Part shown: positions 1-32,000 of the stretch, one piece after another
Numbering within the stretch: position 1 is the stretch's first letter
How the letters are laid out: each line of letters starts with the position of its first letter
NCBI RefSeq assembly: GCF_004102945.1
Contig: NZ_CP019384.1
Span: forward strand, 1,470,001-1,502,000
Direction: 5' to 3'
From: Candidatus Velamenicoccus archaeovorus
Lineage (GTDB): Bacteria > Omnitrophota > Gorgyraeia > Velamenicoccales > Velamenicoccaceae
Length of the DNA: 32,000 nucleotides
The notes under the pieces: model-generated
Database searches by the model: none
What the model saw: the letters and a program-made list of their open reading frames with translations, nothing else
Told to the model about the DNA's origin: nothing
Made by a program: the position numbers and the translations under genes

Positions 1-230
1 CTTTTCAAATCCTGGGAGACATACGTCCGCAACTTGACCAATCCCTTATTGGACGTATAAGACGTATATCCTTCTTCTATGGAATAAATAGCGCTCTCGC
101 GGATATGCCAAGGCGTGACAAAATCCGGCTCGCCCACCCCCAGGGAAATAACATCCTTCATGCCGAGAACCAGGTCAAAAAAGACCCGGATCCCCGACGG
201 AGGCATCACCTGCACTTTATGGGAAACCAT
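1..230 (-). CDS. Class I/II (AspC-type) aminotransferase, N-terminal ~76 codons only; the gene runs off the left edge
   Basis: Own reverse-strand translation from the ATG at 230-228 gives MVSHKVQVMPPSGIRVFFDLVLGMKDVISLGVGEPDFVTPWHIRESAIYSIEEGYTSYTSNKGL... The PSGIR and GxGEPDF motifs are typical of this family. Not in the supplied ORF track. Confidence 0.8.
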   Translation of the reverse strand, partial: MVSHKVQVMPPSGIRVFFDLVLGMKDVISLGVGEPDFVTPWHIRESAIYSIEEGYTSYTSNKGLVKLRTYVSQDLK

Positions 231-273
231 TGTTTTTTTCATGCTTTTTTGAGAAGTTTTAAATTCATCATAG

Positions 274-390
274 TTCAATCACCAATACCCAATATCCAAT
301 CATCAAACAAAAAACATTGTTTGGTTATTGGCTTTTGGTGATTGGTCATTGCCTGGTTATTGTATCTTGGTGTTTGGTTATTTCTTGAAC
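274..390. repeat. Heptamer-phased CAAT/TTGG imperfect palindrome
   Basis: caat starts at 276, 283, 290 and 297. ttgg starts at 321, 328, 335, 342, 367 and 374. The arms are inverted around caaacaaaaaacattgtttgg. Confidence 0.8.
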
Positions 391-406
391 AAAAGCCAGT
401 ACCTTC

Positions 407-464
407 CCTGGCCTTGTCCTCGGCCTGTGCCCTTCGGGCAAGGCCAGGGGCAGGCCGAGGACAA
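407..464. repeat. GC-rich interleaved inverted-repeat element, copy 1
   Basis: cctggccttg (407-416) pairs with caaggccagg (439-448). ttgtcctcggcctg (414-427) pairs with caggccgaggacaa (451-464). Order A-B-A'-B'. Starts 19 nt after the Lrp stop. Confidence 0.8.
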
Positions 465-482
465 AGACAGACATCTTGGCGC

Positions 483-968
483 TTAATACGAGATGGCCAA
501 GCGTCTGTCTTCTTCGGCGCATTTCAAAATGATCCCGTCTTCTTTGTATTTTTTCAGCAGAAAATGAGTCACCGTGCCCCGCACGTTCTCCATAGGCGAA
601 AGCTTTTCGGAGACGAACCTCGAGACGGTCTTTAAGTCCCTTCCTTCCACCACCAAAAGAAGATCGTAACTGCCCGAGAGAAGATAACAGCTCTTGACCT
701 CCGGGAAACTGTAGATGCGCTCGGCAACCTTATCGAATCCCAGGTCTTTCTGCGGCGCCACCTTGACCTCGATGAGCGCGCGGACCTCGCTCTCTTTGTC
801 CTTGACCAGCTCTTTATTGACGACGGCGCGATATCCCAGAAGGATGCCCTCCTTCTCGTATCTCTTGATGCGCTTTCTGACCTCATCAACCTTGATCCTG
901 GCCAATTTTGATATTTCTTGAGGCGTGATCCTGGCGTCTTTCTGCAACAATTCAAGGATTACATCCAT
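483..968 (-). CDS. Lrp/AsnC family transcriptional regulator
   Basis: 161 aa. N-terminal HTH (LDxxDxxILxLLQKDARITxxEIS pattern) and a C-terminal RAM/AsnC_trans_reg-like domain (CYLLSGSYDLLLVVEGRDL). Confidence 0.9.
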   Translation of the reverse strand: MDVILELLQKDARITPQEISKLARIKVDEVRKRIKRYEKEGILLGYRAVVNKELVKDKESEVRALIEVKVAPQKDLGFDKVAERIYSFPEVKSCYLLSGSYDLLLVVEGRDLKTVSRFVSEKLSPMENVRGTVTHFLLKKYKEDGIILKCAEEDRRLAISY

Positions 969-1061
969 ACGATCCCCCTTGGCTCATCAACATGCAACAA
1001 ATACATTATCTGGAGCCCTCGCCCGCCGCTTACGGTGGGCAGGGGCAACGTCCCCCTCCAC

Positions 1062-1102
1062 CATAGTTGTGTCTGCGGCTAAAACCAGCAGACACAACTA
1101 TG
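1062..1102. other. Perfect 15-bp hairpin in a 300-bp gene-free gap
   Basis: catagttgtgtctgc-(11 nt)-gcagacacaactatg. No adjacent U/T tract on either strand. Confidence 0.7.
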
Positions 1103-1268
1103 ATAAATGGGATTAAGCCTCAAAAGCGCGTTAATCCTTCCTTGCGGGCGCACCCATCAGAGAACACGTTCTCTGACGGGGCTTCCAAATTTTAACACCT
1201 GCTCTTAAGCCTTACAAGCGATTTTTGGAAGACGAAAATACGGCATAGCTCCCCACCTTTTTCGGGCA

Positions 1269-1964
1269 TCAAAGGCTTCTCATGCAGCGGACAAACCCCT
1301 CGTAGATATCCTTCGCCTGGGCGTCAAAAGCAACCTTTAAATGTTCGTAAGTCTCCCTTATCCCCGGTCGGCTCTCCGGCCGATCATCCCGGAACCACGA
1401 AGAAAGCATGGACCCGTCCACTTCCACATGAAACTGGAACCCCCATGCCGCATCCTGAAATGAAAATGCCTGATGAATACCGTTACCTTGAGCCAGTAAG
1501 ACGCCACCCGCAGGCAATTCAAATGTATCTTCATGCCACTGAAAGACTTTCGTCCTGACATCGAAGTTTTTCATCAATGGGTCGTCTTTGGCAGCGCCGG
1601 TCAAATCCAAGCCATACCAACCTATTTCCCTGGCCGGAGATTTTTTGACGCGGCCTCCAAGACTGACGGCGACAAGCTGTGCGCCGAGACAAATCCCTAA
1701 CACCGGGATTTTTTGCATCACGAGCTCCCGGATAAGATATCTCTCCACGGTCAGGAAAGGATATTTCTCTTCCTCGTAGACATTCATGAGGCCCCCCATG
1801 ATGACGACGCCCCCTATATCCGAAAGATCCAGCGGGCACAAGCCGGCTCCGTTGTCTTTCCAGACATCCACCACATCATATCCGATTTTGTTCTCGGAAA
1901 GGTAAGTCCCCAGCGTGCCCGGGCCTTCGTTGTCGATGTGCTTGATGATGAGAATTTTTTTCAT
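1269..1964 (-). CDS. Class I glutamine amidotransferase-like protein
   Basis: Start trimmed to MKKILIIKH (ATG at 1964, preceded by GGGGAGG). Nucleophile elbow GICLGAQL and an FQFHVE His/Glu pair. Confidence 0.85.
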   Translation of the reverse strand: MKKILIIKHIDNEGPGTLGTYLSENKIGYDVVDVWKDNGAGLCPLDLSDIGGVVIMGGLMNVYEEEKYPFLTVERYLIRELVMQKIPVLGICLGAQLVAVSLGGRVKKSPAREIGWYGLDLTGAAKDDPLMKNFDVRTKVFQWHEDTFELPAGGVLLAQGNGIHQAFSFQDAAWGFQFHVEVDGSMLSSWFRDDRPESRPGIRETYEHLKVAFDAQAKDIYEGFVRCMRSL

Positions 1965-2106
1965 AAAACCTCCCCTGCGAAACACCAAAAAACCTGTTAC
2001 AAAAAACCCTCTCATTCATCAAGGCATCACTGCCTTAATCAACAAGAGGGCATCTTTACCCTTCGGGAATTTCTAATTTTTAATTACCAATGACCAATAC
2101 CATTTT

Positions 2107-3786
2107 TTAACGGTATTTATTTGTTATAGGCATCCGCCGGTCTTTGCCGAACGCCTTGGGACTGATCTTGATGCCGGGCGCCGACTGCCTGCGCTTATAC
2201 TCGTTGAAATCCACCATACGCACGACGCCTGCCGCCAGCTTCCCGTCGATGCCTGCCGCGACGATCTCCTGGATCCCCTTGTCCTCCTCGACATATAGCT
2301 TCAAGACAGGATCCAGAACGTCGTACGGCGGCAAGGTATCCGCATCTTTCTGGTTAAGCCTGAGTTCAGCTGTCGGCGCTTTCGTCAGAACGCGCCCGGG
2401 GATCACCCCCCGGCCGGCCGCTTTGTTCTTGTATTCCGCCAGACGGTAAACGAGCGTCTTGGGCACGTCTTTGATGGCGCCGAATCCGCCCGCCATATCG
2501 CCGTAGAGCGTGCAGTAGCCGCAAGAGACCTCCGACTTATTCCCCGTATTGACGGCGAGATATCCGAATTTATTGGATATGGCCATAATGATGTTGCCGC
2601 GGATGCGCGCCTGGAGGTTCTCCTCTGTGATGTCCGGCGCCTTGCCGGCAAAAACACCGCCGAGTTCCGCAAGATAGGCCTCGAGGATCTTCTGGATGGG
2701 AATCTCTGCGGTCTTGATATTCAGATTCTGCGCCAGGAGCCGCGCATCTTCGCCGGACTCCTGTGACGTGTAGGCCGACGGCATCAAAACACCCAAAACA
2801 TTCTCGCTGCCGATGGCGTCTGCGGCCATCGCCGCCACAAGGGACGAATCGATACCGCCGCTTAACCCCAAAACGATTTTCTTAAAACCGTTCTTGAGCA
2901 CATAATCCTTCAAGCCCAGGACAAGGGCCCCATAGACTTCTTCTTCGATGGTGTTCGGCGGCACAGCGACATGCGGTCCCAGCGGCGGCTTGTCTTCCCC
3001 GGCTCCTGCGATCATGATGGCGGGTTTTCTGGAAACGACAGGCAATTCAATGTCGCGAACAAGAAGCTCCTCTTCGAACGCCCGGCCCTGCGCAACCACG
3101 CGCCCCTTATCGTCGACGATCAGGCTCTGGCCGTCGAAAACCAACTCATCCTGGCCGCCGACCAGGTTGGTGTAGGCGATAAAAACGCCGTTGCGCCTGG
3201 CCTGTTTTTTAAGGATCCGGCGGCGCATCTCGCCCTTGCCCATATGATACGGCGAGGCGTTGATGTTGACGATCAACCTGGCCCCGCGATAGGCCTGGAT
3301 CCCCGCCGGGCCGTCCAAGTGCCAGATGTCTTCGCAGATATTGACCCCGAAAGATGTCCGGCCCAGCCCGAAGACGGGGAATGTGTCGCCGGCGGCGAAA
3401 TAACGCATCTCATCGAAAACGCCGTAGTTCGGCAGAAAAACCTTGTGATAGACATCCACGATCCGCCCGCGGGAAAGGACGGCCGCTGCGTTATAGATCC
3501 TGTTTTTCTTCCGGTCGACAAATCCGACGATTGCCGTGATGTCTCCCGTCGCGCGGGCGGCGGCTTTGAGGGCCGCGAGGTTGTCGTCGATAAACTGGGA
3601 TTTGAAAAGAAGATCTTCGGGCGGATAGCCGGTGATGCAAAGCTCGGGAAACGAAACTATGTCCGCCCCGGCCCTGAGGGCCTTTTGGATCCAGGCGGCT
3701 ATTTTTGCGGCATTACCCGCAAGATCGCCTACGACAGGATTGACCTGTGCCAGCGCTATCCGGATTTTCTGGGTTTTTTCAGGCAT
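2107..3786 (-). CDS. nadE: Glutamine-dependent NAD+ synthetase
   Basis: 559 aa. N-terminal CN-hydrolase domain (FPELCITGYPPEDL) and a C-terminal NAD synthetase domain with the SGGIDS PP-loop. Confidence 0.95.
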   Translation of the reverse strand: MPEKTQKIRIALAQVNPVVGDLAGNAAKIAAWIQKALRAGADIVSFPELCITGYPPEDLLFKSQFIDDNLAALKAAARATGDITAIVGFVDRKKNRIYNAAAVLSRGRIVDVYHKVFLPNYGVFDEMRYFAAGDTFPVFGLGRTSFGVNICEDIWHLDGPAGIQAYRGARLIVNINASPYHMGKGEMRRRILKKQARRNGVFIAYTNLVGGQDELVFDGQSLIVDDKGRVVAQGRAFEEELLVRDIELPVVSRKPAIMIAGAGEDKPPLGPHVAVPPNTIEEEVYGALVLGLKDYVLKNGFKKIVLGLSGGIDSSLVAAMAADAIGSENVLGVLMPSAYTSQESGEDARLLAQNLNIKTAEIPIQKILEAYLAELGGVFAGKAPDITEENLQARIRGNIIMAISNKFGYLAVNTGNKSEVSCGYCTLYGDMAGGFGAIKDVPKTLVYRLAEYKNKAAGRGVIPGRVLTKAPTAELRLNQKDADTLPPYDVLDPVLKLYVEEDKGIQEIVAAGIDGKLAAGVVRMVDFNEYKRRQSAPGIKISPKAFGKDRRMPITNKYR

Positions 3787-3811
3787 GATACGCCCCGCAA
3801 GATCAATAGTG

Positions 3812-4519
3812 CTATATCTTGCTCTTCATGTCGTGGCTCAGGACGATCGCCTCGGCGACCTGACGCATGGACTTGCGGTTATCCATGCTGTACTTTTGAA
3901 GCAGACGGTAAGCGTCGGCCTCCCCCAGCGACCGTTCCTTCATCAGGATGCCCTTGGCCCTCTCAACGATCTTGCGGGATTCGAGCTCTTCCTGGATGAC
4001 CTTGGTCTTGACCATGAGTTCGGTGTTCTCGATGACCAATGCCGCCTGGGCAGCGACCGACGAAAGAAGATCGATCTCGCCCTTGGTGAACTTATGGGGC
4101 TCGGAGGTATAAAGGTTCAGGACGCCGATGACCTTGCCCTTAACATTCATAGGAACGCACAAATAGGAACAAATATTCTCCTGCTTGGCGATCTCCTTGT
4201 ATTTGTACTGGGGCTCAGCCTGGACGTCGTAGACGGCAACCGCCTTGTTTTCCTTGGCCACGCGGCCGCTGATGCCTTCGCCCAGCTTCACGGGTTGTTT
4301 CTTTGTGTAGCCTTCGGAAACCGTCTGCGTGGCGCGGATCACCAGCTCTCCCTTGTCGTTCAACAACATGAGCGAACAAAGCTTGGATCCCATGCTCTGC
4401 GCCGTCACGGAAACGATCAATTTCAGGATGTCTTCAAGATAAAGGTCGGATGTGATGGCCTTGCTGATCTTCGACAGGGCCGTTAAGTGCAGTGTTTTTC
4501 TTGCCATGCTTTCCTCCAC
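3812..4519 (-). CDS. GAF domain plus ANTAR RNA-binding antiterminator-type regulator
   Basis: 235 aa. GAF-like N-terminal two thirds and a C-terminal ANTAR signature (ELESRKIVERAKGILMKERSLGEADAYRLLQKYSMDNRKSMRQVAEAIV). The start could be 4519 or 4507. Confidence 0.8.
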   Translation of the reverse strand: MEESMARKTLHLTALSKISKAITSDLYLEDILKLIVSVTAQSMGSKLCSLMLLNDKGELVIRATQTVSEGYTKKQPVKLGEGISGRVAKENKAVAVYDVQAEPQYKYKEIAKQENICSYLCVPMNVKGKVIGVLNLYTSEPHKFTKGEIDLLSSVAAQAALVIENTELMVKTKVIQEELESRKIVERAKGILMKERSLGEADAYRLLQKYSMDNRKSMRQVAEAIVLSHDMKSKI

Positions 4520-5210
4520 AGGCTTTCACGCAGATGCCGCAGATATATTGTCCGACGACATTCTCGCGCTGGAAGCCCTTGAGTTTCTCAAAACATTCCA
4601 AATGGCCGAAATTTTCGCAATTGTCCCGGATGGCTCCGACCGGGCAGGCCGCGACACAGGCCCGGCAGGGCCCGCATCCGCGCCGCAGCGGACGGTCCGC
4701 CTTCAGCCGGAAATCCGTCAGGATCGTCACTAATCTGAACTGCGCACCATAGCGCTCTGAAACAAGAAGATTGTTCCTTCCGATCCACCCCAACCCCGCC
4801 AATTGCCCGATTTTCTTGTGCGAAAGGTGCGCGCTCTGTTTCTGCCAATCGAGGATCTGCGATGCCGGAATGGGAAGCGCCGCCGCCCCTTTGTTCTGGA
4901 GCCACCGGCATACCGAAAAGGCCGTCTGATCCAAAAACATGTTGGCTGTCCGGTAGTGATGGAAATACAACTTGGTTGGCTGCGCTTCGATTTCTGAGAG
5001 GATGGGGCCGGATAACGCGACCCCGAGACAAACGGCCTTGTTTAGTCCCTTTTTAACATCCTCAACGAGCTCAAACTCGTCTTTGATGTTTGAGACATCC
5101 GCCACTCCAAAAAGATCCGCCCCCTGCAGGCGGCAGAACTTTTTTAAAGTACGGTAATTCCAGATTTCAGAAAACACGTTAATATCTTTATATGGCCGGG
5201 CTGCTTTCAT
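4434..5210 (-). CDS. QueG-like (epoxyqueuosine reductase family) 4Fe-4S protein
   Basis: 258 aa. Motifs AGLGWIGRNNLLVSERYG, CGPCRACVAACPVGAI and CGICVKAC. Shorter than a typical QueG, so the function is tentative. Its 3' end overlaps the next gene by about 86 nt. Confidence 0.6.
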   Translation of the reverse strand: MKAARPYKDINVFSEIWNYRTLKKFCRLQGADLFGVADVSNIKDEFELVEDVKKGLNKAVCLGVALSGPILSEIEAQPTKLYFHHYRTANMFLDQTAFSVCRWLQNKGAAALPIPASQILDWQKQSAHLSHKKIGQLAGLGWIGRNNLLVSERYGAQFRLVTILTDFRLKADRPLRRGCGPCRACVAACPVGAIRDNCENFGHLECFEKLKGFQRENVVGQYICGICVKACGGKHGKKNTALNGPVEDQQGHHIRPLS

Positions 5211-5667
5211 CGGCCGGACCGGAGGCCGAAGACCGTATCACGCCGTCAAGATCAATCAGGAAATATCTGGTGCCCGTGATATTCGGCTTGGCGGGTATCG
5301 CCGTGGCATTAAAACCGTCTGCGTCGCCCGAAAGCGTGAAGTTATAGCCCTGCTTTGTGCCCGACGCCAGCGTGCTGTCGATATACTGGGCCCCCGCGGG
5401 ATCGTAAAGATCCGAGAGGTTCGATGGGTAAGAGGTGTGTATCGCCCGGTATGTCACCGAAGCCGCGGACAACGTCTTGAGCGCCGCGACCGCCGCCGCC
5501 TCGTTGGCATTGACGCGTTGACGCAGAATGCCTGGAACACCGATGGAGGCGATGACGATGATCACGGCGATAACAACCATGATCTCAACGAGAGTAAACC
5601 CCACCCGAGAACGCTGCGGCGGCGCTCCGGGAATGAAGCTCTTACGCCTCCCCAAAAACTCCGGCAT
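5188..5667 (-). CDS. Prepilin-type N-terminal cleavage/methylation domain protein (pseudopilin/type IV pilin-like)
   Basis: GFTLVEIMVVIAVIIVIASIG N-terminal motif followed by NANEAAAVAALKTL. Start trimmed to MPEFLG at 5667; the start is uncertain. Confidence 0.7.
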   Translation of the reverse strand: MPEFLGRRKSFIPGAPPQRSRVGFTLVEIMVVIAVIIVIASIGVPGILRQRVNANEAAAVAALKTLSAASVTYRAIHTSYPSNLSDLYDPAGAQYIDSTLASGTKQGYNFTLSGDADGFNATAIPAKPNITGTRYFLIDLDGVIRSSASGPADESSPAI

Positions 5668-5738
5668 TATACACAAAACTTGCCGTTGTCTCTCTGACAG
5701 AACAAGGCCTCCGAAGTGCCGAATTCCCGAAACCTCCA

Positions 5739-6401
5739 TCATGCCGTCCGACCCTCTCTTTCGCTGTTGCGTCTAATGATAATATTAAAACACAAGAGGC
5801 CTGAAAAAACCACAAAAAGAATTATCCCCCAAAGAGTTGCGGCCGTAACCCCTTCCCTTTTAACAAATAAAGAAAACCACAAAAAGAGAAAAACAGCCAA
5901 AAGCAAAAATCCGCAGACACGGATAAACTCTCCGTTCTTGAAAGACTGCCTTATATCAAAAGGCCGGATGTCGGCCTTGCTGTACCTGCGCGGGGCTGGG
6001 AACATCATCGGCACACTCCTTAAATACTCGCGATAGGCGGCGCCGAATTTCTCCTCCAGGACTTGTTGTTCCTCCCGGATGGTCCCGGCATAGAGAATCA
6101 AAAAACCCAGGAAATAATACAACAAGAGCCACATGTTGTTGGCAACGATCACAACGCCCAATCCTACGATAAAATTGCCCAGATAGAGCGGATTGCGCAC
6201 ATACGCATAAGGCCCGGCCGTCGTCAAAACCCTGGATTTAGAAATGTAGCCGCTCGCCCAGAACCGCACACCGAGCCCCACAAGCTCGACGGCGATGCCT
6301 ACCCACAGGGACACATCGGTGATACGGGCCAAAAAAGGATACACAAGGAACAGGGGATACACCAGCCACAGCCGCAATTTTTTAAAACGGATCTTCTGCA
6401 T
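5739..6401 (-). CDS. Membrane methyltransferase of the ICMT/PEMT-like family
   Basis: 220 aa, multi-[17 protein letters not shown] motif and a C-terminal EEQ..LEEKFG..Y..Y pattern typical of isoprenylcysteine carboxyl methyltransferase-like proteins. Confidence 0.65.
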
Positions 6402-8277
6402 GGGCGTCCTTTTCTTTTTGTAGTTTGGCGATCATGACCATCAACAGCGAGACAGCCGCCGGCGTCACACCGGAGATACGGGAAGCCTGTCCAAGGGAGA
6501 CCGGCCTGAATTTCTTCAGTTTCTCGACGATCTCCGTAGAAAGCCCCCTCACCGCGGCATAATCCATATCCTGCGGGATACGTATGTTCTCGGTTTTCTT
6601 GAAACGCTCCACCTCATCCGCCTGGCGCCGGATGAACCCTTCATATTTGACTTCCGTCTCGACCTGCGCGTCCAGCTGCGGCGTCAGGAACGGAAGGTTG
6701 TCGTCGATATGGTTCATCTTCCTGACGTGCGCAAAAGTGATCTGCGGCCGCCGCAGCAGCTCTTCCAGGCTCACCGTGCCCTCCAAAGGCGACGTCCCCA
6801 GCGTTTCAAGATACGGATTGGCTTCGGCGGCCCCAAGCTTTGTGGCACGCAGGTAGGCGATCGCCTCCCCGATCCGGCGCTTCTTGTCCTCGACGGCCTG
6901 ATAGGCCGCCTCGTCCAATAGGCCGATGCGGCGGCCGCGCGCCGACAGGCGCAGGTCGGCATTGTCCTGGCGCAAAATGAGACGATACTCCACACGTGAA
7001 GTAAACATCCGGTAGGGCTCCTGGGTGCCTTTGGTCGTCAGATCGTCGATGAGAACGCCGATATAGGCCTCATCCCTCGAAAGGATGAAAGCCCCCTTTC
7101 CCTGAACCCGCAGGGCGGCGTTGATGCCAGCGACGAGCCCCTGGGCCGCCGCCTCTTCATATCCTGTCGTGCCATTGATCTGCCCAGCCAGAAAAAGATT
7201 GCGGTAGAGTTTTGTCTCGAGCGTCGGGAACAATTGGGTGGGGTCGACATAATCATATTCAATGCCGTAGCCGGGCCTCATCATCCGCGCCCGCTCAAGC
7301 CCCTTGATCGAATGGACCATCTCCATCTGGACGTCCACGGGCAGGCTGGTCGAGATGCCGTTCGGATAGACCTCAACGGTATCGAACCCTTCGGGCTCCA
7401 GGAATATCTGGTGCCTGTCGCGGTCGGCAAACCGCACGACCTTGTCTTCGATGGAGGGGCAATAGCGCACGCCCGTCGACGTGATTTTTCCCGTATAAAG
7501 TGGAGAACGGTCCAGCCCGCAACGGATGATCTCATGCGTCCGCGAATTCGTAAAGGTCACATAGCACGGTTTCTGCATCACCTCAAGCGACGGCGTCCGG
7601 AAAGAGAAAGGCGATGGGGGCTCGTCGCCGTCCTGGCGCTGGAGGGCTTCATAATCAATGCTGCGGGCGTCCAGGCGCGGGCAGGTACCGGTCTTGAAAC
7701 GGCTCACCCGGAAACCGAGGCGTTTGAGATCGTCCGACAGGCCGCTCGACGGCGCCTCGCCCAGGCGGCCGCCGGGAAAATGGGTCAGGCCGATATGGAT
7801 CAAACCGTTCAAAAACGTCCCCGGCGTCACGACAACAGTCTTGGCCTCGAACGATTCCCCTGAAGATGTCTTGACCCCGACGACAACAGGGCCGTCCGTC
7901 AGAAAACCGGTGACTTCGGCCTGCCGCACCTCCAAACGCCCTTGTCTTTCAAGCTCCGTCTTGACATAAGCCTTGTAACGGAACATATCTTCCTGGACCC
8001 GCAAGGAGCGTACCGCAGGCCCCTTGGAGGCGTTGAGCATGCGGAATTGCATACCGCAGGCATCGGCAGCCTTCCCCATCAGGCCGCCCAGGGCATCGAC
8101 TTCGCGAACCAGCTGGGACTTGCCGATGCCGCCGATCGCCGGGTTGCACGACATGGCGCCGATCGCCTCAAGGTTCATCGTCACCAGCAGGACGCGGCAT
8201 CCCATGCGGGATGCGGCATGCGCCGCCTCTGCTCCCGCGTGGCCCGCTCCGACGATAATGACATCATAATGCTTCAT
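6382..8277 (-). CDS. mnmG: tRNA uridine 5-carboxymethylaminomethyl modification enzyme MnmG (GidA)
   Basis: 631 aa. FAD-binding [14 protein letters not shown] and full-length colinear MnmG motifs ([11 protein letters not shown]-like [26 protein letters not shown]). Confidence 0.97.
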
Positions 8278-8280
8278 CGG

Positions 8281-8358
8281 TGGAATCCCCCCGGACTTAA
8301 AGCCCAGGGCTCCTTTTTTCTTGGGAACAATTCCCCAAATGATCTTATCGGCTGGCCG
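8281..8358 (-). promoter_or_regulatory. Repeated leader block upstream of mnmG (copy 1)
   Basis: 8309-8357 is 48/49 identical to 13292-13340. Followed by a hairpin and GGGGGGA just before the mnmG ATG. Confidence 0.7.
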
Positions 8359-8417
8359 GGAAGGCTCCCTCCCAGAGGCAACCGTCCTTCATGGCCGGGG
8401 AATTAAATCTCAGAAAA

Positions 8418-8545
8418 AATCCCAAACACCAAATACCAAACTCCAGACAATATTCAAATTCCAACCGGCCAATGGCCAAACTTTTTGTTTGGAAATTTTG
8501 GTTATTGGAATTTGTTTGGGATTTGGAAATTGGGATTTGGGATTT
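8418..8545. repeat. Heptamer-phased CCAA/TTGG imperfect palindrome (about 128 bp)
   Basis: ccaa starts at 8422, 8429, 8436 (and ccag at 8443), 8461, 8469 and 8476. ttgg starts at 8489, 8498, 8505, 8516, 8523, 8530 and 8537. Centre is ccaaactttttgtttgg. Confidence 0.85.
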
Positions 8546-8563
8546 AACTATATTATCCCTTGA

Positions 8564-9847
8564 TTATTCCTTCGCCAGCTTGATGAACAATCCCATGAGG
8601 TCTTTGCCGAGAAGCTCTCCCAACGACCCGTGAGCAGCCGCCTTCTCCGAGAAACTCACCGTGCCGTCGGATTTGATGTCGCCGCCCGTAACGATGAGCG
8701 GAACAGGGTCCGGCGAGTGCGCTTTAAGCTTGCAGGGTGTCGAATGGTCCGCGGTGACGACGACGATGGTTTCTTTCATATTGAGGTGAGGCAGAAGATT
8801 GCCGAAGAAGTGCTTGTCAATCGCCTCGATGGAGGCCTTCTTGGCCTTAAAATCCCCGTCGTGGCCGGGCTCATCCGGGCCCTTGATGTGGATATAGAGG
8901 CCGTCGAAATCCGCGATCTTCTGGAGGGCGATCTTCGCCCAGACGGAATAATCCACGTCGACGTGGCCGGTGCGGGAAGGGACATCCACAATGCTCAAAC
9001 CCGTCAAAAGCGCGATGCCCTTCTCCACGGGCATCTCCACGAACGACCCGAATTTCAAGTGATAGTAATCGGCCATCGGCGGAAACTTCGGCAGATGGTC
9101 GCCGGCGTCGCGCGAAAGGATGGCATTGGCCGGCACTTTGCCGTCGGCAATGCGCTTCTTGTTGATGGCCGCTTCCTGCAGGACCTTGTGCGATTTCTGT
9201 GTGAATTCGTTCAATAGTGCAGCTGCTTCGATCGCCTGCGGCGACTTTTCGTATCCCGGCATGGGCTGAGATTCCGCCACATAAGGCTCAAAGGTTTCCT
9301 TGGCGAGACCAAAGACGCCCTCGCGGTCATAAGCGGGGTCTGTATTGGTGATCCATGCGGAAAGCTGGGAGTGCATCGACCGGATGACGAGGATGCCGCG
9401 GTGGCCGATGGTGTTCTTGAATTCAAACGTGGCGTTGGTGAGGGTGACCTTGCTGTTGATCTCCCTGGCCAAAACCGTGGCTTCTTCGGTCGTGAGATTC
9501 CGGCCGACCCTGCGGTCCTTGATAGTGCGGCCGTCATCCTGTACGGTCGCAAAGTTGACGCGGAAGGCGACATTACCGTCAGCCACCTTCAGGCCTTCGG
9601 CAAAAGACTCCAAAGGCCCCCTGCCCGTATAGAACTCATGGGCATCATACCCCAAAAGGCTGATGACCGCGATATCCGATTCCGGAGCCACCCCTTTGGC
9701 CACCGTATGGACGACGCCGCTTTTGCCTTTCTGAGCGAGTTTGTCCATATGCGGCGTCAGGGCCGCCTCCAAGGGGGTCTTGTCCCCAAGTTCCTTGATC
9801 GGCGTGTCTCCCAAACCATCTAATACCACGTAAAGAATCTTTTTCAT
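8564..9847 (-). CDS. apgM: Cofactor-independent phosphoglycerate mutase, archaeal type
   Basis: Start trimmed to MKKILYVVLDGLGD (ATG at 9847, SD AAAGGGAGG). Metalloenzyme motifs LDGLGD, HIKGPDEPGHDG and TADHSTP. Confidence 0.85.
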   Translation of the reverse strand: MKKILYVVLDGLGDTPIKELGDKTPLEAALTPHMDKLAQKGKSGVVHTVAKGVAPESDIAVISLLGYDAHEFYTGRGPLESFAEGLKVADGNVAFRVNFATVQDDGRTIKDRRVGRNLTTEEATVLAREINSKVTLTNATFEFKNTIGHRGILVIRSMHSQLSAWITNTDPAYDREGVFGLAKETFEPYVAESQPMPGYEKSPQAIEAAALLNEFTQKSHKVLQEAAINKKRIADGKVPANAILSRDAGDHLPKFPPMADYYHLKFGSFVEMPVEKGIALLTGLSIVDVPSRTGHVDVDYSVWAKIALQKIADFDGLYIHIKGPDEPGHDGDFKAKKASIEAIDKHFFGNLLPHLNMKETIVVVTADHSTPCKLKAHSPDPVPLIVTGGDIKSDGTVSFSEKAAAHGSLGELLGKDLMGLFIKLAKE

Positions 9848-10042
9848 CCTGTCAGACCTCCCTTTGTCATTCAAAAACAAGGAGTTTCATCCCTCACGAA
9901 CTCCAGCCCATCAACCATCAGGATACTTACCCTAAGGTCAAATGGGACTCTTTTAGACCTCTCCCCTTGCTTCCAAAAGATGAATTTTACCACCCCTGCT
10001 GATGGCTGACAAGGGATTTTCTGGTCGAGGCCATATAAGACC

Positions 10043-10076
10043 AAAAAAAAGCACGCCCCATCCTGCGAGGCATGCC
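10043..10076 (-). terminator. Rho-independent terminator candidate after the esterase gene
   Basis: Minus-sense RNA reads GCAUGCC-(11 nt)-GGCGUGC (7 bp, one G-U) followed directly by U8 (plus-strand A8 at 10043-10050). About 75 nt downstream of the stop at 10152. Confidence 0.55.
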
Positions 10077-10151
10077 TTTAAGACTTATCCTGGAAGCTGC
10101 CGCAACAATCAACACCGCCTCCCTCATCCAAGGAGCTGCGGCACCGTGTCT

Positions 10152-11087
10152 CTATTTTCTTTTCTCTTTCGGGTGACGGTCAAAAAAATCCCAGATAATC
10201 TCTGTTGCGGATATTCCCCCGATCTCCGGAGGATCGCCCCACATCCGTTCTGCCGTCCCCCCGGGCCAGGCGTGCCCGCCGCCAATGATGGAATACAAAG
10301 AGACCGATGTCCCTTGCAGACAGAAAGACCAGCTTTTGATCTTCACCAGTCCCTTTTCCATCTCCTGGGGCCGGGTGTCGCAGGCGTCCCTCTCCACCCA
10401 ATAATCCATGGCATGGACCACGGAATTATCCTTGCGTTCATGGCGGTCGTAATAAACAAGCGGCCAGCCCCCTTCGTACAGGACATGCCTGTCTTCCGTT
10501 CCGTGAAAAGCGATGACGGAAACAGGTTCCATCGGCATGCACACGTCGACGTTCATGGCGCCGGCGACCGGCGCAATGGCGGCAACCAGATCGGAAAGCT
10601 CGCAACCCAGCTTATACGCCAGCATGCCCCCGTTGGAGATACCGGTCACGTATACCGCCCTGGCGTCGATATTATATTCCTTGCGGAGCTTGCCGATCAG
10701 GGCGCGGATGAAAGCCGCATCGTCGACGTTGTGCTCCAGGGCATAACCACAGCAATTCCCTGCGTTCCAGGTGAGGAAACGGTCCGGAAGCCGTCCGGTC
10801 CCGTTGGGATAAACAACGAGAAAGCCTTTTTTGTCCGCCTCGCCCGAAAAACCCGTCATGCGCTGGGCATTCTTGGCATTGCCTCCGCCGCCATGGAGGA
10901 CGACGACCAGCGCCCATGGATGCGAACCGTCATAGGCCGCCGGCACATGCAAGAGATACGTCCGCGTCCTGCCGTCGACAACAAGGGAACCCTCGTGATT
11001 GCCGGCGGTCTTTTCCTCAGCGCAAGCAGGACCGCCGAGGAAAACCACGAGACAGAACAACAGGAAAGTGCGCAAAAAGAATAACAT
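10152..11087 (-). CDS. Secreted alpha/beta-hydrolase esterase, PHB-depolymerase/LpqC-like family
   Basis: Start trimmed to MLFFLRTFLLFCLVVFLGGPACA (signal peptide). Motifs VVLHGGGGN, WNAGNCCG and the nucleophile elbow GISNGGML. Confidence 0.75.
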   Translation of the reverse strand: MLFFLRTFLLFCLVVFLGGPACAEEKTAGNHEGSLVVDGRTRTYLLHVPAAYDGSHPWALVVVLHGGGGNAKNAQRMTGFSGEADKKGFLVVYPNGTGRLPDRFLTWNAGNCCGYALEHNVDDAAFIRALIGKLRKEYNIDARAVYVTGISNGGMLAYKLGCELSDLVAAIAPVAGAMNVDVCMPMEPVSVIAFHGTEDRHVLYEGGWPLVYYDRHERKDNSVVHAMDYWVERDACDTRPQEMEKGLVKIKSWSFCLQGTSVSLYSIIGGGHAWPGGTAERMWGDPPEIGGISATEIIWDFFDRHPKEKRK

Positions 11088-11089
11088 CT

Positions 11090-11569
11090 TCAATAAGTTT
11101 TGTGGCCGGGCCGATCCGCCCAGAGAGAAAAAAGCCCAAGACAGGCCTGACGCAGAAAATCTTTGCGGATCCGGACACGGGAGCCGCCCATGGTCTTCAT
11201 GGCGGCATTGGACACCGTCAATTCGTGGAAACCGAACCTTTTGGCGTCGGCGATATGTGCGCCATAGACGATCCGCGAAATATTCGCCCAATGGCAGGCG
11301 GAAAAACACATGGGGCACGGTTCACAGGTTGAATACAAAATACAGCCTGAGAGATCGATGGTCTTCAGCTTTTGACAGGCCTGCCGGATGGCGCAGATCT
11401 CGGCGTGGGCCGTAATGTCCGTGTTTTTCCATACCCGATTATGGCTCACGGCGACCACGCGGCCCCTTCGGACGATGCAGGCGCCAAACGGCGTCTGCCC
11501 ATGCCGCACACCTTCTTCAGCCTTGGCGATCGCCAGGCGCATCCATGCGGTGTCACCGGTTCTTGGCAT
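11090..11569 (-). CDS. CMP/dCMP-type zinc nucleoside deaminase (guanine/cytosine deaminase-like)
   Basis: 159 aa. PFGACIV, HAE (TAHAEICAIR) and PCxxC (CEPCPMC) zinc motifs. Confidence 0.85.
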   Translation of the reverse strand: MPRTGDTAWMRLAIAKAEEGVRHGQTPFGACIVRRGRVVAVSHNRVWKNTDITAHAEICAIRQACQKLKTIDLSGCILYSTCEPCPMCFSACHWANISRIVYGAHIADAKRFGFHELTVSNAAMKTMGGSRVRIRKDFLRQACLGLFSLWADRPGHKTY

Positions 11570-12656
11570 CGCCGCCCCCCGTCTCGTCCATCGTCCAGAT
11601 CAATTCCGTAAAATACGTCATCGGAAGCCCGACGCTGTCCACTCTCACGCACTCCTTGGTCTGCTCCACCAGCTTGCCCTCAATGACCTCTCCGTCTTTC
11701 ATGGTGATCTTTACCTGTGTTCCCGCAGGCAGCTGTTTTATCCGGCCCTTGCTTTCCGGGGCCGGCTGTCCGGTTTTCTCCAGGATTTGATCAAGAGAAA
11801 GATTCTTACCGTCATCCTGTGCGGCAGCGGCGGAAGAAGTCCCTGCCGCAGGCGCCTCGCCCATGGCCTCCGCAAGCGCCGGCAGGACGAAGGCGATCCC
11901 TTCGCTCGAGGCCACTGCCTGCGTCTTTTCGTCCCCGTCGCCGTAGAACTTATCGATCAATGTCTTGTCCTTGAAGAGGTCTCCCTTTAAAGACAAGGAA
12001 ACAGTATTCGCATCATCTTTGACAAACATGCCGGAAACATCCTCGATGGGCGTCGGCATCGTCAGGCGGAATTCCACCTCGAACCGGCTCAGGGCCTTCA
12101 TGAATTTTTCCCTCATCTCTTTCTGCTGCGGCGTCTCGGCCTGCTCTCCTTGCTGCGGCTGCGCCCCTGCCGTTACCTGCCCCTTGGACTCTTCGGCCTT
12201 TTGTTTGTCTTTCTTCAAAAATGCCACCATCCGCCCCTGGTCGTCTTTGGCCAACACAAGATGCGTCATCACAAGACCGCTCTGGAGCAGCTTATTGATG
12301 TCATCGAAGGCGATCATATAATCTACATAGAGATCCTTGTCCCTGATCTCCTTGGCGTAAGACTGGAAACGGATGTTCAAACCGGCTTCTTTGGCCTTCT
12401 TGAACATTTCATCCTGGCTGGAAAACATTTCTTCGGCAAGCGACGGCGGCATCTCTTTTTGATTGCCTCCTACGGCCTGCGTCATGCCCTTGGCCATGGC
12501 CCCCATCGTCGCATCGATCATCTCCAGCGTTCCTTCCGGAACCATCAGATGGACCTCCAGGGTCCCGGATCCGTCCTTTGCGAACGAAAGGTGCTCTTTC
12601 GATTGCAGACAGCCGCACAAAAACAAGCACGACAAAAACACAAGGGCCTTGCGCAT
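11553..12656 (-). CDS. Lipoprotein of unknown function
   Basis: Start trimmed to MRKALVFLSCLFLCGC (lipobox LCGC). About 367 aa, with an acidic/Q-rich central linker. Confidence 0.7.
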   Translation of the reverse strand: MRKALVFLSCLFLCGCLQSKEHLSFAKDGSGTLEVHLMVPEGTLEMIDATMGAMAKGMTQAVGGNQKEMPPSLAEEMFSSQDEMFKKAKEAGLNIRFQSYAKEIRDKDLYVDYMIAFDDINKLLQSGLVMTHLVLAKDDQGRMVAFLKKDKQKAEESKGQVTAGAQPQQGEQAETPQQKEMREKFMKALSRFEVEFRLTMPTPIEDVSGMFVKDDANTVSLSLKGDLFKDKTLIDKFYGDGDEKTQAVASSEGIAFVLPALAEAMGEAPAAGTSSAAAAQDDGKNLSLDQILEKTGQPAPESKGRIKQLPAGTQVKITMKDGEVIEGKLVEQTKECVRVDSVGLPMTYFTELIWTMDETGGGDAKNR

Positions 12657-12752
12657 ATCCTCTCCTTTTCTTGCAAGCCGTCTCGAGACCATTTTCCTCC
12701 CAAGACGGGAATTTCTTTCCAGGCCGTTCGTAGAGCCTCACGGCTTGACAAC

Positions 12753-13235
12753 CTATAAAACCAAAACCTCTTTCGCCCATTGACGGGCTTTATCCGCCGA
12801 TACCTGCGGCGAACGCCGGGGTTCGACGAAATGCATACGGCCGGCAATCACGTTGTCCGCCGCGAGAATTTCTGCCATACGCCCCAGCGTCCTGCCCGGC
12901 CCGCCTCCCGAACAGCAAAAGACGGCGACCCTCTTGCCGCGGATCGCCGTCTTTTCCAAAAAAGAACTCATGGCCGGCGCAGGCGCAAAAGCCCAGACCG
13001 GCGTACCTATGAACAAAAGGTCGTAAACGGCCGGGTCCTTGTCCAGGGGCAGCAAGGCCGGCCGGACCTTCATGAATACCTGACGGCCTCCCCAGAAATA
13101 CTTGGAGAACCCCTTGCTCTGCGGCTGGTCCTGCGTCCGCAGCTCCAGAACATCCGCCCCCGCTGTTTCAGCGATGGCTTGAGCGATCAGGCGCGTATTG
13201 CCGTCAAACGAATAGTAAACAACAAGCGTCTTCAT
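12753..13235 (-). CDS. Flavodoxin-fold protein
   Basis: The body starts at MKTLVVYYSFDGNTRLIAQAIAE (ATG at 13235). The tracked ORF extends in frame to a TTG at 13313 through a repeated leader block (see findings). Confidence 0.75.
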   Translation of the reverse strand: MKTLVVYYSFDGNTRLIAQAIAETAGADVLELRTQDQPQSKGFSKYFWGGRQVFMKVRPALLPLDKDPAVYDLLFIGTPVWAFAPAPAMSSFLEKTAIRGKRVAVFCCSGGGPGRTLGRMAEILAADNVIAGRMHFVEPRRSPQVSADKARQWAKEVLVL

Positions 13236-13260
13236 CTCGATCCCCGTCCCCAGCCTCCAG

Positions 13261-13343
13261 TAGAATCCCCCGCTGGACTTTATAGTCCAGAGCTCCTTTT
13301 TTCTTGGGAACAATCCCCCAAATGATCTTATCGGCTGGCCGCG
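13261..13343 (-). promoter_or_regulatory. Repeated leader block upstream of the flavodoxin gene (copy 2)
   Basis: 13292-13340 matches 8309-8357 (48/49). Followed by the perfect hairpin ctggact-ataa-agtccag. Confidence 0.7.
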
Positions 13344-13354
13344 GGATTAACGCC

Positions 13355-13510
13355 TTAACGTTTCTCCTGGGCCATCTTTTCCAATAGCTCGATCATCCTG
13401 TCCATCTTGGACATAAGGAACCATGGCAGAAAAAGCCAGGCGATCCCGAGGGCCACGCCCAGGACAAGAAAGATCATCCAGAAAAAAGAAAACATCGTCT
13501 CCGTCATCAT
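13355..13510 (-). CDS. Small single-TM protein (51 aa), unannotated in the ORF track
   Basis: Own translation gives MMTETMFSFFWMIFLVLGVALGIAWLFLPWFLMSKMDRMIELLEKMAQEKR. SD CAGGAGG lies 4 nt upstream; the ORF starts 22 nt after the antiporter stop. Confidence 0.45.
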   Translation of the reverse strand: MMTETMFSFFWMIFLVLGVALGIAWLFLPWFLMSKMDRMIELLEKMAQEKR

Positions 13511-13532
13511 CAACCTCCTGCCTGTTTGTGCG

Positions 13533-14780
13533 TCATGCGTCCTTATGCAACTCCTGCGCCCTGGAAAGCGAAAAACGGGCCAGGATGGGCCCCACCAGCT
13601 CGTGGATCACGCAGGCCCCGATGATGATGCTGACAATCATATCGGATATGTGACTGAAGGCTGTATTGGCCTTGACGAGAAGCGCCAGGCCGATCACGAT
13701 GCCGCCTTGCGGGATGAGGCCGCCGGCGGTGTATTTGCGCACCTTGTCCGACGAACGCGCCAGGCGCGCGCCCGCATAGACCCCCATTGCTTTTCCGGCA
13801 AAACGGAAAACAATGAAAAAAAGGACCAAAACGAGGCTCGCGCCGAGGACCGAAAAATTCAAGTACATGCCGCTGAGGGTAAAAAATATAACGAAGACCA
13901 GCTCTTCGGTATAGCGTTCCAGGACAGAAAAGATCTCTTCCCTGACAGGACTGAAGTTGACGACCACCATCCCCATGGTCATCGTAGACAGGAGTTCTTC
14001 CACATGAAGGAAACGCGCCATACCGTAACAAAGGATGGTCAGGGCAAAGACGGCGACGATCATGAATCCCTCGCCTTCGCGATAAATAAGTCGCATCACG
14101 AAGAGAAAAATGACGCCGAACAAGATCCCAAGCCCGACGGCACCAAAAATAACCCCCACGGGACCGAAAAACGTCGCGAGGGCGCTGACATGCTCATGCA
14201 AAACCATGGCCTGCGCTACGACCATCGCGATGCTGTAATTCATGATCCCCGTCACGTCATCGAGGGCGGCGACGCCCATGATGGTGGACGTCACCTCTCC
14301 GGAAGCCTTATATTCATGGGTGACGGCGAGGGTCGCCGAAGGGTCCGTCGGCGAAGCCAGCGCCCCCATCAGCAAGGCAAACGGCAGGTAGACCCAAAAA
14401 CTGCTGTGGCCCGGCGCCGACGGCAAAAAGAACGGCGCCACGGCGGCCATCCCCGCGATGACCACAAAAAAAGCGCACTCCGCCTCAAAAAGCGTAATGA
14501 AAAGAATGCTCCTGCCGAGGCTTTTGACACGAGGATAGAAGAGCGTGCCGCCGATGGAAAACGTGATGAAACTCAGCGCTACATCTGTGATGATCTCGGC
14601 ATGCCGGACAAAGCTCTGGGGGACGATATTCGTAAAACCGGGATTGAGGAGAATGCCGGCGAAGATATAGCCGGTGATCTTGGGAAGCCTCAGGCGAACC
14701 GCAAGCTCCCCGAAGACAAGCCCAAGAAAAATGATGATGCCCGCAACCAGGATTAACGGCAAAGAAATGTTCATGGGCAC
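13533..14780 (-). CDS. Cation:proton antiporter (CPA1/CPA2 Na+/H+ exchanger family)
   Basis: 415 aa with about 11-12 TM segments. Sequence pattern typical of the Na_H_Exchanger family (LPKITGYIFAGILLNP, ASPTDPSAT). Confidence 0.85.
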   Translation of the reverse strand: MPMNISLPLILVAGIIIFLGLVFGELAVRLRLPKITGYIFAGILLNPGFTNIVPQSFVRHAEIITDVALSFITFSIGGTLFYPRVKSLGRSILFITLFEAECAFFVVIAGMAAVAPFFLPSAPGHSSFWVYLPFALLMGALASPTDPSATLAVTHEYKASGEVTSTIMGVAALDDVTGIMNYSIAMVVAQAMVLHEHVSALATFFGPVGVIFGAVGLGILFGVIFLFVMRLIYREGEGFMIVAVFALTILCYGMARFLHVEELLSTMTMGMVVVNFSPVREEIFSVLERYTEELVFVIFFTLSGMYLNFSVLGASLVLVLFFIVFRFAGKAMGVYAGARLARSSDKVRKYTAGGLIPQGGIVIGLALLVKANTAFSHISDMIVSIIIGACVIHELVGPILARFSLSRAQELHKDA

Positions 14781-14920
14781 AGGAGGATGTTTGTTTTTCT
14801 TGCCCTGCGCCAGCCCCGAACCCGGCTGAACGCTCCATGAAAATATTTCACAATCGGTTCATGGCGGTGCAGGGTTTCGCTGCACACCGTCAGAAAAGAA
14901 ACCGCCGGCCTGCTCGCTTG

Positions 14921-14972
14921 TCTCGGCCCTGGCCTTGCACCTGGCCTTGCCCGAAGAGCAGGCCGAGGCCAG
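14921..14972. repeat. GC-rich element, copy 2 (degenerate)
   Basis: tctcggccctggccttgcacctggccttgcccgaagagcaggccgaggccag. Shares ctggccttgcccgaagRgcaggccgagg with copy 3. Confidence 0.65.
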
Positions 14973-15080
14973 ACACGCAGACAGACGTACCGATAGAGCT
15001 TCACTTTACCAATGTCTAAAGAGTACATCAAGACATTTATCCACATTTTGCAACCACGGGCTCCGGAGCACAACCGTCGG

Positions 15081-15608
15081 CTAACGCCTGTTTTCATCAA
15101 GCCTGGCGCGCACCTTGCGCATAAAAATCAGAAGGCTCTCTATCGAAGGCGGCAGGGCATTATATTCCATCTCGATACGCTTCTCCAACCGGGGCGTCGT
15201 GACCTCCAGCCATTCGGCACCCTGATCATAGCAATCCGGGCATCCATATCTGTCCTGCGCGGACACAAATTCCGTCGCCTCGATGAGGTTTTTGAGGATG
15301 TTATACTCGGAAGGCGATAAATAACGCGTGACCTCGACGGGCGGATAGCGGGAATCGGGCGGCTGGCTGGACTTCTTGAAAGCGGCCTTCCGCCCCTCGA
15401 TGACAAGTTCGGCATCGGAATACCCCACGCATACGCCGAAATGATAGCCGTTCTTCACGATGAACTCCGGCTCCTTTGTTTCTTTTTCCCGGAGGGGATT
15501 TCCCTGCGCGGAAAAAGAAACAATTAACAATGAAAAATTAAAAATGAACAAATAAAAAAAACAAAGACCCGCGCGGAAACGATACCCTGCCTTCCTTTGT
15601 GTCCTCAT
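15081..15608 (-). CDS. Secreted protein of unknown function
   Basis: Start trimmed to MRTQRKAGYRFRAGLCFFYLFIFNFSLLIVSFSAQG (signal peptide). Contains CPDC. The N-terminal extension in the track is translated repeat DNA. Confidence 0.6.
   Translation of the reverse strand: MRTQRKAGYRFRAGLCFFYLFIFNFSLLIVSFSAQGNPLREKETKEPEFIVKNGYHFGVCVGYSDAELVIEGRKAAFKKSSQPPDSRYPPVEVTRYLSPSEYNILKNLIEATEFVSAQDRYGCPDCYDQGAEWLEVTTPRLEKRIEMEYNALPPSIESLLIFMRKVRARLDENRR
15526..15545. repeat. AT-rich inverted repeat, left arm
   Basis: aacaatgaaaaattaaaaat is 19/20 identical to the reverse complement of 15853-15872. Lies inside the signal-peptide codons of the 15081-15608 gene. Confidence 0.7.
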
Positions 15609-15776
15609 GAATCTCCCCGGGCTTCGCCCTCGCCCGAGCGAGGACAGGCCCGGGGTTTCTTTCCTAGATGATCCCGCCAGTTTGCTACGCAAACTCCCGG
15701 CGGGATAATCGTTGTGCATTTCCGCCACCACAACTTAGGCGGACCCGCCGATCTTTGATGGCGGGCAGCCCCTGTT

Positions 15777-15826
15777 TCGGCCTGCCCCTGGCCTTGCCCG
15801 AAGGGCAGGCCGAGGGCAAGGCCAGG
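15777..15826. repeat. GC-rich interleaved inverted-repeat element, copy 3
   Basis: tcggcctgcc (15777-86) pairs with ggcaggccga (15804-13). cctggccttgcc (15787-98) pairs with ggcaaggccagg (15815-26). 29 nt are identical to the reverse complement of copy 1. Confidence 0.85.
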
Positions 15827-15852
15827 ACCGGGGATTTCTGCACTCCGATTAA

Positions 15853-15872
15853 ATTTTTCATTTTTCATTGTT
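15853..15872. repeat. AT-rich inverted repeat, right arm
   Basis: atttttcatttttcattgtt. Partner of 15526-15545. Confidence 0.7.
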
Positions 15873-15889
15873 CATTTATAATTGTTGCC

Positions 15890-16570
15890 CTACCTCACCC
15901 TTTCGGCATTCTCCTCCGCCAGGACCCCGCCCCATTCCACGACAGCAAACCCCTTGCGGCGGGGTGTCTGGATCTCTGGCGGCGCGTACCTTTTGGCTTC
16001 TTTCAACGGAATAAAATACAAGATACGCCGGATGACGGTATCCGGGATCGGCGTGATCACCATTTTGGCGTTCTCATTAAGAAAATCCGGGGAAACCAGG
16101 GCGATCTCGTAATAGGCGCCCTGCGTCAGCCTGTTAAGCCAATACTCCTTGAAATCCTGGATCTCCAGGACATTGAGGCCCAGGTCCGCCAGGTGATCGT
16201 CAAGCCACCCCTGAAGGTCTTCTCTCTTGACGACCCAGCTGCCCGGCAAAAACACGAGAGGTTTCTCCAGCACCGCTTCATAATAAAGATAGTCGCGCTC
16301 GTTATTGATGGTGCCTTTGCGCGTAACATGGACAAACCAGCCGTTGTCATAAGCCGGCTCGGAACGGAAAATCGCGCCTTTCACTTCCAGGGTCACCTGC
16401 ACGTCCGATTCGATGCCCGGATAAAGATAGATCGCCGGTTTCTCAAGGATTTCCTGCGGGGCGGCCGCCGCCATGACGCCCGCCGTCAAAAACAGGACAA
16501 TCACCGCTGCGCGCACCTTCAATATCGCGGAGGCCTTCTTTCTGTTTTCTCTCAAGCGTCTCTCCCCCAT
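15890..16570 (-). CDS. Exported protein of unknown function
   Basis: 226 aa. N-terminal hydrophobic segment AAVIVLFLTAGVMAAAAP. No recognisable motif. Confidence 0.6.
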   Translation of the reverse strand: MGERRLRENRKKASAILKVRAAVIVLFLTAGVMAAAAPQEILEKPAIYLYPGIESDVQVTLEVKGAIFRSEPAYDNGWFVHVTRKGTINNERDYLYYEAVLEKPLVFLPGSWVVKREDLQGWLDDHLADLGLNVLEIQDFKEYWLNRLTQGAYYEIALVSPDFLNENAKMVITPIPDTVIRRILYFIPLKEAKRYAPPEIQTPRRKGFAVVEWGGVLAEENAERVR

Positions 16571-16579
16571 CTTAACCAG

Positions 16580-17377
16580 CTAGTCTTCAACGATCAAGAG
16601 CAACCGCCACACATTCCCGCCGACATCAACCGTCGTCCAGTAAGCCTTTTTCTCCACGGGCTCCTGCGACCGCCTGCCGACAAACGTATAGGTGCCCTCG
16701 CCCGTTGCGTCCTTGACGACACGGCGGCAAAGCTCCAGGAGCGACGGGAAATCCCGATACATCGGGTCTGTGAACACGTTGCGGCCGATCTCCGATTCGT
16801 CCGAAAAAAGAATCAGCCCGTCCGTCTGCAGGACCATCGCTTCATACGGCAGGCCGTCCATCTCCGGCCCCAGGGCCAGCTTTATGAAATCCGCCGGCTT
16901 CATCAGGACGCTCAAGGTGCCCTTCTTGCGGCCGGACCCGTCTTCGAGAGGATATTCATAATCCAGGGCATCGAAACCTTCCACGGCGCGAAAGACCCCG
17001 CTAAAAACAGCGCGGCCCGATGCGTTGGCCTTGACAAACTGGGGCTGGCTGCTGATATCCTTGCCTTCATAAATACGGTAGGCCTCAGGCTCAACATAGG
17101 TCATCACGCCATTTTCATTGACGTAAGTGCAATCCACGCTGTAAGCCAAGGCCCCGCAAAGGTCCGAAAGGACGCTGCGCACCTCATCTTCGCGGACATC
17201 GCCTTCGGAGAGCCTGTCCGACGCCGTCCGTGTTTCTTCGCCGAGCATCCCGGCCACCGCCTCGAGGCGGCTTTTCAATGCTTCCAGTTTCGCCAGTGGA
17301 TCGACCCCTTGCGAAAAACTCTGCGCCGGCAGATACGCAAAAAATACAAGAAACACTGCCAGGACGGCTTTTTTCAT
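16580..17377 (-). CDS. Secreted protein, possibly a Cache-like ligand-binding fold
   Basis: 265 aa. Signal peptide MKKAVLAVFLVFFAYLPAQSFS. The Cache resemblance is a by-eye impression only. Confidence 0.5.
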   Translation of the reverse strand: MKKAVLAVFLVFFAYLPAQSFSQGVDPLAKLEALKSRLEAVAGMLGEETRTASDRLSEGDVREDEVRSVLSDLCGALAYSVDCTYVNENGVMTYVEPEAYRIYEGKDISSQPQFVKANASGRAVFSGVFRAVEGFDALDYEYPLEDGSGRKKGTLSVLMKPADFIKLALGPEMDGLPYEAMVLQTDGLILFSDESEIGRNVFTDPMYRDFPSLLELCRRVVKDATGEGTYTFVGRRSQEPVEKKAYWTTVDVGGNVWRLLLIVED

Positions 17378-17499
17378 TTGAAGGCTCCCTTTTTATGGCA
17401 ACGCCCGCGGATCCTGCTGTTCTCGACCTGTCCGCCGACGCCGTCCAATGCACAGCCGGCCTCAACGCATCCTTTTTGTCTTACTCATCGGCGGACGCT

Positions 17500-18150
17500 T
17501 CATTCGTTGCGCGGATACCCAACGGTCTGCGCTAAGACAATCGTCTGTGAAGGACGCAATTTCATCGTCTTGGTCAACGTCAGTTTGTTGAACCAGCCGC
17601 GCACGACCGTGGCGAGACCGGCTGACGCGCAAAAAAGATACACGTTCTCACTGATAAACCCCGTATCCGTCGCCCCGTAAAAATCTTTCTGCTCGCCTGT
17701 CATGCCCTCCATCTTCTGATGGTCTGCGACAAAGATAAGGTCCACCGGCGCATCCTTGACAAAAGACTGCTCGCCTGTCATCGCCCTGACATCCTGGGAG
17801 AGAACAGAGACAAGCAGGTTGTTTTTGGCGTCATACAAAAACAGGCCATCCTTGAGAGCCACGTAAATATCGATCTCCTGCTTGTTCATGGCGGTAGGCG
17901 CTGTGCGGCCGCCCGTGTCCGGACGGTTGACGCCGGCCGCCGCCCAGAGAAGATCCGAGAGGGTCTGTAGAGAAAGCTCCCTGTCGCTGAACGCCCTCCT
18001 GCTCTGCCTTTCCTTTAAAGCCTGCATGAGAGGCATTCCGCCGTCCGTCTGCGGCGGCGGCAGCTCTATCCTGCCGTCATTGAGCGCCGGCGCCGGCGGC
18101 ACAAAAGAAAACAGCATCAGCACGCCGATCATCAGGACGAGAATCCTCAT
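17500..18150 (-). CDS. Nitroreductase family protein (SagB/ThcOx-like) with an N-terminal signal-like segment
   Basis: Motifs LMQALKERQSRRAFSDRELSLQTLSDLLWAAAGVNR and GRTAPTA. Hydrophobic N-terminus MRILVLMIGVLMLFSFVPPAPA. The start could be 18189 or 18150. Confidence 0.75.
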   Translation of the reverse strand: MRILVLMIGVLMLFSFVPPAPALNDGRIELPPPQTDGGMPLMQALKERQSRRAFSDRELSLQTLSDLLWAAAGVNRPDTGGRTAPTAMNKQEIDIYVALKDGLFLYDAKNNLLVSVLSQDVRAMTGEQSFVKDAPVDLIFVADHQKMEGMTGEQKDFYGATDTGFISENVYLFCASAGLATVVRGWFNKLTLTKTMKLRPSQTIVLAQTVGYPRNE

Positions 18151-18172
18151 AACGCCTCCTCTGGGCCGCCGA

Positions 18173-18688
18173 TCAAGACGCCGCCGCAAACTGTTCTTTG
18201 ATCTTACGACGGGTGAAAAAGAAAATGAACGCGCCGTTCAAGGCAAAAACCGCCAGGTTCATGAAAACGACAAAATCAAAGGCGGCCGTCGCGACCATCC
18301 CGGCGTCAAGCGAAGGCGGCCCCTGCGCCAGCTGGGAGGCCGTCAGGACATAAATATGCGAACGGACGCTGCTGAAAGACAGGATGAACACCGGCAGACC
18401 CACGAGAATATCGGCGGCGTTGATGAAGATGGCGGCCTTTCTTGCAGCCTCTTTTAATGCCAGCAACCCGGCGCCGGCCGTGATGCCGACGACGGAGAAA
18501 AGAAACGAATAACCGGCAAGAAAAGAAACAAGAACGGCGGGAAAAGAAGCATAGCACGCAGAATAATACTTAGTATCGAGCGCGGATAAAAGCGAGGATG
18601 CGTTGATGACGATCATGAGCCACGCCGACAACGATACGCCTCTGGATCTTCGCTTTTGTCCCATTCGCTTTGCCTGTGATGAACGCAT
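18173..18688 (-). CDS. Multi-pass membrane protein of unknown function
   Basis: About 4 TM segments. The start at 18688 (one nt after the upstream stop) or at 18664 is more plausible than the tracked 18784, which overlaps the upstream gene. Confidence 0.6.
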   Translation of the reverse strand: MRSSQAKRMGQKRRSRGVSLSAWLMIVINASSLLSALDTKYYSACYASFPAVLVSFLAGYSFLFSVVGITAGAGLLALKEAARKAAIFINAADILVGLPVFILSFSSVRSHIYVLTASQLAQGPPSLDAGMVATAAFDFVVFMNLAVFALNGAFIFFFTRRKIKEQFAAAS

Positions 18689-18689
18689 C

Positions 18690-19157
18690 TTATTTTTTGA
18701 CGACCCTGAATGTAGCGAAGGCCGGTTCGCTGAACAACGGCCCCGCATCCACCTGCACGACAGACCACGTATAGCTCTCCCCATCCCTGAAATAATCGAT
18801 GGAGATGGCGACCGCCGGCGTCAACGCCGACACCTGTTTCGCATAGATCTGCCTCACCGCGGCCGTTTCATGTCCCCGGTAGAGACGGAACATATAATAC
18901 CATACCTGATAAGGACTGCCCTTGGGTTCCCAGCGAAAAGCAACGAAAAGCTTGTCGCTGATATCGACGACGCGGGCCGCCGGCTCAAGTAAAGTCGGTT
19001 CCGGCACGCGGACAGGCGAAACAGAAGGATTGCCTGTCTTGCGGGCAACAGCCGGCGCCAACTCTTGCGTTTCTCCGGCGCCGCAGGGAACCGGCCCAGC
19101 AGAAAACGGCGCAACGAGACAACAAAAAAACAAAAACCAACGGATCGTTTTTATCAT
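18690..19157 (-). CDS. Small secreted protein, paralog 1 of a three-member family (P1)
   Basis: Signal peptide MIKTIRWFLFFCCLVAPFSA. Shares VPxPTLLxP...FxWxP...YxFRLY...IYxxQV...FxDGxxYTWxVxQ...FRVVKK with 20580-21062 and 27795-28256. The start is uncertain (19157 or 19181). Confidence 0.65.
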   Translation of the reverse strand: MIKTIRWFLFFCCLVAPFSAGPVPCGAGETQELAPAVARKTGNPSVSPVRVPEPTLLEPAARVVDISDKLFVAFRWEPKGSPYQVWYYMFRLYRGHETAAVRQIYAKQVSALTPAVAISIDYFRDGESYTWSVVQVDAGPLFSEPAFATFRVVKK

Positions 19158-19397
19158 TTCGGTGTGGGGGCTGGAAAACATGGAGCCCCGCGGCTTTACA
19201 GCCCTCGGCTTCGCCGAGAGGCGAGCCGTGGTTCCTTGATAACCCGCCGGCTGACAGCCGGCGGGCATCCACGAGTTCATGCACCCGTGTTTTCCCGCCA
19301 GAGGCTCTGGATCGTCCAAGGCGGCTGCGCGAAAGCGGATAAAACAGCTTTTCTGTTTTCCGGGCGGAATGCCGAAAGCCGGTGTCCGACAAAAACT

Positions 19398-19976
19398 TCA
19401 CTCATCTTGCGCCGCCCGGCGGCCCAGCTCCACAGCTCTCTCGCGGATAGCTGCCCGTGTTTTGACGTCGCCCGATTCTCCTGCATGGGGCACAAGCAGG
19501 GATTCGAAGCTCATGCCTGAATAATCCGCCGTCAGAACGAACGGCTTCTCCAAGGCATCCAGGCCCACGTCTTCATAGGCGCTGGCGATCAAGATGAGCC
19601 TTTTTCCTTTAAGAGGTGTCGTCATGGTCCCGGCTGCATTGTCCCACTTATAAAGACAAAACATCCGGTCCATGACGAGCTTGAGCTGGGCGCTGGCGCC
19701 GAAAAAATACAGGGGCGAGGCCATGACGATCACATCCACCTCGGCCATCTTCGCCAGCACAGGCGAAGCCTCATCTTTGACGACGCACGCATATTCCTTG
19801 ATCGCCTGGCACCTGCGGCACGACGTACAGCCTGTGGTTTTATATTTAAGGAAAGCGGTGGCAACGATATCCACCCTTGCGCCTTCTGACCTTGCCCCTT
19901 CGGCAAACCAGTTCACGAGGGTGGTCGTATTGCCGTCCTTCACAGGGCTGGCGGAAAGAACAAGGATTTTCTTCAT
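19398..19976 (-). CDS. Flavodoxin-like NAD(P)H-dependent FMN reductase / iron-sulfur flavoprotein-like protein
   Basis: 192 aa. MKKILVLSASPVKDGNTTTL N-terminus and a CTSCRRC cysteine cluster. Confidence 0.75.
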   Translation of the reverse strand: MKKILVLSASPVKDGNTTTLVNWFAEGARSEGARVDIVATAFLKYKTTGCTSCRRCQAIKEYACVVKDEASPVLAKMAEVDVIVMASPLYFFGASAQLKLVMDRMFCLYKWDNAAGTMTTPLKGKRLILIASAYEDVGLDALEKPFVLTADYSGMSFESLLVPHAGESGDVKTRAAIRERAVELGRRAAQDE

Positions 19977-19995
19977 CGCGATTTTCCTCGCAATC

Positions 19996-20454
19996 TCACT
20001 TCGCCAGCTTGCGCCAGCCGATATAGATCAAGACGACAAACGCGATCAAGAGAGACACGAAGCGCGCGCCGTCCGGCAATTCCGACCAGTAATTGCAATA
20101 ACCGTCCAGGACGCTGAAGATGCCGCCGAACATCAAGCCGGTGCCTATCGCCTGGATCGTCACCAGCGAACCGATGATGATCGCCACGATCCCAAGGGGA
20201 GCGGCGACGGAAAAAAGCGCCCGCTGGAATCTCTTTTGGTCATACTTCCAGGCATCCTGCTGTTTTTGCCTTTTGGCCGCGGCCTGCTGCCTCTCTGCCT
20301 CTGTCATGTTCTGACGATTCATCTGCATCGTTTCGTCCATGTGGTGGTAATCCTGCCACTTCGGTTCCGGCACAAACGTCGCCACGCCGTAATGGATCAT
20401 CATGGGAAAGATGACCGCGATCCCGAACCCCAACGCAAACTTCTTGGCTAACAT
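19996..20454 (-). CDS. Membrane protein of unknown function
   Basis: 152 aa. One N-terminal and about 3 C-terminal TM segments around a Q/K-rich loop. SD GAGGAGGG upstream. Confidence 0.65.
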   Translation of the reverse strand: MLAKKFALGFGIAVIFPMMIHYGVATFVPEPKWQDYHHMDETMQMNRQNMTEAERQQAAAKRQKQQDAWKYDQKRFQRALFSVAAPLGIVAIIIGSLVTIQAIGTGLMFGGIFSVLDGYCNYWSELPDGARFVSLLIAFVVLIYIGWRKLAK

Positions 20455-20465
20455 ATGACCCTCCT

Positions 20466-20486
20466 CATCCCGCCTCTGGCGGGATG
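20466..20486 (-). promoter_or_regulatory. 9-bp GC hairpin abutting the SD of the 19996-20454 gene
   Basis: catcccgcc-tct-ggcgggatg. In the mRNA sense its 3' arm is followed directly by AGGAGGGUCAU-AUG. Confidence 0.4.
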
Positions 20487-20505
20487 ACTCCGCAGCCTGC
20501 GCAGA

Positions 20506-20546
20506 TCAATTTTACGAGCGCCTCTGGCGTACGCGAGTAAAATTGA
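20506..20546 (-). promoter_or_regulatory. Second hairpin with the same CGCC-NNN-GGCG apex
   Basis: tcaattttac...cgcctctggcg...gtaaaattga: a 10-bp outer stem plus a 4-bp apical stem identical to the apex of the 20466-20486 hairpin. Confidence 0.4.
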
Positions 20547-20579
20547 CAAGCGATTAGGCAAGGAGTCAAGTTAACATCC

Positions 20580-21062
20580 CTATTTTCTCCCTCCTGACGA
20601 AGAATTTTCTCCTTTTTCTCCCTTCTTCACCACCTTAAATGAATTGTATGCCGCATCGCTCTTGTTGTCAAAATAAAGCTGGCGCAGGGTCCAGGTATAG
20701 ACCTGGCCGTCCTCGAACATGTCCGCCTTCAGGACCACATGATAGTCACCCGGCCCCACCTGTTCTTTATAGATCTGACTGTCGGCGTATGTCTGGCGTC
20801 CTTTATACAGCCGGAAGTCATACCCCTGCCTTTTATACATCCGGCCTTCGAACGGGCTCCACTTGAATTCCAGGGTATCTTTACCCGTCAAATCCACAGT
20901 CTCCCCTACGGGCGACAACAGCGTCGGCACCGGAACATCCTCCGCTCCAAAGATGCTGCGTGTCCCTATGCCGACCTCCACATCGCCGCTCACCCTGCCC
21001 GCCTCAACACCGGAAGGCCGCAACAACATCAAGCCAACAGCTATATAAATCCATATTTTCAC
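20580..21062 (-). CDS. Small secreted protein, paralog 2 of the family (P2)
   Basis: 160 aa. GTG start with SD AGAGGTG. Signal peptide, family motifs as for P1, and a G/S/K-rich tail. Confidence 0.7.
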   Translation of the reverse strand: MKIWIYIAVGLMLLRPSGVEAGRVSGDVEVGIGTRSIFGAEDVPVPTLLSPVGETVDLTGKDTLEFKWSPFEGRMYKRQGYDFRLYKGRQTYADSQIYKEQVGPGDYHVVLKADMFEDGQVYTWTLRQLYFDNKSDAAYNSFKVVKKGEKGENSSSGGRK

Positions 21063-21098
21063 GAGACACCTCTTTATCCCGCCAGAGAGCGAAATTCT

Positions 21099-21869
21099 CT
21101 AACGGGACTGCTTTGTCAAATCACCCATCTCGCACTGGACACGCAACTTGCCCCAATTAAAAACAACAAGGGCCCTTTTATCGGTGCCAAGCTGGTAATG
21201 AAACGGTTTAAGGACATACGCCAGGAGGACTTCGCCGTCCTTTGTCCTGAAATATTTGAAATCAGAGGTATCGATCCTGCCGATAGAAATACGCCGCTCT
21301 CTCTGCCCGGCATAATGCGCCCCGGACCGATCCACATATGACAATTTATGGATATCCATGTAGGCCGGCTCGATGAAATTGACGGCGCGCATTTCGCCTT
21401 TGATGTCGCGGAATACGATATAACCGGCAACGGCGCCGGCGTCATAAAACAGCGACATCGTCAATGATGCGACCTCATCTGGAGCGATGGCGCCCTGGGT
21501 CCCGTAAACGCCCCCTGCCGCGTCTGCCGACGCATGGGCCCCCGCGGCGTCCGCCCCGGGGGTTTTAACATCGGGGGCGCCCTCGCCGATCTTCATGACA
21601 CGGGTCTTGCCATCCTCTCTCACGGTCACCGATTCACCGTCAATGGCCACGACCTCGACGGAACCGACCCTGTCGCCGACCTTGACCATTTCGCCGTTGA
21701 CGATGGCGACGGGCTCGCCGTTCTTCTCAAGGACAACACCCGTCACCTCGACGTCAAAGGCGGCACCGGCAGCGCCCCCGAAGAAAAAAAACAGGCAGGC
21801 CGCCAGGGCGATCCCCTTCGTCTTCAAGCCACTCGTCTCCTGCCCGAAAGTTTTACGCATATATGTCAT
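21099..21869 (-). CDS. Exported protein of unknown function
   Basis: 256 aa. Signal/TM segment GIALAACLFFFFGGAAGA, then a beta-rich segment (VAIVNGEMVKVGDRVGSVEVVAIDGESVTV) reminiscent of PilP/GspC-type domains. By-eye impression only. Confidence 0.6.
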   Translation of the reverse strand: MTYMRKTFGQETSGLKTKGIALAACLFFFFGGAAGAAFDVEVTGVVLEKNGEPVAIVNGEMVKVGDRVGSVEVVAIDGESVTVREDGKTRVMKIGEGAPDVKTPGADAAGAHASADAAGGVYGTQGAIAPDEVASLTMSLFYDAGAVAGYIVFRDIKGEMRAVNFIEPAYMDIHKLSYVDRSGAHYAGQRERRISIGRIDTSDFKYFRTKDGEVLLAYVLKPFHYQLGTDKRALVVFNWGKLRVQCEMGDLTKQSR

Positions 21870-22564
21870 TTCTCCGGTAAGGGGTCGGCGGACCCGGACT
21901 GCGGCCGGTCTTCTGCGGCGTGCTCGACCTTGTGCATATTGAGGTCGGCATTGGTTTTCAACAATAAAAAGAAAATCAGGACGGCTTTTTCGGCGAGACC
22001 GTTATGGAACAAGAGCATAAAAAACCCGCCGAAGATAATAGTCAGGTGCATCGGGACGATCCGCAGATAAGGGAAAAACATCAGGCGGCCGATGCCCACA
22101 CCATCGATCTTTTTGCGTGAATGCTGCCGGAAAGAGAAAAGATGGTGGACAAAGAATGCCCCCAGGCTTAACCAAATCCACCCCCACTCCGATACAGCGG
22201 GCCTGCCGATGAACTCAAAGTAACCGAAATTGAAAAAACCGTAGTGAAAGGTAAAAAAGCCGGCCAGAAAATAGGTGACGGCCCGCGGGACCTCGGCATC
22301 GGGCTGGCGCGGGGTGTCCATCCTGCGGATCCCCAGGATGCGGATCACGTTGAAAAATCCGATGATGACGTTCTGGCCGCAATAGATGAACATGATCGTC
22401 TTGAGCGGCCAATGCTGGGCGAGGGCCAGGACCAGCGTCACCAGGTTTGAAAAGGCGAGGCTCCTGGCCGTGGCGTCCGCCCGCATCAATGCCGCAAGCT
22501 CGCCCCACCCCAAAAAGGGCCTAGCCATGGCCTGCGCAAAAAGGACCTGCCGGTTCGTATTCAT
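21866..22564 (-). CDS. Polytopic membrane protein of unknown function
   Basis: 232 aa with about 6 TM segments. A 4-nt ATGA-type overlap with the downstream gene suggests coupling. A possible DUF6498 resemblance is from memory and unverified. Confidence 0.6.
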   Translation of the reverse strand: MNTNRQVLFAQAMARPFLGWGELAALMRADATARSLAFSNLVTLVLALAQHWPLKTIMFIYCGQNVIIGFFNVIRILGIRRMDTPRQPDAEVPRAVTYFLAGFFTFHYGFFNFGYFEFIGRPAVSEWGWIWLSLGAFFVHHLFSFRQHSRKKIDGVGIGRLMFFPYLRIVPMHLTIIFGGFFMLLFHNGLAEKAVLIFFLLLKTNADLNMHKVEHAAEDRPQSGSADPLPEK

Positions 22565-22570
22565 GGCGGC

Positions 22571-23251
22571 TCAACCAATACCCTGGCGAAGAACGCCGGT
22601 GACCCCCTGGAAATCCTTGTAGAATATCTCCATGCGCCGCAGGGGAATGACAAGGCCGCGGCGGTAAAAAACGAAGCAGCTGCCGCGCGTCTCCAGAGAA
22701 TAGGCCTTCCCCAAAGAAAGAAACCTGTCAAAAAGCTCCCGGCGGAACTTCGGCACGGGCGTGTCCTTTTTCACAACGATCACATACCTTTTCAGGAATT
22801 CCCCGGGTATGCCCTCTCTCACAAAGACGTCTTTTGAAAACAACGGCGCCAGGCGCCAGTAGAATGTCCTGGGCGAAATAAAAAATTGCGACAGGGCCGT
22901 GCCTGCCGCATCCCCGAAACCCATCGTCTGAAAAAGAAAACGCGGCATGCCGAAAATAAAACGGCTGCCGTTATAATCGAATATCTTCATCCTCACGCCG
23001 TCCCACGAGCAGCTCATGACGTAATAGAGCCGCGGGAAAACCTTTCCCATGCCGGAGAAAGAAAAAACCCTCAATTCATGCTCAAGGGTATCGTCATGGC
23101 CTTCCTGGAGCAAAAGCCCCAGCTTTTTCGCCAGGGCCGCCAAAGGGTTTCCTCTCTTACGCCCTGCCAGGAGCCGCGCCAGAAGCAAAAAAACAAGGAC
23201 CCCGGCGGCAGCCGGGATATATTTTTCGATGTCTGCCGGAACCTCGATCAA
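22571..23251 (-). CDS. Single-TM protein of unknown function
   Basis: 226 aa. N-terminal TM segment AAAGVLVFLLLARLLAG. No recognisable motif. Confidence 0.55.
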   Translation of the reverse strand: MIEVPADIEKYIPAAAGVLVFLLLARLLAGRKRGNPLAALAKKLGLLLQEGHDDTLEHELRVFSFSGMGKVFPRLYYVMSCSWDGVRMKIFDYNGSRFIFGMPRFLFQTMGFGDAAGTALSQFFISPRTFYWRLAPLFSKDVFVREGIPGEFLKRYVIVVKKDTPVPKFRRELFDRFLSLGKAYSLETRGSCFVFYRRGLVIPLRRMEIFYKDFQGVTGVLRQGIG

Positions 23252-23326
23252 ACTGCACCCCCAAATAACCCGTCAACCCGCTTACCCGTTAACTCGCTCA
23301 CCTGTATTTAAATCCTTTCCTCAGGC

Positions 23327-23488
23327 TCACTCCCTGCCTAAAAGTCCAAGTGTCTCGCCGTATTCCTTAGCCGTCTTTTTGACGGCGCGGTCGATCAAAT
23401 CCTTTTGTTTACGGCTGATGATCCCACTCTGCAGGCACCGCAGAACATTCCGCGAGATAATATATTTATTTTCTTTAGCTTGCGCCAT
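23327..23488 (-). CDS. Small soluble protein (53 aa), unannotated in the ORF track
   Basis: Own translation gives MAQAKENKYIISRNVLRCLQSGIISRKQKDLIDRAVKKTAKEYGETLGLLGRE. SD GGGGGAG lies 4 nt upstream of the ATG at 23488. Confidence 0.4.
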   Translation of the reverse strand: MAQAKENKYIISRNVLRCLQSGIISRKQKDLIDRAVKKTAKEYGETLGLLGRE

Positions 23489-23549
23489 AAAACTCCCCCA
23501 TTAACTTAATATCAACCATGGGATGCCAATTTTCCTTGACGTGCTTAAA

Positions 23550-24014
23550 TCACCTACTTCCCGGATACGGCGCGAGGTCAACAACCTCTTCCACATCCAT
23601 GGCAATCACATATTCCGGCTTGGGCAAAAGGGCCTCGGGATGCAAAGCGTGCCCTTTCTCTCCGTGGATATTTTTGATCAGGCGCTTGGTCAAGCGGCTT
23701 GTGATCCGTTCCTCCCATGCGCGCGTCAGGTGCGGCTTGATCTCCTCCTGCGAAACGATACGGGCCCTGCCTTTCAGGCAATAACCGCTGAATTTATGCT
23801 CGTCAACCGCCGTGATGCTGATGAGAGGGTTGGCTTCCAGGTTCCTGCGTGTCCTGGCCCGGAAGAGGTCCAGCAGATACACACGGCCGGACTCGTCGAT
23901 CTCAACGATGCCCTTGCAGGAATTATGGGGATAACCGGCGGCATCGATCGTCGAAACGACCACAAAACCCTGGTTCTGCAAAAAATGCACGACGTCCCTG
24001 CCTAATTTCATCAT
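23550..24014 (-). CDS. Pyridoxamine 5'-phosphate oxidase-like FMN-binding split-barrel protein
   Basis: Start trimmed to MMKLGRDVVHFLQNQGFVVVSTIDAAGYPH (ATG at 24014, overlapping the upstream TGA). PNPOx-like pattern. Confidence 0.7.
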   Translation of the reverse strand: MMKLGRDVVHFLQNQGFVVVSTIDAAGYPHNSCKGIVEIDESGRVYLLDLFRARTRRNLEANPLISITAVDEHKFSGYCLKGRARIVSQEEIKPHLTRAWEERITSRLTKRLIKNIHGEKGHALHPEALLPKPEYVIAMDVEEVVDLAPYPGSR

Positions 24015-24568
24015 CACATCTCCCGCGGAAGCCCGGCTCCCGATGCCTTTGCGCCGGGATAAAAAATACGCCCGCCCTTTTTTTTCGCCCACGGCGTCAT
24101 CCGGTGAACCCTGGCATTTGTCGCCGAATAAATATGCTCCACATCCCAGCCGCGGGCGACGAGCGCATCACCGATCAAAGACCGGTGACAGCGCCACGGG
24201 ACGCTCTCGGCGCACATGAAAGCAACGGTCCTGCCTTTTGCCAATCTCATCAACCGCCCCAGCGCCCGGTCAAAACCTTTTGTCTGCATGTAATCGGCAA
24301 ACCCCCGAAACGACGCATTCTGCCAGGCGCCGTTGATGGAATCTTTTTTGGGACGGCGCAACCCTCCCAGCGTCGGCATATGGAGATAACTTATCTTAAA
24401 TGCTTTCAGGGCCTGAGGCAAGGTCTCTTTGTTGAACTGAGGATTATGCCTGGAGCGGGGGATCGTCCTGACATCCACGAGCTTGCGGACACCGAAGACC
24501 TGAAGGATGCGCGCGAACTCTTCCACGGAGCGCGTCCCGTGGCCTATGGTAAAAATTTTATCAGGCAT
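24014..24568 (-). CDS. DUF488 family protein
   Basis: Start trimmed to MPDKIFTIGHGTRSVEEF. Motifs DVRTIPRSRHNPQF and AFMCAESVPWRCHRSLI are characteristic of DUF488. Confidence 0.8.
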   Translation of the reverse strand: MPDKIFTIGHGTRSVEEFARILQVFGVRKLVDVRTIPRSRHNPQFNKETLPQALKAFKISYLHMPTLGGLRRPKKDSINGAWQNASFRGFADYMQTKGFDRALGRLMRLAKGRTVAFMCAESVPWRCHRSLIGDALVARGWDVEHIYSATNARVHRMTPWAKKKGGRIFYPGAKASGAGLPREM

Positions 24569-24597
24569 GGAAGGCTTCCGCCTGGCTTCAATCCGTT

Positions 24598-25497
24598 TCA
24601 AATCAACCCTCTGCGCCCCAATCCCTTGTAGACCACCAGATGGTCCTGCTCCTGCGTCAGGGGCTTTTTCTTGCGCCAAAAATGATGATAGACATGTTGC
24701 GTGATCTCTTCTCTCTGTTTGAGGCTGTAGCGATGCACCTGCGGATAGAGAAGGATCATCCACACCACGGCCATGAACTTCTCGAAATCATCGACATAAA
24801 AATTGACGCGGTTTGTCCGCAGCAATACCTGCGCTTTTTTAAAAACCGTCTCCCTCTGCAGGTCTTTTTTGAGCTGGCGCAGGTCCTGGTCGTTATAGGC
24901 GCCGAAGAATTTCCCGGCGAAATGATTATAGAGCCAGGTCGTGGTGGAGGGATCTTTGCTTTTTGAGCTCATGAGCACCGCATGGATGGCTGCGCGAGGC
25001 GCCAGAAAACCGCGGTACAAATTCTTAAAAAGCTCGAGCCAGCAACATTGCCGGCAATAATAGAGCGAATGGTGGAGGGTGGCCAGGTGGACCCACCTCT
25101 TCCCCAGCCTGTCCCTGAAAAAATCCCTTGCTTTCTGCGGATCCAAAAATATCCTGTTAAAATCGCACTTGATGGTCGTCACATGGTCCGTGCGCTGGCG
25201 CTTGATACGCTCCTGAACAATGCCGAGGGCGCAATCGTTGATATCCAAGAGATACAACCCGCCGCGGAAAGCCGTCTCCAGGATCCTGAACTGCGGCTCG
25301 TCGCTTGAACCGATGGAGAGCGCGCGCAACTCTGCATGCAGGGGCATGCCTTTGTCGAGGGTGCGTATCACCCGGGCAAGCTCCTCCCCTATATCCACCT
25401 TGTCATGGCTGTAGCGCGACCATATCTTGTCCTGATCGCAAACATTTTTTTCAGAAACATGGATGCCTTTTTCGATCAAACTTATATATGATGACAT
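24598..25497 (-). CDS. Possible SAM-dependent methyltransferase (HNMT-like pattern)
   Basis: ALSIGSSDEPQFRILE resembles the histamine N-methyltransferase LSIGGGAGEID motif I, and HHSLYYC resembles MLYYV. Start uncertain (25497, 25563 or 25626). Function tentative. Confidence 0.45.
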   Translation of the reverse strand: MSSYISLIEKGIHVSEKNVCDQDKIWSRYSHDKVDIGEELARVIRTLDKGMPLHAELRALSIGSSDEPQFRILETAFRGGLYLLDINDCALGIVQERIKRQRTDHVTTIKCDFNRIFLDPQKARDFFRDRLGKRWVHLATLHHSLYYCRQCCWLELFKNLYRGFLAPRAAIHAVLMSSKSKDPSTTTWLYNHFAGKFFGAYNDQDLRQLKKDLQRETVFKKAQVLLRTNRVNFYVDDFEKFMAVVWMILLYPQVHRYSLKQREEITQHVYHHFWRKKKPLTQEQDHLVVYKGLGRRGLI

Positions 25498-25704
25498 GGA
25501 ATGCTTGTCCTTTTTACAAGAGAGACGGGAAATATTCCTTATACGGATCCCGGCTTCGCTCATGCCATCAGCCGGTCGGCATGTTGCCTGACGGTCCATC
25601 GTCGCACGCCCGATTGACCCCTGCATCAGAAAACCCCGGATTCCCTGCCTTGCCGGCAGGCTGGCTGTCTGGGAATGAAGGTCCGGCGCAGGATTTCGCT
25701 ATGC

Positions 25705-25765
25705 ACTAAAAACAAAAGAAGCCGCCGCTCCGTCTGCCTGCTTGTCGAAGATAAGCAGGCAGACG
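25705..25765 (-). terminator. Strong 13-bp hairpin plus a distal U-rich tract at the downstream edge of the cassette island
   Basis: cgtctgcctgctt-gtcgaagat-aagcaggcagacg (25731-25765). In the minus sense it is followed after 10 nt by UUCUUUUGUUUUU, so the geometry is not canonical. Confidence 0.4.
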
Positions 25766-25778
25766 TGCCGGCGAAGCT

Positions 25779-26255
25779 TCACTTTGTCAACAGGCAAAGA
25801 AACCCAAGGATAAAACTCCCGTAACCAAAGACAATAAAAACGGCCTTAAAGCACGTGGAGTAGGTCCATCCCTTTTTGTAGGGAGAGCTCTGCGACTGTC
25901 CTGAAAAATAATCATCCCTGGCAAAAATCCGCAGGACATGCGGCCCTTCCTTATACGCCCCCAGATCGATTTGTTCATCGAGATACTTTAATGCCGCTTC
26001 TCCGTTCCTGACGAGACGCATATTTCTGGCTTCGAATTTCCAAAAAACAAAAGAAAGAAATGCCAATAAAAAAGGAAGAAGACACGACCATTTTGAACAC
26101 GACATCGCCGGGTCTTTTGAAAAAGCAATAAAGGCGCCGATGATAAAAGTCGCAAGCGTTACATACAAATTAAAGGTTTTGAGTCTTTGGTCGGCATGCA
26201 TTGAAAAATAATTCCATGCGTAGCTCCTCATCACCTCGTAGTATTTGTCTTCCAT
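25779..26255 (-). CDS. 3-TM membrane protein of unknown function (last gene of the island)
   Basis: Start trimmed to MEDKYYEVMRSYAWNYFSMHADQRLKTFNLYV (ATG at 26255). The tracked N-terminal extension starts at a TTG inside the palindromic element. About 43% GC in a sampled line. Confidence 0.6.
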   Translation of the reverse strand: MEDKYYEVMRSYAWNYFSMHADQRLKTFNLYVTLATFIIGAFIAFSKDPAMSCSKWSCLLPFLLAFLSFVFWKFEARNMRLVRNGEAALKYLDEQIDLGAYKEGPHVLRIFARDDYFSGQSQSSPYKKGWTYSTCFKAVFIVFGYGSFILGFLCLLTK

Positions 26256-26263
26256 AAGGCCCC

Positions 26264-26300
26264 TATCTCTTGATCGAAGCCGAGCTTCGATCAAATCTCA
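26264..26300. repeat. 37-bp palindromic boundary element, copy A
   Basis: tatctc-ttgatcgaagc-cga-gcttcgatcaa-atctca: a perfect 11-bp stem with a 3-nt centre. Lies between the lipoprotein stop (26308) and the next start (26255). Confidence 0.9.
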
Positions 26301-26307
26301 AACGGGA

Positions 26308-26796
26308 TTAATCTTGCGACAAAGACACCGGCGCCAATCCTTTGACAAAGCCGGTCTTTTCATCGAACTCGAAACGATACAAACCCGGCGGCAACGGCTC
26401 AGCTTGCAGCGATACTCCCTGGGCTTTCATCAGAACCCCGCTGACAGACGTCGCCAGACCTGAAATGGCATTCATCGTCTCCGGGATCTTGGAATCCCTG
26501 GTATCGCCCATCTTGGTAAGCTGCCAGCCATCGGTCAGGTCAAACGTCGCATTGACCGTCCCTAGCCCGCCGTGTACCTTGATGACGTATTCTTCGTTTA
26601 TCCGGGGCAGATAGACGACCTTGCTATCCACTTTGCCATCCGCGTTGCTGACAACCAACAAATAGGGCCACGGCCGGTAGAAATAAATGCCACCCGTCCC
26701 GGCGTTCTTGTCCGTCACCTTCGCAATCTCGATACCGGCGCAGCCCGCCATCATCAAAAGGAACCCTGCGACCACCGACCAAAGACCTCTTTTCAT
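26308..26796 (-). CDS. Lipoprotein of unknown function
   Basis: 162 aa. Signal peptide plus lipobox (FLLMMAGC). SD GGGGGAGGG. Starts 28 nt after the lipase stop, with no repeat between the two genes. Confidence 0.7.
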   Translation of the reverse strand: MKRGLWSVVAGFLLMMAGCAGIEIAKVTDKNAGTGGIYFYRPWPYLLVVSNADGKVDSKVVYLPRINEEYVIKVHGGLGTVNATFDLTDGWQLTKMGDTRDSKIPETMNAISGLATSVSGVLMKAQGVSLQAEPLPPGLYRFEFDEKTGFVKGLAPVSLSQD

Positions 26797-26824
26797 TGTT
26801 CCCTCCCCCGTGGATTTTTGAAAT

Positions 26825-27727
26825 CTATTCTTTATCTAATCTCGAGACGGCATAATTAGCAAGTTTGCAGCAATACAAATCACAGGCATGATGTTGTATC
26901 CCAAGCCCGATCCTCCAAAGATTAAAATAACGACATCTGGCGTCGATAAAACCTGGGTTAGGAACCAGCCTTAAATCCATGAAATCATCGCGGCAAGGCG
27001 TCAGGTAGCGCTGGTCGCCATGATGAGCGTAAAACCCCCGCTCACTGAAAAAATGCTCCAAAATATTGTAGGATTTAAAAAAACTGATCCAGTATATTAA
27101 CTCGACGATGAAAGGAAACGGCACCCGAGGGACCAAATCATTGGCGTTCACAATGCGATATATGGGAGGCTTTATCGTGTCTCCAAGCTCGCTATTTCCC
27201 ACCCGCGGACTTCCGAAAGTATAGCAGGCGGCGATATTGTCCGAACTTAGATATTTCGCCGCCACGAGAGCCAAGGCCCCGCCTAAAGAATGGCCAGTAA
27301 TGTAGATAGCAAAATTTTCTTTCTCCAGATTGCGCACCTCCTCTTCTAACATTTTCTGGGCGCATGCAAAGGCCCGTTGAAAACCATTATGGATCTTGGC
27401 CCCCTTCCCGGCCCTATAAAACCTGAAATCCAAATCAGTAAGAATATCCCACCATTTCTTTACCTCGGTCCCCCTGAATGCCAATACGGCGATCTTATCC
27501 TGTTCCCTTCTTGCCAAAAACCCTTGAGTTTCGCTTTCGCTGAAAGGACGGATTAGCTTAAATCCAAGTTCGCCGAGATGCATTTCCAACTTCTTTCGGA
27601 TCTTTTCCGAATTCTCAAATTCAAGATAAGCAAGACTGGACATCTCTGCCAGAAGCCAGGCCATCCTGTCGCTATACGCGGCCCGCATCGTAGGGGGTTC
27701 CAGCAACGTAACTCTTCTTGCCAACAT
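26825..27727 (-). CDS. Class 3 (Lipase_3-type) lipase, no signal peptide
   Basis: GHSLGGALA nucleophile elbow in ITGHSLGGALALVAAKY, with FRGT upstream. Start trimmed to MLARRVTLLEPP (ATG at 27727, SD GGAG). The tracked TTG start lies in repeat DNA. Confidence 0.8.
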   Translation of the reverse strand: MLARRVTLLEPPTMRAAYSDRMAWLLAEMSSLAYLEFENSEKIRKKLEMHLGELGFKLIRPFSESETQGFLARREQDKIAVLAFRGTEVKKWWDILTDLDFRFYRAGKGAKIHNGFQRAFACAQKMLEEEVRNLEKENFAIYITGHSLGGALALVAAKYLSSDNIAACYTFGSPRVGNSELGDTIKPPIYRIVNANDLVPRVPFPFIVELIYWISFFKSYNILEHFFSERGFYAHHGDQRYLTPCRDDFMDLRLVPNPGFIDARCRYFNLWRIGLGIQHHACDLYCCKLANYAVSRLDKE

Positions 27728-27740
27728 CTTTTTCTCCGCT

Positions 27741-27791
27741 TTCTCGATCAAATCGAAGCCTTGATCGAAGCCGAGCTTCGATCAAGGCTCA
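27741..27791. repeat. Palindromic boundary element, copy B (extended stem plus a scrambled partial arm)
   Basis: gcc-ttgatcgaagc-cga-gcttcgatcaa-ggc (14-bp stem, 27758-27788). The 25-nt core is identical to copy A. Preceded by the partial tctcgatcaaatcgaagc. Confidence 0.85.
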
Positions 27792-27794
27792 TTC

Positions 27795-28256
27795 CTATTT
27801 TTTTATCACCCGGAAGGTGTGATGCACGGCGTCGCTGAACAGAAGCTGCTGCGCGCTGTTGACCTGCTTGAGGCACCATGTGTAGGTCTTGCCGTCCCTG
27901 AAAAGATCGGCCGGCACCTCAATCTCCGTATGCAGACCGGAAACCTGCTCATGGTAGATGGCGCCATTCTGGGACGTCTCGTTCTCCAGGTAAATACGGA
28001 AAAGATAACAATAAACATCGTAGGGCGTATGGGCCGGTTTCCAGCTGAACTTCACGGTCTTCTGCCCGCTGATATCCAGGGTCTCGCCCACGGGCGCCAC
28101 CAGCGTCGGGCTCGGCACACGGAACACCACGGTATTGGCCGGCGCACCGACGGGTTTCTCTTGCGGCGCCGGAGCAGTCTTTTCTTCTCCTGCGCCAACC
28201 TCCGCGCCCCACAAGAAAACCGCCGCCAAAACCAAAGCGTACGTTTTATAGCACAT
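27795..28256 (-). CDS. Small secreted protein, paralog 3 of the family (P3)
   Basis: 153 aa. Signal peptide, then VPSPTLVAPVGETLDISG...FSWKP...YLFRIY...IYHEQV...FRDGKTYTWCLKQ...FRVIKK. One sampled 60-nt line is about 72% GC. Confidence 0.7.
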   Translation of the reverse strand: MCYKTYALVLAAVFLWGAEVGAGEEKTAPAPQEKPVGAPANTVVFRVPSPTLVAPVGETLDISGQKTVKFSWKPAHTPYDVYCYLFRIYLENETSQNGAIYHEQVSGLHTEIEVPADLFRDGKTYTWCLKQVNSAQQLLFSDAVHHTFRVIKK

Positions 28257-28324
28257 GGGCCACCCCCTCCAACCTCCGCCTCAACCATCTTAATGAGACT
28301 TTAAGGCCAGACCTGTTTGTCTCA

Positions 28325-28858
28325 TTATCGTCCGGCTTTTTGCTTCACTTTCTCGGGATCACAGGGCTGACGAAGGATCGCGCCTAAATCCAACAGATTA
28401 AACTCATCATCCATGTTCAAATCAGAACGCTCCAATGTCCCGCGGCATTCATGGCACACATAGAGCATTTTAAGATACTTGCCCATGACATTGCGAGGAA
28501 TTTCGTAACGATTTTCAAGACCCCACCACTCCAGAAGGTCTTTATCACCCTTGGAAGAATTGCATTTCTTACACGACTTGACGATATTGTGGATTTCCGC
28601 AAAGTGACATTCGCGCTTGGCGACGATATGATCGTTGCTCAAGTCGACCGTCGCGCCGCAATAGATGCACTTCGTCTGGTCCATATGCAGGTCTTCACGC
28701 AAGATCTGCGACCACTTCATCTCGCCTGTCTGCAGCTTCTTGAACGAGCTCATGACAAAGCCATAATTCTTACGGTCGCCAAGCGCCGACCCCGAAATTA
28801 GCTTCGCATATTCCCAAAAAATCAAATCACGGATTGTTTTAACGGCTTTAGGTGGCAT
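28325..28858 (-). CDS. HNH endonuclease domain protein
   Basis: 177 aa. CIYCG...DHIVAK...HNIV..CKKCNSSKG (CxxC...DH...N...CxxCN..K HNH/zinc-finger pattern). About 47% GC in a sampled line. Confidence 0.8.
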   Translation of the reverse strand: MPPKAVKTIRDLIFWEYAKLISGSALGDRKNYGFVMSSFKKLQTGEMKWSQILREDLHMDQTKCIYCGATVDLSNDHIVAKRECHFAEIHNIVKSCKKCNSSKGDKDLLEWWGLENRYEIPRNVMGKYLKMLYVCHECRGTLERSDLNMDDEFNLLDLGAILRQPCDPEKVKQKAGR

Positions 28859-28869
28859 ATTATTGAATT

Positions 28870-29004
28870 TTACGAGAGGAGCTCTTGTCTCTTGATCGAA
28901 GCTCTCTTGATTGAAGCCGAGCTTCGATCAAAGCTCAAACTATAAAATGTATTGAACAATAGAATGATTGCCCATATTATTACGATGACTATCATTAACC
29001 ACAT
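28870..29004 (-). CDS. Candidate 44-aa hydrophobic peptide between two repeat copies
   Basis: MWLMIVIVIIWAIILLFNTFYSL followed by a basic tail (SFDRSSASIKRASIKRQELLS) that is translated repeat DNA. Purine-rich AGAGAGA upstream. Speculative. Confidence 0.25.
   Translation of the reverse strand: MWLMIVIVIIWAIILLFNTFYSLSFDRSSASIKRASIKRQELLS
28888..28937. repeat. Palindromic boundary element, copy C (15-nt left half duplicated in tandem)
   Basis: tctcttgatcgaagc (28888-28902) then tctcttgattgaagc-cga-gcttcgatcaa-agctca. One T/G mismatch in the stem. Confidence 0.9.
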
Positions 29005-29025
29005 AGTCTCTCTTTTGAAACGCGT

Positions 29026-29062
29026 TATCTCTTGATCGAAGCTCGGCTTCAATCAAATCTCA
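29026..29062. repeat. 37-bp palindromic boundary element, copy D (core inverted)
   Basis: tatctc-ttgatcgaagc-tcg-gcttcaatcaa-atctca. The core is the exact reverse complement of the copy C core. The terminal tca is the DUF2085 stop codon. Confidence 0.9.
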
Positions 29063-29401
29063 AATAAATCGTCCAATTAAATTAATAATAATTCTCCACC
29101 CCGCAGCGCCTACGCCAATACCGCCAATAATTCCAGTTATAAACCTCCGGGGGTTCGTCGACATAATCCTAAACCATTCTTGAGCAAACCAATCCAGGAA
29201 GATCAAAAACATAAAAAATAAACACACGGGAAAAGATGGTAATGATCCTATCAAAAACAAAAAAAATGAAAACACATGTCCGAGACTCGCTCCGAAACAA
29301 CGAGCACAAAATGGCATAGGCTTGCCTCGAAATGTAAAACTCCTCTCCGGCAACTTATGACATCCCATCTTTGCAATCAAGAGCGTTAAAGCAATATTCA
29401 T
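29060..29401 (-). CDS. DUF2085-like membrane protein
   Basis: 113 aa. CHKLPERSFTFRGKPMPFCARCFG motif (CHxxPERSF...CARC) plus TM segments. The start ATG overlaps the upstream TAA (TAATG). Confidence 0.65.
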   Translation of the reverse strand: MNIALTLLIAKMGCHKLPERSFTFRGKPMPFCARCFGASLGHVFSFFLFLIGSLPSFPVCLFFMFLIFLDWFAQEWFRIMSTNPRRFITGIIGGIGVGAAGWRIIINLIGRFI

Positions 29402-29688
29402 TAGGAAGCTTTCAATTCCCAGCTAAACCCACATTTCTGACAAACATTAAATAACTTATTTGCGTCAGAAGCACCGCAGAGAAGACCAAGGGGACCCAAA
29501 AGAATCGCTCCGCAACATGCACCTCCTGCATCATATCCTTTCTTGGTCGTTGTAATTGATGTGGAACCGCATTTGGGACAAGTTGCAGCAGAGGTCTTAG
29601 CTTCTTTTTTGGGCAGTATTTCACCACAATGCTTACATTTAATCGCTTCATCTTGTATCTCTTCAGCACAGAAAGGACATTTTTTCAT
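29401..29688 (-). CDS. Double zinc-ribbon protein
   Basis: 95 aa. CPFC...CKHCG, CPKCG and CQKCG pairs, with a G/C-rich hydrophobic segment between them. Confidence 0.7.
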
Positions 29689-29697
29689 AGAAACCTC

Positions 29698-29728
29698 TAT
29701 ATCAAAGGGTTATTTGCAAAGTGTCGAG
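29698..29728. repeat. Second boundary motif, copy a (more diverged)
   Basis: tatatcaaagggttatttgcaaagtgtcgag. Shares tatRtcaaagggtta with copies b and c. Lies between the 57-aa ORF stop and the zinc-ribbon start. Confidence 0.6.
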
Positions 29729-29738
29729 AATTAAATAG

Positions 29739-29912
29739 CTAAAACATTGCTGGCACACTTGCAGAAGAAATAAGCAATCCGAATAAGCAGACTATTGTGA
29801 CTAAGCCAAAGATCGCCAGCATAATTTTTGTTCCAATGCCGACATTCTTCGACATCTCACTGTATCTTGCCAAAATATACAACCCAATCATCAACCCGAT
29901 TATTGGAATCAT
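29739..29912 (-). CDS. 57-aa two-TM peptide, unannotated in the ORF track
   Basis: Own translation gives MIPIIGLMIGLYILARYSEMSKNVGIGTKIMLAIFGLVTIVCLFGLLISSASVPAMF. Strong SD AAAAGGAGG lies 8 nt upstream of the ATG at 29912. Confidence 0.5.
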   Translation of the reverse strand: MIPIIGLMIGLYILARYSEMSKNVGIGTKIMLAIFGLVTIVCLFGLLISSASVPAMF

Positions 29913-29994
29913 TGCCTTATACCTCCTTTTTACAGCTCTGAGAAATCCTTAATCCATTTTTGTCCAAACGAGAACACCTCCACCGGAAATCTAA

Positions 29995-30023
29995 TTATGT
30001 CAAAGGGTTAGCGGTACCCAGTC
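29995..30023. repeat. Second boundary motif, copy b
   Basis: ttatgtcaaagggttagcggtacccagtc. 25/29 identical to copy c. Non-coding here, lying just 3' of the stop at 30033. Confidence 0.75.
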
Positions 30024-30032
30024 ATTTACCAA

Positions 30033-30875
30033 TTATTTAGAACTGTAATGATTTACAGTATAGGAAAGGATGGAACCAATAATATCCATATTATTTCTAT
30101 CATTAAACTGGATTAGCCTCGGTTTTGATCGATTGTTTTCTGAAAACTGCATTCCGTCGGCATAAAACTGAATATCCAAAATTTTATCCAAGTTAGTCGC
30201 AAAAGATTTTCTATCACCCCGAAATATAAGTCTTTTGCTGGAAAATATTAATTCCCCGTCACTCGTAGAAACATTTCCTTTTTCCACAACAGGATATCCT
30301 CTGAAGCCGCCTACGCGATAACTAACCCCTTTCATCACTCTGAAGCTAAGCCCACTGTACCCGCCTTCGTAGTGCCTGCTCAAAACTTTTTCTTCCAACA
30401 AAGAAGCGGGCTCTGACCAATATACCTGTTCCCCCTTCTTTAGAACGATATTTGCGATTTGTAGGGTTGGCATATTGCCGTTCTGGATCTCTCTCACCAG
30501 GCGATATCTAGCAAGTATCTTCTTTTTAGCTTCGATTAAATCATCACTCAGATTTAATTCTTTCTGAATATTGTTCAGCTCTTTTTCTTCCTCTTCTGTA
30601 AGAGTTGAATCGTCCACTGCCTTATTAAAGGCGGCCATATAAGCATCAATCTTTGCAACCTTTATATCTTCGTCATTAAGGCATAGCTCTGATTTTCTGC
30701 TTTCAATTTGTTTTATCTCTTCCGCTGTTAATTTACCGTCCGATGCCAGCTGTATCATCTCATCTTTCAATAACTGAATATTTACTTCCTTCTTCAGTTG
30801 GGCTTCTTTTTCCTGTTTTCTTTGCTCGGCAATCTGTTTCCATTCTTCAATCTTCTTCTTTATAAATTGAAGCAT
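30033..30875 (-). CDS. Coiled-coil protein with a C-terminal bacterial PH (YokE/GRAM-like) domain candidate
   Basis: Start trimmed to MLQFIKKKIEEW (ATG at 30875, SD GGGGAGG). Two LTxEE...L.L.D.DI repeats. C-terminal LKKGEQVYW...STSDGELIFSSKRLIFRGDRKS resembles the bPH pattern. About 27% GC in a sampled line. Confidence 0.55.
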   Translation of the reverse strand: MLQFIKKKIEEWKQIAEQRKQEKEAQLKKEVNIQLLKDEMIQLASDGKLTAEEIKQIESRKSELCLNDEDIKVAKIDAYMAAFNKAVDDSTLTEEEEKELNNIQKELNLSDDLIEAKKKILARYRLVREIQNGNMPTLQIANIVLKKGEQVYWSEPASLLEEKVLSRHYEGGYSGLSFRVMKGVSYRVGGFRGYPVVEKGNVSTSDGELIFSSKRLIFRGDRKSFATNLDKILDIQFYADGMQFSENNRSKPRLIQFNDRNNMDIIGSILSYTVNHYSSK

Positions 30876-30901
30876 GCCATGCCTCCCCTGAGTCAGAGCT
30901 A

Positions 30902-30938
30902 TATCTCTTGATCGAAGCTCGGCTTCAATCAAATCTCA
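30902..30938. repeat. 37-bp palindromic boundary element, copy E
   Basis: tatctcttgatcgaagctcggcttcaatcaaatctca. 37/37 identical to copy D, which lies 1.9 kb away in unrelated flanks. Confidence 0.9.
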
Positions 30939-30993
30939 CAGACCACTTAACCAAATCGTGATTATCTGAATACCATTTATTTCTCATAAATAT

Positions 30994-31022
30994 TTATGTC
31001 AAAGGGTTATTGGTGCCCGGTC
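30994..31022. repeat. Second boundary motif, copy c
   Basis: ttatgtcaaagggttattggtgcccggtc. Here it encodes the last 9 codons plus the stop (GPGTNNPLT*) of the 246-aa ORF. Confidence 0.75.
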
Positions 31023-31734
31023 CATCGTTATCTCGTTGATCAAAATGTGCTTTAATTCTTCCTATCGACTCTTTTATCTCCTTTCGATCATGGAAATCAA
31101 TGAGTAATTTATAGCTCATAGCATTTGTCTCCAGAATATAAGCAATTTTTTGGAGTTCGCCTATTAATGCGTAAAATTTTTCAGATCTAGAATTGAAATT
31201 TTCAATTCGTTTTAAATATTCATCGAATATTTCAGTCGCCGCTGCTCTAATCTTATCACCTTCTACAAATTCTTTAATAGCTATACAAAGATCATACTCG
31301 TAAAAATTAGTTGATTCTTCCACGAGAATAAAAAGATGCTGTGCCTGTTCGTAAAATATCCTACCATCTTCGCCTGTTAAAGAAAAAAGCTTATAAAAAG
31401 GAAGAGAATATAAAGACTCTTGTTTCATTCTCAGAAATCTTAAGGGAGAATAATCGTCTGATGATAACTTTATCCCAGTAGCCTGTTTTTCTTTGAATAT
31501 TTTTAAAATACGCAAAGAATGAGCGAAGTTTTCTCTAAAAATACCAAGCGCATGTTCAATTCTTTCAATCAGAATATCAATTCCATGTTCCAAATATCGC
31601 TTAACAATCTGCTCATTTTCTCTCTGAACCAAATACTGTCTCCGCCAAAACAAATACGCAAAAAATGCAGGAATTAAATATTTAACTACCTCTGCGCTCC
31701 AATTCCCTAAAAAAACAAGCAGTCTTTCTTTCAT
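30994..31734 (-). CDS. N-terminally TM-anchored helical protein of unknown function
   Basis: 246 aa. TM segment VVKYLIPAFFAYLFW, SD GGAGG, AT-rich (about 35% GC in a sampled line). No recognisable motif. Confidence 0.6.
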   Translation of the reverse strand: MKERLLVFLGNWSAEVVKYLIPAFFAYLFWRRQYLVQRENEQIVKRYLEHGIDILIERIEHALGIFRENFAHSLRILKIFKEKQATGIKLSSDDYSPLRFLRMKQESLYSLPFYKLFSLTGEDGRIFYEQAQHLFILVEESTNFYEYDLCIAIKEFVEGDKIRAAATEIFDEYLKRIENFNSRSEKFYALIGELQKIAYILETNAMSYKLLIDFHDRKEIKESIGRIKAHFDQRDNDGPGTNNPLT

Positions 31735-31822
31735 TGTTTAACCTCCAAAATCTATGCTAACAGCTCGAGGTCTCGCATCAGTTGAATTTCAATTTATGGC
31801 TTAACTAAAAAAGGTTTTCCGT

Positions 31823-31972
31823 TTATAGTACACATTTGATCTTAGTTCCTTTCGTATAAAACCTAGATCCTGGAGACACTCTAGTATTTTTTTTGCGAAC
31901 TTCTTCTCGCAGCCTTGTGCCTCGAGACAAAGATTTAAGATTATCCGGGGTGAGCTTTTCAAAATCTCTCAT
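31823..31972 (-). CDS. Possible 49-aa basic ORF at the window edge
   Basis: Own translation gives MRDFEKLTPDNLKSLSRGTRLREEVRKKNTRVSPGSRFYTKGTKIKCVL. No clear SD. Very tentative. Confidence 0.2.
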   Translation of the reverse strand: MRDFEKLTPDNLKSLSRGTRLREEVRKKNTRVSPGSRFYTKGTKIKCVL

Positions 31973-32000
31973 ATGTGCAATAATTCTTAGACTCAAATAT

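Follow-up and report, generated by a model that had tools for sequence, protein, structure and literature searches.

The window (the whole 32-kb stretch of DNA analysed) comes from Candidatus Velamenicoccus archaeovorus LiM (Omnitrophota, CP019384), a bacterium that kills archaea, and it contains an accessory island whose intergenic junctions carry a repeated palindrome, called PAL here. In relatives the island is flanked by the ribonucleotide reductase gene nrdJ and a SAM-methyltransferase gene, and the layout of this hotspot (seen in the related loci L021, L023, L029, L037 and L053) is nrdJ, then its own canonical T-run terminator, then the variable array, and then a block of SAM-methyltransferase, DUF488 and PNPOx genes, with every array gene in the orientation of nrdJ. 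Island content, accessory and defence genes, is strain-variable, with PARIS AriA, TIR and HNH genes present in relatives, whose assemblies frequently end within the array. Per-gene GC is 33–57% in the island versus 55% in the core; the heterogeneity described in an earlier note on this DNA stands, while its 60-nt estimates were rough, the unit put at 72% having 57%. The evidence supports seeing the locus as a strain-variable and compositionally heterogeneous array of co-oriented genes with a conserved structured boundary element. Is it in a dif or terminus setting? With no switch in GC skew or gene strand seen at the locus, and mnmG (gidA) ~18 kb away, that is not suggested. The genes of the island and its core flank are as follows.

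30994..31734, minus strand: 246-aa protein BU251_07040 (QAT17485), no known domain; GC 33%; 3.6 TPM, protein detected
30033..30875, minus strand: 280-aa protein BU251_07035, GC 38%; weak match to the defence candidate PDC-S48; 15.9 TPM, protein detected
29739..29912, minus strand: 57-aa membrane protein (TM57), downstream of an R2 repeat (29991..30023); its exact sequence has no match in the protein collection and no CP019384 accession is assignable to it
29060..29688, minus strand: overlapping zinc-ribbon (29401-29688) and DUF2085 (29060-29401) genes, 95.8% identity to L053 and L055
28325..28858, minus strand: HNH endonuclease, 177 aa (QAT17481), weak PtuB-like matches
27795..28256, minus strand: secreted 153-aa protein C1 (BU251_07015), the most frequent module in related arrays; protein detected
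26308..27727, minus strand: class-3 lipase (26825-27727) and lipoprotein (26308-26796), the latter highly abundant in the published proteome (riBAQ 1078 ppm; PMC12583861)
25779..26255, minus strand: 158-aa membrane protein of the 8xMP family (UniRef name 'SMODS and SLOG-associating 2TM effector'), the last variable module, with another gene in its place in L021, L029 and L037
25731..25765, minus strand: hairpin of ~15 bp at the island/core boundary, followed on the gene strand by a separate short GC stem and T-run
24598..25626, minus strand: core flank, class I SAM-methyltransferase (homologues ~299 aa), then DUF488 and a PNPOx-like gene; the arrays in L021, L029, L037 and L053 end at this flank too

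The GenBank name 'Cas9' for QAT17481 was rejected, the protein being of 177 aa and HNH-only.

The palindrome at the gene junctions

PAL is a 25-nt palindrome, TTGATYGAAGC-NNN-GCTTCRATCAA, with conserved flanks, and its five copies lie between positions 26264 and 30938, the palindromes themselves starting at 26270, 27761, 28907, 29032 and 30908. The five near-identical palindromes of the earlier note are thereby confirmed, 100 shuffles giving a chance expectation of none, and the 32-kb window holds no further site even when 3 mismatches are allowed. Read on the gene strand, which is the minus strand, PAL has a conserved left flank (TTTGAGAT), followed by an 11-bp stem that encloses a 3-nt loop; the right flank, GAGATA, is less strictly kept.

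30902..30938, minus strand: PAL unit E, gene strand TGAGAT-TTGATTGAAGC-CGA-GCTTCGATCAA-GAGATA; RNA fold -17.6 kcal/mol; 55 nt past the stop of the 246-aa gene and 32 nt ahead of the start of the 280-aa gene
29026..29062, minus strand: PAL unit D, its left-flank TGA (29060-29062) being the stop codon of the DUF2085 gene
28901..28937, minus strand: PAL unit C, in which the D/E core appears as its reverse complement although the flanks retain gene-strand orientation
27755..27791, minus strand: PAL unit B, in which GCC/GGC lengthens the stem to 14-15 bp; RNA fold -27 kcal/mol, z -5.4; 3 nt past the stop of C1 and 33 nt ahead of the lipase start
26264..26300, minus strand: PAL unit A, 7 nt past the lipoprotein stop and 14 nt ahead of the start of the 8xMP/2TM-effector gene; L025 carries an orthologous copy

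All five copies are intergenic and near the 3′ ends of minus-strand genes, as had been described, and a start codon with a ribosome-binding site lies 14–48 nt downstream of units A, B, C and E. Units D and E are identical at 37/37 positions and A and B share the 25-nt core, again as described; of the 37-nt start positions given earlier those of A, D and E were right and those of B and C 2–3 nt off. PAL brings stop codons in two frames, one TGA lying in its left flank and another in its left arm, and about half of the copies add a TAR in the third frame. There are three sub-families (TGAGAT...GAGATA, TGAGGT...TGGATA and TGAGAT...GATTCA), and the central 3 nt are found in both orientations; gene inversion was never seen. 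The 'tiny hydrophobic peptide' once placed between D and C turns out to be an ORF running into palindrome C, with no homologue in any fetched locus, and the PAL-delimited units are not single cassettes, the one between E and D containing four genes.

Distribution, symmetry and expression

A search over one genome per species (185,579 species) gave four exact PAL copies, each of them single. Twenty-three metagenome stretches have PAL, and those with multiple copies fall in related arrays; PAL family members are absent from the viral contigs searched. On an 87-kb contig of a relative, Ga0172367_10000220, PALs are restricted to its array. PAL is specific to Velamenicoccus-lineage Omnitrophota and to the nrdJ/SAM-methyltransferase hotspot. 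A related UBA6210 genome has one exact PAL elsewhere (L002) and one copy with 1 mismatch in its array (L048). The single PALs in L002 and L013 are in core intergenic DNA, with a terminator on one side, a promoter on the other and no cassette nearby. They precede a promoter-like -35 element by ~26 nt, and an intercistronic RNA role is unlikely there.

Could PAL then be an ordinary genome-wide REP element or intrinsic terminator, dense here by chance? A stable hairpin following stop codons fits that description, but the other 25 kb of the window are PAL-free even at 3 mismatches, as is the rest of the 87-kb contig, and one exact copy is the most that any representative genome has. No T-run follows the PAL hairpin on the gene strand, though the lineage uses classical terminators, nrdJ having one, and the genes downstream of PAL are expressed: when expression data (PMC12583861 Table S1) were tied to the window genes by accession mapping, those following PALs A, B, C and E had 8.9–18.4 TPM, with three of the four detected as protein. 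Across the PALs per-gene TPM has no consistent step, rising at E and D/C and dropping at B and A. PAL is not a terminator, and the reading as REP element or terminator is largely refuted and scarcely credible; the generic genome-wide element against which the earlier note had weighed its proposal is, as far as the data allow, not what is found.

The dyad symmetry of PAL is maintained. Double-sided changes are present at three stem pairs, a number that none of 500 shuffles reached; at the junction of PAL B, downstream of C1, L053 has an orthologous, diverged hairpin with two compensatory pair changes, and in L033 there is one A:T to G:C change in the stem. Hairpin-templated correction without selection can also produce compensatory changes in a perfect palindrome. 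Stem variants have no preference for G-U-compatible changes on the gene strand (about nine T6 versus six A20 copies), so they give no positive evidence for RNA-level over DNA-level constraint. All 22 stem positions are near-perfectly conserved across lineages with core genes only ~80% identical, which exceeds the need of a simple stem-loop, and a sequence-specific protein is therefore possible. An operator through which a dimeric DNA-binding protein (regulator, insulator or nucleoid protein) governs or organises the island would agree with the perfect 11-3-11 bp dyad conserved at every stem position, with the double-sided changes that keep its symmetry, with the missing G-U bias, which suits duplex-DNA constraint, and with the placing of the single copies in L002 and L013 relative to the -35 element. 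It is nevertheless improbable, as the sites lie at gene 3′ ends, 0–60 nt past stop codons and away from promoters, the left flank is directional with a stop codon inside, no candidate regulator is linked to the array, and the L053 orthologue retains pairing with four stem bases changed, intolerable for a sequence-specific operator unless the protein co-evolved.

Breakpoints, debris and mobility

Invariant gene content, the opposite of what the earlier note expected, is not what the relatives have, again as far as the data allow: gene order is permuted, content differs, and homology breaks off on just one side of the palindrome, 0–6 nt away from it. Of 193 breakpoint clusters, 27 are no more than 20 nt from a PAL, with PAL covering 1.6% of the sequence, an enrichment of ~9-fold. 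In three genes (DUF2085, TM57 and C1) one strain has its native TAA or TAG where another has, in exact replacement, the TGA of a PAL unit; the DUF2085 gene in L053 and L055 has TAA at the same codon and then an unrelated spacer, and the TM57 gene in L020, L024 and L011 terminates in the TGA of a PAL unit. The C1-to-lipase junction has different PAL units in the window, L020 and L011. Many module junctions within the window are without PAL, L037 (no PAL of this sequence, up to 4 mismatches) and L029 (a single copy) are equally variable in content, and the collinear close relative L053 lacks PAL of this sequence, having diverged hairpins only. The junctions also hold fragments and other repeats.

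28881..28902, minus strand: half-palindrome scar, the right arm and flank of C (GCTTCGATCAAGAGA) tandemly duplicated immediately upstream of the HNH gene (TRF 28888-28917, period 15, 93% matches)
27733..27754, minus strand: palindrome debris following B, made up of a piece of the right arm (GCTTCGAT) and, directly adjoining it, a piece of the left arm (TTGATCGA); conserved in L020
29991..30023, minus strand: R2 repeat (GACTGGGTACCGCTAACCCTTTGACATAATTAG) upstream of the TM57 gene; TGnCATAAT matches an extended -10 promoter
30990..31022, minus strand: R2 copy with a degenerate -10-like part; it overlaps the 246-aa gene at its 3′ end
29699..29714, minus strand: left half of R2 (AATAACCCTTTGATAT), adjoining the zinc-ribbon gene's ribosome-binding site with nothing in between; conserved in L053 and L055

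The earlier inventory, right about the five PALs, had missed both the half-palindrome debris and the R2 family. R2 is a putative promoter, a perfect TGnTATAAT standing at the position of 29991..30023 in three relatives, and the intergenic junctions of the array are built from several short repeats: PAL and its diverged variants, R2 with its resemblance to a promoter, and R3, a small palindrome. Half-palindromes start 2 nt inside the loop (C and B of the window, L020, L022), L007 has two PALs with no gene in between, and one PAL is joined into the 3′ end of an HNH gene, a 45-nt remnant of the gene being left.

PAL as a miniature non-autonomous mobile element (REP/RAYT-like, IS200/IS605 PATE-like or a tiny MITE), spreading by itself in the region's intergenic DNA with shuffling as a by-product, would account for a 37-39-nt unit recurring with both flanks in unrelated gene contexts and in three sub-families, for the differing units at the C1-to-lipase junction, for a core in both orientations relative to its flanks, for the paired PALs of L007 and for collinear close strains that differ in PAL presence at a junction. 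We consider it unlikely: there is no locus pair with collinear flanks differing solely by the PAL unit, where L053 lacks PAL the entire spacer is unrelated, copy number is very low, no fetched sequence has a RAYT, TnpA or TnpB gene, and there is no consistent target-site duplication, GAGAT...GAGAT flanks being present in a subset of copies only.

Some limited likelihood attaches to PAL being the recombination site of a dedicated cassette-capture system, an integron analogue with an unlinked integrase, its recombinase (tyrosine, serine or HUH-type) being encoded elsewhere. The co-oriented genes with the site at their 3′ ends and mostly no promoter between PAL and start codon fit this, and a homogeneous site among genes of such varied GC is as in sedentary chromosomal integrons; the breakpoints enriched at PAL and ending within a few nucleotides of it, the conserved directional left flank that makes PAL asymmetric, the exact stop-codon replacements and the assembly breaks point the same way, half-sites always starting at one loop position could reflect a fixed cleavage point, and the junction within the HNH gene retains the consensus GAG right flank, resembling a secondary-site event. 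Against this, when the main ORFs throughout the window were scanned with Pfam no integrase, transposase or RAYT came up, as earlier reported, nor did four relatives have a recombinase in the 10 kb upstream of nrdJ. Arrays with zero or one PAL of this sequence vary equally, and many junctions are PAL-free. Imprecise debris and tandem half-site duplications are unexpected for conservative site-specific recombination, and without a redefinition of the arms an 11-3-11 layout matches neither tyrosine recombinases, with their 6-8-bp spacers, nor serine recombinases, with their 2-bp crossover; that the element is no canonical attC, as the earlier note had it, is supported. The loop occurs in both orientations, yet cassettes are never inverted, the L053 spacers at orthologous junctions are unrelated and so not a clean insertion difference, and single copies lie in core intergenic DNA. 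These findings, and a setting that does not suggest dif or a terminus, go against the integron-like or Xer-like system that had been proposed.

PAL as a candidate junction module

The reading we favour, tentatively and with a probability of about 45%, is that PAL is a portable stop-codon-plus-hairpin junction module which is also a break-and-join point, for which the PeSL cassettes of T4-type phages are a precedent (PMC2839356, PMC4122927). Gaps from PAL to the start codon at A, B and E (14–33 nt) are too short for a promoter, while the 48 nt at C might suffice. Transcription of the array would run through PAL, and for the hairpin we infer an RNA-level role as a portable 3′-end or intercistronic element, fixed at or right after a gene's stop codon, that could shield the mRNA 3′ end or couple translation of adjacent genes. 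Given that the same 25–39 nt are found again and again between unrelated genes, and given the fragility of perfect palindromes, PALs may be where modules are lost, exchanged and joined anew, probably by homology- or microhomology-driven recombination among co-existing strains. Repeats of 25–39 bp are short for RecA-dependent exchange, which counts against this reading. A targeting enzyme could be an alternative cause of the exact placement of PAL at stop codons.

On this reading the PAL array would be functionally unlike an integron, and no integron-type recombination machinery was found in the window or in the 10 kb before nrdJ in the four relatives; PAL would in function resemble the PeSL 'mobile regulatory cassettes' in the hyperplastic regions of T4-type phages, and the PALs mark points of module swapping.

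The island genes and their palindromes

Ca. Velamenicoccus archaeovorus is an ultra-small predator of methanogenic archaea and is among the very few members of the Omnitrophota to have been studied. In its chromosome (CP019384, 1,974,201 bp) the genes of the island are BU251_07000 to BU251_07040, as identified by exact protein matches, and, like every gene between 25.7 kb and the end of the window, they are on the minus strand, while the remainder of the window has ordinary core functions (Pfam scans of main ORFs). The palindrome, PAL, occurs there five times, all on the minus, i.e. gene, strand (pattern search):

26270, minus strand, PAL copy A
27761, minus strand, PAL copy B
28907, minus strand, PAL copy C
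29032, minus strand, PAL copy D
30908, minus strand, PAL copy E

Proteins encoded by the island are the following:

8xMP, minus strand, 2TM-effector-like membrane protein
BU251_07005, minus strand, lipoprotein
Lipase, minus strand, class 3
C1, minus strand, secreted protein
QAT17481, minus strand, HNH endonuclease
DUF2085 protein, minus strand
Zinc-ribbon protein, minus strand
57-aa membrane protein, minus strand
Two proteins lacking any known domain, minus strand

The five sites were found with the pattern TTGATYGAAGC-NNN-GCTTCRATCAA, for which the chance expectation in shuffles is zero, and the 32-kb window has no further site even allowing three mismatches. A repeat finder yields the same five as a 37-nt family, in which D is identical to E over the full unit and A and B have a common 25-nt core; the near-identical copies that the earlier note reported are all recovered. 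On the gene strand the unit consists of TGAGAT, an 11-bp arm, 3 nt, the second 11-bp arm and GAGATA, and the predicted hairpins of individual copies have stabilities of -15 to -27 kcal/mol. Copy D itself supplies the stop codon (TGA) of the DUF2085 gene; B, A and E are 3, 7 and 55 nt, respectively, from the preceding stop codon, and the start codon of the following gene is 14-48 nt past A, B, C and E. Neither Rfam nor a tRNA search gave a match in the window. Per-gene GC in the island is 33-57% vs 55% in the core, so that the compositional heterogeneity noticed earlier is real, though its extremes, which came from 60-nt samples, were overstated.

Two of the island products merit comment in their own right. 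The 177-aa HNH protein QAT17481 (window 28325-28858) has the GenBank name 'CRISPR-associated endonuclease Cas9', but as its domain content is HNH alone, plus weak PtuB-like matches, that label is an annotation error. The lipoprotein BU251_07005 (window 26308-26796) is among the abundant proteins of the metaproteome, at about 1078 ppm riBAQ (PMC12583861 Table S1); such abundance is an unusual feature in a gene whose slot varies between strains, and it may bear on prey contact.

The window has other repeats. Copies of a GC-rich family, TGCCCTTCGGGCAAGGCCAGGGGCAGGCCGA, are core intergenic at 428-469, 14919-14971 and 15777-15818, are complementary to each other over up to 31/31 nt, and the one at about 15777-15818 looks inserted when compared with the homologous leader of L013, a metagenome contig; the family may be a separate small mobile repeat. 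Window 15716-15771, 56 nt in which two short GC hairpins are found, is 93% conserved with L013 870-925, which in that contig follows promoter-like sequence; the stretch has no Rfam match and may represent a small RNA or a conserved leader. AT-rich arrays of short tandem and inverted repeats of the TTGGTTATTGG/AAATACCAAAC type are at 276-382 and 8417-8545, the latter directly upstream of mnmG (gidA), and an origin-proximal or regulatory role is possible for them. A 62-nt direct repeat, 94% identical, is at 8297-8358, upstream of mnmG, and at 13280-13341, the start of a flavodoxin-like ORF.

Unit anatomy, expression and distribution of PAL

Thirty-three independent PAL copies allowed the anatomy of the unit to be derived. 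Conservation is strong in the left flank, TTTGAGAT, and at every stem position, and looser in the right flank (GAGATA, TGGATA, GATTCA and others), and entire 37-39-nt sub-families recur amid unrelated genes. The nearly invariant T(G/A)A of the left flank and the TGA within TTGAT provide stops in two reading frames, to which GATA(A/G) adds the third in about half of the copies. In three different genes (DUF2085, the 57-aa membrane protein and C1), where one strain has its native TAA or TAG, another has the TGA of the unit in exactly that place. The loop is TCG or CGA relative to unchanged flanks, and the predominant variation in the stem, C6 to T or G20 to A, is at a CpG. Three stem pairs are changed on both sides with pairing kept, which was reached in 0/500 shuffles; the orthologous hairpin after C1 in L053, a close relative of the window, has two compensatory pair changes, and L033, from a further relative, shows one more. 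However, in palindromes compensatory changes can also arise without selection.

PAL has variants (TTGGCCGAAGC... and TTATCGAAGC-TAA-...), and other repeats are found with it at the junctions. These are R2 (GGTACCAATAACCCTTTGAcATAATTAG...), in which TGnTATAAT fits an extended -10 promoter, the small palindrome R3, and diverged PAL-like hairpins, the last exposed by a permissive scan (G-T pairs and one mismatch) whose output was mostly noise. At several loci the left half of R2 is fused to PAL. One PAL-like family, (A)TTATCGAAGC-TAA-GCTCTGATAA(T), is at array junctions in L053 (8773-8797), L023 (6903-6925) and L016 (about 1440-1470), in two cases directly upstream of R2, and relatives have other 10/11-3-10/11 palindromes (L029 5983-6005, L033 12834-12858, L028 1378-1402). 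These have the PAL geometry and, in part, its TTGAT/ATCAA ends; they are TGATTTCGCC-NNN-GGCGAAATCA, about 130 nt past the terminator of nrdJ, the class II ribonucleotide reductase gene, and TTAATTCCGCC-TCC-GGCGGAATTAA, where an adenosine-kinase-like gene ends.

Is a hairpin so close behind stop codons simply a terminator? On the gene strand none of the five copies is followed by a T-run, the sequence there being GAGATA-type or GGCTTC, and a terminator scan listed only B among the PALs, on the opposite strand. Published metatranscriptome and metaproteome tables of the culture (PMC12583861 Table S1), mapped by accession number, give the following for the genes behind the copies, the values being per gene and not per base:

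8xMP, after A: 11.3 TPM, protein detected
Lipase, after B: 8.9 TPM, protein detected
HNH protein, after C: 18.4 TPM, protein not detected
280-aa protein, after E: 15.9 TPM, protein detected

As these genes are transcribed, three of the four with protein, PAL does not stop their expression, and since A, B and E leave no room for a promoter before the next start codon, read-through transcription is the likely route. An intrinsic terminator was accordingly rejected: there is no GC stem with a T/U-run on the transcribed strand and no loss of downstream expression, while the terminator of nrdJ is canonical.

PAL is also rare. Scans of sequence collections, which register exact pattern matches only, gave single copies in four genomes, and none with more than one, among representatives of 185,579 species (one genome per species), and 23 stretches in JGI metagenomes. 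Copies with the family loop (TCG or CGA) and flanks are clustered and come from a handful of samples. Searches of viral contigs (IMG/VR), first with the complete palindrome and next with only the inner 21 nt, gave no family member; six matches there differ in loop and flanks and are unrelated, so a viral origin was set aside. An 87-kb contig (L020 plus L025) has five copies, every one inside the array; L022 has three, and L011, L012, L024 and L026 two exact copies each. The related, PAL-poor UBA6210 genome has an exact copy between core genes (L002) and another, with a single mismatch, in its array (L048). Across the 332 kb of sequence fetched PAL is the only multi-copy hairpin family. Low copy number and confinement to arrays argue that it is neither a genome-wide REP nor a generic terminator: the hundreds of copies behind core genes, which for the earlier note would have made it one or the other, were seen neither in the window, nor in the 87-kb contig, nor in the representative genomes (at most one exact copy each).

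A variable slot behind nrdJ

In relatives the array starts directly after nrdJ, which has its own classical hairpin and T-run terminator, and it ends at a SAM-methyltransferase/DUF488/PNPOx block identical in kind to the flank of the window island; all array genes have the direction of nrdJ. Between these bounds the content differs: PARIS AriA (E = 1e-68) with a partner gene in L029, a ThsB-like TIR protein (8e-19) in L031, restriction-endonuclease-like, ORC/CDC6-AAA plus cold-shock-domain and DAC-like proteins in L021-L023, and Imm_superinfect and ORF6N proteins in L037. Order is also permuted, with C1 before the lipase and lipoprotein in the window and after them in L023, L029 and L019. Gene content invariant across relatives, against which the earlier note had weighed its proposal, is therefore not what is seen. 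Assemblies frequently end inside the array. Some Omnitrophota nrdJ homologues (P0034, P0035, P0046, P0048 and others) are of ~1180 aa, with intein and LAGLIDADG domains (PF14890, PF14528). A homologue of the distal flank, P0128 (70% identity), is in a different genomic context and has no array.

Where two PAL copies have a common flank, homology typically reaches the palindrome on one side and ends 0-6 nt beyond it on the other. Twenty-seven of 193 synteny-breakpoint clusters are within 20 nt of a PAL, zones that make up 1.6% of the sequence, though this is a crude test since intergenic DNA is prone to breakpoints anyway. Arrays with little or no PAL are variable too: that of L029 has one copy, and that of L037 none of the family sequence at up to four mismatches. 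In L053, whose core genes are 92-96% identical to those of the window and whose gene order matches from the 57-aa gene as far as the methyltransferase, PAL of the family sequence is absent. The L053 spacers at the DUF2085-to-HNH and lipoprotein-to-8xMP junctions are unrelated to those of the window, homology breaking exactly at the stop codon and resuming about 10 nt ahead of the next start. PAL marks breakpoints, yet variability does not need PAL.

There are also signs of imprecise events. Half-palindromes beginning two nt inside the loop adjoin full copies (window C, window B, L020 and L022), the one at window C being a 15-nt tandem duplication; in L020 and L016 PAL is fused to the final 45 nt of an HNH gene, and in L007 two PALs surround nothing but a leader remnant. 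Breakpoints coincide with PAL alongside such half-site debris, and clean presence/absence pairs, i.e. loci differing solely by a PAL unit (empty vs filled site), were not found. The DUF2085-to-HNH junctions of L053 and L055, considered as candidate 'empty' sites, were rejected as their spacer is unrelated (alignment score 18 vs a shuffle mean of 19.6). A target-site-duplication model was also rejected, as GAGAT...GAGAT flanks are present in a subset of units only. The cleanest single-gene 'cassette' seen is in L033, a contig of NCBI GCA_041649995.1 from the relative with 86% nrdJ identity, where two decayed PAL variants (14723-14759 and 15367-15403) flank a lone DUF6680 gene.

Could a dedicated enzyme be at work? 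The flank is directional, half-sites start at a fixed point, junctions are exactly at stop codons and a homogeneous site is next to heterogeneous genes, all of which would suit an undescribed, integron-independent gene-capture system in the Omnitrophota with PAL as the attachment site for a recombinase or nuclease encoded elsewhere. That enzyme would recognise the 11-3-11 hairpin with its directional TTTGAGAT flank, modules would be joined exactly at stop codons to give a promoterless read-through array behind nrdJ, and the half-sites would be off-target products; taken as one proposition, we consider this unlikely. Pfam scans of main ORFs reveal no recombinase or transposase in the window, in agreement with the earlier statement that it has no integrase, transposase or RAYT, and gene tables for L028, L030, L033, L035 and L036 have no intI or other recombinase in the 10 kb upstream of nrdJ. 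That the HNH cassette encodes the enzyme that acts on PAL was rejected: L023 has PALs, and the part of its array that was fetched lacks an HNH gene.

Known systems and the meaning of the array

For integrons, CALINs, REP/BIMEs, Xer/dif sites and intrinsic terminators alike, at least one tested defining feature fails in PAL. Integron arrays, CALINs and sedentary chromosomal integrons resemble the array in their co-oriented, largely promoterless genes, in a structured palindromic site at gene 3' ends that sometimes overlaps the stop codon, in homogeneous sites among compositionally diverse genes, and in strain-variable content with defence cargo. However, the PAL array has no intI, attI or Pc promoter, many of its junctions are site-free and half-site debris is imprecise; its genes are co-oriented with 3'-end sites, but the units delimited by PAL hold one to four genes. 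An attC site is 57-141 nt long, with R''-L''...L'-R' boxes, a core of GTTRRRY and extrahelical bases, whereas PAL, with a perfect 11-bp stem and 3-nt loop in 25 nt, has none of these, which bears out the earlier judgement that it is not a canonical attC.

REPs and BIMEs of Enterobacteria and Pseudomonas are 25-40-nt intergenic palindromes right after stop codons of co-directional genes, and PAL likewise is a palindrome in the 20-40-nt range placed after stop codons. REPs are intercistronic mRNA stabilisers, e.g. in malE-malF, and within about 15 nt of a stop codon they affect translation. They are dispersed in tens to hundreds of copies per genome, whereas PAL is low-copy and confined to one hotspot; PAL has no GTAG-type 5' tetranucleotide, and no fetched sequence has a RAYT gene.

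Xer-dependent dif/pdif modules and IMEX arrays have short palindrome-like separators in common with the PAL locus, and in each the recombinase would be encoded elsewhere. Their sites are 11-6-11 (about 28 bp, 6-8-bp centre), in contrast to the 11-3-11 of PAL, the orientation of which does not alternate, and PAL does not resemble a dif site. A dif or terminus setting was rejected, since the sign of the GC skew is the same over almost all of the window, neither skew nor strand bias switches lastingly, the genes on either side are on one strand, and mnmG (gidA) is nearby (window 6382-8277, about 18 kb from the locus). An NrdR box, parS, a LexA box and a DNA-uptake sequence were considered and rejected for mismatch of sequence and copy number. 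Of the modular cassette array earlier proposed, what stands is strain-variable modules with breakpoints at PAL; the integron- or Xer-like site is not supported, no intI having been found in the window or in the 10 kb upstream of nrdJ in relatives, the palindrome being neither attC- nor dif-like, and variability not depending on PAL.

The closest described parallel is the PeSL (promoter-early stem-loop) cassettes, from the hyperplastic regions of phages of the T4 type (Arbiol et al. 2010, PMC2839356; Comeau et al. 2014, PMC4122927). PeSLs, like PAL and R2, are short conserved intergenic motifs in which a stem-loop is combined with promoter-like sequence; they recur among small co-oriented genes, for the most part uncharacterised, of a hypervariable region within core-gene bounds, and in both cases the insertion, deletion and replacement breakpoints between close relatives fall at the motifs. 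There are differences. PeSLs are in phage, with mini-circles formed between motifs, and the PAL locus is in a bacterial chromosome; a PeSL is a composite of a sigma-70-type promoter and a terminating stem-loop, whereas PAL and R2 are usually separate and, if fused, are in the order left part of R2, then PAL. Unlike PeSL, PAL has no T-run, is evidently non-terminating and brings stop codons, often in place of the gene's own.

The setting of the array is that of a core defence hotspot, such as the cDHS of Pseudomonas aeruginosa with their conserved-gene flanks (PMC10250203). Both are variable within the same core bounds in all strains, here nrdJ and the SAM-methyltransferase, and both have defence systems, in the PAL slot PARIS AriA, the ThsB-like TIR protein and the PtuB-like HNH, with no recognisable mobile-element genes. 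The PAL slot differs in its internal short-repeat structure and its highly expressed surface or secreted proteins.

What fits the data best is that PAL and R2 would be portable intergenic modules, PAL a stop codon plus hairpin and R2 a promoter-like sequence, which together would make up the junctions of a co-oriented accessory and defence array. Being repeated and palindromic they could serve as points of breaking and joining, at which co-existing strains would exchange modules. For the enrichment culture a complete genome, deep PacBio HiFi reads (SRR29679608, from a community of which the organism makes up about 69%), RNA-seq (SRR30230645) and proteomes are public, so the question is directly testable. 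If a dedicated enzyme does act on the palindrome, it would be a new cassette-capture system. The gene flux of the lineage is concentrated in one slot behind nrdJ, stitched from its own families of short repeats, which in relatives carries defence genes (PARIS AriA, TIR) and in strain LiM an HNH endonuclease, a 2TM effector-like protein, a lipase and a lipoprotein. Should the repeats function in the way proposed, ‘mobile regulatory cassettes’ of the PeSL type, so far from T4-type phages, would operate in a bacterial chromosome too, and recombinase-free defence hotspots would have a concrete mechanism of turnover.

Follow-up and report, generated by a model that had tools for sequence, protein, structure and literature searches.

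Over its first 25.6 kb, the window (the whole stretch of 32,000 nucleotides analysed here) carries ordinary chromosomal genes, for example mnmG and the genes for NAD synthase, phosphoglycerate mutase, and flavodoxins. GC content is about 55% in the rest of the window and drops to 34% to 52% over 25 to 32 kb, where an island of accessory genes is located (Table 1). The island encodes an 8xMP-like protein, a 162-aa protein, a class-3 lipase (lipase_3), a 153-aa protein, an HNH protein, a DUF2085 protein, a Zn-ribbon protein, a 57-aa membrane peptide, and two proteins of 281 and 246 aa without known identity. The 153-aa protein is 100% identical to BU251_07015 of Candidatus Velamenicoccus archaeovorus, and the window derives from this bacterium or from a strain almost identical to it. 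PADLOC returned weak PtuB-like HNH and PDC-S48 (a candidate defence family) matches on the island and no recognisable defence system. A short palindromic element is present in five copies (A to E) within the island, and no copies occur in the first 26 kb of the window.

In related contigs, the island is flanked on one side by a gene for a class II ribonucleotide reductase (RNR) and on the other by a methyltransferase gene, the latter having hundreds of Omnitrophota homologues. The RNR gene and the end of the island have true terminators with T-runs. Metagenome contigs scanned for the exact pattern yielded 23 stretches with the element, several with two to four copies and most from this one locus, and protein-anchored look-ups added the complete islands L039, L047, and L049. 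Island contents vary by strain and include TIR, Fic, RES, HSDR_N, ORC/Cdc6-like, and Imm_superinfect genes, with the greatest strain differences at the RNR-proximal end. The neighbours on the RNR and methyltransferase sides do not include an integrase. Pfam searches gave no recombinase of the tyrosine, serine, or HUH type, either among the window's longest non-overlapping ORFs or among 54 ORFs of related loci and the gene tables and flanks of islands L039, L047, and L049.

Table 1 Positions of the island, the palindrome copies, and associated features in the window.
Feature	Coordinates	Strand	Description
Island-closing intrinsic terminator	25708..25764	-	Canonical, 16-bp stem then T-run
Accessory-gene island	25779..32000	-	Co-oriented genes; continues past right window end
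Copy A	26264..26300	-	Between 162-aa gene and 8xMP-like gene
Copy B	27741..27791	-	Core 27761-27785; between 153-aa gene and class-3 lipase gene
Copy C	28888..28937	-	Core 28907-28931; gene-strand loop TCG; A at position 20
D/C doublet	28907..29056	-	Cores exact reverse complements, 100 nt apart
Copy D	29026..29062	-	Core 29032-29056; gene-strand loop CGA; T at position 6
Motif AACCCTTTGAYATA(AT), extended -10 promoter-like	29698..29711	-	At cassette start
Copy E	30902..30938	-	Upstream of 281-aa gene; 37 nt identical to copy D

The palindrome and its sites in the window

The element is a palindrome of 25 bases with a 3-base centre that occurs in two mirror states. Its consensus, TTGATYGAAGC-NNN-GCTTCRATCAA, is found five times in the window, with 0 occurrences expected by chance. 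A search with TTGATCGAAGCNNNGCTTCRATCAA, allowing up to three mismatches, matched at 26270 (A), 27761 (B), 28907 (C), 29032 (D), and 30908 (E), compared with 0.00 matches in shuffled sequence. On the plus strand the centre is CGA in copies A, B, and C and TCG in D and E. The arms are symmetric over 11 bp, or over 12 bp if a U.G pair on the gene strand is counted, so that only three nucleotides are asymmetric. An earlier note on this DNA had divided the core into 9-bp arms around a 7-bp spacer; that division can be made, but it is arbitrary given the 11(12)-3-11(12) symmetry. The hairpin folds strongly (-17 to -27 kcal/mol). An alignment of 39 copies has 96% of its stem cells paired, and 31 of these copies form the 12th pair (U.G, U-A, or C-G) on the gene strand.

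The full element is about 36 nt long and comprises GAGNT, the 25-nt core, and about 6 nt more. Read on the gene strand, T-GAGNT is followed by the first arm of the consensus, TCG or CGA, the second arm, and then GAGATA, TGGATA, GATTCA, or another sequence. Copy A, for example, reads TGAGAT, TTGATCGAAGC-TCG-GCTTCGATCAA, GAGATA. An intrinsic terminator was ruled out, as no T-run follows the stem; GAGAU is found there instead. Rfam assigned the element to no family at gathering thresholds, the only matches being chance-level ones to miRNAs and sRNAs (E up to 5), and no match was found in viral contigs, plasmids, or phages.

Several claims of the earlier note about the individual copies are borne out. 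The core of copy C, TTGATTGAAGCCGAGCTTCGATCAA, is the exact reverse complement of that of D and E (25/25 positions, including the position-6/20 mismatch). The flanks keep one direction, on the right (A[TCG]CTCA) at all five copies and on the left (tctc) at A, C, D, and E; the left flank is absent at B. Copy C is accompanied by a tandem duplicate of one arm plus flank, with 28888-28902 (tctcTTGATCGAAGC) and 28903-28917 (tctcTTGATTGAAGC) equal at 14 of 15 positions. The partial arm reported beside copy B consists of arm fragments at 27741-27760, TCGATCAA and then ATCGAAGC. The stem of copy B reaches 15 bp through AGCC/GGCT, and its orthologues in L031, L022, and L047 have kept the core and differ in the immediate flanks. 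Copies D and C could form a perfect inter-core duplex of about 26 bp enclosing a 44-aa hydrophobic ORF (minimum free energy of the doublet -61.4 kcal/mol, z = -6.6).

All copies in the island are intergenic, and many lie 3 to 20 nt 3' of a stop codon and 5 to 33 nt 5' of the next start; one outlying copy, in L016, is located within a giant ORF. In the 57-aa, DUF2085, and 153-aa genes, the TGA of the element stands in for the native stop at the same codon; the DUF2085 gene of the window ends at the TGA in the flank of copy D. The DUF2085 gene of L049 has TAA at the same codon, without the element.

Two centre states in the wider family

The two-state centre that the earlier note had described persists in a larger collection, where random centres would have spoken against it. 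The centre is TCG in 22 of 34 distinct copies, CGA in 11, and TCA in one; thus 33 of the 34 are in one of the two states. Both states are present in each of the flank subfamilies GAGAT..GAGATA and GAGGT..TGGATA. The flanks are uniformly oriented relative to the genes, with the TGAGNT side upstream on the gene strand in 34 of 34 copies. Cores are identical between copies at 24 to 25 of 25 positions, and their flanks are 70% to 86% identical. Within the stem, pair 6:20 alone varies; 11 copies carry T6 and seven carry A20. T6 is found with CGA in six copies and TCG in five, and A20 with CGA in one and TCG in six, which is a trend only. Unrelated palindromes that match the same pattern have random centres. 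GTDB species representatives contain singleton palindromes only, with mostly random centres, and the same core was found in one Omnitrophica genome (L010). Isolated copies beyond the island occur in L026, L024, L016, and L010. Island L049 has one degenerate match and one divergent copy, TTGGCCGAAGC-CGG-GCTTCGGCCGA, in which GATC is changed to GGCC in both arms and the stem is preserved.

The centre can differ in orientation with or without the rest of the core. The copies L033_1720 and L031_4918 have the same flanks (TGAGGT ... TGGATA), the same T6, and opposite loops, such that the loop alone is flipped. Whole-core flips are seen between near neighbours, namely window copies D and C, 934 and 865 in L018, and 193 and 151 in L026; in L018 and L026 the reverse complementarity extends to the 6:20 mismatch and fails only at the outermost base or base pair. 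Opposite loops are found in each of the four doublets spaced by less than 110 nt (window D/C, L018, L026, and L047), which fold at -44 to -68 kcal/mol with inter-core stems of 24 to 27 bp. The inversion in these doublets is limited to the cores, and the flanks are direct. No orthologous site was found in both loop states within an otherwise identical context, and we infer, rather than observe, flipping of the centre in place.

Crossover between opposed lox, dif, or FRT sites inverts the intervening DNA and leaves chimeric flanks. The earlier note had taken the centre to set the polarity of such a site; loop states are indeed mixed, yet none of the 34 copies adjoins an inverted segment or has chimeric flanks (ATCTC-core-GAGAT, 0/34). 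All cassette genes point the same way, regardless of loop state. A core that is flipped relative to both of its own flanks is not the product of a two-site crossover. Such a crossover also cannot yield a loop-only flip, and the L033_1720/L031_4918 pair therefore argues against a lox/dif/FRT reading; the same pair contradicts the suggestion that the core flips as a unit. The proposed likeness to Acinetobacter pdif sites fails as well, as the element is 25 bp long, its arms are identical, and its loop order does not alternate (CGA, CGA, TCG, TCG, TCG in the window; CGA, TCG, CGA, TCG, TCG in L031/L036). What is left of the idea that these are site-specific recombination sites is that they are recombination junctions; flipping does not speak for a site-specific recombinase, and that model failed several tests.

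Junctions and strain differences

The element is a marker of recombination junctions. Homology between strains ends at the element, and the gene modules to either side of the core occur in changing combinations. One downstream module (core-GAGCCCTGTGATCCCGAG...) is preceded by three different partners (in L047, L027, and L031), and the module GCRAAAATATG... by the RNR terminator in L034 or by another gene in L023. The 57-aa gene has three alternative downstream neighbours and the RNR terminator region has two. Turnover has been recent. Over 7.9 kb, loci L047/L048 differ from the window by 21 mismatches (99.06% identity), and at site A they have a 53-nt insertion consisting of a half core and a second, flipped full core, which brings the site to a half core and two full cores. 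These loci also have a deletion that joins the 3' edge of a core to the final 13 HNH codons, with AG as the sole microhomology. Tandem duplications of an arm plus flank adjoin full cores in four places: copy C, L031 (4899 and 5188), and L033 (285).

Breakpoints are variable, falling after core+GAG, after core+TGGATA, at T|GAGNT, or 3 to 14 nt further upstream, and no crossover at a single fixed position inside the core was seen among those compared. About half of the junctions are without a hairpin of any kind. Further, island L039 is a full variable island with zero copies, and therefore the element is not needed for variability. No clean pairs of filled and empty insertion sites were found, as the adjoining sequence differs wherever the element is present or absent. 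Strains that are 99% identical in shared DNA differ in island content, which makes the element useful for strain typing and for following gene flux in ultra-small bacteria. The element marks a compact, fast-changing accessory island in an uncultivated, predatory Omnitrophota lineage.

Two modes of insertion were rejected. Duplication of a GAGAT target site by insertion of 25 bp is contradicted by the flanks, which match in canonical copies only, while the 3' flank falls into the classes GAGATA, TGGATA, and GATTCA. A model in which the terminal inverted repeats of neighbouring cassette transposons abut, the loop being a 3-bp duplication, is contradicted by loops that often differ on either side of a cassette and by the full core directly after the RNR terminator in L034.

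Origin of the two states and competing explanations

The two states most likely result from self-inversion of the palindrome during DNA copying, rather than from a lox/dif-type recombinase. A perfect palindrome has arms that share homology with one another and with both strands of all other copies, and we infer that the flips arise from this homology in both orientations. A nascent strand or conversion tract could change templates, moving onto the other arm or onto another copy's opposite strand, copy the centre in reverse, and then switch back, leaving an exact reverse complement. Switch points outside the stem mismatch would flip the mismatch too, and switch points inside it would leave the mismatch in place. 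The same process, together with stalling or breakage at the hairpin, would also account for the half-site duplications, the inverted doublets, the 53-nt expansion of site A, and the deletion and fusion endpoints at core edges, which use microhomologies of 2 to 8 nt. The hairpin repeats would act as patches of microhomology and as obstacles to replication, at which modules are joined, deleted, duplicated, and re-assorted.

In full, this reading describes a REP/REPIN-like palindromic repeat in which template switching or inverted gene conversion turns the centre around, and which forms a recombination-prone junction without a dedicated recombinase, its hairpin favouring rearrangement through microhomology. 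We give the reading as a whole about an even chance. Inversion by self-templating is its firmer part and is probable, and the involvement of no dedicated enzyme is evenly balanced against its opposite. The most likely role is a putative intercistronic RNA or DNA hairpin (an mRNA 3' stabiliser or an insulator), or none, the element then being a selfish repeat. If the reading is correct, this is a clean natural family of perfect palindromes that diversifies by self-templated inversion and seeds rearrangements. It also carries a warning that a two-state spacer between fixed flanks is not a signature of site-specific recombination.

Among known systems, the element has the most in common with REP/REPIN elements and with hairpin minute inversions. 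Like REP/BIME elements and REPINs (Bertels & Rainey 2011, PMC3116915), it is a 25- to 37-nt extragenic palindrome in intercistronic gaps, forms inverted doublets that fold into a long hairpin as well as tandem higher-order arrangements, has a conserved motif beside the hairpin, and is linked to rearrangements. It differs in having, across the window and the contigs scanned, tens rather than hundreds of copies, concentrated in one variable island, in its strict co-orientation with genes, in the flank GAGNT rather than GTAG, and in doublets that invert the core only and not the flanks. Further, no RAYT gene was found in the window or related loci. Inversion of hairpin loops by template switching is documented, whether or not the stem changes too, and in those minute inversions, as here, the segment between perfect inverted arms is exactly and recurrently reverse-complemented (PMC8794818). 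The present case differs in that neighbouring copies are mutual reverse complements and that the element is a multi-copy family, so that inverted gene conversion between copies is an extra route. Minute inversions of hairpin loops also occur in chloroplast non-coding DNA.

Some observations fit the template-switch model poorly. A 25-bp palindrome is short for cruciform-driven instability, which counts against the model, and the strict co-orientation (34/34) and the three stop replacements at the same codon are left unaccounted for. The core is more conserved than its flanks, which suggests either a reader that recognises the sequence or strong concerted evolution; neither is obviously supplied by a passive hairpin. 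Extreme core conservation and exact abutment of stop codons are not accounted for by a passive hairpin, and both would warrant looking for a reader protein. Core conservation, stop replacement, the compensated arms of L049, and co-orientation together keep three rival explanations alive.

The core may instead be the crossover site of a site-specific recombinase encoded elsewhere, as part of an integron-like or Xer/IMEX-like platform downstream of the RNR gene, in which the central GC-CGA-GC would be an overlap region that must match between partner sites. This is unlikely. It is consistent with at least five comparisons in which the core is intact and the modules to either side of it are re-assorted, with co-oriented cassettes and variability that peaks at the RNR-proximal end, with one deletion endpoint exactly at a core edge, and with strong conservation of core and centre, as mutual compatibility of sites would demand; the element also adjoins stop codons or provides them, a frequent property of attC sites. 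However, no recombinase gene is present in the window, among the 54 related-locus ORFs, or beside the three complete islands, and opposed cores are common without inverted segments or chimeric flanks. Breakpoint positions vary, about half of the junctions are hairpin-free, L039 is variable with no copy, and the loop-only flip is not obtainable by two-site crossover.

The known systems of this kind resemble the element in part. Integron attC sites and CALINs are likewise co-oriented cassette arrays of strain-variable content with a hairpin at ORF 3' ends, which sometimes includes the stop codon. However, attC sites have RYYYAAC/GTTRRRY boxes and an imperfect hairpin of 57 to 141 nt with extrahelical bases, none of which the element has. 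The element is 25 to 37 nt long with a perfect 11- to 12-bp stem and a 3-nt loop, and is conserved in sequence and not in structure alone. In an integron each cassette ends in a site and the integrase and attI lie at one end; here many junctions are siteless, no intI is adjacent, and several cassettes have their own promoter-like motif. An attC-like family conserved only in structure was also ruled out, since junctions without a core have no other hairpin with a stem of at least 9 bp. Xer dif and pdif sites share short inverted arms, an asymmetric centre, and a position at module borders, and a host recombinase encoded elsewhere is possible in principle. The 28-bp pdif site (11-6-11) has distinct XerC and XerD arms and alternates in orientation around modules, whereas the 25-bp element has identical arms that do not resemble dif arms, a 3-nt asymmetry, no alternation, and no inverted modules.

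The element could also be a selected binding site, either a palindromic DNA operator for a dimeric island regulator or an RNA processing or stability element, with the flips being neutral. Conservation of the core far above that of flanking genes suggests selection of this kind, and a centre that presents one duplex sequence from either side fits a symmetric dimer on double-stranded DNA. The intercistronic position of many copies, close after stops (3 to 20 nt) and before starts (5 to 33 nt), and the 12th stem pair, which 31 of the 39 copies form on the gene strand, are consistent with it as well. It is nonetheless improbable, as improbable as a recombinase site: orthologous genes in L039 and L049 function without the element, Rfam gave no match, no candidate regulator was identified, and an RNA loop reader would not accept both UCG and CGA. 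Taken alone, a binding site also leaves the half-site duplications and the core-edge breakpoints unaccounted for.

A little less probable still is a new cassette-exchange system of Omnitrophota, in which a recombinase or nuclease encoded elsewhere would read the conserved duplex core in either orientation and join cassettes exactly at stop codons. Such a system would build the variable accessory and defence island downstream of the RNR gene, and would amount to an integron-like platform without an adjacent integrase or an attC-type site.

The least probable of the alternatives is that the element is a REP or REPIN moved as single-stranded DNA by a RAYT or an IS200/IS605-type HUH transposase, with the 5' GAGNT as cleavage or guide motif and the inverted doublets as the mobile unit. 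The four doublets do form long inter-core hairpins like those of REPINs (PMC3116915), a conserved 5' flank lies beside the hairpin in strictly strand-specific orientation, a new copy with its own TGAGGT flank stands beside a resident copy in a 99%-identical strain, and isolated copies are found outside the island (L026, L024, L016, and L010); but copies are few and clustered (23 stretches in the metagenome scan, most from one locus), the window of about 32 kb and the related loci contain no Y1 transposase, the flanks of doublet members are direct and not inverted, and clean filled-versus-empty insertion sites are missing among the loci compared.

The promoter-like motif AACCCTTTGAYATA(AT) recurs in the window at 29996-30009 and 30995-31008 and is present on the gene strand of seven related loci. 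In L027, the core directly abuts the motif.

Motifs at the ends of cassettes

The conserved gene-strand motif AACCCTTTGAYATAAT is located at the starts of cassettes, both in the strain-variable island of the window and in related, mostly metagenomic loci (L-numbers), and often has a small TTCCGnnGGAA hairpin on its 3' side. The motif looks like an extended -10 promoter, and on the basis of this sequence resemblance many cassettes may have their own promoter. In L027, the 25-nt palindromic core of the element lies directly against the motif.

At the opposite end of the genes, the TGA of the element substitutes for a native TAA or TAG stop in three different cassettes. Because this TGA falls at exactly the native stop codon, the length of the protein is unaltered. 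The 5' region of the cassette gene for a 153-aa protein contains an AGAGC-CGA-GCTCT hairpin, followed by GGAAT, that has its AGC-CGA-GCT centre in common with the 25-nt core. Two loci have two of these hairpins back to back, with the centres flipped.

Coordinates of motifs, cores, and other repeats in the window and in related loci
Feature	Window	Strand	Related loci	Context
AACCCTTTGAYATAAT motif	29698-29711, 29996-30009, 30995-31008	minus	L018 829, L022 1376, L030 2154, L032 3971, L034 8867, L037 3216, L039 7557	
Stop substitution	29057-29062		L049 about 9330	copy D in window
Stop substitution	29739-29741		L031 4943-4948	
Stop substitution			L018 959-964	
AGAGC-CGA-GCTCT hairpin			L039 7048, L033 1690, L018 903/918, L031 2663/2678	
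Core outside island			L016 7316-7340	within ORF of >3000 aa
Tandem inverted core pair outside island			L026 151-217	after B12-binding radical SAM gene
Core outside island			L024 714-738	between alginate-export and GH57 genes
Core outside island			L010 7797-7819	Omnitrophica UBA6210, after terminator
HNH gene 3' end	28325-28368		L031 1583-1640, L027 128-190, L047 9888-9950	
Divergent core			L049 10472-10496	
44-aa ORF	28870-29004	minus		
GC-rich palindromic element	407-470	plus		
GC-rich palindromic element	14919-14978, 15777-15826	minus		
62-nt repeat	8297-8358, 13280-13341			
CCAAT/ATTGG-like palindromes	276-344, 8417-8545			

Cores outside the island, gene remnants, and a divergent copy

Copies of the 25-nt core with a CGA or TCG centre are also present outside the island (L016, L026, L024, and L010), where they are without the TGAGNT flank. 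Within the cassettes, the HNH gene is intact in the window, whereas in three strains only its last 13 codons, ending in PCDPEKVKQKAGR and the stop, are kept as a remnant immediately 3' of a core. An additional HNH allele with a differing C-terminus is found upstream of the remnant-bearing core in L031. The L049 locus contains a divergent core, TTGGCCGAAGC-CGG-GCTTCGGCCGA, in which GATC is changed to GGCC in both arms. This copy adjoins a 153-aa gene that, over the 292 nt preceding the core, has 95% identity to the window; downstream is a different lipase module, of the DDHD type.

Hairpin-loop ORF and repeats in the core genome

The loop of the long hairpin that can be formed by the doublet of copies D and C is occupied by a 44-aa ORF (MWLMIVIVIIWAIILLFNTFYSL...), which reads through core C and is strongly hydrophobic in its N-terminal half. 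It could encode a small membrane peptide or be spurious.

The members of a second repeat family, in the core-genome part of the window, are GC-rich palindromes of about 55 nt (CCTGGCCTTG..GCCCTTCGGGC..CAAGGCCAGG); one pair has 31/31 complementarity. A 62-nt repeat is present twice (94% identity between the copies), once upstream of mnmG and once across the start of a flavodoxin gene. It includes an AAGGAG ribosome-binding site as well as a small hairpin, and could serve as a common leader or promoter. Long imperfect palindromes of CCAAT/ATTGG-like units adjoin mnmG or sit close to the left end of the window.
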